64,000 nucleotides of DNA from NCBI RefSeq assembly GCF_000315625.1, contig NW_005434659.1:885848-949847 (forward strand). Reading direction: 5' to 3'. Both the position numbers and the translations under genes were made by a program. The notes below the pieces were generated by a model. The model did no database searches, was not told where the DNA came from, and saw only the letters and a program-made list of their open reading frames with translations. This DNA is from Guillardia theta CCMP2712 (taxonomy: Eukaryota > Protista > Cryptophyta). Of the stretch, positions 1 through 64,000 are shown one piece after another (position 1 is the stretch's first letter; every line of letters starts with the position of its first letter).

Positions 1-96
1 CGGGGAGGGGAGGGAAAAGCTGAATAAGGCAGCGAGAAGAGAAGAACAGAGCAGGAGAGGAACACGGGGGTCATGGGACTGAACGGGAAGGGTGGA

Positions 97-1590
97 AGGT
101 GGATCATCGGCCCTCCTCTGCTCCTTCCGATCTACTTCCACTACGAGAATCTGAGGTGACGGGGGGAGGAGGGGGAGGAGGGGGAGGGGAGAGGAGGGGA
201 GAGGAGGAGGAGGGGAGAATGAGGAGCAGGTGGCTTCGGCGGCGGCAGAGGAGGAGGGTGCATGGCGAGAAGGAGAGGAAGGGGAGGAGGGAGGATATCT
301 TATCTCTTGCAGATATGTCATTGGCAATGCGGTCTGGGGCAAGTCAGGGATGTGGAAAGATTCCTACGGCACCGAGAGATATCTGCGACAGCATCGGCGC
401 TTCTTCTGGGAGGAGGTGAGATACGAGGAGGGGGAGGGCGGGGGAAGGAAGCTTGTGCGAAGGAGCGAGTGACTGTCTTACAGTTTCTTTGGATGGCTTC
501 GTTTTTCATTCGCTGGCACTTGATGTATGGCCCGCTGCTGGGAGGGCTGTGGGGATGGTTCGGCCTGTACATGGTGACGTTCTCGTCCTCTCTTGATCTC
601 TTTGGCCCTCCTCCTTCTCTTCATGCTGCTTCCTTGGCATCTTGTTCCTTCTTCTTGGACCTTCCTTGCTCCTCCTTTTGCATCTCCTCCTTCCCCCCCT
701 TCATCTCTTTCTCTCCTCTCTCCTCTTTCCTTCCTCTCTCATCGTCTCGTTCAGACTGTTCGCGTCATCGAGTCCCACTGGTTCGTCTGGGTCACTCAGA
801 TGAGTCACATCCCCATGAGGTTTGACACCCTCCCCACCCCACCCCCTCCCACTCTCCCTCCTTCCCTCCCCAGCAGGACCTCAGCTGTTGCCCTGCAGCA
901 TCAGCAAGTTTGACGAGGCGGAGCATCACGACTGGCCGTCGCTCCAGCTCGCAGCCACCTGCAACGTGGAAGGAGGAGCGTTCAACGACTGGTTCACCGG
1001 TCACCTCAACTATCAGGTCTCCTCCCCCAGCCCCTCCCCCACCATGAACTTCTGATCGTTCCTCCCCTTCTTCCCTGTCGTTACCTCCCTGCTGTTACCT
1101 CCCTGCTGTTTTCCCTGCTGTTACCTCCCTGCTGTCGTTTCCTCCCTGCTGGTTTCCCTCACGTCTGCTTGCAGATCGAGCATCATCTGTTCCCCACCAT
1201 GCCTCGTCACAACTACCCAAAAGTCGCTCCGCTCGTGCGCGACCTCTTCGCCAAGCATGGCATGTGAGCACAAGGATGGAGAAAATGGAGGAGGAGGAGG
1301 AGGAGGAGGAGGAGGAGGAGGTGGTGGTGGTGGTGGTGGTGGTGACGGTGTTGGTGGGGTTTGGCGGGGACGTCAACGACGACGATGATGAGGATGGGGA
1401 GGCGAAGAGAGGAAGGGGTAGGAGGTCACGGGGGTTGCAGGAAGCACAAGTACGAGAGCAAGAAGCTGCTGCAGGCGTTCGGCGACATCCTCTCCTCGCT
1501 CGAGAGATACGGAAAGGTGAGGAGAAAGCGAAAGAGGCAGGCGGTTGAGCCCTGAGGCAGGCATGGGAGCACGCGTTCTATGAGACATGA
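97..1590 (+). CDS. Front-end (Delta5/Delta6/Delta8-type) fatty acid desaturase, 3' part; 5' end lies upstream of the window; multi-exon
   Basis: Spliced exons read [18 protein letters not shown]..., [49 protein letters not shown]|[27 protein letters not shown] is the diagnostic third His box of front-end desaturases. Last exon 1561-1590 reads AWEHAFYET*. Confidence 0.9.
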
Positions 1591-1690
1591 AGAAGAAGAA
1601 GAAGAAGAAGAAGAAGAAGAAGAAGAAGAAGATGATGATGATGATGAAGATGAAGATGATGATGAAGAAGAAGATAATGATGATGAGGAG
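1588..1690 (+). repeat. (GAA)n/(GAT)n trinucleotide microsatellite just after the desaturase stop
   Basis: Direct reading of gaagaagaag...gatgatgatg. Confidence 0.9.
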
Positions 1691-1930
1691 GAGATCACAT
1701 ATTTTTTCGAGACATAATAACATCGTTAGATCTGCTTTCTTTTCCTTCTTACCTTCCCTCTCATGCGATGCAAACTCCAGAGTTCGAGTTGGTGGTAGTG
1801 CCAAAGATGTCAAAGCAAGCAGACATGACATTGAGAATGTTGAGAAGAGGAAAACTGCAGAGCAGGGGTAGGCGCTGACGATGGTGATGGAGAAAAATAA
1901 GAACCAGAGATTGAGGAATAGGAGGAGTAA

Positions 1931-2004
1931 GAGGAGGAGGAGGAGGAGGAGGAGGAGGAGGAGGAGGAGGAGGAGGAGGAGGAGGAGGAGGAGGAGGAGG
2001 AGGA
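1931..2004 (+). repeat. (GGA)n microsatellite
   Basis: Pure gaggaggag run. Confidence 0.95.
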
Positions 2005-2030
2005 TAAGAGTTCCAGAGGTTCGTCAACAT

Positions 2031-4194
2031 TCAGTATGATCGGCCGGTCAGATCTCCTGCTGCAGTGAAGTGCTGAGGAGGGAGAGCGACTGAAGTAGAG
2101 CCTGAGACCCTGTGAGGAGGAGGTGAAGAGTGAGAGGGTCTTGCCTTCCGCATAGCGACGTCACGCTCCTCCAGGTTCTTGAGCTGGAAGAGGATGAAAG
2201 GTAAGTGGAAGAGCAGGAAGAGAGGGAGAAGCAGTGAGAAAAAGAGAGGGAGAAGCAGTGAGAGGAGAGAGGGGAGGGGGGGAAATGAACAGAGGAGGGC
2301 TAAGGCAGGGAAAGAAGAGAGGAGGAAGGGAATGGGGGAGGGTAAGGGAGCAGGGGGAGTGAAGAAAGGAGATAGGGGTTCAACCAGCTCCCTTACCTTA
2401 GTTTGCTGCTGCTTCATCTCCATTTGAACATCCTGCAATGAGGTGAGCAAGGAGTAAACGAATGAATGATGAGGAGGTTCCGATGGAACGCCAGATAGAG
2501 GGATGGAGGGAGGGAGCACGAACGGAGGCAAGAGGAAGAGGGAGGCAGGAGGAAGAGGGAGGCAGGAGGAAGAGGGAGGCAGGAGGAAGAGGGAGGCAGG
2601 AGGAGAGGAGGAGGGAAGGAGATTCAAGTTTACACCTTCATGTTACTCCGTAGCTTCTCAAGCTCGTGCTTCATCTCAGACATCTGCTTTGACTGCACCA
2701 CGAGAACACCGTAAGCTGGGCAATGCAAGGAGGAGGAAGAGTAGAAGAGGGAAGGGAGAGAGGGGGGAGGAGGAGGACAAACGGGAGGAAGAGAAGGGAG
2801 GGGAACGATGGAGAGAAGGGGAAGATGACGGGGATGTAGAGGAGAAAACGAAATGAGAGAAGGGGGAGGAGGAGCAGGGGAGGAAAGAGGAGGAAGGGGA
2901 GGGGGAGGAGAGGAGGATGGAACTGACGCGTGCTCGCTCCTCTAAGATACATTCGTTCGCTCTCCTCTGAGCCTGCAGAAGTTTATGACTAAAGTGAGGA
3001 GGAATAATCAGGGCAGAGAGCAGGGCAGAGACATGTTTCATGAAGTAGAGGTGCTGTGCTGTGATGTGATGTGATGTGATGTGATGTGATGTGATGTGAT
3101 GTGATGTGATGTGATGTGATGTGATGTGATGTGATGTGATGTGATGTCAGAAGAGCAGGGAAGGCAGGTAGGAATTCTCTCTACCTCAGCCAGCTTGCTT
3201 AGCAAAGTCTGAATTTCCTCCCTTAACTTGTCGAATTCGCTCAATTGAAACGGAGGAGACAGCTGATAACTACCATCCCTCGCTTCTCCTCCAGCTCCTT
3301 CCTGTCTACTAGTTTGTGCATGATTGTCAACATTGCCCATTCCTGCTGCTGCCCCTGCTGTTGCTGCTGCTGCTGCTGCTTCTTCAAACCGACCTCGTCC
3401 CAGTGGTCCTGTACACTTCATGCATGCCTCCTCTCGCTCATCGTCTTGCACCTTAGCTGAGGAGAAGCAAACGCCGCAGGAGAGCTTCAGCTCGTCGCTG
3501 CTCAGCTTTCCTCCCACAACCAGTCTCACTTCCTCCTCTTGCTTCGGCCTTGACGCTGTGCATTGAGGAGCGCTGTCGTCGAAGACCCTCATCAGCTGTT
3601 TCATGTCCTCCTCCTCCACCTCAAGATCGAGCTCTTCGACCTTCTCTTTCAGCCTCCTCACTTCCTCCTTCACCTTTTCTCTCTCCACCTGCTCGACCTC
3701 CTTCTCCCTTCTCTCTCCCTCCCTCCCTCCCTCCCTGCACTCATACTTCATCTGGATCAGGCTGTGCAGCCGCGATACTTCCAGCATGACGGCTTTTCGC
3801 AACACAACCTTCTCTTCCTCCTCCTCCTTGGCAATCGCCTTCCTCCATCGACTTGCCAGGCTCCGCGTCAGCTCAATGAAGAGCTTCTCGTTCCCCCCGT
3901 ACGTCTGATACATCGAGGCGCGAGCAGGAGAGGACGCAGCAGGCTCAATCTGAGTACCCTCCCCCCACTCATTGTAGGAGGTGATGGCTACCAACTGCAC
4001 CCCTCCTGCTTCCTCTGCTCCCCTCCACATGTCCTCATAGTACCTCCCCATCGCCCGGTACCGCCATGACGCTGCGTTCCATGGACGGATGCGCGAGTCG
4101 TCGTAGCCAGGACCCACGCACCTGCAGCCTTTGTCACCCCAACAAGAGGTGGAGGTGAAGAGAGGAGGGGGAGGGGGAAAGAGGGGGACGAAAA

Positions 4195-4238
<44 letters not shown>

Positions 4239-5169
4239 CAGGAGTAGGAGTTAGGAGTAGGAGGAGGAGGTTGAAGAGGAGCAGGAGGAAGAGAAGAATT
4301 TTACGGGCAGAAGATTTTCCCGACGCTCCTCCCCCATGCCGACAGTCGCCGCCACTCGGAGGGTCTGCTGCCATCGGAGAAGCCGCTGCTCGCAAAGTAG
4401 GAGTAGAGTCCGTCAAAACCTCCTTCTGTCGCAAACCTCTCGTGCCCCCTTTGTAAGTACAGTCCCAGGAATAACCCGTCCAACTCAGAGCCCCGCACAG
4501 TCAGTGAGCCGTTGGGGTGGAGAAGGGCCCTCCAGTCTTCAAGAGGGAGCTGATAGGAGTCGTAGACGTAGAACAAGGGCAGCTTGTCAGCATAGAAGAA
4601 TGCTCGATGATGGCCGTACTTAGAGTTGATGTACCCGATATCCTCCCTCACGTCTGATACTCCCTCCCCTTGTACGGCTCCAGGTGGAAGCATACTTTTA
4701 TCCCTGCCTCTGCTGCTGCTTCCAGCACAAGAGGAGCCGCTGCATCTGTTGAGTCCTTCACGCCCCATCCCCTCGCGCCATCGCTCGAGGCCGGGAGCTT
4801 CCACCATGAGAAGACGACGACGTCGACGCCTGCCTCCTTTATCTCAAGCATTTGCTCTCTTACCACAGAGAGGTTCATGCTGCTGTAAGGGCCTCTTGAC
4901 GGGTAGTAGACGGAAGCGATCTCGTCAGGAGGAGAGTAGACTCTCCCGTAGTCGAACTTGGGTCTTTCCTCCTTGTCCCAGTGTGGCAGAACAGGATGGT
5001 CCCACTCACTCCATTTCCCGTCAATGGCTTCGCTGCCGAACCAGGCGTAGAAGAAGATGTGAACTTGTTTGGACCGGCTCAGATTCATCATGGCATGACG
5101 GTGATAATCGTACGAAGCAACCAAGAGCAGAGGATCTACAAGCAACAGAAGACAGGTACAAAATCTCAT
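2031..5169 (-). CDS. Glycoside hydrolase family 99 (glycoprotein endo-alpha-1,2-mannosidase, MANEA-like) with a long C-terminal coiled-coil extension; apparent 1-nt frameshift near 4655; 3' exons uncertain
   Basis: Signal peptide MRFCTCLLLLVDPLLLVAS. Motifs HIFFYAWFG, WDHPVLPHW, YYPSRGPYSS, VVVFSWW, FHLEPY, FYVYDSY, FDGLYSYFA, VGPGYDDSRIRPWN and catalytic ITSYNEWGEGTQIEPA. GT-AG intron 4304-4122. Confidence 0.88.
3061..3146 (+). repeat. (GTGAT)n pentanucleotide microsatellite, intronic
   Basis: About 17 perfect gtgat units. Confidence 0.95.
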
Positions 5170-5987
5170 GGTATTGGATTGAAATCTGATGCTTTTCATG
5201 GTACTCTAACCAAACCAGTCGTCGACTTCATGTTCGTCCTTCCATGTTCTTTGTCTCTGGACATCGTCCTCCTTCCATCACGATCTTCTCCTTCGACCTC
5301 CAACCTGCATGCTCTCCCGCTCTCCCTGGTCACAACCCATGGAATCAAGTTTCGTTTCTAAAAATCCCACAAATCAGGATTAAGATCTCTTAATCTAGAT
5401 TAACATGCCTCATAAATACGACAGAAAAATCACTCAACAGAGAAGTCGCAATGGCGATACAGTAGAAGCGAAGAGGGCATGGTAGAGGGAGGAGAGGAGA
5501 GAGGAGAGATGGAGAGGAGAGAGAAGGAGATCGAGGAGGAAAGGACAAGACAGGAAGGAGAGATGTGAGGGAGTCGGCGAGGAACGGGACGGAGGGAATT
5601 AGAAGGAGATTGCATTTCACAACAGTGCCGCAGTTTTAATAGACAAAGACGATGATCCTCGCATATTTCTACCGCCCCCATTGTCATGATCACCATCGTT
5701 CACATACTATTCTTCCATTCTGTCTCCTTCTCCTTCTGATTCTCCTGCTCCTGCTCTTGCTCCCCCTGTTCTTGTTGCTGTTCTTCACTTGGTGTTCCCG
5801 TGCTCTTGGTCTGAATGCCATCCCTGCCCTTGCCCGTGTTCGTTATCGACATGTCACCGCCATCGCCACTTCTCTAAGAGCAAAGGAGAGTCTTGGGAAT
5901 GTATGATCATGAAACAGCTCGATACGATCTGCAAGCAACCTTACAACTTATTCCTCCCTCCCCTGACTTCCCCTGCCAGCAACTTGC

Positions 5988-6330
5988 GATGGCCGGAAAC
6001 ACAAAGATCAAGAAGCACGCTTTCTTCGCAAGCTGGTGTGCTGGTGAATCGTTCCTCTGGTTCTTGCTCGCTCACCTTCATGCACAGGTACCTTCTCATT
6101 GCGGCAGGAGCGGTCAGGTGAGAAGCGTTTGGAGTGTTTCTTGTCTGTTCAACTCACTTCATGTGGCCGTTGCAGATGGTATCAGCAGAAGCTGAAGGCG
6201 AAGAATGTAGGAGGTGAGAGTATAGTGAGAGACACTAATGCTCTCTGCAGGAAGAGACTTCAGGGAGGATAACAGAGGCGAAGTTTCGCAGGAGGATGAC
6301 GAACGCTAATATCGAAGCTGCGAACAAAGG
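5988..6330 (+). CDS. Small hypothetical single-pass membrane protein; spliced; 3' end uncertain
   Basis: ATG then MAGNTKIKKHAFFASW|YLLIAAGAVR|WYQQKLKAKN, joined by short GT-AG introns typical of this genome. No recognised family. Confidence 0.4.
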
Positions 6331-6524
6331 TTCGAGCTACTGAGCCTGAGGTGTTGCCCACAATCTTGTACAAGCAAGTGATGCCATAGCATCCCTGACA
6401 TGTCAAGATTTCTGTCTTCTTCAGAATCACGATGAGGTGAAGGGGAGAGTTGATGGTTGGCTCGATGGTGTAGATAGAAGGAATCTGGTTTGTTTGTAAG
6501 AAATGCTGATAATATGATGCTGCT

Positions 6525-8330
6525 CTACGCCATGAGCGGCGTCAGTGACATCTTGAAGTGGATGAAGAAGGCAGGGATGAGATCGGCATCGTTGCACTTG
6601 ACGAGGCTTGTGAGGGTCTTGGAAGATCTGCAGACATTTGAGTCGGGGAGGGGGAAGAAAAGGTTGGGAGGAGGGAAAGGGAGGAAAGGGGGAGGAGACA
6701 GGGAGGAAAGGGGGAGGGGACAGGGAGAGGAGGGGAAGGGGAAGGGGAGGAGAGGGGGAGAGAGGAAGGAGGGGGAGAGCGGGGGGAAGGAGAAGCCGAA
6801 AAGGAACAGGATACCCACATGTCAAGAGTAGTCTCGCAGAGGATGAGAGGACCTCCGATGGTCTTGGCGTAGAAGAAGAACCTAAGCGGCAGCATGAGCT
6901 GGAGCATGCGGGAGGGTGGGAATTCACTTGTGCTGATTGGGTGAAGCTTGACCCTGAGCCATGACCCGGACCTGCAGCACCAGTGAAATTGAGGAGGTTG
7001 GGTGAGGAGGAGTGAGATGTAGAATAAAAGAACAGCACAGCACACTTGGAGGAGGAATAGGAGAAGAAGCTCTCAGGAAGGGTAGAAGTGGGAGGAGGAG
7101 GAAGAGAGGAGAGAGAAGGAGTAGAGTAGAAGTTACGTTGTTGTGTGAGAGGAGGAGCTCGATCTCCTGCGCGCTAGAATCTCTTGAGAAGCTGATGATG
7201 AAAGGCTCGCCCCCTCCCAGTTGCATCTGTTGAAGCTCATGTTAGCAGCAGTAGCCTCCCCCGCCCTCCTGTCACCCAGACATCCTGGAAGGCCTCAGGG
7301 GACAAGGACGGTGATGGCTCCAGCGGCATGGACGAGTCGTCCAGAGGGTCAGCTCTTCCTCTGCTGCTAGGCACAGGCTCGTCCAGGAGGTCGAGCAGGT
7401 CTGTTCCCGCCTTCTGCTCATCTGACGAGTCAACAAGCAAGCCTCCTTCTCCTCTCCCTCCCCCCCCCCGCCCGCCATCCTCCTCCTCCTCCTCCTCCTC
7501 CTCCTCCTCCTCCTCCTCATCATCATCATCATCATCATGCCTGAGCTGCTGGAGCTGGGGTTGGAGCATGGCCAGGGCTGGGATGGGCTGGGATGGGACC
7601 CGAGATGACTCCGGCTGCTACAGCAGCATCTGCCACCACGTATCTCGCCTTGAGCGCTTCTTCGGAGAGCCAGCGCTGCTCGGGCATGTTGTAGATGACC
7701 TGAAGTGGAGCAAGTAAGAGGAGGAGAGGAGTGAGGGCGAGCTTGCCGAGAGACTGCCGAACGACTCGAACATACGATCCTTGAGCTCGTTGGTGTTCTC
7801 GTCCGTGAAAGCCTCTAGATCCATCCCCTCCCCCATCATCAGCATCTTCGCCTGCCAACCTTATCACAATACCCCCCCCTCTCTTCCTCTCTAGCTTACC
7901 GTATCGAGATCGACCGACAGGATCCTGTAGTAGAACAGCGCACGATCATGTACATCGACGTTGGATACGTCCGCTATGGCGAACTTGAGGAGCCGTCCGA
8001 GCATGGCCTGCATCTGAGAGGTCCGAGTGACTGAGCCAGCACACGACAGACTTGCTGACCTCTCCTGGCCGCTGGAAGAACAACTTGACCGCAGTTGTCA
8101 ACATTTCACATCGCACTGCTGGATCTGTCTCTTCCTGCAGAGCCCGAGTGAATGGTGGGGATGGGGAGGAGGAGGGGGAGGCAGGAGAAGCAGCAGCAAA
8201 TGGAGCGAAGGTGGAGAGGAAAAGAGGAGGAGAAATGCAAGAAGAAAGGAGGACAACAGGAGATTGTGGAGGTGGAAGGAGGTGGAAGAACAGGAGCAAG
8301 TGAAGGAGGAAAACGAGGAGTAGTAGGAGT

Positions 8331-8419
<89 letters not shown>

Positions 8420-11135
8420 TAGGAGTAGTAGGAGAGTTTACCTCCCACTCGTCGATCATCGGCTCGATAAGGTAAGGGGCTTCTGGGATGTCATTGCCAA
8501 ATTGACCGAGGACCCACAGCAGCGAGACCTTCGCATCGTCCTCCTTGAGGGAGCACAACACCGTCAGCTCCCTTGCTGCTATGATCTTGTCCTCCTTCCT
8601 ACCTTGACTTCGTAGAAAGCCTCGGTCAAGCTCTGCAGGAGAATGGCTGAGAGGGGAGGATACTTGCGAAGGATGTCCCGGGCTACAGCTATACACTCAT
8701 TGGCGACCACGGGATCGTTTCTGCGGAGAAGGACAACAATCTTGTCTGAAACGAGAGGAGCTGCACGAGGAAGTCTAACGGCAATATCGCCCATCGCTCG
8801 GAGAGCCTGAGGGTGAGATAGGGAGGAGTAGGAAAGGACGACAAGTGTCAACGAGACAAGAGGATACAGGTAGAGGAGAGCCACCTCCTTGGAGAGAGCA
8901 GGGTAGTAGGAGCTGACGAGCGACCCAAGCTCGTCCACTATGGAGATAAAGTTGCTGAGGTTGACGACCAGCGAGAGAGCTTTGATCTTGAGATTCTGAT
9001 TCTCTTCCGTCAGATTCTTCACCATTGAAGTTTTCTTCCTCCTCCTCTAGACCTGAAGATATTGCGGGTCGCTGTATCTGGCGTAGAAGGACGTATACTC
9101 GTCGTCGAAGGCTCCAGGTGCAAGCTGATTGGGGGGAAGTGAGCGGAAGAAGAAGAATTCATGAGCGAAGAGGAGAGTTGGGGGAGAGGAGAGAGGAGGG
9201 AGGGAAGAGAAGGGAGGGGAGAGAAAAGAGATGCGTGAGGAGGGAGAGGGGAGGGGAGAAGGAGAGGAACGAGAAGCGGAAGTTTAAGGCGAGGGTAGTC
9301 AAAAGCAGAAGGGCAAGCAAGGAAGTAGAAGGGATGTAAGGGAAAAGAGGAAGACGACAGAGGAGATGGGAGAGAGACAAGGAGAGGAGAACGACAATAC
9401 AGGTGGAGAATTGATTGAGGGAAGGAGAACAGGGGCACTGACCTTGATCAGGATAATGATGTGTTTCATAAGAACGAACGCAACCTGTCATCGCACGTCG
9501 GCCACACCCAACGTCCTCCTCTCGACCTCTACCTCGGGGCTGCTTCCTGTCATCAGCGAGATCAAAGGGCTCCTCACTCGCTGCACGACTTGCTTCTGCA
9601 GCTCTGGTCTGGGGTGAGAGCTCGGTCAGAGACAAGGGTGAAGCTGCTGGCAAAAAGAACCTGTCCTGAGTCAAGTTGAGAAACACCTTCACTGTCGCCA
9701 GCACGACTGAAGAGTTCCCATGGCTCAATCGTTCATCCAGGAAATTCATGATTTCAAAGCGCTCATCGTCGCTGTTGGGCTGCAAGAAGAGTGCCAACGT
9801 GTTCTTTGTCAGTCGTTCCATCGGCAGCGCGCAATCTCCATGGTCACCTTGAACTCTGCGATGACCTCAAGTATCAGGCATTGGCTCCACTCGTTGAATT
9901 CTCTTATTCTTTGGAGAAGCCGAATGATGATGTTCTTGTTTCCGATCAGCAGCGACAACCCTGTTCGGCCTTGGAGCTCCAGCAGAGCATTGACGGCGTT
10001 AGCAACTACCTGCAGGACATGCCATTACACGAACACTCACGTCGTCCCCTGCTCTGACCTGTGGATCCCTATCGTTGAGAAGATTGAAAATCTGATGTAC
10101 CTGATGCTCCAAGTCAGTGTTTCTGTAGCTCCCACCCTTGCCTCTCCTCACTTCCTTTCTCCTTTTCTGATCCTCTCTCTTCCTCCATTCTATCTTGACT
10201 TCTCAGCTCTCATCCTCACTAGACGTTCTCAACATACCAGGTGTCGATCGGGTATGATGTCCTCGGACAGATCGCGGATTCGCAACACGCACATGACAGC
10301 TGTTTTCCTGACGTACGGGCTGGCATCCTGCAGACCTTTGACGACGGGATCGACTAAATACTCTAAGATGTTGTTGACTCGTAGGGAGCAGAGGCAGCGA
10401 AGGGCGAGGCCCCGAACCTTCACAGACAGGTTCGTCAGTTCCAAGGAGCTCATGTTGCTGTTGTTGCAGAAAATCTTTCTCACCATGGGATCTTCATCAT
10501 GGAAGTCTTTGAGCAAGGTGTTGATGACGAGAAGAGCCATCTCTGATTGCATGGATGCATAGTTCGACAAGTATCTATCGAGTTTCCACCAGGCATCAAC
10601 AAAGACCATGTAACAGATTCTAACAGATACTTACAAGTAACACATCTTCTTCTGCACCAGATCCTTAGTGGCCGTGGCCATGATCATCTCACTGAACAAT
10701 GGCGACATGTCTGCATCAACATAAGCGCTCAACAGCTGCAGAGCAACATGGCATCGACCGATCCCAAGAGTCATGTACCCTACGACCCGCTCCATGATAG
10801 CGCGCTTCTGCTTGGGATCCTGGTGGAGAGTGAGGACAGATTGAGGTGTCCGATCGAACGAGGATATGGACAGGATCAAAGTTCGCAAGAAGACAAGATA
10901 TGCAAGGCGGGAAACCCGGCAGAGACGACGAAGGAGGGGATGGAAGCAGGAGCGCGGAGGAGAAGGAAGGAAGGAGAGGAGGAGGCACAGGGAAGTGGTA
11001 GCTGTAGAGGAGCAGGCGGCGGCATCGGGGAGAGCATGTTCGTCTCACTTTGTCGATGCTCGAGTCTCTCAGCTTGTTCTTCATCTCCGTCACCTCCCCC
11101 TTCTTGTGATCCACAAACAGCCCACCCGGCGCCAT
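6525..11135 (-). CDS. AP4B1: AP-4 complex subunit beta (beta-adaptin-like), multi-exon
   Basis: KKGEVTE, VVGYMTLGIDMSPLFSEMIMATATKDLVQKKMCYLYLSNYA, DEDPMVRGLALRCLCSLRV, DASPYVRKTAV, WVLGQFGNDIPEAPYLIE, DVHDRALFYYRIL, and an appendage ending ...FKMSLTPLMA*. The KKMCYLY and LCSLRV signatures fit AP-4 beta rather than AP-1/2 beta. Confidence 0.88.
8327..8432 (+). repeat. (GGAGCA)n hexamer microsatellite within an AP4B intron
   Basis: Direct reading. It gives spurious GAGAGA/PAPAPA ORF segments. Confidence 0.9.
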
Positions 11136-11533
11136 TGTTCCTCCCCAACTTGACTATATCCCCCTTCCACTTGACTACAAAGACCCTGCTACGACAGCCT
11201 GCAGTAGTCAATAATGTTGACTATAGATCCTATTATCGAATCCTCCTTATTGGGCATCCGATGCGCCCGATGCCAGGAATTGGGGCCGAGAAAGAGCGAC
11301 GGCGATGGAAGGAGAGGCAGGGAGGCAGGGAGGGAGAGGGAGAGAGAGAAAGAAGAGAGGAGCAGGAGTAGGTCATAACGAGATGAAGCTGAGTATTGGT
11401 ATTACAAAGGTAAGACTTGGTAGATTGTTAAAGAGGCAAGAGGCTGGAACAAAGTGAGAGAAAGGTATCTTGTCACTGGCATTGTGGCGGTGGAAGCAAG
11501 GGAGATGAGTAGGACATGAGTAGAGGCGACGTT

Positions 11534-13223
11534 ATGGAAGAGGCAGCCATCAAAGCTAGAATAGGATTGCAGGGACTGGGCGATAGTGCAGAGCGAGTGT
11601 GGCTCAAGGCCGGAACAAAGCTGGGGCGAGGAGTGAGCAAGAGCCTTCGGGATAGTCTCCAAGAACCTCAGAAGGACAAGTTGAAGTTCGAGGTTCGTCC
11701 TTGTCATCCTCCTCTCTTGTTTCCCGCGGTGATTGTTACCCCATGTCCTGCAGTTCAGAGCCATCAAAGGCTTCGACGTTCCAGCCGTTCCACCTTGCAT
11801 CCATCAAGTCGACGGGCTGGTCTCCTTCCAAGTAGCGGAGATCAGGACTCGCCATGGGCGTCGAGACTTTGACAGCTCCATCTTCCACACAGTGTTGGAG
11901 CGGATACACATGGAGACTCAGAGGGGTTTCTCGAGAATCGGCTCCCTGAGTTTGGACTTTTTCTCCTGCCCTCCGGACGTCCAGCTGCCGCTAGTTGCGG
12001 AGTTGCTCCACAGCAGCCCGAGCATAGCTGAGCTCTCCCTTGTCAATGTTCCGCTGGGCAACTCTGGCATGAAGCTGCTGGCGGCTGGCTGTGAAGGAGG
12101 AGGAGTCTTGCGATCCCTCACGCTACATTCCATTGGGGTGGATGAGGGAGGGGCATCGAGCCTGGGACGGATCATCTACTTGAACTCAAGCTTGACGGTG
12201 TTATCTCTCAACGACCTGGCGCTGTCGTTCAACGGAGGGAAGATGGTAGGTGAAGCGCTCATGAGCAACTCTACATTGATGTCCCTCAGTCTGAGAAACG
12301 CCCGACTGGGACCCCTTGGGATGGGAATTTTCAGCCCGTGTCTGGCGAACAAGGTGAGCCTTCAGAAGCTTGACTTGCATGGCAACGACATCCAAAACTT
12401 CGGGCTGATGCAGGTGCTATCAGCAATGTCCGAACTGAGATCCATCCGCTGCTTGGATTTGTCTTGTAACTGTATTGATGGGTACTTCATCATGAACTTG
12501 ACAGGATTGGTCGATCATCGAAATGGACTGGAGAGCCTGAAAATTGGTGGTATGCACCGCATGGAAATCTATTTACCGGCATTGCTCAATCTTCCCATGA
12601 TAACCCATCTTAAAGAGCTCGATCTCAGCGAAACCGCCCGCGGTTCAGAGTTCTTGACGCTCTTCGCTGTGGGGCTCGCTTCCTTGAAGCATCTGGTGTG
12701 GCTGGGACTCTCGAGCCTCAGCCTCAAGGCGGAGGAAATCCTGGTCCTTTCTCGTTCCTTATCAAGCCTGGAGTCCTTGGAGCACCTCAATTTCTCGAGA
12801 AACTTCATAGGACAGCAGGGCATGATCGCGTTGGCCAACACAAACTTCGCACGGATGAGTAGGCTGACGGCCCTCGACCTGGCTCTCAACGACTTGGGCC
12901 CGGTAGGTTCCATCTGTCTGTGTAGTTGCCTCGATACCTTCAGCAATTTGACGTCCCTGGACCTCAGTCACAATCAGCTCGGGGCTGTGGGAGGGCAGCA
13001 GCTGATCTCTGCAATTCCGCGGCATCTCAAGGGCCTTAAAAGTCTTGGTATGGCAGGGAACATGCTGGGAGACAGGGGAGGAGAGCATCTTGTTGAGGAG
13101 GTTTTGGTCAACAGGCAGGTAGAGTACGTCAATCTTTCTGGGAATGGGCTGTCAGAAGAGTGTGTAGAGTACATTCGTGAGATATGTGATAGCCTAGAGA
13201 TTTGTATCGAGATCAATCAGTAG
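11534..13223 (+). CDS. Leucine-rich repeat protein (RNI-like, NLRC3/RanGAP-type 28-residue LRRs); one intron at about 11693-11752
   Basis: Repeats LxxLxLxxNx(I/L)GxxG, e.g. LQKLDLHGNDIQNFG, LEHLNFSRNFIGQQG, LTSLDLSHNQLGAVG, LKSLGMAGNMLGDRG. Confidence 0.85.
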
Positions 13224-13288
13224 ATACCACGACGACTTGTCAGCCATGGTGACAAGAAGCCGATCGACACACAAGGATTGCAGGATCG

Positions 13289-14294
13289 TCAAGTCGAATG
13301 CTCGGGACACACTGGATTGTTTCTACAGAACTCCTTGCACGGTGGAGTGTTGGGGCCATAAACCTTGTTGATGGACCGGCAGACAGGAGAGGCAGCTTCA
13401 GCATCCCTGTCGCTCGCCCAGACATACTGCTCCTTCCCCGAGTACTCAATAAATGGATTGCCAAACATCTCGAACAGCTGTCTGAGTACAGAAACCCTGA
13501 AGGAATGCGTCCGGAGCCCAAGGGGGAGCACAGAGTTCTGTATGCAATCTACGTGGCAGGCATGCTTCCATTCCAGACAAGCGATCTGCCCAACAAGCTG
13601 AGGTTGCAACAAGGCGGATCATTGCTGAAAACTCACCTGCACCCCATGAACTCTTGGATCAATCTCCATCATGAATGAAAACAACATGTCTTCTCCTGTC
13701 ACATGTTTGTCCACGAGGTTTCTGGCCGCCTCATATTCCCTGGAGAAGAAAAACTTGAACAGCTTACGATGCATCACAGCTCCTTTTGTCACGTATGCTG
13801 TGTTGTGTCGGTAAGGATGATAATAACCTGTCACATCACCTTATCCTCAGCACACAACCTCCAACACAAGAGGAACCTTCATCCCAGATCTCGGTTCCGT
13901 TGGTTCGGAGGTTGCGAGGATGAAACGCTATGACCCCCATCTTGTTTCTCATCCAAATCTCATATGCAAACTTGAGCGCGGAGCATGAGGTGAACACGTC
14001 CACGTCGGTGGTGAAGACAGCCTGCGTCTTGAACTTGCGAGGAAAGAAACGAAATGATATCCGATCCGGGAGGACATCATAACTTATCTTGCTCGTGTTG
14101 TTGGGCGCTGGGCCGTTAGGTTCGAACCAATTAACATGAATATGCGTCACGATAGGACAAGCCAGGAAGAGTTCTATCTGCCACCCAAGACATCTTTTCT
14201 GCTTGAAACTGGATATCACGACAGACACCTGGCCGAGGCTGACATTCAATGCTGCGATCAACCACAGCAGCAAGAAGCGTCGTGATGGCGACAT
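13289..14294 (-). CDS. Glycosyltransferase family 64 (EXTL2/exostosin C-terminal domain-like, alpha-1,4-HexNAc transferase)
   Basis: Signal/anchor MSPSRRFLLLWLIAALNVSLG. Motifs ISFRFFP, TQAVFTTDVD (DxD motif), AYEIW...AFHPR, TKGAVMHRK, VDKHVTGEDMLFSFM (compare GT64 NCEDI.MNF). Confidence 0.8.
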
Positions 14295-14379
14295 GGCAGC
14301 AGATTGCTGAATCCCTGCCTCTTCTTTCGCTTCTACATTCCGTCCTTGCCCTTTCTGACCATCCTGCTGCTGCTGCTTC

Positions 14380-14410
<31 letters not shown>

Positions 14411-14755
14411 TTCGTAATTTTTCGCCAGCACTTTCGGCCGACACACTCCGTCCTCTGCCTGGATGTCCTACCCCACCCCCTCTTTCCCCTAAAAAGTACC
14501 CTTCTACCCCTCTAAAGCACTTCCCCTTCGTTTCGTTGTCCGCTGAACCGAACTTGCCTTCGCTCCCTCGCTCCCTCTCTCCATTCCCGTCCTCGTCCTC
14601 CTCGTCCTCGTCCTCCTCCCTCCCTCCTTCTTCTGTCATAACACCTTTCCTCCTCTCCTACTGCCGCCGCTCCTCCAATCCCATCCTCAACCCCCCGTGC
14701 GCTTCATCGTTGCCTCAAAGTAACACTCACCCCGCAGCCCTCTCATACCAGAAGT

Positions 14756-15442
14756 ATGCTGCGCTGCTCCATCCTTTGGTTTTCTGCTCTCGTTGTCGTC
14801 GTCTTCCTAGCGAGTGATTGCTCGTGCTCGCTGGATCGATCGTTCCTACACTTGGCTCCGCGGGATCCTTCCCCCATGACCCTGCAACGAAGCAGCTACA
14901 GGGCTCGGCATCTTCGAGGAGGCAGCGATGCAGCGGACCCTGCGACGGGAGCTTTGTCCGTGGATGATACACCTAAGGGGGGCCAGTTGGCGGCAGAGCA
15001 GAAGGATGGAGGGGAAGTTGCGTCGTTTACGGCACAGGAGCTTGAGGAAGCACCAACAACGGAAGCTCCAACTCCTTCAGGTCTTGAACGGGAGCCAGAA
15101 CAGAGACAAGAGGATCAAGTCCCTGCAGTGGAACCCGTGAAACCCATGGAGGAGACGAGGCAGGACAATCGTCCTCCCGCCGATCCAGTGGCTCCACCGC
15201 ATCCGAGACCGGAGCCGCAAGTCAAGCAAGCAAGCGTTTCTTCCGCATTGAGTCAGGAGCAAGGAGGGCTTGGGGTTCCTAGATGGCGTGTGGGTCTGGC
15301 TTCTCTGCAGGCACGCGCTGTTCCCATCATGTTGAGCTTCTCCTTGGGCATGGCAGTTGCTTACGGCGTCGCAAAGTTTGGATGGCAGCAAGAAGATGAT
15401 TTGGATCAAATGTTGACTGAATTCCTGAGTGTGAAGCTCTGA
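14756..15442 (+). CDS. Hypothetical protein: signal peptide + LRGG motif + low-complexity linker + C-terminal TM helix; intronless
   Basis: 228-aa ORF with hydrophobic N-terminus, RARHLRGG, acidic/Pro-rich spacer and TM AVPIMLSFSLGMAVAYGVA. Confidence 0.65.
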   Translation: MLRCSILWFSALVVVVFLASDCSCSLDRSFLHLAPRDPSPMTLQRSSYRARHLRGGSDAADPATGALSVDDTPKGGQLAAEQKDGGEVASFTAQELEEAPTTEAPTPSGLEREPEQRQEDQVPAVEPVKPMEETRQDNRPPADPVAPPHPRPEPQVKQASVSSALSQEQGGLGVPRWRVGLASLQARAVPIMLSFSLGMAVAYGVAKFGWQQEDDLDQMLTEFLSVKL

Positions 15443-15529
15443 TTTGAGTTTCATGCGCCAAGATTATTCTGTCGTTTCCATCCCTTCATTAAACTGAAAC
15501 TGATACAATCTTGAAATAACCACCAAGTT

Positions 15530-17284
15530 TTAGATCGTAATAACTCGAGAGAGCTTTTGGATTCTATTCAACAAGGAGTCTCCCTGCTTGATCGTTTGCT
15601 GGTAAAGGGCGTTCTTCCTGTCGGGTCTGTTGCTGCATACAACCCCCTTCACCTTGTCGATCTTGCAACTGACATCAATCTATCAGCTCTCAACCAAGCA
15701 CCATATCCATCTCTCACCTCAGACGACCACAAGCCACAAGGTCGCTCAATTCGTTGTCAAGAAAGTTCAAACCGACCCCGAAAGTTGCAGACATGGAGGC
15801 CATGTCTACAGTATGATAGGACTCCAGGTACTGCAAGCAGATGTCAAAAAATCTGGACGACTAGAGATGAAGGGAAGGTCAAGACCTGCGTGTAAGCTAC
15901 AACGCGAGCTTGACGGAGGAAATATCTTGCATGAGAGCAGACAAAGCGATCCAAGAACAGTTGATCGACGATGTCGACAAGCGCAACGAAGAAGTCCTTG
16001 TAGAGGCATTTGTACAGAGAATTGATCATTTTCTGCATTGAAAACCAGTCAGGCAATCGGGATCTGCAGAATGATCCCGGTGAATCACCTCAAGGGCAGG
16101 ATTGCTGGCAATCACTTGCAAGATTTCCGGTGCATGGATGACCTTCTCTTTGATAGTTTTTCTATCACAAGCGATGGTTGCACACACGACTGTGTAGAAA
16201 CAACTGCAAGAACATCGCGTCATGACTCAGGGCTGGTAAGAAGATTTGAATATTTGCAATACCTGGTTGTAAGAGTAGAGGTCCACAGCAGTAAAGGTTG
16301 AGATGGATTCCAACAGAAGAGTTGCTGCTCTTTTGAAATCTCGAATGGATATGAGGTAGCTGGCTTCATATACTTTCAAGCGATTTCTATCAAAAGCAAA
16401 CAAATCAGCTGTCCAAGAACACAAGAGGAGCTTGCAGCTTTGACTGACCTTCGCTCCCAATCACCTCCATTGTCCACCAGCTCTTTGCAAACCTTGACAT
16501 GGGTTTCGACCATGTAGATGTCCCCCCAGAACCTTAGGGCAAATTCAAAATAATTTTCTAAAAACGTAGGAAAAACGCATCTTACATGCCGATTCGCATC
16601 AGGTGGAAGCGAACGTCAAGCTTCTGACCAGAAGTCGTTTTTGGCAACCTGTGATTCCAAGTTAAATATCGGAAAATAACAAAACCAGATCGTTGTGTAT
16701 ACTTCTCGGCCTCATCGTACGCATTTGCAGCAAGTTCCTTAGTTGCGGTTCTTGCAAGGACTTGAGCCTTAGCCATCATGCCATCGCGCACTTCCATGTC
16801 CCCTTCATTCTCTTGCGCATCCTTGATCGCATCATCCACCTAATAGAACGACTAAGGAATGTTCCAACATTTTCTAGTCTCTTCACCTCCTTCAGCCTTC
16901 TCTCATTCTCAGCTTTCATCTTGGCAACAAGAGAGGAATCGATCTTCCGACCAGTTTCTTGGCATGTGATTTCATACACAGCGACGGAATCTGGCGAACA
17001 AGTAAGAAAAAAGATGCACATATGAGATAGAGGAGCTCACTGAATCTCTCGACGAGTTTCATGAAGTCAGCCCACAGAGCATCCTTCGCACTTGGCGGAC
17101 ATTTCGGACTGCCCATATCGCATCTCAACCGGGGAATCAAGGAGCAAGAGGAAGACCTGGTGAGCTTGAAGCGGATAAAGGAGAGCCTCATCCATTCTCC
17201 TTCAGCCTCGGGATCGTCGTCCGCCTTCACCTTCACCGGGTTCGCTCCCTCCTTCGCTCCATCCACCTGCATCGCATCCGCCAT
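15530..17284 (-). CDS. RPN7: 26S proteasome regulatory subunit RPN7 (PSMD6), multi-exon
   Basis: [70 protein letters not shown], and C-terminus [21 protein letters not shown]. Confidence 0.93.
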
Positions 17285-17868
17285 GGCCGTACACCTGTCC
17301 CGCACTGCGATTACTCAACTACATTTACCCTCATCCCCACTCGTGCACCAATCATCCCCTGAATCATCCCCCTCAGTCCCTGATAGCCCTCATCCCCCTA
17401 TTTTTTCCCGCCAATTGAGCCTGTGCCGATGGCGAAAATCCACATGACAGAAAGTTGATGGAGAGATACTACAGGAGAGAAGAGAGGAGAAGGAAGAGGA
17501 GGGAAGAGGAGAGAGTCGGTCATGATAGGGGAGAAGCTCATGTGTGATGATATCAAGATTGTGAACATCAAATTGGTTTTGAACGATGCTATCAGCGTAT
17601 TTTCTGAAGATTGTCGTAACTGTACCTGCGTGTCTGCAATGATCTTGATCAGTGCCATGACTTCTTGCATGACAGAACGGGTTTGAAATGTCCGATGTAC
17701 TAAGAGCTTTGAACGATGGAAGAGCAGCTCTAGCCGAAGTTCCAGTAGAAAACAAACAAGACGCCTTCCCTGTGAAGGGCTCCAAGCACATCCATGACAG
17801 TCATGCTCCTATGCAAGGAGGCGCTCAAGCAGAGCCACTCGGTCAGATCATTCTCTTTGAATGTCAAG

Positions 17869-20800
17869 ATGTCCCTACCACATGTGCCTGACGTTCTCTC
17901 AGGGAGACTGATTGAAAGAATCGTCGATGTGAAAATAAATGAAAAACAAAAGTCAGAACTGCTGGTTTATGTTTTCCGATTACTAGGCAGTCGCATCGCT
18001 GGAGCTTCTCAGGAATTAGATGAATTTCAGGTCAAGTTGCATGGGCGTTGAGCATTTCACCTGATCCGCCTTACCGCAGTTGGTCGAAAAGATCAAAAAG
18101 AGTTTTGTGAATTCGGGGTCAGATGGTTCAAAGAAATCTATTAAATTCTCTGAGTTGTATAGAAGATTCTCACAGAAGAGAGTGATATCGAATCGGTATG
18201 TCAGATCTGACAGTTCAATTTTCACGATCGTGAATTTGATGATTGCAGGTCAGGGATTCTACTTCTTCTCTATTCACTCGGAAATTCAAAAGATGCGAAA
18301 GACTTAATATCTATTCCGCTTGTAAGTGCGATTCGTCATGGAGAAGAGAAAAGTGGAGCAGGAATCTTGGACCCAGCAGCAGATTTGAACATCACGTTGA
18401 GCAGAATTGGTCTGTCAGAACACGCAACAAACCAACAAACGAGAAAGGCAGCTCAAACTCTGAAACCAAACACTTCCTTCGAAATACCAGAAGTCGTTCT
18501 CGTCAAAGATGTAATCTTTGCAATGCAAGGAATAGAGGGAAAATACGTCAGATTTGATAAGGTATGGATTGATCATAACTTCTTTTGCTAATCCAATGTA
18601 GCAATTAGATGGCTACACGGTCGATCGCAGCTTTGGAGTCCCAGCTACCACTCGAGACTTGATTCGCCGCATCTGTGAAAGTGGATGGCTGTACAGGAAG
18701 ATATCTGCGTTCAACGCACACTGGTCTACAAGCAAGAGCATAGGACTTGTTGGCCAGGGTCTGATAACTGGCTTGCAAGCTGAACTTATCGAGTACTTCA
18801 AGCTTGTTGCCGTCCTGCAATCTCATGTGGCCGATGATCAACTTAACTTGTCAAAACAAGAATCAATCGAGCAGTCGGACACTGATGCAGATTATCAACA
18901 GCACCGTCAAGGTTTGACCCTCCGTCGGCTTCTTGTCTGGGTCCAGGAGCCCATCGCTAGGCTGCGGGTGATGGCTCTACTTTGCGACGCCGCTATGGGA
19001 CTTGGCCAGACCTCACGATCACTCTTGGAAAGTTCTGGATCCTCTTCTTCAGTGGCAGGAGGAGGAGGAGGAGCAGCAGCGACGCCTGGCTCGTTCCTGT
19101 CTCCTCTCAAGGGCGGGCAGCTGGCAAGCGCAATCAGTGTTCATGCGCGACACGGGGATCCTGCAGTCCAACAATTGATGAAGAGGGTAATGAGTACGAT
19201 GGGTTTGTGCTCCTTCCTTGACTCTCTCCTCCAGATATTGAAACCAGTCTGCCGCCCTATCTTGCAGCAGATTCGGAAATGGATTTCGGATGGCGAGGTG
19301 GAGGATCCCTGGAACGAATTCTTTATCGAGAACGACTACAACAAGCTGGAACATCATTGGGAGGTTTTCATGCCTCGTTTGTTTTCCAATGCATTGAGCC
19401 AGAATCACAGGACAAGTACAAGTTACGACCAGATATGATCCCATCTTTTGTTAGTGAGCAACTTGCATTCAAAATCCTTCAGATCGGTACAAAATTCATA
19501 ATGTTTTTGTGTTCCCTTACGGTCCTAAAGGAAAGTCAATCAATTTCATCCGAAAATGCTGCAGGGACATCGAGTATGTGACAGAAGCTTCCAATGCACT
19601 TGATAGAATGAAAGACATAGAGTACGGGCAGGTGAATCTCCACCATTCTTTCCCATCGTCTAACGTCAGAGCCATAGTGGGAAGAATTAGAAGATGTTGT
19701 GGGCACTCATGCCGACTTGGCCAACAAGGCTCTTCTGTCTGCGTTATTCCATCAATACAGGTTGCGTGATCACCTGCAGGCCATCAAGAGATATCTTCTC
19801 TTCGGCCAGGTGATGAGAAGCTCTCATACACATTCTTCCTCACTTTGAGCAGGGAGATTTTGTGCGCTACCTAATCGATCTTCTTGCCGACAATGTGCGC
19901 CCTGGAGCATCGACAGTGCATCATCACAACTTAACTGGCATCGTGGAGACTGCTATCCGAGCGTCTTCATCCCAGGAATGATTTTTCACACTTATTGGAC
20001 CTCTGCTGAGAGCCTCGCAGACGGACGATGGAGATGTCCGAGAGAGAGTTCACGTATCGACCATGGAGGCGACTGGAGGAGACGATCTCTTCAGTGTCTT
20101 CAGCTTGGAGTACAAGGTAAGAACTCGATTCTACTTCCCTTCGGATGCTAATGCTGATTCCACCAGCTGGACACTCCTTGTAATGCGGTGATAACCGAAA
20201 GATCGATGCGGAAGTACAAGAGAGTCTTCAACTTCCTCTGGGGCCTCAAGAGAGTGGAGCAGGTGACTGGGAGGATGACGTGTGACCCGAGTGACGTGGC
20301 GCAGGCGCTGAGTACATCTTGGAGGCGAGCGAGTGAACTCTGCCACATCGGAACGCACAACGTGACGGTGATAGAGGACGTGCAAACTTCAGTTCCTTGC
20401 TGACTTGAGTTTCCCCTTCAGGTTCGCGGGGCAGATCGTGATGCTCATCGAGAGCTGCAGAAGTTTGCGCTGGTGAGGAGAGGCAGAGAGAAATGAGCAT
20501 GATTGACTTCCTCCCGGACAGGCTGTGGTGTACAAGGCTTCCAACATGTGGATCCACCACCAGATGATGCACTTCATTACCAACCTGCAGTACTACATGA
20601 TGTTTGAAGTGCTCGAATGCTCGTGGGAAGAGTTGAACAAAGAGCTTCAGGTGGTTGGTTTGTCCTCTTCATCCCTTTCTTCCTCGAGGTTTCCACTGAC
20701 ACTCTGTTACAGAGCGTACAGGATGTCGACCAGCTCATCGCATCTCACAACCGGTTGCTCAGATTGACCTGCCGTTGTCTCCCGTTGTTGACTGCTTCGA

Positions 20801-21320
20801 CAACAGCTATGTCGACAAGATTCTAGAGCGTGCGCTCCTGACGGAAGACTCTGAGACGGAGAAGAAGCAGATGGATCGAGTGTTCAAGTGCATCCTCGAC
20901 TACTGCTTCACACAGCAGCAGGTGCCTTTCCCAGCTCTCCTCAACCTCGGAGGTCTCATCCACTCACAGATCTGCGACTTTGCGGAGAGGAAGCTGGAAA
21001 GAAATGGGCTGATGCTCTGCCCGGTGGATACGAGGGATGCGGATCACGACTGGCACGAGCAGCAGGAAGCAGGAGATGACGAGTCTGAGCTGACAGTCCC
21101 GGCCACGTTGACATGCAAGATCGAGAGTAAGGCCGTGGAGGTGAGGGCGAGAAGGTTGGGAGGCTTCCTACTGACAAGTGGACAGTTCTCAGAGTCTTTC
21201 AGCCTGTTGAGGGACATGCTGAGCTCTACCAAGAGCGCAGACTTGCGAAGTCTGAACTTCCGCCTTGACTTCAGCGAATTCTACGCGGACATGAGTGTCC
21301 CACAGGTATTGTCAACCTGA
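17869..21320 (+). CDS. TUBGCP3: Gamma-tubulin complex component 3 (Spc98/GCP3), multi-exon
   Basis: EVVLVKDVIFAMQGIEGKYVRFD, RRICESGWLYRKI, SIGLVGQ, LTLRRLLVW, KGGQLAS..HGDP, GKSINFIR, HLQAIKRYLLFGQGDFV, YKRVFNFLWGLKRVE, MMHFITNLQYYMMFEVLECSW, LRSLNFRLDFSEFY. Confidence 0.92.
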
Positions 21321-21599
21321 CTTGATCCCTGTTGCCTCGTCTCGTCCGTTATTCTGCTCCACACTTGATGTCCTTCTCCCCTCCCTTTCTTCGACTTCTT
21401 TGCTCTCCTCATCCCTTTCTTCTAGCCTTCCCTCCCGTCCTCTCCCTTCCTCGACCTCATTCTGCCCTCCAAACCTCACGTGTCTAACAGGACTAGATGA
21501 CGGCTAGCAGCTTCGATTATTCTTTTGTAGAGCAAGGAGGCAGTTTTTTCTTATATGCAAGGAAGGAGAGAGGAAAATCAAAGTGCTACACGTCGATCC

Positions 21600-24083
21600 T
21601 CAAGGTACTGAGACTTCTCGGTCTCCCAGCTTCCACAAGTAAATGTACACGTCCGTTCCATGCCCCTGTGAACCTGTCAATGTCCTGTGCTGCTTCTTGT
21701 CCTTCTGCCCTATCTCTTCACATGCGTGAATTTTTCTCCCTTACCAATCGACTTCTCCCTTCTCTCCGCCTCCCTCCTCCCTCCCTCTATCCCTCCTGCC
21801 TCCTCCCTCCCTCCCTCCCTCCCTCCTCCCATCCTCCCTCCTCCCTCCTGTCCCTCAGCGCTTACCTGCATCGACATCACTTGTAAGTCTCCTCCGAATG
21901 CTCGGGCATGGATGCGACTTAGAGGCAGTCCATGTGCGAACCCTGCGGCAGGGCATCAGGGAAGGACGAGGCGCGGTCCGACGCACCAGCCATGACGGGC
22001 TTGTCGTCATGCTCGAGCTGATGGAGCTTTTCCCGTGTCTTCCCCGCTGTGGTGAAGGAGTACGTCCACAAGCGCTGCAGAAGTGGGCGAGTGTGAGCGG
22101 ATGAGGAAGTGGGGAGGAGGAGAAGGGGGGAGAGGGAGGCGGGAGGAGAGCAGGAAGCATGCAACAAGGAGAGAGGGACGGGAATGTAGACCTCCATGCC
22201 CGAACGAGAGATTCCTCCTCCCTTGTCTGAGATCTTGATGGCGATGTCCTATGGAGCACGTCACGTGCTCCTCGCCTCGAGCTCTGCTCACCTCATCGCC
22301 TTCTGCAAACACCACACTGACGGGAGGTAACTCGTCCTGCCACAGTCTCAGTTGAGGAGAGACGATGCAGGTTAAACAAGCTGAAGCCGAGGGAGGGAGC
22401 GAAGGAGGGAGGGAGGGAAGAAGGGTAGCAGATGATAAGGGAAGGACTGACTGCTGTCCAATGCTTGTTTGGTTGCTCCTCCTTGTATCTTTCAACCACC
22501 TGCAATCACACGACGTAAGGCAACCGTGTCCAATGAGAGGAGAGGCGAGGCGAGGCGAGGCGAGGAGAGGAGAGGAGAGGCGAGGCGAGGCGAGGAGAGG
22601 AGAGGAGAGGAGAGGAGAGGAGAGGAGAGGAGAGGGGTGAAGGGGAGAGGAAGGGAGGAGGAGAGGAGGAAAGAGAGGAGGGGAGAGGAGGGGAGGAGTG
22701 CGTCTCACCGCCCTCATGGAGTTCTTGAGGAGCTCGAAGAAGATGTAATGAAGATGTTCGGGGATGTAAGGCAGCTGGAGACTCAGGTGAGCTCAGCAGG
22801 CAGACCCTAGCTGCTTCCTACCTTCATGTCAATCGATCCTTCCATCTGAACGTTTGGGGCAACTCCATAGCTCAGCTGGCATATGTGCTGGAACCACCTG
22901 CGTCAGCCGCCCCCAGGAGGAGGAGCGGCAACCTGAGCATCCTGGATGGCATGGCTGCATACAAAGGCCGGTTGACATTCCGTCTGGATGATGCCGATGA
23001 AGCCTGAGGGCGATCAGGGGCAGGAGGGGAGCAAAACGAGCGCCAGCATTACCATCTTGAGGATGATGTAGCATAATGTGCTGCCCCACCAGCACCCGCA
23101 TCCCAACCCTAGAGAGGTAGAATCTGCAACTTTCCATGAGGCCCGCAAACTACCTCCTGCTCTCCTCCACCTGTCAAGGAATTGGCCGAAGTCGAAGGAG
23201 GCGATGCTGCCCGGGATGTGCTCGCGACTGATGATCCCGCGTTGATGCCTGGTGGGGGAGCAGTGAGAAGCAGGTCAAGCGAGGCCAAACGCGAGCTCAC
23301 ATCGCAAAGTCTCCCTCACGCGTGAGAAGTTCCTGCAGACTGCAAGTCAGATGACATCACTTGCATCCTCCATGCATCAACAAGACGAAGAGAGCGAATG
23401 ATCTTCAAGTTGAGGGAGGGCAGCAACCTGCAACCCACGCGCTACAGTCGCTTGAACGTTGTTGTGCTCAGACATCATTCGGTCCAGAACCTGGTGAGAT
23501 GCAATACGATCAACTTGCATCATCGCTCAGCCTGTCTCGGTCACTTGTGTGAAATTCTCTTCGATCTCTAAAGTCTTGGGTGTTGGTGTTCGTCGTATTT
23601 GAAAGAAGCTCTTCTCATACAGCTTTCTAACCTGCATCCACGTCATCTCATGCACACTTGCCGTCAAACGCTCCCAACCTGCGTCATCGCAGCTGTTTCC
23701 CCGAGTCCGAACGGCAACTTCTTCAACTCTCGCACTCTCCTTGCTAGGCGTATAGGGAGCTCTTCATGAAGGAACTGAGCTGCCAGCAGCAGCGCCCGCT
23801 TGTTGTTCGCCTTGGGAGAAGAGGTCAAAGGGACGGTCAAGTAACTGGAGACGCTGGTTCAGAGCAGTACCTGAGCACCAAACTGATGCATCTCTTTGAG
23901 AGTGACGGTCGCCGCATGTCGCAGTGAGAAAAACAAGATCTCGTGCTCATCCTCCTCGGTCTCGGCCCCCTCTACGCTAAAGCATCTCTTGCAAGTGTTC
24001 CCCATCCCTGCGTTCAGCTGCTGTGTAGAAGCAACTAGCCATCTGCGCCCATGTATTCCTCGCTCGAGCGGCTTCCTCAACAT
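21600..24083 (-). CDS. Mitochondrial pyruvate dehydrogenase kinase / BCKD kinase family protein, multi-exon
   Basis: Basic presequence MLRKPLERGIHGRRW. Motifs AAQFLHEELPIRLARR, FYLSRVGMRVLVGQH, HLHYIFFELLKNSMRA (N-box), IKISDKGGG (G1), [41 protein letters not shown]. Confidence 0.9.
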
Positions 24084-24929
24084 TTCCAACCACTACAATC
24101 ACCTTTACCTGACATCAGCAGGAGTGAATGCAAGATCAGATCGTCAACACCTCGATCCTATGAAAATATTGAAGGCATCATCTTCGAAACTTCGAGCTCT
24201 AGTGCATGCATACTTCATCGCGCGCCTTCGGCCTCCCCTCTCGTGCTAACTTGCCCGACTACACTCTCTCACACCGAGCATCTGCCTTCTACTACCGAAT
24301 TATATCTATGAGCCCATCCCTCTAGTTTCTGTTGTGTCTATCAAACTCCTCTCCAAGAACTTTATCACAACCTTGGACGTGTTTCTATGTTCGGTGCTGC
24401 GCTTTTCTTCTCCGCTGTAGGCATCGTTATTCTGCACAACGCAGAATCGCCTTTATTTTATCTAGCTGCTACATCCCTCCATAATTACACTTCTTTCGCC
24501 CCCTTTTCAACTGTTCTTTCCTTCTCAATCCTTCACTGACTTGTCTCCCTACAATCTCCTTCTCTCAGCTCACGATTCATCCTCCTCCTCTTCCTCCTCG
24601 CCTCATGCTTGTTTTCCGTCGCTTTCGCTTCGCCATTTTTCCCCCACCCCACCCCTAATACCTTGACAGCTACCCCACCCCTCAGTCCTACTCAAATTCC
24701 CCTCAAATTTTTCACCTCTCCCCTTCTTTCAACCCCTACTTTGAGACCCCCACCCCCCAAATCCTCGAACCTCACGACCTACCCCTCAGTCTGCCTTTGT
24801 CATACCCCTACCGTAATATGACCTATCGTTCTATCACTACCATCACGGTGGGTACCTTATTATGACCAACTGACCCTACCCCACCCTACAATCTACCTGG
24901 ATGCGCCCCTGAAACCATTCGACCGATCG

Positions 24930-25445
24930 GACTCCGGGCTCACGGGCCGGGCCGGGCCACGCCGGGCGGCTCACGGGCCGGGCCGGGCCACGCCGCCGGG
25001 CCGGGTACCCTCAGCTGTCGGAGTGCCCGGCCGCATCGTCGGCCCCCCGGCGGACTCTGGCAGTGAGGCCCGGGCTCATTCGGCAGGGCCGGAAGTTTCA
25101 CTGTTTCACTGAGTCAAAGGCTTGAAGTTACTGAAAGTGACTCACAGTGGCCCTCTTTACTCAAAGTTCGGAAGAGCAGTACGTGGCAAGCTGTGCAGAG
25201 TTTCAAGTAAAGGGAACTTCGGAAAATTCAAGTTTGACCAGAGGGCGTCGCACTGCTGACAGTGACCAACTCAGGCTCAAGACGTCCCGGGAGCCTCGGC
25301 AGCCTGAGCCCGTGCGGCTGACGGCCACGTCAATCCGAAGACTCGGATCATCGCCGGGGTGCCCGCCGGGGTGCGGCCGGGCTCAAAAAGTTTACTTAAC
25401 TTCAATGAGTAAAACTTTAGAGACAATAATGGTTGAGCCGGATCA
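24930..25445. repeat. GC-rich palindromic non-coding module (CCGG/CGGCCG, TCAG/CTGA, AAGTT/AACTT words); member of a dispersed family in this window
   Basis: Internal duplication ggctcacgggccgggccgggccacgccg. Contains TTTACTCAAAGTT (25156-25168) and TCACAGTGGCCCT (25142-25154), both also found in other modules. Confidence 0.65.
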
Positions 25446-25651
25446 TGCCCAGTCAGCTTCCTGCCAAATTGTAGGATGGAAAGAAGGAGGGGTGGGGGTA
25501 AGAGATAGACCCGGTTGTAGAGGGGGGTGGGTCCGAACTGAGGTCACGGCCCATATAGGGTGGTCAGGGTACTTATTTGACCAGAGGGCGGATACCTGGC
25601 AGATACCTCAAGGAGGAACTGAAGTTGGTTCTCGTGCTGGAGACTGATCCT

Positions 25652-25789
25652 CCTCGAGTCCATGATGTCCTCCCCTCTCCCTCCTGCTTGACACGATCCT
25701 CGATCAGCCCTACATCAACCCCTCGAGTCCATGATGTCCTCCCCTCTCCCTCCTGCTTGACACGATCCTCAATCAGCCCTACATCAACC
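25652..25789 (+). repeat. 69-bp tandem duplication (2 copies, 1 mismatch) upstream of the ZIP gene
   Basis: cctcgagtccatgatgtcc...tacatcaacc occurs twice head-to-tail. Confidence 0.9.
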
Positions 25790-25894
25790 CCTCCTACCCT
25801 TCCTCTCAACAGCCCCGCATCAACAAGAGAGCAAATCGTATCCATCTCTCCCGATCATGCATAAGGTACTTGAACCACGCACCGTCCGATCGCA

Positions 25895-27106
25895 ATGGTA
25901 TCTCTGCTGAGTCTCTTCATGCAGCATTCTGTTGCTTTGGGATTTGCGCTCAGTACAGCTGCGGGAGCATGCACATGCCTGGGGTCGGCTGGGGCCTTGT
26001 GTTTGAAGCTCGAGAACAAGCTCTTCTTCGCAGCATCCATGGCAGCATCGGCTGGAGTGATGATGTGAGACATGGCGATGCTTATGCTCGTGTTTTAGCT
26101 CATGATGAAGTGACTTCGTTGTGCGCTGGTTGCTCATCTCCTGTCAGTCAAAACTTGCTGGTGAAGTAATAGTTCATGGTGTCCGCAGATTCATTTCGTT
26201 GGTAGAAATTCTGACAATCAAGTCTGTTGGAGGCTTTGCTGACGCAGGATGCACAAGAGCAGAATCTCTGCGTTATGCAATCTTTGTATTCTTTGGAGGG
26301 GCTCTCATATGTCATGGTTTTGATGTCGTCATAAGCTTCGTGATGAGGTTTCGACCTGAAGTCAGCAACGATGAAATCGCGCCTTCTGATCTGGTTGATC
26401 TGCCACCTGAGCTGCAAGTAACGCTGCCTGATCCGAGAGATTTGGTAACATTCGATGATCACCATCCTGTCTCGTTTCTGATGAGATGGCAGGAGGCAGA
26501 TAGTAGGGTAGTATCGGAAGAGGAGGCCCGAATCAAGAACTTGCTCATTGATGAAGATCTCCAGAAGGCTCAAGAACTGCTGCGAATGGGAGTGATCAGT
26601 GCAATAGTGGTGATGGTCCACAATATTCCAGAGGGCATCGCAACCTTTGTGTCATCTCTTGCCGACACCTCGACTGGGTTGAGCGTGGCACTCGCAGTTG
26701 CCCTGCACAACATTCCCGAGGTAACATGATGGTTGTTGTGCGGGCAGTGTAAGAATGACAGGTCTCTCTGACTCGTTGGTCTCTCCAGGGCCTCATCATT
26801 GCCGTTCCTATCTATTTTGCCACTGGCAGCCGCCTCAAGGCCTTCTTTTGGACCTTCATCTCCGGGGTTGCGGAGCCTTTCGGAGCGCTCTTGGCCTTTT
26901 TCGCCCTCAAAGGGTCAGACATGAGCCCCATGGCCTATGCCGTCTTGTTCGGGGTTGTGTCCGGGATCATGACGTACATCGCCCTATCCGAGTTACTTCC
27001 GAATGCCTTGCAGTACGATCCTGAGGGTAAAGTCTGGAAGAAGTCTCTGTTTGGCGGGATGGCTGTAATTGCAGCTTCCATTCTTCTCTTCGAATCAGGG
27101 TTTTAA
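25895..27106 (+). CDS. ZIP family metal transporter (ZupT/GufA-like), multi-exon
   Basis: ALGFALSTAAGACTCLGSA, AASAGVM..ISLVEIL, twin HNIPEG motifs (MVHNIPEGIATF; ALHNIPEG), SGVAEPFGA, GIMTYIALSELLP. Confidence 0.9.
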
Positions 27107-27239
27107 CTGACAGCCTTGGGTGCTGGCAGTGATCGAATGAGCAACTGGCGGTCAAGTGTAGCATCGGCTGACTTCGCCTCCGTTGTCAAAGTCAAAACTT
27201 CAACCAGGCTTCACTTGTTTAAAACCGTGATTAAATCGC

Positions 27240-27565
27240 CTGTGTCTCAGTTCGCCGCTCTTCTCGTGACTCAGTGACGAGTGAACACCACTCAGGGATC
27301 CTGTCGTAGTAGTACAGAGACAGTACGGTACGGTCGGTCTGAGTCACAGTGGCCCTGCCCTCAGCTTGACGGATCGGACGGACTCCCGTTGTTGTCGCCG
27401 GAGCCTGCGGCCGGGAGTCGGAGTCGGACTCGGACTCGGGAGCCGGCCTGGGAGGAGGATCATCGGGGGATGAGGCCCGCTGTCGCTTGTCAAAAAAATG
27501 AGCTGCCGGAATACGGTCCGATTCATGGCGGCGCGGCAAGGAACAGGGCAGAGACTCGGTGGCAG
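27240..27565. repeat. GC-rich palindromic non-coding module (same family as 24930-25445)
   Basis: gtgactcagtgac, acagtacggtacggt, TCACAGTGGCCCT (27344-27356), gagtcg-gagtcg-gactcg-gactcg. Confidence 0.6.
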
Positions 27566-27877
27566 CCAGTGGTGGAGGAAGAGAGGGTCTGAGAATGAGA
27601 GGAAAGATGATAGCACCATTGAACACCCCGAGGTAGCCTGAGCTGAGTTCGAACATTTGAAGCAAAGGTTTACAGTTTGTAAGCCATTGAACCGGCGGCA
27701 GCCGATTTCCGTGATCTGTGAAGGCACACTATGTTGTTGATGTCCTGCCCTTGCACGCGCCTGCGTGAAACTTCTCCATCTGTTGAAACCCATGGAATCT
27801 CCGCGGATCTCATCTTTCTGTCAGAGGAGCAGCAGCGTACGTTTCAAAATGGTGGCAGCGAGCTTGTAGGACGTGAA

Positions 27878-29204
27878 ATGGCCGAATCGGCCGAGGAGGA
27901 TGGCTTTGGAAGAAGCAACAAGACAGAACATCTGGCAGAAAACTTTTACATGAAGATCACTGACGCCGAAAACATTTCGGTCAAGGAGACAAGCAAGCTG
28001 TCTTCTTCAAATGGACACAACACAAACAATGGTGAGGTCGGCGTCATAGGCAGAGATTGTCAGGCTAGGATTGGTGAAGAAGTTGAGTTGTCAGAGGAAG
28101 GGAAGAGCGACATCCTCAACAGGCTGATATCGGGAGGAAACTCCGGTGTGATCTGTAAAGTGATGGACAACGGACTTTCCTGCACGGTCCGGTGGCACCG
28201 AAGGCCGAACGAGACGCACTATCACGACACTGGGAAGCAGAGGAGGTTCGAGCTCCGCAGGCTGCGAAGGCAGACAACGACTAGGAACTACATGAGCCAT
28301 GAAAGGTATGATTCACGGACGACCGGCGATTCCATCTGGTCGACGGGGGGGCCGATGGAGTACACAAATGGGCTGACTAGCCCCAGGAAGTCGTTGACTT
28401 CTTTCTTGGACGCCTTGAGTCCTCGGCAATACACGGAAAGACCCTGGTATATGCTGAACAAGGCCACCAGCCCTCCCACCTCCAACTTCCCGACGGCGCG
28501 CGTGCTGGAGGCAAGGTCCGTCGAGCCGTCGAGGTTGAGCAGCTTGCAAGGGTCAGCATGGGTGGAAGATGAGATGATCGACGATGAGAGGATGCTGGAG
28601 CTGATGAGCAACGATCCTGTCCAACAGGTGGTGAGCGAGATGGACCTGCACGACAACATGCCAATCTCCGAGGAGGAGATGCTGATGAATTTCAAACGCG
28701 ATGAGCCCAGCCAAGTAGGTATCGGGTGCTCGACTTCATCGCAATGGGGCAGCCAGCACTTCACGCAGGGTCATCACATTCCGCAACCAGCATACTTCAA
28801 AGACACAGAGTTCGATGAGGAGGAGATGATTCAGTTGAGCGACATGCAACACATACCAGCAGCCAAGAACAAGCCTATGGACGAGGTCATCGAGCGTCAG
28901 GCTCACACTTACGCGGTCTGCGCATTCGAATCCTCTAGCTCTCACGTTGCCCCACCTCCTTCCTCTGCCCCACCTCCTTCCTCTGCCCCACCTCCTTCCT
29001 CTGCCCCTGCCCCTGCCCCTGCCCATGTTCTGATTGTTCTCACCCGGTTTCTATCAGGCTAGGAGGATGATGAGCAGGTTCACTCCGCTCGAGTTCCGAG
29101 GAGAGACAGACTTCTCCAAGTTTCTCAACGACAGGGGTGGGAAGAATCACCTGAGACAGCGAAAGAGAGACTCGAGCCATGACGTCAGCATCAACTTCTA
29201 TTGA
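27878..29204 (+). CDS. Hypothetical protein with a Mib_herc2-like (SH3-like) segment; probable intron at about 28916-29058
   Basis: Long ORF. The segment RIGEEVEL...GGNSGVICKVMDNGLSCTVRWH...HYHDTGKQRRFELRR resembles the Mib_herc2 pattern G.V..I......V.V.W......Y..G..G.YDL. The rest is low-complexity. Confidence 0.55.
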
Positions 29205-29609
29205 TAAATATAGACAGATGAGACTATGAAGCAACTACGGATCTGTTCAAGGGATCAAAGAGGAAGAAAATTGCTTGATGGTCTGTGTTGCCCTCTTTGC
29301 ATCTACATCCATCATCTTGTGGTGTTTTTGTATCGATGTCTTGTGTTTCTGTTTCCTTCTCCTGTTCGTCTCCTGTGTTCATCTTCCTTATTTCTGGACG
29401 TATTAATCCTCTCTCTCCTTCACTTCCCTTGTCTTTGATGTCATATCGTATTTCTGGTTCGTAGCTGCTTCCTTCCTCACTTCATCATCGAGTTCATCCG
29501 CTCCCTCACCTTCGTTCTGATCGCCTTAGTCCCCACGCCAATCTACTTCAACTTCTCATCGTCTCGCTTGTCTTCTGGTCCTCTCGTCTCTAAATCTCTA
29601 ATGCCCTGT

Positions 29610-29862
29610 CTTGATCTTCTCTTGATCTTCTCTTGATCTTCTCTTGATCTTCTCTTGATCTTCTCTTGATCTTCTCTTGATCTTCTCTTGATCTTCTCTT
29701 CTCTTGATCTTCTCTTGATCTTCTCTTGATCTTCTCTTCTCTTGATCTTCTCTTGATCTTCTCTTCTCTTGATCTTCTCTTGATCTTCTCTTGATCTTCT
29801 CTTGATCTTCTCTTGATCTTCTCTTGATCTTCTCTTGATCTTCTCTTGATCTTCTCTTCTCT
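29610..29862 (+). repeat. (CTTCTCTTGAT)n 11-mer minisatellite upstream of the rhodopsin gene
   Basis: About 21 units with occasional extra CTTCT. Confidence 0.95.
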
Positions 29863-29991
29863 CACCTCCTGACTTCAATCAGTTCCGTGCGGGTTTTTCG
29901 TTCGGCCTACACCTGTTGCACTCTACTACCCCTCCATTTGATATAATAATTTTGTCCAAGTGATGGGTGGGGTAGCAAGAAGGGAATTTTC

Positions 29992-32099
29992 ATGGCAGCT
30001 ACAGAAGGAGAGGGAGGGGGAGGGGCAAGAGGAAGAGGAGGAGAAGCGAGAGGCAGAGGAGGATGGAGAGGAAAGTGGAGTTTCAGACCATGCATGACGG
30101 CGAGTTTGATTTTGCTCGCCTCGCTGCATTTTGTGCAGAGTGAGTCGCATCGCGGTGGTGAGGATAATGGGCGGGGTGAAGGCGGGGTGAGGATGATGCC
30201 GCAAGAGGACGACGGGAACGATGATGGTTTCTTGCGATCCGTCAACACCTCGGTCATTGAAAACATCACCGTCGTGAACATCACCAATGTTGTCACCGAG
30301 TATGTTTCAAACCAGTCAACGAGCAACCTAGGGGAGGAGATCAACAGGTCACTCGAGGAGAGAAAACAAGAGCCGAGCTCCTCTGAACGTGTCCTTCAGG
30401 CTCATCTTTGCCATCAAACACCCGAGCTCCTTCTTTCAGCCCAGCGACATGGGTGCGGTGAAGGTTGTTGGTTGACAACCTGCTCACAACTATCTTGATA
30501 GACCCTCTGATAGTCAGAGTGCTCTGGTCCGGGTTTGTTCTCTTTCTCGTTGCATCGTTCATGATCGTGATTGACCGCCATCGGTACAAGATCAAGTACC
30601 AGGTCCTGTTCTCACTGTTGACGACTCTCTTCCCTCATGTGGACGACGCGGCAGGGTGATCACAACTTGCTGTTCTTGATGTTCATCACCACAACCCTCA
30701 CGTACATGACGATGGCCAACGGCCATGGTCGAGCTTACAAGTACGCCATCACAGGTGAGCTGGATATTTGAATCTCCCTCACGATGTTTCAATGCTCCTC
30801 TCAAGTTTTGGATCTTGGTCACCAAGTTGCATTCAATATTCCTGATGAGGTTGCTATGCAGAGGTGGACCCAAAGAATCTCACGCGAACATGTGTTGACA
30901 ACTCAACGAACGCGAGCTCAACGAATGTTGTTCCCCTTGCTCTTTGCTCTTGCTCTTGCTCTTGCTCTTTGCTCTTGCTCTTGCTCTTGCGCTTCCCCTT
31001 CCCCTTCCCCTTCCCCTTCCCCTTCCCCTTCCCCTTCCCCTTCCCCTTATCTGCGCGCATCTGGTTCTTCGAATTGAGCGTCTTCTTGCAATTGTAGACG
31101 ATCTTCAACACAGCTACAACTGGATCAAAGTTCGATTCTTGTCCTTCGGGAGACGTCAAGTACATTTGGATGTCAGCAGTGGCAAAGTTCGAGGTACAGG
31201 CGAGCAAGTAGCTTGCTACTCTCCTGATCCTCCTTTCAGATGGTCCCTTTCAATCCTCCCTTCTTCTATGCCAAATACGTGCAATGGATGATCTCTACCA
31301 ATATCACGCTCTACCTCCTCATCCGGTCAGTGGCCAAGGCGAACAAGAGAATCACCTTCCGTGTCATGGTAGCTCCTGCAGGAGGAGAGCTCGGGGCTGA
31401 GTCCCTCGCAGGCCTGCAACTCGCTGATGATTCTCAGCGGACTCTGTGCAGCCTCGATGAGGGTGGACGAGATCAGCACGCTGGATGTCCGCATGATCGT
31501 GAAGAGAAGGGAGCTGACGGGGCTGGCAGGCGCCGCGGTACATCACGTCTCGATGGATCTACTGGGTGTTTGGGATGATGTTCTACATCCTGCTGCTCAC
31601 AACCCTTAACAATGGCGTGCGATTGGCAGCAAACAGCCGGCAGACGCACGCAGAGAGGGGCAAGGTGTTCAATGAGGTGAGGGAGGGAGGAGGGCGAGCG
31701 GACGCGAATTGAACGCCCCACAGCTCTTCTTCATCATCTGTGTTGGGTGGTCCCTCTACCCGTTCGTCTGGGTCGTCACGGAGGGCGCTTACATCGTGAC
31801 CTTCACTACCAACGTCTACTCCTTCACTCTCCTCGATGTCGTGACCAAGTTCTCCTTCGCGGTGCAAGAGCAAGATTGCACTGTATGCTTGCTGAGTGAA
31901 CTGCAGGCTGTTTTCCTCATCCGGATACCGAAGAGGAAACATCAGAAGCTCCGTCATCCTGCGGTGAGTTTGCTGCACCTGCTGCAACCCACGTGACAAC
32001 CCAGGGCAGACTGAGAAGATTCAACAACTTCGCAACTTCTTCTCTAGGAGACATCATACCGCCGACAATGCCGATCCTCGAGATTCCTACAGAACATGA
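29992..32099 (+). CDS. Type-1 (microbial) rhodopsin with signal peptide, N-terminal ectodomain and enlarged B-C loop; 12 exons, about 426 aa from ATG 30094 (alternative in-frame ATG 29992)
   Basis: Exons 30094-30347, 30400-30452, 30502-30602, 30655-30754, 30862-30926, 31098-31193, 31240-31368, 31412-31462, 31530-31676, 31724-31861, 31907-31963, 32010-32099 are all GT-AG and sum to a multiple of 3. Helix B YMTMANGHG, helix C FYAKYVQWMISTN, helix D NSLMILSGL, helix E RWIYWVFG, helix F WSLYPFVWVVTEG, helix G LLDVVTKFSF (retinal Lys). Confidence 0.9.
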
Positions 32100-32620
32100 T
32101 GCACATGAAATTGAAGCAGTGAGATGTCGGTGTATAGACAGTCATCGTGTGTAAATATTCGTACATTTGTAAATGATTTGTTGTACCTTTGCACAAAGAA
32201 AGAACCATACAGAGAGTCGAGCACAACTGATTGTTCTGCATCACTTGTCCTCAGCGAGCCGTGCAACCTTCACTCTTCCAGTGCTTTCAACAGGGAACTA
32301 ACTTCCTTCAAGGAGTCACGCAGCCTGGCGCAGGGCTGGACTGGCACGGGTGCTCCATAATGGAGCGCATAGAGGTGGTAGCGATCTTCTTTCCCTTGCT
32401 GGCAGTGCTGGCAGCTGCATTCACGACATTGGCCGTATCTTCCATCCGTTGGATAACGTTCCTCTTGAAGGAATCGTCATTGAAGGCTGGCAGCAGAGGA
32501 GGCTGGGGCGTTCCCAGGAGCGATAGCTTGTCGAACATTGGAGGAGGAAAGAACTACACAGACTCGGTGTGAGAACAGGGATAGAGGGGATGAGCAGGAG
32601 CGGGAGCAGGAGAGGGAGAG

Positions 32621-32654
<34 letters not shown>

Positions 32655-32834
32655 AAGGCGGCCTTTCACAAACAGCTGATCCTACTAGAGGGGCAGCAAT
32701 GCATGAAAGTGGCGCAGCCGGAATTAGATTTCAAAGATTACGGACAAATTAAGGGGTCATGAAAAGCGCAACAACAGATATTAGTGCCCCTAAATATATA
32801 TTAATTAAACAAAACCCAAATTAAGCTGGTGTCC

Positions 32835-33598
32835 ATGGCGAGCAACGATGAAGATGCTTTGAGGCGACGGGTAGGAGGAGGAGAGGAGGAGAGGAGGAGA
32901 GGAGGAGAGGAGGAGAGGACTGGAACACGATGATGATAACTATGATGATGAGAAGGAGGAGGAGGAGGAGGAGGGGGAGGGAGGTGGAAGAGAAGGTGGT
33001 GATGGTGATGGTGATGGTGATGGTGATGGTGTGATGGTGGTGGTGAGAAGCTGATGCCAGAATATAGCGTTGGTGTACGAGCTGAAAGATCTGCAGCTTT
33101 TGAATCAAAGTGGCACACTAAACAAACTAGGATTACATCAGCATTTGCTTGACCCCTTTTCATTTTCTTCCCTTGCCAGATCGTGGAGACAGCAAAGAGG
33201 AAGCTGCAATCGTCCGGAGAGAAGGCAAGGCAAGGCTCTCGTCGGTCAAGCGTGAAGCTTTGTTGTGCAGGACAGACTCAAGGAAATCCTCAAGAAACGT
33301 TTGCAGGAGGTGGGATGGGAGGAGGAAATGCAAGATTACTGCAGAGGTCAGCATTAGGAAGTTACTTCTGAAGTTTGTTGTAACGAACTCTCTCGCAGAA
33401 CTTATTCAGAACAAGAGCTTGGAGCACATCGATGTGCCTAAGCTCGTGCAGGAAATCGCGCAGAAGTCTAGAGGTGAGAATGCAAGACTGAGGAATGGTG
33501 GATGGCTGATGTTGTCCATAGCTGCGGTGCCGGACAACATCCGAGAAGAGATTTCTTCACAAGTCAAATATTTCCTGCAGCATCCGAGCAAGGAGTGA
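32835..33598 (+). CDS. ENY2: Transcription/mRNA export factor ENY2 (Sus1), 5 exons
   Basis: Spliced MASNDEDALRRR|IVETAKRKLQSSGEKAR|LKEILKKRLQEVGWEEEMQDYCR|ELIQNKSLEHIDVPKLVQEIAQKSR|AAVPDNIREEISSQVKYFLQHPSKE* matches the ENY2 pattern (GE..RLKE.L...L.E.GW; VPD.(I/V)). Confidence 0.9.
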
Positions 33599-33790
33599 TT
33601 GTTCTTCAAACGTCTTTGACAGGAATACGAGAGGTTATTCTTCAGAAGTTTATGTTAACAAACTTGAGAATTTAGGCTTAACTATTAGATTATGTTGCAC
33701 ACTGCTTGTAAAAATACATCTAAACTTGACTGCTACATCCTTCATCACGTCAATTTGATCCATCTCGTTGAGATCCTACTGTTTCACTTG

Positions 33791-35407
33791 TTACACTTGT
33801 GCGATCTGCGAAGCAGCTGCTTTTCTTCGTTGCACGATCGGAATAAACCTTGCAGCAATAGCTCTCATCAACCTTTCAAGCTTTTCTCTCCCCGCTTCAC
33901 TCTGCCTCAGCTTTGCGAACGTTTCAATCTGGGCAACAACACGTCTCAGCTCTGAAAACATGTAGTACGCGCAAAACATCACTGATCACCTCCATATCGA
34001 CTTGAAAATCGTTCATGAGCTCATTTGACGTCCTAAAGTCTCCCATCTCCCTTGCAAATGGCCTGCACATTTCAGGATTTTCCCTCTGAACACGATCAAA
34101 CTCCTCAGGTGAGACCTGCACAAACAAGAAACTTGAGAGGCGAGATGAAACGTGGCGAAGGGAAAGAGACAACAGCGAGGTGTGTTAGAGAGCGAAGGAA
34201 GCTAGGCAGTGGGAGGGAGGACGACAGGAGGGAGTATAACACTCACAGGGTTAAAGTAGTAGAGCTGATTCAGAACACGTCCTCGTCCGTCAAATTGACG
34301 GCATTGCGACAACTTGCAGAAGATGCAACCCTTTGGCTTCTCTGACCAAATATCCTTCACACGATAATAACGCTCTAGCAGGACATCGTTGGCGTGAAAG
34401 GCACCCTCAATCGTCTTGCAGAATTGATCCAACTCAGTCATGTAGAACGGAATGTCCTTTGCAGCAAATCGAGTCAGAAGCTCTTCTTTGTGCAATCCTG
34501 TCAGCTTGGTCATTGAATTTGTCACGCACACATCTTTCCTCCTTGACTCCTCAGGGTCGTATCTGATACGGACACAGGCAGAACCGTGAAGAGAAGAGAA
34601 ATTTTCCAGGGCACTAATCTCTGAGTCTTCACAATTGCTCAGATTGCTTGCATTGTCATTCTCAAGGAGGTGAATGTTATGCCTTGCAGTAGAAATCCCA
34701 TCATCCTTCAGCACAAACATGTTCTCCAGAAATCTTACTCCTTCCTTCAGCATATCTTGCAACTTTGGAGGCATCGTCAGAAACATCTTGAGGTTCTGGC
34801 TAGAGTTGAATCCGAACTCGTTGAATCTCTTAACCAGAGCAGTGGAACCAGTGAAGATACCCTCCAGGGCCTGACCACATTCAATCCCAAAGGAGGCGGT
34901 GTTGGCCTTGAAAGCCAGAGGTCGGTCCACTTGTTCTATAGGGCTCACACTCTTGTTGATTTCCGTGGGAGGACTTGGCACAGGCGACATCGGGCTCTGC
35001 TGATTGACTGGTGAATCCTTGGGCTGACTGGTGTCTTCATGAGAGGAGTCAACGCAAAGATGCGTTCTCCCTCTCTTACAACACCGTTTACAAGGCCTCT
35101 CATCGTCACATCTTTCCTTCAGCCGGCGGCATGGCTCGCAAGCCTTGGAAACCTGCTTCCTTGATTCTGGTTTATCCTTTGCCCAGTCAGTGCAAGTACT
35201 CGCTATGCCCCTGGCAAGGCAGCGACTGCAAGGCCGTGTGTTGTCACATTTTGTCTTCAGTCTCCTGCAATTTCCACATGCTCGTAACACACAAAAAGCA
35301 GATCTGTTCAACTTCTGGTTTGAGGAATTCTGTTTTACATCCGATGGTGATAGTTGTGATTCAATGTCCTGAGGTAAAAACTGACTCATGCTCCCAAACA
35401 GACTCAT
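33791..35407 (-). CDS. Transcription factor with two Zn(II)2Cys6 binuclear cluster domains
   Basis: [30 protein letters not shown] and [30 protein letters not shown], both fitting Cx2Cx6Cx5Cx2Cx8C. Short 3' exons run to ...SQIAQV*. Confidence 0.88.
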
Positions 35408-35712
35408 GCCAAGGAGCTCGACGACACTCGTTGCTGGATCATCTGCGCAGCACAAATTCAATTTCCTTCAAATAAACGGACAAGGTACAAGTTCCATCCA
35501 AAGCGTCAGAACAACACTTTTAGATCTCAGTTGCGGCAGTTCAAATTATTACATATTTCCCCCAGTGATCGAATATGTAAACAGCTTCACTGTCTCACTC
35601 ATTTTTGTAGCGAAAACCCTTTATTACGTCTGTTCACTCGGCTCAAATCTTCTTGCTCGATCATCCACTGCTTATACCCCTGCTTACCTCTCCACGTCCC
35701 ATTCCTCACTAA

Positions 35713-36001
<289 letters not shown>

Positions 36002-37384
36002 TAACAAAAGGTTCGTTTTCAGGACAAGTCCAAAGTTTTACATAAAATTTGAAATTTACACATCATAATGAAAATTTGATCACACAATGCTAAACCCTGT
36101 AACAAGTATTGTAGTAAGTCAGCATTTGTAAACTGTGCCCTGAATTGTACTTCTCCAATATAGTCTGAACCAAGTTTTATAATCTAAAACTATTGATTTT
36201 GTACTATATGTATTTATAAAACAACCAGTTGAATTGAAAGTTACCAGATTGCTGATCAATATGTTTTATATTGATACATGTATTTTAAATCACTCGGTAT
36301 CTTTTTTTTTCGTTTTTCGGCTGCTGAATTTTAGCTTTCGAAGCGTTGCTTTGTTTGGGAGGGGTGGTTCACCAAGTACTCATACATACTACTGCTAATA
36401 ATTACTTAATTATTGTTCAATAGGAAATTGTCTGGTATTTTACTCCTCATGTGAGGGACAGGGTGGTGGGAACCTCGACAAAATTCAGAATGGCGAGACC
36501 TTACGCCCACTCATTGAAAGCAATGGCCCAAAAAACCCCGGCCCTCAAGTAAAATTTCGAGTTTGATAACCAATATTCAATTCAAGAAATCAAATTGGTA
36601 AATCTGAGTGCCAACTCAGAATTTGGTATCATTGCGCTATGCGGCGAAGCCGCGGTTAGTTCCGGATATCCCCCTCCTCTGCCATGGTCTTATCCTCCAA
36701 GTCTTCTAGCTACCGGCACCTCTCATCTCGTTAGCAGCAGCAGCAGCAGCAGCAGCAGCATCGTCAGTTGTCGAGTCCTCCTAGACCCTCTTCCCTTTCC
36801 CTTTTCCCTACGGTCATCCTCAACAAGCCTCATCTTGTTACCACCGCTGTCACATCTCAAACAGAGCTACATCATTGGCTGATGCCAGGTCTTGTAATCG
36901 CTACTCCCATGGTTGTCTTGATGCTTCGGTCCCATCAGACTTCTCCTTCTCTTCACTTTTACTGCATAGTTTGCTCCATCTACGCAGAATCCTGAATTTG
37001 CGAACCTGTTGTTTCACTCTAACGAATATCCTAACTGATTGGATGGCTCTCTTCATCTGGGTCCTTGATTGAAGTTTCTCTATCCTTTTCAATGTCGAGC
37101 TGTGACTGAGAGAAGTTGTGAAATCCTTTGTTATATTCCTTTGCTGCACCGTCTTGTCCTTTCTCTGAAGCCTCCCTGACGAATCTTTGTGCAAATCTTC
37201 TGTCCTCAAACCCTGAACCTATCTTCTTGTTGCTACACAATTGCTAGATGCCCGTGCAAACATGACTGGGCCCCTTTCACGGAAATCTCACATAAGCAGC
37301 GAGACCTTATCTAATGTTGTGCATGGGCAGGCTATGAAACGTTGATCGTTGCTTAAGTTGCTGCATTGTTTTTCTTTGGAAACG

Positions 37385-39920
37385 ATGAATTGGTGCTCCC
37401 GCCCTCGACCAAAGCTGGATCTGCCATGTTGTGGGAACAATCGAAGGGAAACGATCACGATTGATGTCCCAGAGATGCCGAAGCAACAGCTAATCATGTG
37501 ACTGCAATTATCTTTAAATGCCTTGCAATGACACGAACGATGCAGTTCAAGTGACACCATGTTCACGTGCGGGTCTGTCTGTATCGACAGAAACGGTCTA
37601 CACAAGAAGCTGCTCGACGCTGACATCGCAGCAGCGCCGCAAACACTGCGGAGCTTCAGAGACAGCTACGCAGACAAAGGGTTGGAGAATCGAAGTTCTC
37701 GTCAGAGAATGTCAAGAGCAGACCTGGAGGCGAAACGTGGAGCAGCTGAGGTGGTCTTGGGCGAGCCAATGTAATCCTTGTTGACTGACAGCGCTGCTAG
37801 GGAGGAAGAACAAGCTACGGTGGATGGGTTCCGTTAGGAGGAGCGAAACCCTTGAGGGTCAAGTTGGAGGACTTAGTCAAGATCAAGGGGATGAGTTCCT
37901 GTTTGGGCAAAGGAGTGAGTGGCACGGTCTGGAAGGTATGAATTCGATTGCTGAGAATTAATTTCCTCACATTTTGCTAGGTGATGGATCAAAGTGTTCA
38001 GGAAATACTGGCGTTGAAAGAAATGGTTGGCTCTTTTTGTATCAATGTCTTGAATGGGTTCATTTGAGTGTATCAGGCACTGGAAGCGGATGAAGAGAAG
38101 TGCAAACTCATCGTCCAAGAGATGCAAGTAAGTCAAGATCGCGCGCTCACTAGCCCTCTCATGCTGCTGACAGATAATGTTGGATCTCGATCATCCATCA
38201 ATCGTCGCCTGCCATGGCGTCTTCTATGACATGTAATGCCGAAAATGTTTCAGATTATTCATATTCTTTCTCGGATGATATTCGCGGTGTTGTGTGTTCT
38301 GGAAATTGAATGCGACTTTTTAGGGGGATCTTCAAAATTGTCATGGAATTCATGGACGAGGGTTCTTTGCTGGATATCTTGCGGTTTGGGGATCACAAGG
38401 TCTCCGTTCCAGTGCTTGGAGGTGAAAGAAGGGATAAGAATGAATCCGGAAACTGAGCTACCTACAGGATTGGCGAAACAAATCTTGGAAGCGATGCGAT
38501 ATTTGCACGTGGAGAAACGAGTGATCCACAGGGACGTCAAGGTTGATGATCCTCATGGTGGTAACCTGTGAGCTGAAATGATTGAGCTCAGCCTGGAAAC
38601 ATTCTCCTGAACAGAAAAGGTGAATGCAAGCTTGCAGACTTCGGCGTATGCAGGTATGAACTTGATTGACATTGATCAAGAGGTTTTGAAAGACCAATCA
38701 ACAGCAAACCGAGAGATCGATACGACTCTACTTGTGCGACATGGGTAGGAACTGTAACATATATGTCACCCGAGAGAATTCTTGGAAATAGGTACGCAAC
38801 AGTTGTTGATTATTCTCCTCGTCGAGTCATTTCATGTATTCCTAACTCATGTCGCAAAGCTATTCCTTCAATGCCGACGTGTGGGCGCTGGGAGTGATCA
38901 TGGTGGAAGCGGCTCTTGGAAGGTTCTGGGGAGAAGAGGAGGAAGGGGCGAGCGTTTGAGCTGATGTTTAGGTATCCGTATCTCGTCGAGGGAATGGACA
39001 AGAAGAAGTTTGAGTTCTGGGATCTGATGGATGTGATGATCAACTCGCAATGCGCCACGTGAGTCCTTTTATGATTGCGGAATCCGATCTCTTGTTTCAC
39101 GCACTTCCCCTCCTACAGAAGCTCTTTGTGCCTGTGATTTCTTGTTGGCAGGTCGAAGCTTCCACACGACATTGATCCTGCGTTCAAGTCCTTCTGTCAG
39201 GTAAGAAGGAGCTGACGATGGGAGGAGGAGCTGACATGTTGGTTGTACAGTACATCCTCGAGAAGGATCATGAGCTGCGTCCGTCGTCGGTGGATGCTTT
39301 AACGTGTGTACTTCTGTACTTTTTGTTTGGTCGTGGACATGTGCTCGAATCCTCGGGGTGTTCAACCGGAGACCTACATTCTTTTCATCATTTTGAGAAG
39401 CACAATCACCTCTTGCAACGCGTTTAAGCACTTTCAGTCTTATGCAAACCCATTCACTGTTGTCATCAAACCCATTCACTGTTGTCATCAAATCCATTCA
39501 CTGTTGTCATCACCATCTACTCCCATCTTCTGCACCATCATCTCCATCATTATCTCCATCACCATCACCATCATTGTAATCGATAACCTTGTTCTCATCT
39601 GCATTCGCCATGGGTATTTATCTTGAGATTTCCAGGCATCCATTTCTGCAAACGATTCACGAGGATGTGAACATTCACATAGCTCAATGGATATCGGAAG
39701 TAAGACAGGTGCCGAGACCGTGTCGAAACACCTTCCTCGTCCCGTCCCGTCCCCCAACATTCACTCCCTGCTTCTCTCCTACCTCCATCTCTTCTCTCAC
39801 TCCTCGTCTTCTTGTCTTGTTTAAGTTTTGTACTAGGATCGAAGATCAATGGACGCTAAGAAGATTTCTCGAAGCCTCGGCGGCTTGAGCATTGGCGAGC
39901 AGAATGGAAGTGCGAGGTAA
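37385..39920 (+). CDS. Mitogen-activated protein kinase kinase (MAP2K/STE7 family), multi-exon; start uncertain
   Basis: N-terminal D-motif RPRPKLDL. Motifs [59 protein letters not shown], activation loop DSTCATWVGTVTYMSPERI, YSFNADVWALG, GRYPY. Confidence 0.9.
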
Positions 39921-40052
39921 CGAACCTGCAAGAGACTTGATGCGTACCCATGTCAAAGTGCTCATGTCCTATCTTGGCTTCCCCTCCCCATTGCAATCCC
40001 TTCCGTCTGCAGCCGTAGAACCTGATGGCGCGCAGCTGCTGCCGTCGCAGCC

Positions 40053-40083
<31 letters not shown>

Positions 40084-40639
40084 GCGAGGGTGATGGTGAC
40101 TTGCAGCAATCAAACATCTGAGCGAAACAGTGCGAAGAGCACAGCGAGGAGTGAAGTTCACTCGTTGAGGTGAAGATATGTGAACATGTCGCTAATCATA
40201 TCTCAACTGGTTGGCAGGAATGGGGTAGAGGGCATCAAGCTTGCCAACGGTATCGTCAAGAAGGAAGAGGAGAGGGTCTTTCAAACTTCTTCTGTGCGCG
40301 GGATGATGAACGGAGAGTCCAAGTCCCGGCTACGAAGTTCCATGGGGTTGTAACGGTCTCCTTACCCATCCTCTCCTCGCCTCTCTCCGTCCTCTCCCTC
40401 CCCCCACCTCTCCCCATTTGTGGCTTTCTCTCTCGCCTCCTCGTCCTGTCACACCAGTGCTTGCTTGCCTTCAATTTATTGTTTTTATGAAGTTGCGAGA
40501 TCTTATCCACATTCCCTTGTAGTCCCGTGTTCCTTCTCCTCTACCTCCTTCAAGCTGCTGCTCGCTCCACTGCCAGTCTGCTTACTTGCGTTAACGTCAA
40601 CCCCATCGAACTCTCTGCCTTCTTCACTCCCTCGTCTCC

Positions 40640-43600
40640 TTAGGTCGAGGCGAGGAGTAGCAGCGAGTAGGTCAATCCATCGTGCCTCTCAGTCGAGCCA
40701 GCAGAATCTCTTCCATGGAGATCTGGCAGGAGATGAAGTGAGAAGAAAGTTGAAGATCGTAGGGACAGCAGGACGAGCAGCATACCAAGCACAAGCCCAA
40801 GCACAACCAGCAGCACCATCACCATCACCATCACCATCACCATCACCATCACCATCACCATCACCATCATCATCACCATCACCATCACCATCATCATCAC
40901 CATCACCATCACCAGCACCATCACCAGCACCAGCACCAGCACCATCACCAGCACCATGAGAGCAGGTGAGGTCACACCTGGGGAAGGGAGATGATTCTTC
41001 CCATCTTGATCTGCCATGGAGTGAAAGTGATTCCTCCGTCTTTGATGGCGTTGAGGCGGAAAAACGTTCCCTCCACCCTCGCCAGCCTCGCGCTGCACCA
41101 TGCCTGCCCCGTAGCCGGTCTGCGAGCGAGTGAGACGATGCCCTAGGCACGGAAAGAGAGGAGCAGGAGGAGCAGGAGGAGCAGGAGGAGCAGGAGGAGC
41201 AGGAGCAGGGGCAACCTGTTGCTGTTTCTGAGCGTGCGGGGAGCCGTCAGTTGCCTTCTCGGGGTGGCGAGTCGCTCGAGCGCTTCTCTCGTCTCGCTGT
41301 CGACCTGCTTGCATGGGGCGATGATGCGCTGCCAGGTGGGTCTGCTGGACTTTAGCTGAAGTCGCCCTGAGAGAGCAGGGAGAGGGTCAGGTGGGAGGAT
41401 CGAGGCAGCATGGCGACGCACCATGGGAGGAGGTCTGGGGTCTCAGAGTTTCTCCCCTCCTGTAGTCCAGCAGCAACTGCCGTGTGTGTTACCAGGAAGA
41501 GGGCCCGTCCTCGCAGGGTCACCTGGAGGTCCTCGGAGGAAGGAGCAAGACCCTCCCGCTCAAGGCAGCGATGGTGCCCTTGCAGTACCTCCGCTCGCCG
41601 CTGATTCATCTTGCTCGTCAGCTGCTCCATCCCCATGACCTTCTCCTCTGATGCCTGCCAGCCTCGGTGATGCTGAGGATCAAGGGCCAAGGGCCAAGGG
41701 GAGGAAGAGGAGGAGGAGGAGGAGGAGGAGGAGGAGGAGGAGGATATGGAAGAAGAGGAGGAGGAGGAGCAGGAGGAGGTGCAGGAGGAGGAGGAGGAGG
41801 AGGAGGAGTTTAAAGGAAAGGAACGAATGAGTACCCAGCGATGGAAGAGATCAAGCTTGACGCTTAGGATCTCTACGTCAGTTGTCGCTGTCACACTGAT
41901 TGTCTCTTAGTTGTAAGGCTGAGAAGAACTAGGACGAGGAGAACGAGGAGGACGGGGACGGGGATAAAGAAGAGTAGGAAGAAGAGGAGCCTGAGAAAGG
42001 AGGGAGGAGGGAGGGAGGACGGAGGTGAGGAGGAGAGTGCAGGGAGGAGGGAGGAGGACGGAGCAGGAGGAGCAGGAGGTGCAGGAGGAGCAGGAGGAGC
42101 ACGTGACTGACTTGCATGTCCACGACTTGCCGTTGGCGAGGAGATCAAGCATCGTGATGCACTGGCCCGATGAGAGAAGGAGAAGAGAAAGCTCCTTCGA
42201 GGCCTCAGAGCTCGTCAGCACCCAGCTCAACCCCAGCTGCAGCACCGGGACTCGCCGGCTGGCCTTGCGATCTCTCGCTTGGAACTTGCTGCGTCGCGTG
42301 AGCTGCAGACAGGTGAGGGAGAAGTCCAGCGGACAGAGAGAGCAGACTTGCACTGAGCCGCTGAGGATGAAGTCGAGGTGCAGGCCCTCCCGCCTCAGGC
42401 TCGGAGGTCTCCTCCCTAGAGCAGGGTGAGCAGTTGCGTGCTGACGTCATCGCCCACCAGCACTCGCCGACGTCCCCGTCTGAACCTCGAGGAGCCTGCC
42501 GGGCGCGTGAGAGGCTCTGACGGAACAAGAGGCTCGCACGTGCTGTCTTGGACGGCAAAGGTCGAGCCCTGCTGGAGGCGGGCGAGAGAGACGGAAGGAG
42601 AGAGGGAGAGGGAGAGGGAGGAGGGAGAGGAGGAGAGGGGCGAAGAGAGGGAGGAGAGGAAGAGGTTGTTGGAGGCTCTGAGCTCTTCGGGCAGGTCCGA
42701 CTTGCCGAAGACGTGCTCCCTGCAGAAGCTGAGGAGAGCTGAGAACCGGCTGTCCTCGTGCTGCTTGAGGACCTCCAAGTAGTCTTTGCGGGAGAGCGAT
42801 AGCAAGCAGACTCTTGAAGAGGAGCGCAAGGAGCAGGCCCACGTGCTTTCCTTCCCTTGGAACGCTCTGACGCTGCTGAGAAACCCCTGCATGCTCGGGC
42901 GTCAATCGCCATGTCGAAGAGGAGCCAACACACACCCGATGATCGCGCAGCTGCTCCTCTGACCTCTCCCCATCCCCACTCCTGACCTCAACGATCGATC
43001 CTCTGAGCCTGATCAGCAGAGCCTTGAGCTCCTCACCAGCTGAGCAGATCTCCTGCCCCTTCTCCAGCTCCACCAATTTCAACTTCCCAGCTAGTGACCT
43101 CCGCACGTCACTCGACAGCTGGCAGAAGAAGCCGTCCTGGGGTCAGAGGCCTCTCAGTGCCCGTCAGCCCAGAGATCTTTCGCACCTCCTCTTCGAGGCC
43201 GTCGAGGTAGTCCATCACCTTCTTCTCCTGCTCCTCCGACCTCCACTGGCGTCAGAACCAACGGGGTGCGAGGCGACGAGAGGAGGCACCTCTCCTGCTT
43301 CTGACGGAACAGAGCAAGGATCTCCTGGCTCTTCCTCGCAGCCTTCGCCCTCGCAAGGTCTTCCCTGCTGTACACCAACACGTCTGCTCCTCCGGTAGAG
43401 TCTCGGCTCACTTGCACGCGGATGCTTCCAGTCCGCACGCGCTGGTTGACCAAGGCTGAGGGGAATTTCAGCTCACATCGGAGCAGGAGCAGGAGAAGGA
43501 AGAAACTCTCTACCTGACTCCCCGAAGACATCTCCCTTGGTGAAGCGCTTGCACAGCTGCGGCATCTCTACCCCGTCATGGTTCCTGACGATGTAATCAA

Positions 43601-43973
43601 CAGCTCCTTGAGCGATGATGTAGTTGCTTGTGAGCTCTTCGTCTTCAGAGCACATGACAAACTCTTGAGGAAACCTGAAGGCGCCATGAGGAGTCGATGA
43701 GGAGTGACGCTAGCAGTCATCGCGGGGTCACCACGCGTGCTTGAGATGCTGACACAAGTAGCTGATGTCCACGTGCTTGAACTTGTCGTGCTTCGCCAGC
43801 AAGTCCAGCAGCTCCAGCGGGACTTCCTCGCTCTGGTTCGCCTCGATCTGAGGGCTCATGAGGGAGAGCAAGGAGGCGGGCGATGAGATCAATCCTCAAG
43901 CCGCTGGGAAGAGCAAGAGGAAACAGAGAAGAGGCAAAAGTAGAGGAGCAGAAGGAGGAGGAAGAGGAGGATG

Positions 43974-44037
<64 letters not shown>

Positions 44038-45076
44038 CTTACCAGTGATCTGCGCAAGAAAAGTATGGGAGGAGCCTCAAAGTCTCCGTCAAAGTAGAGG
44101 TCGAAGAATTGCAAGCGGGGCAGGAGGTCCATCATCTCGGGGGTCAGAAAGTTCTGGTTGACAACGAGGAGGAGAGGAGCTGCGCTCCAGCCTCGCAGCA
44201 GCTCCCTCCCCACCTTCATGGAGCAGACGACGACACAGACTGAAGGCATGTCAACCCAACCTTGGTTCCACACTCAATCCCCTCACATTTGCAGCCTGCA
44301 TCGTTCGCTCGGACATGCTGCCTCACTGCCTCCAGCTCCTCGTCCAGCTCTCCACCACCCGGCACAAGGCACAAACTTGCACTGCTCGTGCATGCTCGGC
44401 TGGCGGTGTGTTCAACTCGCTCGATGCACATCTGTGACATGTTGGTTGCGATCTCGCAGGTTGTTCGACTGACCTCACTCTGACATCGTTCGTCGGTGTT
44501 GCAGTAGAACGGAATCACCTGCAGGCGTGCACAGACTGAGACTGAGACTGAGACTGAGACTGAGACTGAGACTGAGACTGAGACTGAGACTGAGACTGAG
44601 ACTGAGACTGAGACTGAGACTGAGACTGAGACTGAGACTGAGACTGAGACTGAGACTGAGACTGAGACTGAGACTGAGACTGAGACTGAGACTGAGACTG
44701 AGACTGAGACTGAGACTGAGACTGAGACTGAGACTGAGACTGAGACTGAGACTGAGACTGAGACTGAGACTGAGACTGAGACTGAGACTGAGACTGAGAC
44801 TGAGACTGAGACTGAGACTGAGACTGAGACAGCCTTGCGATACTCACACGAGCCAATGAAAACAGACAAGAAGAACCGATCGATGAGCAAACCAGAAAGC
44901 AACACTTAGGAGCAGGAGGAGGAGGAGGAGGAGGAGGAGGAGGAGGAGGAGGAGGAGGAGGAGCAGCAGCAGCATCAAGAGCAGGAGAGACACTTTCTCA
45001 TTCTTCTCGTCTAATCATTCACCTTCTGAGCCAGAGGTCGCAGCAGCAGCAGCGACCCGCCGCTTCCTATCGCCAT
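40640..45076 (-). CDS. Large protein with multiple cyclic-nucleotide-binding (CNB/Crp-fold) domains; both ends uncertain
   Basis: Repeated CNB-like segments: FPQEFVMCSEDEELTSNYIIAQGAVDY...KRFTKGDVFG..ALVNQRVRTGSI; FFCQLSSDVRRSLAGKLKLVELEKGQEICSAGEE..LIRLRGSI; CLLSLSRKDY; HLDFILSGS; MTATTDVEILSV. Confidence 0.65.
44533..44829 (+). repeat. (GAGACT)n perfect hexamer array, about 49 copies, intronic in the CNB gene
   Basis: Uninterrupted agactgagactg... It gives spurious SV/SQ/LR dipeptide ORFs. Confidence 0.97.
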
Positions 45077-45089
45077 GGCTGGTCAGAGC

Positions 45090-45410
45090 GAGCCGTTGGA
45101 GGCCCGGCGGGGTTAGAACCACCGTGGCACCTACTCCTAGCCTTAATTGTTTCAACTTCAACCCGCCGGGCAATCAGTCTGGCGGGCCTACCCTGGGCCT
45201 ACCCGGCGGGCCCCGGCCCCGGCCCGGCGGTAATCTGTACCGTACCGTGATCAGCGGCCCCGGGGCCCGGCCGCCCGGCAGTCACCCGTGCGGATGATGA
45301 TTATGGTCGACAGTACGGTAGCCTCATGTCCGTGGCGCTGAGCGGCTGGGTTTACTCAAAGTTAAGGTACGAGTACAATCCGAGCTGAGCGTGGCCGCGC
45401 GAAGGGACTT
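45090..45410. repeat. GC-rich palindromic non-coding module (dispersed family)
   Basis: cccggcgg/ccgccggg words, ctgtaccgtaccgtg, acagtacggta (also near 27320), TTTACTCAAAGTT (45351-45363). Confidence 0.6.
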
Positions 45411-45887
45411 AGGGAAATGAGAGATGCTGTCAGAGGAGCTGAAGAAGGCACTAGAGCCCTTAAGTTAAATCACTTTTTTACTGGTTTGTTTCCCTGCTGC
45501 TTCTTAAAACTCTCCTGTTCGCGTCCTGCCCTCATCCGCCTAGGCGCTGCAAGTACCCTACCCCTTCATTTCCAATAACCCACCCATCTACTTCCCCTTC
45601 CTTCCTTTCCAGCACACCCCTCCCCGTTTCACCCCCACCCACTCGTCAAGCAGGGCCCCGGGTGCGCGAAGAAGTTGTGTCGGTCTAGGAGCAAACCTTG
45701 AAAGATTGCCGATGGTTTATCAAGTCAGCTTCCCCTTCCCTCCTCTCATCCGCCACCTCCTCGTTCCCTCTCGTCATATCTCATCCACTCCTCCTCACTC
45801 CCCACTCCCCGTTCTCATCCTATTCTCGACTTTCCGCTTTCATTAACGGTACAGATACCGCTTGCTCAAAACAAATCAAGGGAGACA

Positions 45888-47615
45888 ATGTTTGCTTCCT
45901 GCTTAACAATGCCCGCTGGTGCTCAAAAGAAGGAAAAGAAGGCCCTGGTCGTCCCTTTCTTCTTATTCAAGACCCGCCAAAACCCTGAGGTTGGAAGCTT
46001 CAAGAACGTGTACGGTCGCGTCATCCATTACGGAGAGATCCCTCTAGCGCTTGATGAAAAGACTCTGCAGAAACATGTAGTTGACAGCTGGGTCGAGCTT
46101 CGATCCTCGACTTCTAAGATGCTGCACGAAGCGGGGAAATCAAACTTTGATTGCGACGACTATTTGCGGAAAATTGCAAAGATTGAAACAACGGTGTCGA
46201 TTCTTACGAGACACGCAATGATCGAACCCAATCAAAAGGTTTTACCTCTGATCTCTGAGAAGTTACATCATATAGTGCGTCTGCTGTACATGCCGGCTGC
46301 AGACGGCGAAGCCCTTGCGTCGATGTCGATTGAGCTCGCGACACTCGTTGCGGACCTCAAGTTTCCTCCCACCTTGGTAGAGCCGGAGAGTTCAGTCTTC
46401 AAACCCAGCGTTGGAGCTGCGAAAGATCTAGTGAAAAACATCCAGGTAGCGACTGCAGCCTTGAACGAGAAGCGAGCCAAGTACGACCATAAGAGGGAGA
46501 AGAAGTCGAGGAAAACTTGCAAGAAGCATCCTGACGCGGCTGAACGAGCATTACACGAGAAAAGGAAACGAGCACAACATTTCCGAGTCAGGACCTTCGG
46601 CTGGAGGGGAGACCAAGGCATTGACAAAGCCATCAAGGTGATCGATAAGGGCTACACGTCTTGGGCCGGAGGATGGTCGCCCATTTCCAGCAGCACCTCC
46701 ACCATCCATGATTCGCTCTGCGATGCTCGTGCTGTGTTGTGGCAGCTTCACTACAAGCTCAAGGTTGCAGACGCTGCGCTGCTCTTCCAACAGATGGACT
46801 ACGTGTGCTCAAAGTTGGAGGTCGTAGATATCAACAAGGAACTGAGAGCCGAGGTGAAGACCTGGAAGAAATCTGCGATCAGGGAGCTCAAACAGAAGAA
46901 GAGCAAGGTCACAGACTGGAGAAGCATGTGCGTCCATTCTCTTGTGCACAGGAAAGCAAGAATGATGAAGTGGGTGAAGAAACAAGTCTTCAAGCAAGTT
47001 ATGAGTGATGCACTCGGCGAACTGGGCGATTTGATGGAAGGACTTGACTTGGACTTCGACCTCGACCTGGACCTCGACTTCCTTGATGGGTTCGACATGG
47101 ACATCTTCGAGGGTTTCCCAGACGACATGTTCAACATCCCCATCGGAGATATCAACATGCCCGACGGCTACGGCGAGTTCTCCCTGAACTCGGGCGAGCA
47201 GGACGATGCCATGGATACAGCGCCTGGAGGAGGCTGCGAGGATGTCGAGATTGAACAAGAGGGTGGTGACGAAGGAGAGGAAGCAGAGGACGAAATTCAA
47301 GAGGAGGACCAGGAACAAGACCAGCCTCCGGAGGAGGAGGAGGAGGAGGAGGAGGAAAAGAAGAAGAAGAAGAAGAAGGATAAGAAGGAAAAGAAAAGTC
47401 GAAGGCATCATCGACATCACACCACGACCTTGGAGCAGGTCCCCGAACAACCGGCCTCATCTCAGCAGGCCGAGAAGCAAAGCGATGGGGAGATCGAGGT
47501 TGGAAAGGACAAGAACAAGCCAAGCGAAGGAGGGTGGACTCAGCCCTGGGTGAACGATCTGTCAAAGCTGCTTTCCTTTGGTCCAACCCCACCAACGAAG
47601 CAAGAAGCAGCGTAA
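45888..47615 (+). CDS. Intronless hypothetical protein (575 aa; basic helical core, acidic low-complexity tail)
   Basis: 1.7-kb uninterrupted ORF with non-repetitive, protein-like sequence. No family recognised. Confidence 0.75.
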   Translation: MFASCLTMPAGAQKKEKKALVVPFFLFKTRQNPEVGSFKNVYGRVIHYGEIPLALDEKTLQKHVVDSWVELRSSTSKMLHEAGKSNFDCDDYLRKIAKIETTVSILTRHAMIEPNQKVLPLISEKLHHIVRLLYMPAADGEALASMSIELATLVADLKFPPTLVEPESSVFKPSVGAAKDLVKNIQVATAALNEKRAKYDHKREKKSRKTCKKHPDAAERALHEKRKRAQHFRVRTFGWRGDQGIDKAIKVIDKGYTSWAGGWSPISSSTSTIHDSLCDARAVLWQLHYKLKVADAALLFQQMDYVCSKLEVVDINKELRAEVKTWKKSAIRELKQKKSKVTDWRSMCVHSLVHRKARMMKWVKKQVFKQVMSDALGELGDLMEGLDLDFDLDLDLDFLDGFDMDIFEGFPDDMFNIPIGDINMPDGYGEFSLNSGEQDDAMDTAPGGGCEDVEIEQEGGDEGEEAEDEIQEEDQEQDQPPEEEEEEEEEKKKKKKKDKKEKKSRRHHRHHTTTLEQVPEQPASSQQAEKQSDGEIEVGKDKNKPSEGGWTQPWVNDLSKLLSFGPTPPTKQEAA

Positions 47616-47759
47616 CTGAGCCAGCTCACCTGTTTCTGCCGTTCGAGTCCGAGGAGCCTTCGTATGTCTGCGGCAGAGTGTAGTTGAATAAAGGATCGTT
47701 GAACGTACTACCCGATAGTTGCTGTGCCGCTGATGCCATGATGCCATCCAACGGAGCCT

Positions 47760-48110
47760 TAACACTGAGCCTCTGAGTGACTGGCCGGGCTGAAATTGAA
47801 CTTCACTGGCGGAGTTAAGTCGCGGCTCTGCACCGTGCGGCTGTTCTTCCGTGACTCTGAGACTCGAACGGCCTCAGGCTAGTACTGCCGCGTGACGGAC
47901 CGGTGACCGGCGGCCCTGCGGCGGGCGTCCTCGCCGCACCGTGAAAGGGCGGAGGGTGAAGCGGAGAGGAGATAGAGGATCAGGCTAGAGTCGGCCCTGA
48001 GGGCCGACTCTAGCCTGACTTTGAGTAAATGTTCTAGGGCCTCAGTTATTGATGAGTCCGACGGTCAGACCGTGCGGCGCAGGCCCGGATCCGGTTGACC
48101 CGGGATGATG
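47760..48110. repeat. GC-rich palindromic non-coding module with a perfect 39-bp hairpin (47980-48018)
   Basis: tcaggctagagtcggccct-g-agggccgactctagcctga, followed by actttgagtaaa (reverse complement of TTTACTCAAAGT). Confidence 0.65.
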
Positions 48111-49563
48111 GTCGACCATCTTCTACCCCCTTTTTCTCCAGGATTCCATGGTCTCAGCACCCCGGTGGTAAGTGGAGAACCCCCCAGACCCTTACCCCTA
48201 CGTTTCCCTACTCTCGACGAGACTTATGTAGGGGTAGTGGATGTGTATCTGAGACAGACCACCCACCCTATTCAACAACAAAACTCTGAGAAAACCACCG
48301 GTGTATGTTAACCCTACCTTACGAAATGATGAAAGTAAAGATACCCGGTACTTTTGATATTAAAGTACCGGGTACTGAAACAGGTCTGAGGACCCCCACC
48401 CTCTGTTTTCCAGTTATGAGATGACAACCCCTCCTGATAGAAGAATCCTGGTACCCCGCCGACAACATGAGCAATGTACTTTTGACCCCCACCCTCAGAT
48501 TTCCATCTCTGATTTCAAATATCCTAACTCATTACATTTTACTAACTCATTTCACGATTAATTATCAAATTTCCCTCCAACATTTCAAAGAAATTCGATC
48601 ACCCACCATGGAGCTGCTACAACAATACTCACTATTCACTGACCACCCCTGCTATGATCACCCCACCCACCCATACTTTCGGCAGGGCAGCCCCCGCAGC
48701 CGCCGTGCAGCATGCTCAGAGCATGTGTACAGCGAGCGAACGTCGACATAATCTAACATGCATACATAGGACGAGAACCAACAGTTTATCACTGATCCTC
48801 TATCTCCTCTTCGCTTCACCCTCCGCTCCCATGCTTTCATCACTCTCCATCTAGTTCCTCCTGGATCTATATCCGACACCTTCGACTTTATCCTTCGTGC
48901 ATCTGTTGCCTTTGTTGCTCCGTTACCTTCTCGTTTCATCTCTATTATTTTGTATCAAATCTTGTTGTCACGATATCATCCTCCAGACTGTGATGCGTGT
49001 ACTGGTTACATTGTTCACCACATCGATCCACGGTCTTCCCCATCCCCATCCCCATCGCTTCTTTCTTTTGCTATCATGCGGATCATGGAATTTACATGCC
49101 ATCTTCACCCTTACAAGCTGCACATATTCTCGAGTTCTTTTTTATTTGTGCAATGCCAATACCCCATCAAAGTCATCCGCATCAACTTGCGAGTATTCCT
49201 CCTTTACTTGAGTTGCAAACATGAGTCTGTTGGTCACATTGCACTTAGTGGACGATTGCTAAACCTTACTTGATTTCCTAGCCCTTGTTGTGCCTTACAC
49301 TTCGCGTGCATACCTAATTGGACACTCAAATGTTCGGTTGCGCATGCTGAACCAGCCTGTTTTGCATTTCCTGAAGTCCTATTTGAATAGGTTGTGTAGG
49401 CAGAAGCAGGCCTGCCTCGAAATTTCAGACCATCACTTTCGTAATTGAATCGTTTTGAGCGAAGAGGAGGCAAACATCAAGTCACAGGGAGGCGGCTCCC
49501 TGCATCTTCATACAACGCGAGGGTTCGCGCAAGGATTTTAAGTCGGTCGAGACTTGATCAGGG

Positions 49564-50630
49564 ATGGGCGCTACAGGCTCTAAGGACAAGTTGGGAGGGT
49601 CCCCGAGCATGACAGGACTGTCGAGCAATGTGATAGCGGGTGGAATGCCAGGAGGAGACCTTCAGTCTCCGGAACTGAAGTGTGCCGTTCCAATCGCGTT
49701 CAGATGGCACCATGGTGCACAGCGGGAGGTTTATGTCGTGGGTTCGTTCAGCAACTGGCAAACGAAGATTCGTCTGACAAGAGAAGATGATGGGAGCTAT
49801 GGTACAGTGGTGCAGATTGTGCCTGGTATCCATCAGTACAAGTTCATCGTCGACGGAGAATGGCGTTGTGCACAGGTAATAGCTGAATCTTTCTTGCATG
49901 CTGAGGGTTGTGTAGTCGTTGTCATGAAGAAAAATCCTTCAGATCGTTGTGATGGAATTGTTGACAATTTTCCAGGATCAACCAAGATGTTTGGATTCTG
50001 TTGGAAATGAAAATAATTGTATTGAGGTCCGCAACATCTTTGATCTCAGGCTTGGTTCCGGCTGATGAGTACAATACTGAGCAGGTTGAAGAGGCAGAGG
50101 CAGCCGAAGAGGCGCCCATGGACCAAGACCCTACAAGAGAAGAGCCGCCTTCTCCTCGAAACACGTGAGGATCTCGATCTTCCTATCTCGTGGTCAACGC
50201 TGGGTTTTGAATTTGATTGCTCCAGATATTCTTGCCCACCGGTCGATCCAGATGAGTATATCAAGGATCCACCAGCGATGCCGCCGCATTTGCAGGTGCT
50301 GCACGAGAATCATTGAGAAGGTGGTGCTGACTATGAACTTTCAGTTCTCGCTTCTCAATCATCCTCCGATGCCCATGCAAGGATGGTGAGCAAGTGATAT
50401 TTTGTAACCTGTGGCGTGATGAGCTCGTTGAGCAGCATTCTCCCGATGCCTCATCATAGCACTCTGAATCATGCGTTTCTCAACAAGGATCTGCCAGATG
50501 GACTTGTTGCAGTAAGTCTCTCATGTCCTCACGGGCAAAAGAGTGACGATACTTTGTTCATCAGGTTGGGTTGACAAGTCGGTTTAGGGGGAAGTTTGTC
50601 TCGACAGTATACTACACTGCAGGTGGTTGA
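49564..50630 (+). CDS. AMP-activated/SNF1 protein kinase beta subunit
   Basis: Myristoylation start MGATGS. CBM48 FRWHHGAQREVYVVGSFSNWQ...GIHQYKFIVDGEWR...NN. ASC domain KDPPAMPPHL...LPMPHHSTLNH...TSRFRGKFVSTVYY. Confidence 0.92.
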
Positions 50631-52508
50631 CCGTCCTGTTGTCCAGCGGTTTTGACTTGTCTCTGCTCTCGCTCGCAGCGTCGACATGATGCAGCCCAAC
50701 TTGTTGAACTGTCCGGCCGGCCTGACTTCCATTTATTTATTCGCCCACAGCAAGATGTCGTTGAGATCAGTCTCCTGAGAAAGTTGAAGTTTTATGGCTT
50801 CCGGGCGTCTCAAGTATGGCGAGGAAAATCTCGACAGTCATCGTCTCAACATTTTTTTCTGCCTGGAATTCACTGTTTCATACTCAGTCTCATATTTCTA
50901 CTTGTTTTTTTCTTTCTTCAATAATCATAACCAGGGAAAAATAAAGGAATCAAAACTGTGCTTCAAGTCGCTTTTGATGTTGGTTGATACTGATGACAAC
51001 GATGCCGAGGTCATGCTCATCATGTAGTCCTTAGGTAATTACGACAACGATGCCGACGTATACTCAGCATGTAGCCCTTACCTTGCACTTTCTTGGCTGA
51101 ACTGCTTCGATTAGGTCGGGTTAACTGGTGGTCCAAATCTTGCTTTGTCAATGTGCACGCACACGCTGGGTACCATGAATTTCCTCTTGATGAGTGAAAA
51201 GTGATACCAAATGATGGTATTAATTGCTTGAGTGCTCTGATACATCTCTCGAGTGAAAGCTGCAATGAAAACGTGGGTAAACTTCTATCAGACGAGTATC
51301 GCTCCTCTTTGCTCGGCCCCGTCTATCACCTTTTTGAGTAGCACAGACTTGCAAGTATCGACATATCAACCCCGTTTAAAACAAAATGTTCCAATCACAC
51401 GTTAATGCACGATATTTTACCTTGGTGAGATCACGGGTTTATATTTATCAAGATGTGAATCTCTGTCTCTGTCTCTCTGTCTGTCTGTCTGTCTCTGTCT
51501 CTGTCTCTGTCTCTGTCTCTCTCCCCTCCTCCCTTCCCCTTCCTCTCCCTCCCTCCCTCCCTCCCTCCCTCCCTCCCCCTCTCCCTTCCTCTCTCTTCTA
51601 CCGACATTGCCCACAAACTTGACGAACCACCTCCACCCCAACAATGTACCGGTACTACCCCCCTTCATATGCACCTGTCGTTCCCCACTCCCTACACATT
51701 GAATATTGATTTCAAATTTCATTTCTCCTCAAATCACTACCCCCTGTGTCGCGCAGTTGATATGAATGTACCCCCTTATTTATTTCATCTTAGACGGTCC
51801 AGTACCCCCAATTTGCTGACAGTACCCCAGCATTTAAATCAACCTGATGACATCTGAACAAAAGTAGAGCTATCCCCCGTTATTTTCAATGCACCCCTAC
51901 CCCCTAATGAGAACTACCACCCTCCAGCTATCCTTGCAAACTACCCCTGTTGAAAAGGTAGTGCAGACCCCCTACCATGCGGAATTCAGACCCAATACAT
52001 CTTACGGCTGTTCTTTCACTACTGTTTCATGCTGCTCCTCTGTGATTCGTTTGCTGTGGCGAGCACTAAGGAGGAAGAGGAGGAGGAAGAGGGAGAGGAA
52101 GGAGGAGTAAAGGGAGAGGAACAAGGACACATGTCCAGTAGTACAGGAAATGCAAGAACGTTATGAAAACCAAAGGATGTGGAGTGAAGAAATTTCAAAA
52201 GGACAAAGACGTAGTGGGTGAGGAAACACCCATGTTGAAACGAGGACCCAAAATCCTAGGAAAGTACTGATAATAAGAATGTACATGGTGAAAGATGCGA
52301 AATGAGAAAGAATGGGAGAGATCGATTCAGGGCAATGTTCTCACAAAGATGAATAAGACTGATAAGGAGAGCTTCAAACTGCAATGTAGGCTGAATCATC
52401 TAGTCCTCTATTCCTTCCTTCTGAGAGATCCTGATTCTCATCACTTCCTCTCTGCATCTTGCTCATTCTTATGGATCTAACATCGTTCATTGACCAGGGA
52501 ATCGCATC

Positions 52509-56216
<3,708 letters not shown>

Positions 56217-56353
56217 GAGCCCAGCAGGCTCCGAGCAGAACGAGCCGACGAGGTTGTTCAGCTGGGAATTGACAGGGAAGCCTTCACAGCACGAGGGTTT
56301 GACAAGTTTGAGGGTTTTAGCTGGGGTGTGAAAGAATAAACGAGTCAGCTGGA

Positions 56354-58213
56354 CTATGAGAGGTGCTGGGAAAGCCAGAGTTGCTGCTGCTGGGGGAAGG
56401 AGGCGAAGACTTCTCGCATCGGCTCCGCGTACTCCTTGTGCAGGTGACTGATGTAAGACATCATCCCCACCTTAGTCTGCATACAAGTCAGCCTCCTCCT
56501 CCTCCTCCTCCTCCTCCTCCTCCTCCTCTTCCTCTTCCTCCTCCTCTTCCTCCTCGTTCCCTCCTCCTCACCTCCTCCTTCAAGTTCTTCGCGTTCGCCT
56601 CGTCAGACAGCAGCGTCACAAAACCGGCGACGGACTTGCCGAGGAAGGGGTGGAGGACCTCCGGGGAGAGCCTGTAGACGGCGAGGATGCAGGAGGAAAC
56701 AACCTCGTTCTCCGCCGCATCGCCATGCAGCGGCAGATTCTCAACGAGGACACCAANNNNNNNNNNNNNNNNNNNNNNNNNNNNNNNNNNNNNNNNNNNN
56801 NNNNNNNNNNNNNNNNNNNNNNNNNNNNNNNNNNNNNNNNNNNNNNNNNNNNNNNNNNNNNNNNNNNNNNNNNNNNNNNNNNNNNNNNNNNNNNNNNNNN
56901 NNNNNNNNNNNNNNNNNNNNNNNNNNNNNNNNNNNNNNNNNNNNNNNNNNNNNNNNNNNNNNNNNNNNNNNNNNNNNNNNNNNNNNNNNNNNNNNNNNNN
57001 NNNNNNNNNNNNNNNNNNNNNNNNNNNNNNNNNNNNNNNNNNNNNNNNNNNNNNNNNNNNNNNNNNNNNNNNNNNNNNNNNNNNNNNNNNNNNNNNNNNN
57101 NNNNNNNNNNNNNNNNNNNNNNNNNNNNNNNNNNNNNNNNNNNNNNNNNNNNNNNNNNNNNNNNNNNNNNNNNNNNNNNNNNNNNNNNNNNNNNNNNNNN
57201 NNNNNNNNNNNNNNNNNNNNNNNNNNNNNNNNNNNNNNNNNNNNNNNNNNNNNNNNNNNNNNNNNNNNNNNNNNNNNNNNNNNNNNNNNNNNNNNNNNNN
57301 NNNNNNNNNNNNNNNNNNNNNNNNNNNNNNNNNNNNNNNNNNNNNNNNNNNNNNNNNNNNNNNNNNNNNNNNNNNNNNNNNNNNNNNNNNNNNNNNNNNN
57401 NNNNNNNNNNNNNNNNNNNNNNNNNNNNNNNNNNNNNNNNNNNNNNNNNNNNNNNNNNNNACGTCCCGTTCGTTGTCAATGTCTAAGTCTCACCATGTGG
57501 AAAGGTTGTCACCGTCTCAGCCTCTTCCAGTTTTGTAGGTAGCCATAGGATAAGTTTGACAATGCATTGGTGGTCGTCATCCCTCCTCCTCCTCCTCCTC
57601 CTCCTCCTCCTCCTCCTCCTCCTCCTCCTCCTCCTCCTCCTCCTCCTCCTCCTCCTCCTCCTTCTCTCCAACACTCCTCCCCTCCCTCTCCAATCTCGTT
57701 CTCTCCTCTCGCCTTCCTCACCGATGGCCATGAGACGGTCAGAAGCTTGACGAGAAGGTTTCAGGTACTTCTGCAGGCTCGGGTAGATGCCTTCAAAGTA
57801 ACCGCTGCAGACACGTCAGTCTCCTCCTCGTCACCATCCTCTCTCCTCTCTTCTCCTCCTTTCTTTCCTCTTTCCTCTTTCCTCTTTCCTCTTTCCTCTT
57901 TCCTCTTTCCTCTCTTCTTTCCTCTCTCTGCTCTTTACCTGAATTCTTGGCCATAAACGGACGCAACAACTCCAAGAAGATCCGCAACCGCATCAATGAG
58001 AACCTGAAAATTCCTTAGACTTCCTCCTTCTCCTCCTCCTCNNNNNNNNNNNNNNNNNNNNNNNNNNNNNNNNNNNNNNNNNNNNNNNNNNNNNNNNNNN
58101 NNNNNNNNNNNNNNNNNNNNNNNNNNNNNNNNNNNNNNNNNAGGACGAAGAACGAGGACAGAGAGGATTGAGTGTACAAGGACGAGAAAGGATGGAAAAA
58201 TTGGGAAAGAGGA

Positions 58214-58244
<31 letters not shown>

Positions 58245-60186
58245 CCTTCTCATCCAGCCAGGCTGTTCGCACGGCGAGGGCCTTGGGGTCACTCTCGTCC
58301 TCATCGTCACTGTCCGGGGACACGATCCCCCGCAGGCTCGGAGCCCCATCCTCCTCCACCTCCGTCACCCCATCCTCCGACTCGATCGACTCGATCATCT
58401 TGGGGAGCAGCGACGGGAGCAGCGGCAGCATCTCCTCCTGCAGCACCCCAGCAAGGTTCGCAAACGCCCCGTAGGTGTACTCTCTCAGCTCGTTCGAGTC
58501 CAGCTGCAGCCCAGCCATCGCCAGCTGGACGAACATGACGCTGTCCCCCGCAAACTTCTCCTTGCCCACCGTCACCGCCATCACGGCCCCGCACTCGGTC
58601 GCGCGCGCTCGTAGGGACAGCGCATCATCCTCCGTCAGGTGCATCAGCTGCAGGACCTGCTGCATGACGGGCGGGTAGTAGGGCACGAACTTCTCCCCGG
58701 ACGAGCCGGCAGCGCTGGCGATGGCGGAGATGGCAAGCTCGCGGATCTCGAGCGAGTCCCCGTGCAGCAGTTCGAGCATCTTTCTCATCAGCTCCTCGAG
58801 GTACGGCTCCAGCTCCTCCCCGAGGTTCTCGCAGAAGGCGTCGAGGGCGAACATAGCTCCCCTCCTCACGTTGGGCGCCGCCTCCTCCTGCAGCGTTCGG
58901 AAGATGCCTGGCAGAACTTGTTCGTAGTGCTCCATGATCTCAGGCTGACAGAACTCAGCGCACTGCACCAGCGCCCAGCACGCGTGCTCCTTCACTACCT
59001 TCTCCTGATCCCCTAGCCCCTGCAGCAGCCACGGCAGGATGGTATCCAGCTGCTCCACGTAGCTCTCCGAACAGCCCTCTGCGCAGACTCCGAGGATGTA
59101 GAGTGCTCCTCTCCTCTTGAACTTGTCCGGGCTCGACACGTTGGCCATCACATGCGACATGACCTGGGGAACGATGACGCGGGAGGACAGCTGCTGCGAC
59201 AGGACGTCTAGCGCTACCGTCCCGAACTTGAAGACTGGCTCCTCGTCCGCGTCCTCATCCTCCTCCTCCCCTCCCTCGCTCGCCAGCGTGAAGGTCGCCT
59301 GCAAGATCATCGGGATCATATGCTTCTTCTTCAGCAGCTTCGCCTTCTGACCGCACAGCTCCGTCACAAACATCATCGCTTTTTCCCGCACCGCCACCTC
59401 CACCCGATCCTTCGCACAGGACACATCCAGCATGAACTTCACCAGCGTTGCCAGGTGACCCTCCAACAGCTCAAAGTTGCTGTCGATCGTCTCTGTGAGC
59501 ATCTCGACTGCCTGCAGCGCCGTCTCCTCCTCCCCGACCTCGATGCAGTGCTGAGTGACCTGAAGCACCGACGGCACCATCTCTGCTCCCATCGCCTTCT
59601 CTTGCCCGCTCTCCAACCACTGAATGAGGTTCCCTGCCGCTGCCAGTGCCGCCATCCTCACGGGAGCCGCAGCATCGCTCATGCCTCTGAGGAAGATGCG
59701 GACGAGCTGCTGGAAGTGCGGGCGCAGCTGGCTGCCGATGCTGTCGGTCAGGGAGGAGAACACCATGAGCGCGACCTCCCTGTGCTCGCTCTTATCGCTC
59801 TCGCTCGCTTCCAGGAGGAACTGCAGCAGCCCCGTCCACTGCCCTGCAGGGACTGCAAGCTTGGCTATGGAGGACACGAGCTCGGCGATGCTTCGCCTCA
59901 CAAGGTGCTCAGGCTCGTGTGCGAGCATGTGCTCCAGCATGCTCCTGACCCTACCGCGATCCTCGTCTCCCATCATGTCCCAATGGCGGATGCACTTGCG
60001 GCGGGCAAGCACTGCAGCAAGCTGACGAATCTGAGGGGAAGGAGAAGACATGGCGCGATCAATGAGGAGGATCGTGTAGGACGGAGAGGAAGAAACAGCT
60101 TTGAGACGCTGTTCTGCTGCCTTGATCCCATCGTTCTGAGGGAGGAGGAGAGCTCCTAGCAGGGCCTCTGCCTCTGCTGCCTCCAT
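56354..60186 (-). CDS. IPO4: Importin-4 / Kap123-like karyopherin beta (HEAT repeats); 3' part interrupted by gaps
   Basis: IBN-like start (IKAAEQRLK, QIRQLAAVLARR), WTGLLQFL, RRGALYILGVCAEGC, QCAEFCQPEI, ALDAFCENLG, LAISAIASAA, ELREYTYGAF, acidic loop then VRTAWLDEK. Ends ...SQHLS* at 56354. Confidence 0.85.
56757..57460. other. Assembly gap (N run); further gaps at 58042-58141 and 61024-61146
   Basis: Runs of n. Confidence 1.
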
Positions 60187-60316
60187 CGTGAGGAAAGTGA
60201 GGGGATACTGTGAAAGGAAAGAAAGATCAGCAACGAGGACGAGAGGATGGAGAAAGTGCCTGAAGAGGAGGGAGGAGGGAGAAGAAACAAAGGAGAGGGT
60301 TCTCGATTATGCGGAA

Positions 60317-60353
<37 letters not shown>

Positions 60354-60464
60354 TGTAAGAGCTGCAGGAGAAGGAGGAGGAGGAGGACTTTCTGAGGACT
60401 CTAGCAAGGAGCACGTGCGATTGGACCCTCATCCCCCACATGTCCCCCCTCATCCCCCCCACTG

Positions 60465-60580
60465 TCCATGAGCCGTGCCACTGAGCTGGCCACTGAGTCT
60501 CAGTGACAGCAGACCGGGCCGCGGGTTCAGTCACTGAGAATTTCTGCGGGAGGCCCGGCCCCGGGCTGTTGAGCTTCACG
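60465..60580. repeat. Short GC-rich palindromic module (dispersed family)
   Basis: cactgag-t-ctcagtg hairpin, ccgggccgcgg, tcagtcactga, ggcccggccccggg. Confidence 0.5.
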
Positions 60581-60769
60581 TGTTCGAGCCAAGAACGAAA
60601 TTTATCAACAACAAGAAGTGAAGTGTTGCTATGCCACGACAAGTGAGTCGAGCCATGTTGAGAAGAGATCAGACGAGAAGGGAGGGAAGGGAGGAGATGA
60701 GAAGCGAGGAGTGAGGAGAGGGAGAGGGGAGAAAAGAAGCTGAGCTAGTAGCGGAGGGTATCGAAGTTT

Positions 60770-63660
60770 CTACTTCTTGTCCTTGTTAGAATCCACTGGG
60801 TAGACCTTGTCCCACATGTCGGAGCCATCGACCTGAGCGACGTGAGAGGAGAGGAGAGGAGAGGAGAGGTGAGGTGAGGAGAGGAGAGGAGAGGAGAGGC
60901 GAGGCGAGGCGAGGAGAGGAGAGGAGAGGAGAGGAGAGGAGAGGAGAGGAGAGGAGAGGAGAGGAGAGGAGAGGAGAGGAGAGGAGAGGAGAGGAGAGGA
61001 GAGGAGAGGAGGGAGGGAGGGAGNNNNNNNNNNNNNNNNNNNNNNNNNNNNNNNNNNNNNNNNNNNNNNNNNNNNNNNNNNNNNNNNNNNNNNNNNNNNN
61101 NNNNNNNNNNNNNNNNNNNNNNNNNNNNNNNNNNNNNNNNNNNNNNCTTCAAAGGAGGCGTTCAACTACACCCGTTCCTCCTCCTCCTCCTCCTCCTCCT
61201 CCTCCTCCTCCTCCTCCTCTTTCCCCCCTGATCTTCCCTGCTCCCTCCTCTCCCACCATCTCTTCTTCTGCCTTTCGTCCTCCGACAGCCTTCTGAATCA
61301 TTCCTCTTTCTCTTCCTCTTCCTGCTTGCTTCTTTCTTCTGGCACTTCGTCCCTCTCAAATTTCATTCCATCAACTTTCCGCTTTCCCCATTACCTTCCA
61401 ACCTCCTTATCCTCTTTCTCCCTCCTCCTCTCCTCCCTCCTCTCCTCCCTCCTCTCCTCCCTCCTCTCCTCCCTCCTCCCCTCTTGTCCCCCCCCTTTCC
61501 TCTCGTGCTGCCCGCGTTCATCCTCACATTCATATTGTTGTCAACAAGGACGAGGCAGCGAATGTCAAACTTTCTTCCCTTGTACAGCAGCGGCCGCTCA
61601 ATGTACTTCTGCACGATCACCTGCCGTACGCCTTCTGTCAGAGTCTGTGGCAATAGGGAGGGAGGAGGGAGGAGGGAGGAGGGAAGAGGGAGGAGGGAGG
61701 AGGAGGGAAGAAGGAAACGAGGAAGAATATTGAGGGAGGGAAGGACGAGGAAGGAGGGAGCAACGAGGGTTCAGGACAACTGGAAGGAAGGCACAAGAGG
61801 AGCAGGAAGGGGTGGAGGAGGAGGAGGCGGAGGAGGAAGAGATCAGTTACCTGGCTGCCTACTTGCTTCTTCTTCAGGTGGGTGTCGACATCGCTGAAGC
61901 CTCGGAAGACTCGGATTCCATTCCCTCTGTTGTTGTTGGTTGGTTTCACCTAGAGCTCCAACTTCAACTTCCCCCCGTTCACTGCTCTCTCTTCTCTCCA
62001 TTCCCCTCCTCCTCCCTTCCCCTTTTCTCTCCCCCCTCTTCTCTCCTCCTCCTTGAAGTCTCACAATCCAAATGTTTCTTTCGCCTGCTGTGTTGGTGTT
62101 TGAGATGGCATCTCCCCGGGACATCTGAAATTCATCGGTCACCAAATCTCCTCCTCAACTTTCTCCTCTCTCCTCCTCTCTCCTCCTCTCTGCTCTCTCC
62201 TCCTCTCTGCTCTCTCCTCCTCTCTGCTCTCTCCTCCTCTCTGCTCTCTGCTCTCTGCTCTCTCCTCCTCTCTGCTCTCTCCTCCTCTATCCTCTGTCCT
62301 CCCTCCTCATTCACCTTGGAGTGACTCGACTTGCTCGGAGACTTCATGCTTGCCTTCGACCCCGTCTTGGAGGAAGAAGCAGTCCTGGACGCTGACTCGC
62401 TGCCTGGCTCATCGGTACTCGCAGCTAGACAGAAGAAGTGAGGAGGAGTCGGGGGAGTAGCTGTGGCACACAGGGAGAGGAGGAGGGGAAGGAGTGAGAT
62501 GAGGGAAACAAGTGAGAGAAGAGGAGGAGAGTGGGAATGGAGGAGGAGGAGGAGGAGGAGATCTCGTCTGTTCAGACCTGAGAGGCTGTCGGGATGGTTT
62601 TCACCACTCCCAGCCCCATCCTTTCCTGCCTTGTCATCTGCTCGGCATGAAATCACCCAGTTCTCCTCCAGGAGGCGACTCGACTCACTTCCTTTCGAGA
62701 TCTTCGCCGAGCTTTGAGAGGCTCCTTGCCCCTTCAGCTTGCTATCCAGCTGCTTGCACACCTGCGACCCCCGTCACCCGTCTGCTTCCTCGATGCTGCT
62801 ACAACCTTGCAGAACTCGGCATACTCCGGACATGCTTCTCCCACTGATATCACAAACTGCAAACACGTCAGTTGCAAGGTAACAACATCCCTCGACCTCA
62901 CAGTCGGCGGAGCAATCTCATGCACGTTAATTTTCCCTGCGCAACAACACCGTGAGCACGAATCGAGCGGTCAAAGCCTGGACTCACTTCTCACAGTATG
63001 ATTTCAGGTTGAAATACAGCTCGTTCTTCCTCCCGATGCACGTCAGTCCGTCAAGATGGTTCAGGTATTGTTTGTTTCCCATCCTCCTCACCCACTCTGC
63101 GACTGACCGCTGTCGCACCTGCAACACATTCATCATCCTGACCACGTGACTAGCAAGCGCTTGCCTGCAGCCACTTCAAATTGAGCTCAGGGTCGTCCTC
63201 CTTTCCCAGCTCCCACCATGGTCGCCTCTCAAGAGTCTTTCGCACTAGCTCGCTGTTGTTGCCAGGGCCCACAAAGAACGTGAACTTCGACTCCGAGCCG
63301 GGTGAGTTTTCTTGTTTGATGGCTTCTTTCAGCGGGACGTCGTGCACCATGTCGTTGACGACAGGAAGGAAGGCAGGTCCGAGCCCAGGGTTAGCTTCTC
63401 TCGCTCTTGCCTTGTTCCTACCTGCAGAACGGCGAGAGAGTGGTCATGGCATTGGAAACAACTCAAACGCTCCAACGTCTTGTTAATCAAGTCCTTTTCA
63501 TCCTCACTATCTTTTGACTAGAGTCTGACATGTTGTTGATGATGATATTTCTCTGGTTCTTCTCAACACGTCAGACATTCGAAATAATCGCGATGTTCTC
63601 ACTTCCTGATACTGAAATCTCAGTTGTTGACCTTAATGCTTATACTCTTCCTCACCATCG
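60770..63660 (-). CDS. Tubulin-tyrosine ligase-like (TTLL) protein, glycylase/glutamylase family; 5' end uncertain, gap inside
   Basis: FFVGPGNNSELVRKTLERRPWW, LNLKWLQ, YLNHLDGLTCIGRKNELYFNL, NIWIV|KPTNNNRGNGIRVF, VIVQKYIERPLLYKGRKFDIRCLVLV. Confidence 0.88.
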
Positions 63661-63829
63661 CCATCACTAACACCACCACATGGTCACGATTATGTCATTC
63701 TGATCAGTTTGATCATGTTATCACCACCACCACCACCACCATCGTTTTCCCTTCTTCCTGCCAACCCCTGCATTTCGCTTGCACCATCTCTCTATCTTGC
63801 TGGTCAACGGCCGATGTGTAACCGAAAGA

Positions 63830-64000
63830 AACGGTTACTCAGTGACTGGCACTACGGCAGGTGCCCGGCACTGCACCCGGGCCGTAGCACACTGCGGCGG
63901 CACGGACTGTATCCCGGAGTCCGGGCCGGCGACGGCGGCGGATGTTAACTGAATCAGTCTAGCCATTTAGATCGAAACTTGAAGGCTCGAACGGCGAGAG
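63830..64000. repeat. GC-rich palindromic module (dispersed family), truncated by the window end
   Basis: actcagtgact, cccgggccg, ccggagtccgggccggc, aacttgaag words. Confidence 0.5.

What the first reader, a model, noticed from the sequence alone, without database searches (positions are those of the whole stretch)
29992..32099. Hidden 12-exon microbial rhodopsin with a non-standard helix C (K82-Q85-S89-N91-L96): no proton-acceptor counterion and no helix-C proline
Seen in sequence: after splicing, seven helices align with bacteriorhodopsin (BR). Helix F WSLYPFVW matches W182/Y185/P186/W189 and helix G LDVVTK matches D212/K216, so the retinal pocket and Schiff-base Lys are intact. Helix C reads AKYVQWMISTNITLYL versus BR ARYADWLFTTPLLLLD, giving R82K, D85Q, T89S, P91N and D96L. 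Also D115N and E204N, while E194 is kept. Established: D85/T89/D96 (DTD) defines BR-type pumps and cryptophyte BR-like cation channelrhodopsins, and a neutral residue at 85 is typical of anion pumps/channels and some sensors. Inference: this QSL variant cannot be a conventional H+ pump and may be a sensory, anion-binding or spectrally shifted rhodopsin of an uncharacterised clade.
Basis: partly seen in the sequence, partly recalled or inferred. Interest (0 to 1): 0.85.

Follow-up and report, generated by a model that had tools for sequence, protein, structure and literature searches.

The report
Odd-motif cryptophyte rhodopsin, 12 exons
This is a real, expressed 12-exon gene of the alga Guillardia theta for a light-sensing (rhodopsin) membrane protein that lacks the residues needed to pump protons and belongs to a small, conserved, still uncharacterised family with an unusually elaborate outer face; the gene was already catalogued, but only as a truncated model and with no known function.

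Summary
Transcript contigs from three independent studies splice window 29992-32099 (+) into 12 exons through 11 GT..AG introns. The product is a 468-aa seven-helix microbial rhodopsin. HMMER alignments to bacteriorhodopsin (BR), archaerhodopsin-2 and H. walsbyi middle rhodopsin give K269(R82), Q272(D85), S276(T89), N278(P91), L283(D96), N303(D115), E394(E194) and N404(E204). The retinal pocket (W273, W383, Y386, P387, W390), D412 and the Schiff-base K416 are intact.

The gene is not truly hidden. It is Guillardia theta GUITHDRAFT_151284 (UniRef "Opsin"), one of the 42 rhodopsin-like genes of Konno et al. 2020, with no function assigned. The RefSeq model (263 aa) is wrong at its 5' end and lacks helices A-B and the ectodomain.

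It has no close paralog. Relatives at 42-47% identity occur in the cryptophyte Baffinella frigidus and in about eight metagenomic sequences. All keep the K..[Q/A]W..[S/T]TN helix C, a signal peptide, a sequon-rich N-terminal ectodomain and a long Cys-bridged B-C loop.

The fold is BR/SRII-like (TM 0.82-0.92 on an ortholog model). Gln at position 85 has a precedent in histidine-kinase (HKR-type) sensory rhodopsins.

The most likely function is a non-pumping photosensor, possibly anion-dependent. This is inferred, not shown. Another first-stage note on this stretch described the same ectodomain.

The parts
29992..30347 (+). Exon 1 (aa 1-118). Arg/Gly-rich n-region, hydrophobic signal peptide (M35-S50, 30094-30141), and start of the sequon-rich N-terminal ectodomain (NTS, NIT, NIT, NQS).
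   Evidence: Transcript contigs start at 29969-30002 and run to the joint at 30347/30400. The block '..IENITVVNIT..TEYV..' is conserved in all family members.
30400..30452 (+). Exon 2 (aa 119-136): conserved juxtamembrane ectodomain segment (LIFAIKHPSSFFQPSD).
   Evidence: Joints. It aligns with 'LV.AFKNP.QFF' of the relatives and is predicted as short helices in the ortholog model.
30502..30602 (+). Exon 3 (aa 137-170): helix A and the conserved A-B loop (DRHRYKIKYQ).
   Evidence: Joints, hydrophobic segment, family conservation. This exon is absent from the RefSeq model.
30655..30754 (+). Exon 4 (aa 171-203): helix B, with Y187 = BR Y57 and the motif LTYMTMANGHGR. The RefSeq model's false start ATG (30725) lies here, out of frame.
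   Evidence: The RefSeq model was reconstructed exactly from ATG 30725 plus the donor at 30892. The primer in PMC7714340 matches.
30862..30926 (+). Exon 5 (aa 204-225): first part of the long B-C loop (EVDPKNLTRTC, C214, sequons NLT/NST/NAS).
   Evidence: The record coordinates of the contigs give 68 nt between 30751 and 31098, and the boundaries are GT/AG. 'VKPYNLTR.C' is conserved in the family.
30927..31097 (+). Intron 5 (171 nt), holding CTTGCT and CTTCCC hexamer microsatellites.
31098..31193 (+). Exon 6 (aa 226-257): second part of the B-C loop, with C240 and the strand DVKYIWMSAVAKFE.
   Evidence: The Cys and 'G.VKY' are conserved. Long beta-strands are predicted here in the ortholog model.
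31240..31368 (+). Exon 7 (aa 258-300): helix C with K269 (31273-31275, BR R82), Q272 (31282-31284, D85), W273, S276 (T89), T277, N278 (31300-31302, P91) and L283 (31315-31317, D96).
   Evidence: HMMER alignment to BR, codon coordinates. The exon is unique in the genome and its family motif is conserved.
31412..31486 (+). Exon 8 (aa 301-325): helix D with N303 (31418-31420, BR D115) and M at the BR M118 position, plus the start of an extended extracellular D-E loop.
31530..31676 (+). Exon 9 (aa 326-374): conserved R[YF]ITS[RK] motif, helix E (Trp at the BR W138 position kept) and the E-F loop.
31724..31861 (+). Exon 10 (aa 375-420): helices F and G. It holds W383, Y386, P387, W390, E394, N404, D412 (31835-31837) and the Schiff-base K416 (31847-31849).
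   Evidence: Pfam hit of 30.1 bits on the exon alone, HMMER alignment to BR, coordinates.
31907..32099 (+). Exons 11 (31907-31963) and 12 (32010-32099, TGA at 32097-32099), with intron 11 between them. Together they encode the end of helix G and a ~50-aa basic cytoplasmic tail with no recognisable domain.
   Evidence: Joints; the last joint is also seen in 2 raw RNA reads of X16. No Pfam domain beyond PF01036. The reverse primer of PMC7714340 matches the last codons.

Best explanation
Window 29992-32099 (+) is the complete coding region of Guillardia theta GUITHDRAFT_151284. It is a single-copy, transcribed gene for a 468-aa type-1 (microbial) rhodopsin.

Shown:
- 12 exons.
- A seven-helix BR/SRII-like fold in the family.
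- An intact retinal pocket and Schiff-base lysine (K416), with D412 as the only carboxylate next to the Schiff base.
- K269/Q272/S276/N278/L283 in helix C.
- Membership of a conserved family (G. theta, Baffinella frigidus, marine metagenomes). The family also shares a signal peptide, an N-glycosylation-rich N-terminal ectodomain, a 70-120-aa Cys-bridged beta-hairpin B-C loop, an extended D-E loop, conserved cytoplasmic loops and a short basic C-terminal tail.

Inferred:
- It binds all-trans retinal at K416.
- With no proton acceptor at 85 and no donor at 96, light cannot drive BR-type vectorial proton transport.
- The Schiff base is balanced by D412 alone, or by D412 plus an anion held by the amide/hydroxyl pair Q272/S276 and K269. 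This resembles the Asn/Thr site of NTQ chloride pumps and the Thr/Ser site of halorhodopsin.
- I think the protein most likely works as a slow-cycling or photochromic sensory receptor, as do HKR-type rhodopsins that share Gln85 / Ser-Thr89 / non-carboxylate 96 / Asp212.
- It has no fused enzyme, so it would pass the signal to separate partners through its conserved cytoplasmic loops and tail, and perhaps through its conserved extracellular face.
For: - Splicing and expression: (three studies, all GT..AG, no sequence differences). RT-PCR and qPCR primers for this gene appear in PMC7714340.
- Identity: P0001 is named GUITHDRAFT_151284 / Opsin. The exact sequence is in Konno's S1 dataset as Gt_151284.
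- Rhodopsin membership: PF01036 scores 77.1 bits for G. theta. In the Baffinella ortholog it scores 75.8 bits and covers profile positions 8-218 of 224.
- Residue mapping.
- Family and motif conservation.
- Fold: AF2 model of ortholog P0004:60-415 has pLDDT 83 and pTM 0.73. Foldseek TM-scores (by target) are 0.82-0.92 to BR, archaerhodopsins and SRII, with no channelrhodopsin in the top 50.
- Best solved relatives by sequence: H. walsbyi middle rhodopsin 4.6e-18, archaerhodopsin-2 4e-13, BR about 1e-9.
- Separate clade: (100/100, stem 1.38). The best paralog is only 23% identical. Exon 10 finds only itself and one relative among 1.84 billion representatives.
- Precedent for Gln85 in sensory rhodopsins: PMC7693036, and G. 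theta HKR-like paralogs.
- Helices A and B carry no acidic residues of the kind that line chlorophyte channelrhodopsin pores (sequence).
Against: - No spectroscopy, transport or electrophysiology exists for any family member, so retinal binding and signalling are inferred from sequence only.
- There is no fused output domain and no identified transducer.
- Neutral residue 85 plus hydroxyl 89 is equally the signature of anion pumps and of cryptophyte anion channels.
- The family does not cluster with HKR rhodopsin domains, so the Gln85 resemblance may be convergent and need not imply similar photochemistry.
- The structural model is of the Baffinella ortholog (43% identical), not of the G. theta protein. 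I could not inspect its coordinates.
- The elaborate extracellular face has no counterpart in known sensory rhodopsins.
Confidence: 0.45

Rival explanations
1. It is a light-driven anion pump or light-gated anion channel. An anion (Cl- or NO3-) sits at the Schiff base between Q272, S276 and K269, and is translocated after retinal isomerisation.
For: - The amide at 85 plus hydroxyl at 89 mimics the NTQ (Asn/Thr) and halorhodopsin (Thr/Ser) anion sites. This rests on established knowledge of those families.
- Cyanobacterial and Synechocystis halorhodopsins are among the good sequence and fold matches.
- G. theta already uses rhodopsins for anion conductance (GtACRs; PMC7714340).
- A non-carboxylate at 85 is family-wide: Q, or A in L040.
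Against: - It is not in the ACR clade. It is 19% identical to the ACR-type paralog, E = 0.026.
- Lys replaces the Arg82 that all characterised anion pumps keep. PMC13739731 reports R3.42 conserved in all characterised clusters except pump-like channelrhodopsins.
- Helices A and B are hydrophobic, with no polar pore lining.
- Ala at 85 in one member would remove the proposed amide ligand.
Confidence: 0.25
2. It is a receptor-like protein whose main business is extracellular: ligand, ion or cell-surface sensing through the conserved glycosylated ectodomain and B-C hairpin. Retinal would be only a structural or modulatory cofactor, or the protein would be a coincidence detector of light and an external cue.
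For: - Conservation of the N-terminal 'IENITVVNIT..TEYV..SGGLD' block, the Cys pair and strands of the B-C loop, and the D-E loop across members only 42-47% identical.
- The nearest paralog, Gt_148137 (L022), also has a ~235-aa Cys-rich ectodomain and a long B-C loop, but a degenerate retinal pocket.
- Another first-stage note read the same face as receptor-like.
Against: - The retinal pocket, D212 and K216 equivalents are strictly kept, which argues that photochemistry is under selection.
- No known ligand-binding domain is detected in the ectodomain.
- The ectodomain part of the model has only moderate confidence (pLDDT 53-85).
Confidence: 0.15
3. It is a proton transporter after all, outward or inward, using D412 or another group as acceptor. 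Some non-DTD rhodopsins (xenorhodopsins, schizorhodopsins) do this.
For: D412 is conserved. Xenorhodopsin is among the weaker sequence matches.
Against: There is no carboxylate at 85 or 96. The E194/E204 release pair is not conserved in the family. The motifs that define inward pumps were not found in helix C.
Confidence: 0.05
4. It is a decaying or non-functional gene copy, or an annotation artefact.
For: It is a singleton in the genome. The public model is truncated.
Against: - It is correctly spliced and expressed in three studies with an open 468-codon frame.
- Functional residues are conserved in relatives at 42-47% identity.
Confidence: 0.02

Closest known systems
GUITHDRAFT_151284 (XM_005837266.1; 'Gt_151284' of Konno et al. 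2020, PMC7714340; UniRef 'Opsin')
   Same: It is this gene. Residues 21-263 of the public protein equal aa 226-468 here. Konno's alignment holds exactly helices C-G.
   Different: The public model starts at an out-of-frame ATG (30725) inside exon 4 and uses a false donor at 30892. It therefore lacks the signal peptide, ectodomain, helices A-B and half of the B-C loop. No function, motif or family had been described.
Haloarchaeal BR-type rhodopsins and sensory rhodopsin II (BR, archaerhodopsin-2, H. walsbyi middle rhodopsin 9JWS, NpSRII)
   Same: These are the best solved matches by sequence (4.6e-18 to 1e-9) and by fold (TM 0.82-0.92). The same retinal-pocket residues, D212 and K216 are present, and the 'MVPF..P..Y' start of the B-C hairpin return strand is shared.
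   Different: - K for R82, Q for D85, N for P91, L for D96 and N for D115.
- About 140 aa of extra N-terminal sequence.
- A 55-aa insertion in the B-C loop and a longer D-E loop.
- Eukaryotic, with 11 introns.
Histidine-kinase (HKR-type, modular) sensory rhodopsins of green algae, and the HKR-like paralogs of G. theta
   Same: Gln at the D85 position, Ser/Thr at 89, no carboxylate at 96, and Asp212 and Lys216 kept (PMC7693036; L009, L010, L013, L030).
   Different: - No fused kinase, receiver or cyclase; the C-terminal tail is about 50 aa with no domain.
- It lies in a different clade.
- HKR-like paralogs keep T-T-P in helix C and have Phe, not Lys, at position 82.
Gt_148137 (L022), the nearest paralog in the same genome
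   Same: 23% identity over helices A-F, E = 8e-11. It also has a signal peptide, a large Cys-containing ectodomain and a long B-C loop, and a non-carboxylate (Ala) at position 85.
   Different: It keeps R82 and P91. Its helix-F retinal-pocket residues are degenerate (F, A and E in place of W182, Y185 and P186). It does not group with the family with support.
Anion-transporting rhodopsins (halorhodopsin TSA, cyanobacterial TSD/TSL, NTQ chloride pumps, cryptophyte ACRs)
   Same: A neutral residue at 85, a hydroxyl at 89 and Asp212 kept. Cyanobacterial halorhodopsins are decent sequence and fold matches.
   Different: Lys at 82, Asn at 91. It is not in the ACR clade. No test of anion binding was possible.

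Membership tests
Type-1 microbial rhodopsin (Pfam PF01036 Bac_rhodopsin) | Profile match above the curated threshold | tested here: met
   77.1 bits for aa 226-468 (P0001) and 75.8 bits for the Baffinella ortholog, against a cutoff of 24.6. Exon 10 alone scores 30.1 bits.
Type-1 microbial rhodopsin (Pfam PF01036 Bac_rhodopsin) | Seven transmembrane helices in the BR fold | tested here: met
   The ortholog model has pLDDT 83 and seven helices, with TM 0.82-0.92 to BR/SRII. G. theta helices A-B come from transcript-confirmed exons 3-4 and are conserved in the family. The model is of the ortholog, not of the G. theta protein itself.
Type-1 microbial rhodopsin (Pfam PF01036 Bac_rhodopsin) | Schiff-base lysine in helix G and aromatic retinal pocket (W86, W182, Y185, P186, W189) | tested here: met
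   K416, W273, W383, Y386, P387 and W390 by HMMER alignment. They are conserved in all members with those exons.
Type-1 microbial rhodopsin (Pfam PF01036 Bac_rhodopsin) | Covalent retinal binding and a photocycle | not testable with these tools
   This needs expression with retinal and spectroscopy.
BR-type outward proton pump (DTD motif) | Asp at 85 (acceptor) and Asp/Glu at 96 (donor) | tested here: not met
   Q272 and L283. The family has Q or A at 85 and L at 96.
BR-type outward proton pump (DTD motif) | Arg82 and the Glu194/Glu204 proton-release group | tested here: not met
   K269. E394 is present but N404 replaces E204. Neither release position is conserved in the family.
Cryptophyte anion channelrhodopsins (GtACR type) | Clade membership with GtACR1/2 | tested here: not met
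   The ACR-type paralogs L001 and L003 form their own 99/99 clade on the other side of the tree. Identity is 19%, E = 0.026. I assigned L001/L003 to the ACR type from their 'C-K-N-T-Y-G' helix-G signature, recalled from memory.
Cryptophyte BR-like cation channelrhodopsins (BCCR/PLCR) | DTD (or ETD) motif in helix C | tested here: not met
   QSL here. The DTD-type paralogs L002/L014 are a separate clade.
HKR-type modular sensory rhodopsins | Helix C/G residue pattern: non-carboxylate (often Gln) at 85, Ser/Thr at 89, no Asp at 96, Asp212 | tested here: met
   Q272, S276, L283 and D412, against the pattern reported in PMC7693036.
HKR-type modular sensory rhodopsins | C-terminal histidine kinase / receiver (± cyclase) fused to the rhodopsin | tested here: not met
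   The protein ends about 50 aa after helix G, with no further Pfam domain. The stop codon is confirmed in the transcripts.
Halorhodopsin / NTQ chloride pumps | Anion-binding site at the Schiff base (Thr/Ser or Asn/Thr at 85/89) together with Arg82 | tested here: inconclusive
   Gln/Ser at 85/89 is chemically similar, but position 82 is Lys. Anion binding cannot be computed here.

The most novel reading that the evidence does not exclude
The family is a new functional class of eukaryotic rhodopsin. It would be a plasma-membrane photoreceptor whose single-counterion, Gln/Ser/Lys-lined Schiff-base site binds an external anion. Its conserved glycosylated ectodomain and disulfide-closed B-C hairpin would gate or sense access to that site, so that it reports light and seawater chemistry (for example nitrate or chloride) together. 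Alternatively it could be the missing phototaxis receptor of cryptophytes, acting through an unknown transducer.
Probability: 0.15. Interest if true: 0.8.

Novelty: new variant of a known kind. Interest (0 to 1): 0.55.

Why it matters
G. theta is the source of widely used optogenetic tools (GtACRs, BCCRs), yet most of its 42 rhodopsin genes have no known function.

This gene defines a conserved family with three features not seen together in any characterised rhodopsin:
- Lys instead of the almost universal Arg82.
- Gln and Asn instead of Asp85 and Pro91.
- A large conserved extracellular face.

The public gene model lacks two of the seven helices. Constructs built on it, such as the primers in PMC7714340, which start at the false ATG, would probably not yield a functional protein. 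The corrected 468-aa sequence makes the family testable for the first time. A single-counterion, possibly anion-dependent or photochromic pigment would interest both photobiology and tool development.

Tried and rejected
- Pfam on single exons. Only exon 10 reaches significance. This is uninformative for the other helices, which are simply too short.
- The spliced 468-aa protein has no reference and I did not type it into any tool. The homology searches, structure prediction and atlas search therefore used the public partial protein (P0001:21-263), single exons or the Baffinella ortholog. Full-length work on the G. theta protein was done only inside scripts.
- Exon 10 against 1.84 billion representatives gave only the gene itself and one unspliced relative. 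A 46-aa query is too short to see distant kin.
- First AF2 run, on the whole ortholog with a 14-row family alignment, gave pLDDT 52 and poor fold matches (TM 0.4-0.48). I discarded it. Trimming the termini and adding nine G. theta paralog rows gave pLDDT 83.
- NCBIfam found nothing relevant.
- The ESM Atlas feature search gave only generic rhodopsin clusters at 0.88-0.90, which is no family assignment.
- I tried to assign a taxon to the near-intronless marine relatives through the neighbouring lipin gene. Only unnamed environmental hits came back, so whether the family extends beyond cryptophytes is open.
- The helix-C exon of the Logan relative L037 is not on its short contig.
- The 27 loose 5' letters of one transcript contig were not found in the window.
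- The clade of Gt_151284 in Konno's Fig. 1 and its response to N depletion (Fig. 4) are in figures only and could not be read.
The tree holds only 4 family members and 10 single-exon G. theta paralogs. The other roughly 30 intron-split paralogs were left out.
- A literature search for a rhodopsin family with this motif or ectodomain found none.
Full report
**What is there**

The region reads as eukaryotic DNA with short introns. The window is contig C15:885848-949847 of an 87.1-Mb, 669-contig assembly. A public protein that matches it letter for letter is named GUITHDRAFT_151284 of Guillardia theta CCMP2712.

Three-frame translation shows rhodopsin-like helices scattered over all three frames. 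Assembled contigs of three runs from three different studies (X1, X2, X5) lie on the stretch as spliced molecules. They show ten joints, all GT..AG. An eleventh intron (30927-31097) was masked by the tool because it is full of microsatellites, but it follows from the record coordinates. With exact boundaries, all eleven introns begin GT and end AG and are 43-171 nt long. The joined exons give one open frame of 1407 nt from the ATG at 29992 to the TGA at 32097-32099, which is 468 codons.

The runs are labelled RNA only by guess. However, contigs that lack all introns at canonical splice sites are transcripts. A raw RNA-seq run (X16) adds two reads across the last intron. No base differs between transcripts and genome.

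**Residue mapping**

I did not rely on alignment by eye. I used HMMER alignments of exon 7 to BR, of exon 10 to BR and archaerhodopsin-2, and of aa 226-468 to H. walsbyi middle rhodopsin and archaerhodopsin-2. The equivalences are:

| This protein | BR position |
|---|---|
| K269 | R82 |
| Q272 | D85 |
| W273 | W86 |
| S276 | T89 |
| T277 | T90 |
| N278 | P91 |
| L283 | D96 |
| N303 | D115 |
| W383 / Y386 / P387 / W390 | W182 / Y185 / P186 / W189 |
| E394 | E194 |
| N404 | E204 |
| D412 | D212 |
| K416 | K216 |

In the generic numbering of PMC13739731 this reads K3.42, Q3.45, S3.49, T3.50, N3.51, L3.56, D7.46, K7.50. That paper reports Arg3.42 as highly conserved in every characterised cluster except the pump-like channelrhodopsins, so the Lys is unusual.

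**Not hidden, but mis-modelled**

The sequence of helices C-G stands in the S1 dataset of Konno et al. 2020 (PMC7714340) under Gt_151284. The paper lists RefSeq XM_005837266.1, cloning primers and qPCR primers for it. It counts the gene among 42 rhodopsin-like genes, of which 29 were amplified from mRNA. It assigns no function. The only other paper holding the number is unrelated.

The public protein (P0001, 263 aa; UniRef 'Opsin') could be rebuilt exactly. It starts at an ATG at 30725 that is out of frame inside exon 4, and it cuts exon 5 short at a false donor at 30892. Its first 20 residues are therefore artefacts. It also lacks the signal peptide, the ectodomain, helices A and B and half of the B-C loop. 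Konno's forward primer starts at that false ATG, so a construct made with it would encode a five-helix fragment. The three transcript assemblies contradict the false donor.

**A conserved family**

In its own genome the gene is a singleton. The helix-C exon matches only itself. The F-G exon's best paralog is 36% identical. The best paralog overall is L022 at 23% identity, E = 8e-11; its ORF matches the Gt_148137 primer.

Outside the genome, searches with the public fragment and then with a family profile found the following:
- A full-length protein of the cryptophyte Baffinella frigidus (P0004, 439 aa).
- About eight distinct environmental proteins. These include a nearly intron-free gene on a Tara Oceans marine contig (P0007/L038), JGI and ENA metagenome genes (P0003/L039, P0005, P0006, P0008-P0011), a 72%-GC relative of the Baffinella gene (P0012/L040), and an unspliced Logan gene (P0002/L037).

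The full G. theta protein is 43% identical to P0004 over 356 aa, 42% to P0007 over 387 aa, and 47% to P0003 over 346 aa.

All members share the following:
- A basic n-region followed by a hydrophobic signal sequence.
- A variable Thr/Pro-rich stretch.
- A conserved sequon-rich block (..IENITVVNIT..TEYV..SGGLD..L.RLV.AFKNP..FF).
- Helix A and a conserved A-B loop (DR.RYK.KYQ..HN).
- Helix B ending in L.MANGHGR.
- A B-C loop of 70-120 aa that opens with VKPYNLTR.C, holds a variable and often acidic insert, and closes with C..G.VKY and the BR-like 'VP..PPFFY'.
- Helix C: P[PT]FF[YW].KY.[QA]W.[IV][ST]TN..L[YF][LI]L.
- Helix D: NS[LM][MI]I..G.
- An extended D-E loop with R[YF][IV]TS[RK].
- Helix F: WS[LI]YPF.W.
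- Helix G: [LI]D...K.
- A basic C-terminal tail.

Lys82, Trp86, Thr90, Asn91, Leu96, Asn115, Asp212 and Lys216 are invariant where the exon is available. Position 85 is Gln in all but one member (Ala in L040). Position 89 is Ser or Thr. The positions of E194 and E204 vary, so the retained E194 of G. theta means little.

**Fold and place among rhodopsins**

Pfam PF01036 covers profile positions 8-218 of 224 in the Baffinella protein. A first AF2 model was poor (pLDDT 52). With the termini trimmed and nine G. theta paralogs added to the alignment, the model of P0004:60-415 reached pLDDT 83 and pTM 0.73. It has seven long helices, two short N-terminal helices, and a four-segment beta-hairpin in the B-C loop.

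Foldseek gives TM-scores of 0.82-0.92 (by target) to BR, archaerhodopsins, sensory rhodopsin II, fungal and algal pumps and cyanobacterial halorhodopsin. No channelrhodopsin is among the best 50.

By sequence, the best solved relatives of the G. theta protein are H. walsbyi middle rhodopsin (4.6e-18), archaerhodopsins (about 1e-12) and BR (about 1e-9). Middle rhodopsin was recently reported as a light-driven Mg2+ transporter (abstract of PMC12078690), but it keeps Asp85.

A maximum-likelihood tree was built from four family members and ten single-exon G. theta paralogs. The family is a 100/100 clade on a stem of 1.38 changes per site. It lies on the side of the DTD-type paralogs, away from the ACR-type pair (L001/L003) and the HKR-type trio (L009/L010/L013). 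Its sister is unresolved. About 30 intron-split paralogs and all foreign reference rhodopsins were left out.

**Precedent for Gln85**

G. theta's own HKR-like paralogs read F-F-x-Q-W-M-x-T-T-P in helix C, and L030 reads R-Y-F-Q-W. A survey of 47 green-algal modular rhodopsins found the following (PMC7693036):
- Gln at position 85 in 17.
- Ser/Thr at 89 in 43.
- Asp96 in only one.
- Asp212 in all but six.

The same survey notes that Cop5/HKR1 is active in UV-A and blue light (the review describes it as a bistable UV-A/blue switch) although it lacks Asp85, and that Ot-HKR photochemistry depends on salt concentration.

The pattern Q85 / S89 / non-carboxylate 96 / D212 is thus known from sensory rhodopsins. 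What is new here is its combination with Lys82 and Asn91, the lack of any fused output domain, and the extracellular elaborations.

**How it most likely works**

Shown:
- The gene is expressed.
- It encodes a seven-helix rhodopsin with an intact retinal pocket and lysine.
- It has no carboxylate at 85 or 96.

From established BR mechanism it follows that it cannot run the Asp85-acceptor / Asp96-donor proton relay.

Inferred:
- The protonated Schiff base is balanced by D412 alone, or by D412 plus a bound anion held by the amide/hydroxyl pair Q272/S276 and K269.
- This predicts a shifted absorption spectrum or a low Schiff-base pKa, and possibly long-lived or photochromic states.
- The signal would be passed on through the conserved cytoplasmic loops and basic tail.

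I put about 45% on a non-transporting sensory receptor, 25% on an anion pump or channel, 15% on a receptor whose main function is extracellular, 5% on some proton transporter, and the rest on other readings. The hydrophobic helices A-B and the position outside the ACR clade argue against a channel. Lys82 argues mildly against a classical anion pump.

**Surroundings**

There are no other rhodopsin exons in the window. Neighbouring ORFs give no functional link. A 443-aa ORF upstream has no Pfam hit, and a Zn2Cys6-type ORF lies on the minus strand at 34205-35461. An 11-bp microsatellite (29609-29858) lies just upstream of the transcript start.

**Verdict**

The gene is already catalogued, though truncated. 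Gln85 has a sensory precedent. E194 is not a conserved feature. It is a new variant of a known kind: a conserved, uncharacterised rhodopsin family with a distinctive helix C and extracellular face, made testable by the corrected gene model.

Noticed in passing
window 30725-30892: The RefSeq model XM_005837266.1 of this gene uses an out-of-frame ATG (30725) inside exon 4 and a false splice donor at 30892. Three transcript assemblies use the donor at 30927. The published cloning primer for Gt_151284 starts at the false ATG.
   Followed up: yes
window 29609-29858 and 30936-31048: An 11-bp microsatellite (TCTTGATCTTC, 23 copies) lies directly upstream of the transcript start. Two hexamer arrays (CTTGCT, CTTCCC) lie inside intron 5.
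   Followed up: partly
window 32144-32300: A second transcript contig (run X2) begins at 32144. Raw RNA reads of the opposite orientation pile up at 32168-32300. A neighbouring transcript probably overlaps or abuts the 3' UTR of the rhodopsin gene.
   Followed up: no
window 29969 (5' end of the X2 contig): One transcript contig carries 27 extra 5' letters that occur nowhere in the 64-kb window. This may be a distant 5' exon, a trans-spliced or chimeric end, or an assembly artefact.
   Followed up: partly
L022:766-2220 (G000:C191): The nearest paralog is Gt_148137, by primer match. It is an intron-free ORF with a signal peptide, a ~235-aa Cys-rich ectodomain, a long B-C loop and Ala at the D85 position. 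Its helix-F retinal-pocket residues are degenerate. It is a second 'receptor-like' rhodopsin type in this genome.
   Followed up: partly
L009, L010, L013, L030 (G000:C84, C99, C272): The HKR-like rhodopsin domains of G. theta have Gln at the D85 position (F-F-x-Q-W-M-x-T-T-P; L030 reads R-Y-F-Q-W) and Phe at R82 in three of the four.
   Followed up: partly
L004-L008 (G000:C38:270419 and 327426; C3:271928; C26:310696 and 311846): There are five nearly identical copies of one rhodopsin exon. They include an inverted pair about 800 bp apart on C26, which points to recent duplications of that gene.
   Followed up: no
L040:4001-5320 (ENA contig_21914, 72% GC): This family member, closest to the Baffinella gene, has Ala instead of Gln at the D85 position (..AKYVAW..) while keeping K82, S-T-N and L96.
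   Followed up: partly
L038 (Tara Oceans contig, 60% GC): Here the family member is encoded almost without introns, in a gene-dense contig next to lipin and triose-phosphate isomerase genes. The G. theta gene, by contrast, has 11 introns. The source organism could not be identified.
   Followed up: partly
window 34205-35461 (-): A 419-aa ORF has a fungal-type Zn(2)-Cys(6) binuclear cluster domain (PF00172, 38.9 bits).
   Followed up: no

What the first reader, a model, noticed from the sequence alone, without database searches (positions are those of the whole stretch)
30094..31260. The rhodopsin carries a signal peptide, a sequon-rich N-terminal ectodomain and a ~70-aa B-C loop with a Cys pair: a receptor-like extracellular face
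Seen in sequence: hydrophobic signal MTASLILLASLHFVQS, then about 90 aa containing N-glycosylation sequons NTS, NIT, NIT and NQS before helix A. Between helices B and C the best splice path gives RAYKYAITEVDPKNLTRTCVDNSTNASSTN|TIFNTATTGSKFDSCPSGDVKYIWMSAVAKFE|MVPFNPP, with three more sequons (NLT, NST, NAS) and exactly two Cys. Established: the BR B-C loop is a short beta-hairpin, and both regions lie on the extracellular/luminal side. Inference: a disulfide-stapled glycosylated ectodomain could mediate oligomerisation, localisation or ligand/partner binding.
Basis: partly seen in the sequence, partly recalled or inferred. Interest (0 to 1): 0.7.

Follow-up and report, generated by a model that had tools for sequence, protein, structure and literature searches.

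The report
Algal rhodopsin with enlarged sugar-site outer face
An expressed light-sensor (rhodopsin) gene of the alga Guillardia theta, recorded in public databases only as a truncated 5-helix fragment, really encodes a full 7-helix protein with an unusually long outward-facing tail and loop that carry many sugar-attachment sites and two cysteines; what that outer face does is unknown.

Summary
Spliced transcript contigs from three studies give a 12-exon gene at window 30094-32099 (+). This is Guillardia theta GUITHDRAFT_151284.

The protein has 434 aa, or 468 aa from an in-frame upstream ATG at 29992. It is a complete 7-TM microbial rhodopsin. Its N-terminal tail is about 85 aa with 4 sequons. 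The B-C loop spans 68 aa between conserved anchors, against 11 in the bacteriorhodopsin alignment, and carries 3 sequons and 2 Cys.

- **Sequons:** 7 against 2.7 expected, P=0.006.
- **Cys pair:** not beyond chance, P=0.18.
- **Corrections:** The "signal peptide" is N-terminal only if ATG 30094 is used, and the mRNA holds three earlier ATGs.
- **Annotation:** the RefSeq model (263 aa) and the published alignment lack helices A-B and this whole face.

The "receptor-like" reading is untested. I found no orthologue, no domain match and no confident fold, and the full-length fold was left out. I take it as a glycosylated extracellular cap, with low confidence. The scan had already noted a large glycosylated ectodomain on another G. 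theta rhodopsin (s1-434716). I found a third, lysine-less family with a folded, Cys-rich ectodomain.

The parts
29992..30093 (+). Possible 34-codon in-frame N-terminal extension (first ATG present in the X1 transcript contig). It also holds the start of a 26-codon uORF (ATG 30063, stop ends 30143) that overlaps ATG 30094.
30094..30141 (+). Hydrophobic leader MTASLILLASLHFVQS. Candidate cleavable signal peptide, with V at -3 and S at -1.
   Evidence: Rule-based only; SignalP was not available.
30142..30347 (+). Rest of exon 1. Acidic, Gly-rich stretch, then an N/V/T-rich stretch with sequons N51 (30244), N57 (30262), N62 (30277) and N73 (30310).
30400..30452 (+). Codes the last part of the extracellular tail just before helix A.
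   Evidence: joints 30344>30397 and 30451>30501
30502..30602 (+). Exon 3: helix A and the start of the cytoplasmic A-B loop.
30655..30754 (+). Exon 4: helix B, ending in the Y..M..G.G anchor (TYMTMANGHG), and the first residues of the B-C loop.
30862..30926 (+). Exon 5: first half of the loop insertion. Sequons N175, N183, N186; Cys180 (30891-30893).
   Evidence: contig coordinates and depth bins
30927..31097 (+). Intron 5 (171 nt, GT..AG), full of microsatellite repeats.
31098..31193 (+). Exon 6: second half of the loop insertion. Cys206 (31140-31142).
31240..31368 (+). Exon 7: MVPF, aligned to MVPF in the bacteriorhodopsin chains, then helix C with K235 at the R82 position and Q238 at the D85 position. 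Sequon N244 is in the membrane.
31412..32099 (+). Exons 8-12: helices D-G with D378 and the retinal lysine K382 (31847-31849), a basic C-tail, and stop TGA at 32097-32099.

Best explanation
The locus is GUITHDRAFT_151284 of Guillardia theta. It is an expressed, complete 7-TM retinal-binding microbial rhodopsin with a bacteriorhodopsin-like core. Its extracellular side has been enlarged in two places.

1. A short hydrophobic leader sends an N-terminal tail of about 85 aa across the ER membrane. The tail is acidic and then N/S/T-rich, with four sequons.
2. Exons 5 and 6 encode exactly 54 residues, inserted just before the MVPF that aligns to bacteriorhodopsin's MVPF. This stretches the B-C loop to 68 residues between anchors. 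The insertion has three sequons and two Cys.

Most likely mechanism (inferred, not shown): both segments are N-glycosylated in the ER. Together they form a partly flexible, glycan-covered cap over the extracellular half of the protein. The cap would serve folding, stability, trafficking and perhaps the oligomer interface or the extracellular entrance. In known cryptophyte rhodopsin channels the N-terminus and this same loop (ECL1) do exactly that. The two loop Cys may staple the insertion or link protomers. I do not take it as a discrete ligand-binding domain.
For: **Shown**
- Exon structure, frame and expression.
- Identity with GUITHDRAFT_151284.
- Rhodopsin family membership: PF01036 at 77 bits for the stored model and 31 bits for exon 10 alone. 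Best solved relatives are haloarchaeal BR-type pigments at E=6e-18, with the helix-G lysine aligned.
- Helices A and B align with other cryptophyte rhodopsins.
- MVPF...FFYAKY aligns to bacteriorhodopsin's MVPFGGEQNPIYWARY. The extra residues therefore lie between the helix B anchor and that motif, and they coincide with exons 5+6.
- Topology fits the positive-inside rule.
- Sequon excess, P=0.0065 with segment composition kept. All seven lie at least 17 residues from a helix end.
- STT3 is present in the genome.

**Precedents read**
- GtACR1, from the same alga, has an N-terminal cap fixed by the C21-C219 disulfide plus a C6-C6 link between protomers. Loss of the intraprotomer disulfide slows channel closing (PMC6336409).
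- In ChRmine, ECL1 and the N-terminus build the trimer contact and line the central pore (PMC9385719).
- ECL1 length has been proposed to bias oligomer type (PMC13739731).
Against: - No glycosylation, disulfide or oligomer data exist.
- No orthologue was found, so conservation of the Cys pair, the sequons or the insertion itself is unknown.
- The Cys pair is not beyond chance.
- The only fold that could be run, the stored fragment lacking helices A-B with a 7-sequence alignment, gave pLDDT below 50 for the loop half. Order and disorder are therefore both open.
- The start codon, and hence the nature of the leader, is unresolved.
- Function of the rhodopsin core is itself unknown: Q replaces the D85 counterion.
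Confidence: 0.45

Rival explanations
1. The tail and the disulfide-stapled loop form a genuine receptor-like ectodomain that binds a ligand or partner protein, or positions the pigment in a specific membrane patch. The protein would then integrate light with a second input.
For: - The outer face is large, about 150 of 434 residues.
- Sequon enrichment suggests selection on this face.
- The loop has an even number of Cys.
- Other G. theta rhodopsins carry true folded ectodomains: the Gt_148137 family at pLDDT about 90 with 6 invariant Cys, and scan note s1-434716.
Against: - No domain or look-alike for the tail or loop.
- No similarity to the Gt_148137 ectodomain or loop beyond shuffles.
- Low-complexity composition.
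- Low-confidence fold of the loop half.
- No conservation data.
Confidence: 0.12
2. Neutral lineage-specific expansion. The tail and the two-exon insertion are tolerated, largely disordered additions in a fast-evolving orphan paralogue. Sequons and Cys are by-products of N/S/T-rich composition and have no specific role.
For: - No relative above about 30% identity covers this region in the protein libraries or metagenome contigs searched.
- Exon 1 and the loop exons have no other copy in the genome.
- Low-entropy stretches and FoldIndex near or below zero for residues 17-48 and 162-208.
- The Cys count is at chance.
- The intron between the two loop exons is microsatellite-rich.
Against: - The sequon count exceeds what each segment's own composition gives (P=0.0065).
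- The insertion is constitutively spliced in all three assemblies and keeps the frame. Skipping both exons (161 nt) would break it.
Confidence: 0.28
3. The leader is not a cleaved signal peptide. Translation starts at ATG 29992. The 34-aa basic extension stays in the cytoplasm and the hydrophobic stretch acts as an uncleaved signal anchor. This would be an extra 'TM0', giving an 8-TM topology as in enzyme rhodopsins. The tail would still be luminal.
For: - ATG 29992 is the first ATG in the longest transcript contig and is in frame.
- ATG 30094 is preceded by three ATGs, two of them with A at -3, and is overlapped by a uORF.
- The extension has 7 K+R against 3 D+E.
Against: - The hydrophobic run is only about 10-13 residues. 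It did not pass a 17-residue hydropathy threshold that all seven helices passed. That is too short for a helix spanning the membrane.
- V-x-S at -3/-1 fits signal peptidase cleavage.
- The open frame over 29992-30093 may simply reflect purine-rich, T-poor sequence. A second frame is open there too.
Confidence: 0.15

Closest known systems
Bacteriorhodopsin-type archaeal rhodopsins (PDB 9jws/8xhw 'Bacteriorhodopsin-II-like protein', archaerhodopsins, BR)
   Same: Best sequence matches of helices C-G (E=6e-18 to 1e-9). The retinal lysine and the D212-equivalent Asp are present. MVPF...FYA[KR]Y at the end of the B-C hairpin aligns directly.
   Different: BR has 11 residues where this protein has 68 between the helix-B and helix-C anchors. 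BR has no N-terminal ectodomain or sequons. K replaces R82 and Q replaces the D85 proton acceptor, so this is not a BR-type pump.
GtACR1 (Guillardia theta anion channelrhodopsin 1, PDB 6EDQ)
   Same: Same organism. Its extracellular N-terminal segment forms a cap fixed by disulfides (C6-C6 between protomers, C21-C219 within one). The cap tunes channel closing (PMC6336409). It has a non-carboxylate residue at the D85 position (own knowledge).
   Different: The GtACR1 N-segment is short (about 25 aa) and its TM2-3 loop is an ordinary beta-hairpin. Its Cys sit in the N-segment and the F-G loop, not in the B-C loop. No sequence relationship beyond the family level was seen here.
ChRmine / cryptophyte pump-like cation channelrhodopsins
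   Same: Cryptophyte rhodopsins with a BR-like core. A specially shaped ECL1 and the N-terminus make the trimer contacts and line a central pore (PMC9385719).
   Different: ChRmine's N-terminal region is 25 aa and its ECL1 is far shorter than here. No glycan or disulfide role is described in that paper. The DTD-type helix C of that group (own knowledge) is not present here.
Gt_148137 family (lysine-less 'Rh-noK' rhodopsin-like proteins of cryptophytes)
   Same: Nearest paralogue group in the own-genome search. It has a signal peptide, a large extracellular N-terminal region with sequons, and a long B-C loop of 43-47 aa.
   Different: Only 22-25% identity. It lacks the helix-G lysine. Its ectodomain is a conserved, confidently folded beta-sandwich with 6 invariant Cys. 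Its loop has no Cys or sequon. Neither region is detectably related to those of Gt_151284.
Chlorophyte channelrhodopsin N-domain (C1C2/ChR2)
   Same: An extracellular N-terminal domain of several tens of residues precedes helix A and takes part in dimerisation (own knowledge; not checked here).
   Different: That domain uses N-terminal Cys for inter-protomer disulfides. The tail here has no Cys at all.

Membership tests
Microbial (type-1) rhodopsin, Pfam PF01036 | Profile score above the curated cut-off | tested here: met
   P0001 scores 77.1 bits against a cut-off of 24.6. Exon 10 alone scores 31.4 bits.
Microbial (type-1) rhodopsin, Pfam PF01036 | Seven transmembrane helices | tested here: met
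   Hydropathy segments for helices A, B, D, E, F and G. Helix C comes from the alignment to solved rhodopsins. Helices A and B align with cryptophyte paralogues. The public 263-aa model has only C-G.
Microbial (type-1) rhodopsin, Pfam PF01036 | Schiff-base lysine in helix G | tested here: met
   K382 in LLDVVTKFSF is aligned to the lysine column of the solved BR-type chains.
BR-type outward proton pump | Carboxylate proton acceptor at D85 and Arg at R82 | tested here: not met
   FFYAKYVQW against iYWARYaDW: K at the R82 position and Q at the D85 position.
Eukaryotic cleavable signal peptide | Hydrophobic core at the N-terminus, followed by small or neutral residues at -3 and -1 | tested here: inconclusive
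   The core LILLASLHFV and V-Q-S are present. The start codon is ambiguous between 29992 and 30094. There is no basic n-region if the start is 30094. No SignalP-type predictor was available.
N-glycosylated membrane protein | N-x-S/T sequons in luminal segments at least 12-14 residues from the membrane, in an organism with oligosaccharyltransferase | tested here: met
   Seven sequons lie 17-55 residues from helix ends. STT3 scores 207 bits in the genome. Actual occupancy is not testable here.
Disulfide-stapled extracellular loop | Cys pair conserved in relatives or close in a confident structure | not testable with these tools
   No orthologue covers the loop. The full-length fold needs the joined exons and was left out. 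The fragment fold was of low confidence.
Gt_148137-type (Rh-noK) ectodomain rhodopsins | Conserved Cys-rich N-terminal beta-sandwich and conserved 45-aa B-C loop | tested here: not met
   Profile of their ectodomain against this tail: -0.2 bits. Profile of their loop against this loop: 842 of 2000 shuffles score as well.
Channelrhodopsin-type N-domain dimer | N-terminal extracellular Cys for inter-protomer disulfides | tested here: not met
   No Cys in residues 1-179.

The most novel reading that the evidence does not exclude
The glycosylated tail and the Cys-stapled 68-residue ECL1 fold together into a real binding module. Gt_151284, a rhodopsin without a helix-C counterion, would then be a two-input receptor: light plus an extracellular ligand or partner. 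Alternatively, its photocycle or conductance would be gated from outside through the loop that runs straight into helix C.
Probability: 0.07. Interest if true: 0.8.

Novelty: new variant of a known kind. Interest (0 to 1): 0.35.

Why it matters
1. **Annotation.** The only public model of this gene is a 5-helix artefact. That is RefSeq XM_005837266, used for the cloning primers and the alignment in Konno et al. 2020. Anyone expressing it would get a non-functional fragment. The transcript-supported 12-exon model restores helices A-B and the whole outer face.

2. **Structure.** A 68-residue, sequon-bearing ECL1 is far longer than the short beta-hairpins of solved microbial rhodopsins. It sits directly upstream of helix C, whose counterion position is already unusual. 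It is therefore a natural handle for asking how extracellular elements shape oligomerisation, gating or trafficking.

3. **Context.** Together with the Gt_148137 family and scan note s1-434716, it suggests that cryptophytes have repeatedly elaborated the extracellular side of rhodopsins. This pattern does not seem to have been described.

The functional claim itself remains speculation.

Tried and rejected
- **Orthologue hunt.**
  - An HMMER scan of 1.84 billion representatives with exon 10 found only the gene's own truncated model and one distant ORF.
  - Three word-indexed searches of 5.8 billion proteins found nothing closer. These used the whole model, an alignment with the paralogue, and the loop plus helix C-D region at E up to 10.
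  - JGI metagenome contigs gave only 27-29% hits.
  - The distant ORF led to locus L021, a Logan genomic contig. It encodes a relative with 42-52% identity in the matched helix D-G segments. The contig starts at helix D, so the loop is not covered.
- **Loop and tail homology with the Gt_148137 family.** A MAFFT alignment looked suggestive (G.K....P..D..Y). Profile scores were no better than shuffles, so this was rejected.
- **Internal duplication of the helix-B end as the origin of exon 6.** One PDB alignment placed VKYIWMS on a helix-B end. Protein and DNA self-alignments are at chance, P=0.83 and 0.44. Rejected.
- **Copies of exon 1 or of the loop exons elsewhere in the genome.** None found.
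- **Pfam on every exon, and ESM-Atlas features on exon 1.** Nothing for the tail or loop.
- **AlphaFold2 on the stored fragment P0001:21-263.** The core was fine; the loop half was uninformative.
- Any search or fold with the joined 434-aa protein. It was only translated and analysed inside scripts.
- **Raw RNA reads (X17).** Too sparse on this gene, 36 reads, to show ends or minor isoforms.
Full report
**1. What is there**

The window is contig 15 of the Guillardia theta CCMP2712 assembly (G000:C15:885848-949847). A search of the representative protein library with exon 10 returned a 263-aa protein that is 100% identical over that exon (P0001). The larger library names it [quoted passage not shown], UniRef "Opsin". 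It is Gt_151284, one of the 42 rhodopsin-like genes of Konno et al. 2020 (PMC7714340).

**2. Gene model**

Eleven runs listed as probable RNA each hold 46% of the sampled words of the 2.1-kb stretch, which is about the exon share. I laid three of them (X1, X2, X5, from three studies) and one raw-read RNA run on window 29850-32350.

The three contigs are spliced identically, and all 11 introns are GT..AG. The twelve exons are:
- 30094 (or earlier)-30347
- 30400-30452
- 30502-30602
- 30655-30754
- 30862-30926
- 31098-31193
- 31240-31368
- 31412-31486
- 31530-31676
- 31724-31861
- 31907-31963
- 32010-32099

The joint between exons 5 and 6 was dropped from the joint table, because intron 5 is full of microsatellite. 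Two other observations fix exon 5 at 30862-30926 and exon 6 at 31098:
- The contig's own coordinates leave exactly 68 nt (3 ambiguous + 65) between 30751 and 31098.
- The depth bins stop at 30926 and restart at 31098.

Joining the exons inside a script gives an open 434-aa frame ending at TGA 32097-32099. No search or fold was run with it.

The RefSeq model is contradicted by the transcripts. It starts at ATG 30725 in a wrong frame and uses a donor at 30892/30893, so it lacks helices A and B. The published alignment holds this gene only from FFYAKY onward.

**3. The observation**

- Sequons: N51, N57, N62, N73 in the tail; N175, N183, N186 in the loop; N244 inside helix C.
- Cys: C180 and C206 are the only Cys of the loop, the tail has none, and three more lie in helices D and F.

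Two corrections are needed.
- **A missed exon.** A 53-nt exon 2 (30400-30452) lies between exon 1 and helix A. It contributes LIFAIKHPSSFFQPSDM.
- **The start codon.** The mRNA contains three ATGs upstream of 30094.
  - ATG 29992 is in frame and adds 34 G/R/E-rich residues.
  - ATG 30063 and ATG 30090 both have A at -3. They share a 26-codon uORF that ends at 30143 and so overlaps 30094.
  - The contigs start at 29976, 30014 and 30037, so all three include the uORF start.
  - ATG 30094 itself has T at -3.

The leader MTASLILLASLHFVQS is therefore certainly present in the reading frame, but it is not certainly the N-terminus. The open frame over 29992-30093 may only reflect purine-rich sequence, because another frame is open there too.

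**4. More than chance?**

| Test | Observed | Expected | P |
|---|---|---|---|
| Sequons in outer segments, whole-protein shuffle | 7 | 1.5 | 3e-4 |
| Tail, composition kept | 4 | 1.4 | 0.03 |
| Loop, composition kept | 3 | 1.25 | 0.10 |
| Both segments together, composition kept | 7 | 2.7 | 0.0065 |
| At least two of five Cys in the loop | 2 | - | 0.18 |

The sequon excess is real but modest. The Cys pair is not remarkable.

**5. Topology and anatomy**

- **Family.** The stored model scores 77 bits on PF01036. Its best solved relatives are BR-type archaeal pigments (E=6e-18). These align K382 with the Schiff-base lysine, K235 with R82 and Q238 with D85.
- **Helices A and B.** They align with cryptophyte paralogues, including the Y..M..G.G end of helix B.
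- **Position of the insertion.**
  - KFEMVPFNPPFFYAKY aligns to bacteriorhodopsin GLTMVPFGGEQNPIYWARY.
  - The extra residues therefore lie between the helix-B anchor and MVPF.
  - They coincide with exons 5+6 (161 nt), so skipping both would break the frame.
  - Between the anchors M-A-x-G-x-G and P-x-F-Y there are 68 residues here.
  - The Gt_148137 family has 43-47, and the bacteriorhodopsin alignment has 11.
- **Sidedness.**
  - K+R counts are 4, 4, 4 and 12 in the A-B, C-D and E-F loops and the C-tail.
  - They are 2 and 0 in the D-E and F-G loops.
  - The tail has net charge -8.
  - This fits the N-out topology of type-1 rhodopsins.
- **Glycosylation capacity.** All seven outer sequons lie 17-55 residues from a helix end. 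The genome encodes STT3.
- **Composition.**
  - Residues 17-48 are acidic and Gly-rich, with FoldIndex -0.44.
  - Residues 49-84 are N/V/T-rich with a small NITVV/NITNVV repeat.
  - Residues 182-200 are N/S/T-rich and low-entropy.
  - Residues 209-229 are ordinary.

**6. Relatives and conservation**

- No orthologue was found in any of the searches run.
- The nearest relative is a Logan genomic contig (L021). It shows 42-52% identity in the matched helix D-G segments and different intron positions, but it begins at helix D.
- In the own genome the best paralogue is Gt_148137 at 22-26% identity.
- Exon 1 and the loop exons are unique in the genome.

**7. Structure**

Only the stored fragment could be folded by reference. 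With a 7-sequence alignment the helices came out well. The loop half (TIFNT...MVPFNPP) had pLDDT below 50, with a tentative helix over VKYIWMSAVAKFE. This is uninformative, since helices A-B were missing and the alignment was shallow. Pfam and Atlas features find nothing in the tail or loop.

**8. Context**

Gt_148137 and its cryptophyte orthologues have the following features.
- They lack the helix-G lysine.
- They carry a signal peptide.
- They carry a conserved ectodomain with six invariant Cys and two conserved sequons.
- The ectodomain folds confidently as a beta-sandwich, with pLDDT about 90.
- It has weak Foldseek matches, including the GPR180 N-terminal domain.
- The family has a conserved 45-aa B-C loop.

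Neither region is detectably related to Gt_151284's. The scan also holds a note on another G. theta rhodopsin with a large glycosylated, Cys-containing ectodomain (s1-434716). Enlarged outer faces thus recur in this genome, apparently independently.

From the literature read:
- GtACR1's extracellular cap is fixed by disulfides and tunes channel closing (PMC6336409).
- ChRmine's ECL1 and N-terminus build the trimer pore (PMC9385719).
- ECL1 length has been linked to oligomer type (PMC13739731).

**9. Verdict**

The sequence-level observation is confirmed and sharpened. The functional reading is open. I favour a glycosylated, partly flexible extracellular cap that serves biogenesis, stability or the oligomer interface (0.45). 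The alternatives are neutral expansion (0.28) and a true binding ectodomain (0.12). A separate question is whether the leader is cleaved or acts as an anchor.

This is a new variant of a known kind. The most useful concrete product is the corrected full-length gene model.

Noticed in passing
L007:484-1935 (G000:C191:4660-6111), protein P0003 = GUITHDRAFT_148137, with orthologues P0004-P0016: A cryptophyte-wide family of rhodopsin-like 7-TM proteins without the retinal lysine. It carries a signal peptide and a conserved N-terminal ectodomain with 6 invariant Cys and 2 conserved sequons. AF2 folds residues 51-205 at pLDDT about 90 as a beta-sandwich with two helices. Foldseek gives weak hits to beta-sandwich domains, including the GPR180 N-terminal domain (9fow, E=1.5e-3).
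   Followed up: partly
window 30725-30893 and protein P0001: The RefSeq model of Gt_151284 starts at an internal ATG in the wrong frame and uses an unsupported donor at 30892/30893. This gives a 263-aa, 5-helix product. The cloning primers and the alignment of Konno et al. 2020 are based on it.
   Followed up: yes
This may mean translational control, or a longer N-terminus.
   Followed up: partly
window 31273-31284: Helix C has K at the R82 position and Q at the D85 counterion position, while D378 and K382 in helix G are kept. This is the subject of another note of the scan (s1-437004).
   Followed up: partly
L021:397-2341: A Logan genomic contig (SRR24908316, GC 45%) encodes the nearest relative of Gt_151284. 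Identity is 42-52% in the matched helix D-G segments. It lacks the two introns that split helix D in G. theta and has long introns elsewhere. The organism is unknown.
   Followed up: partly
window 29620-29860 and 30934-31050: Long microsatellites. A TCTTGATCTTC-type repeat array lies about 250 bp upstream of the gene. GCTCTT and CCCTTC repeats fill intron 5, between the two loop exons.
   Followed up: no
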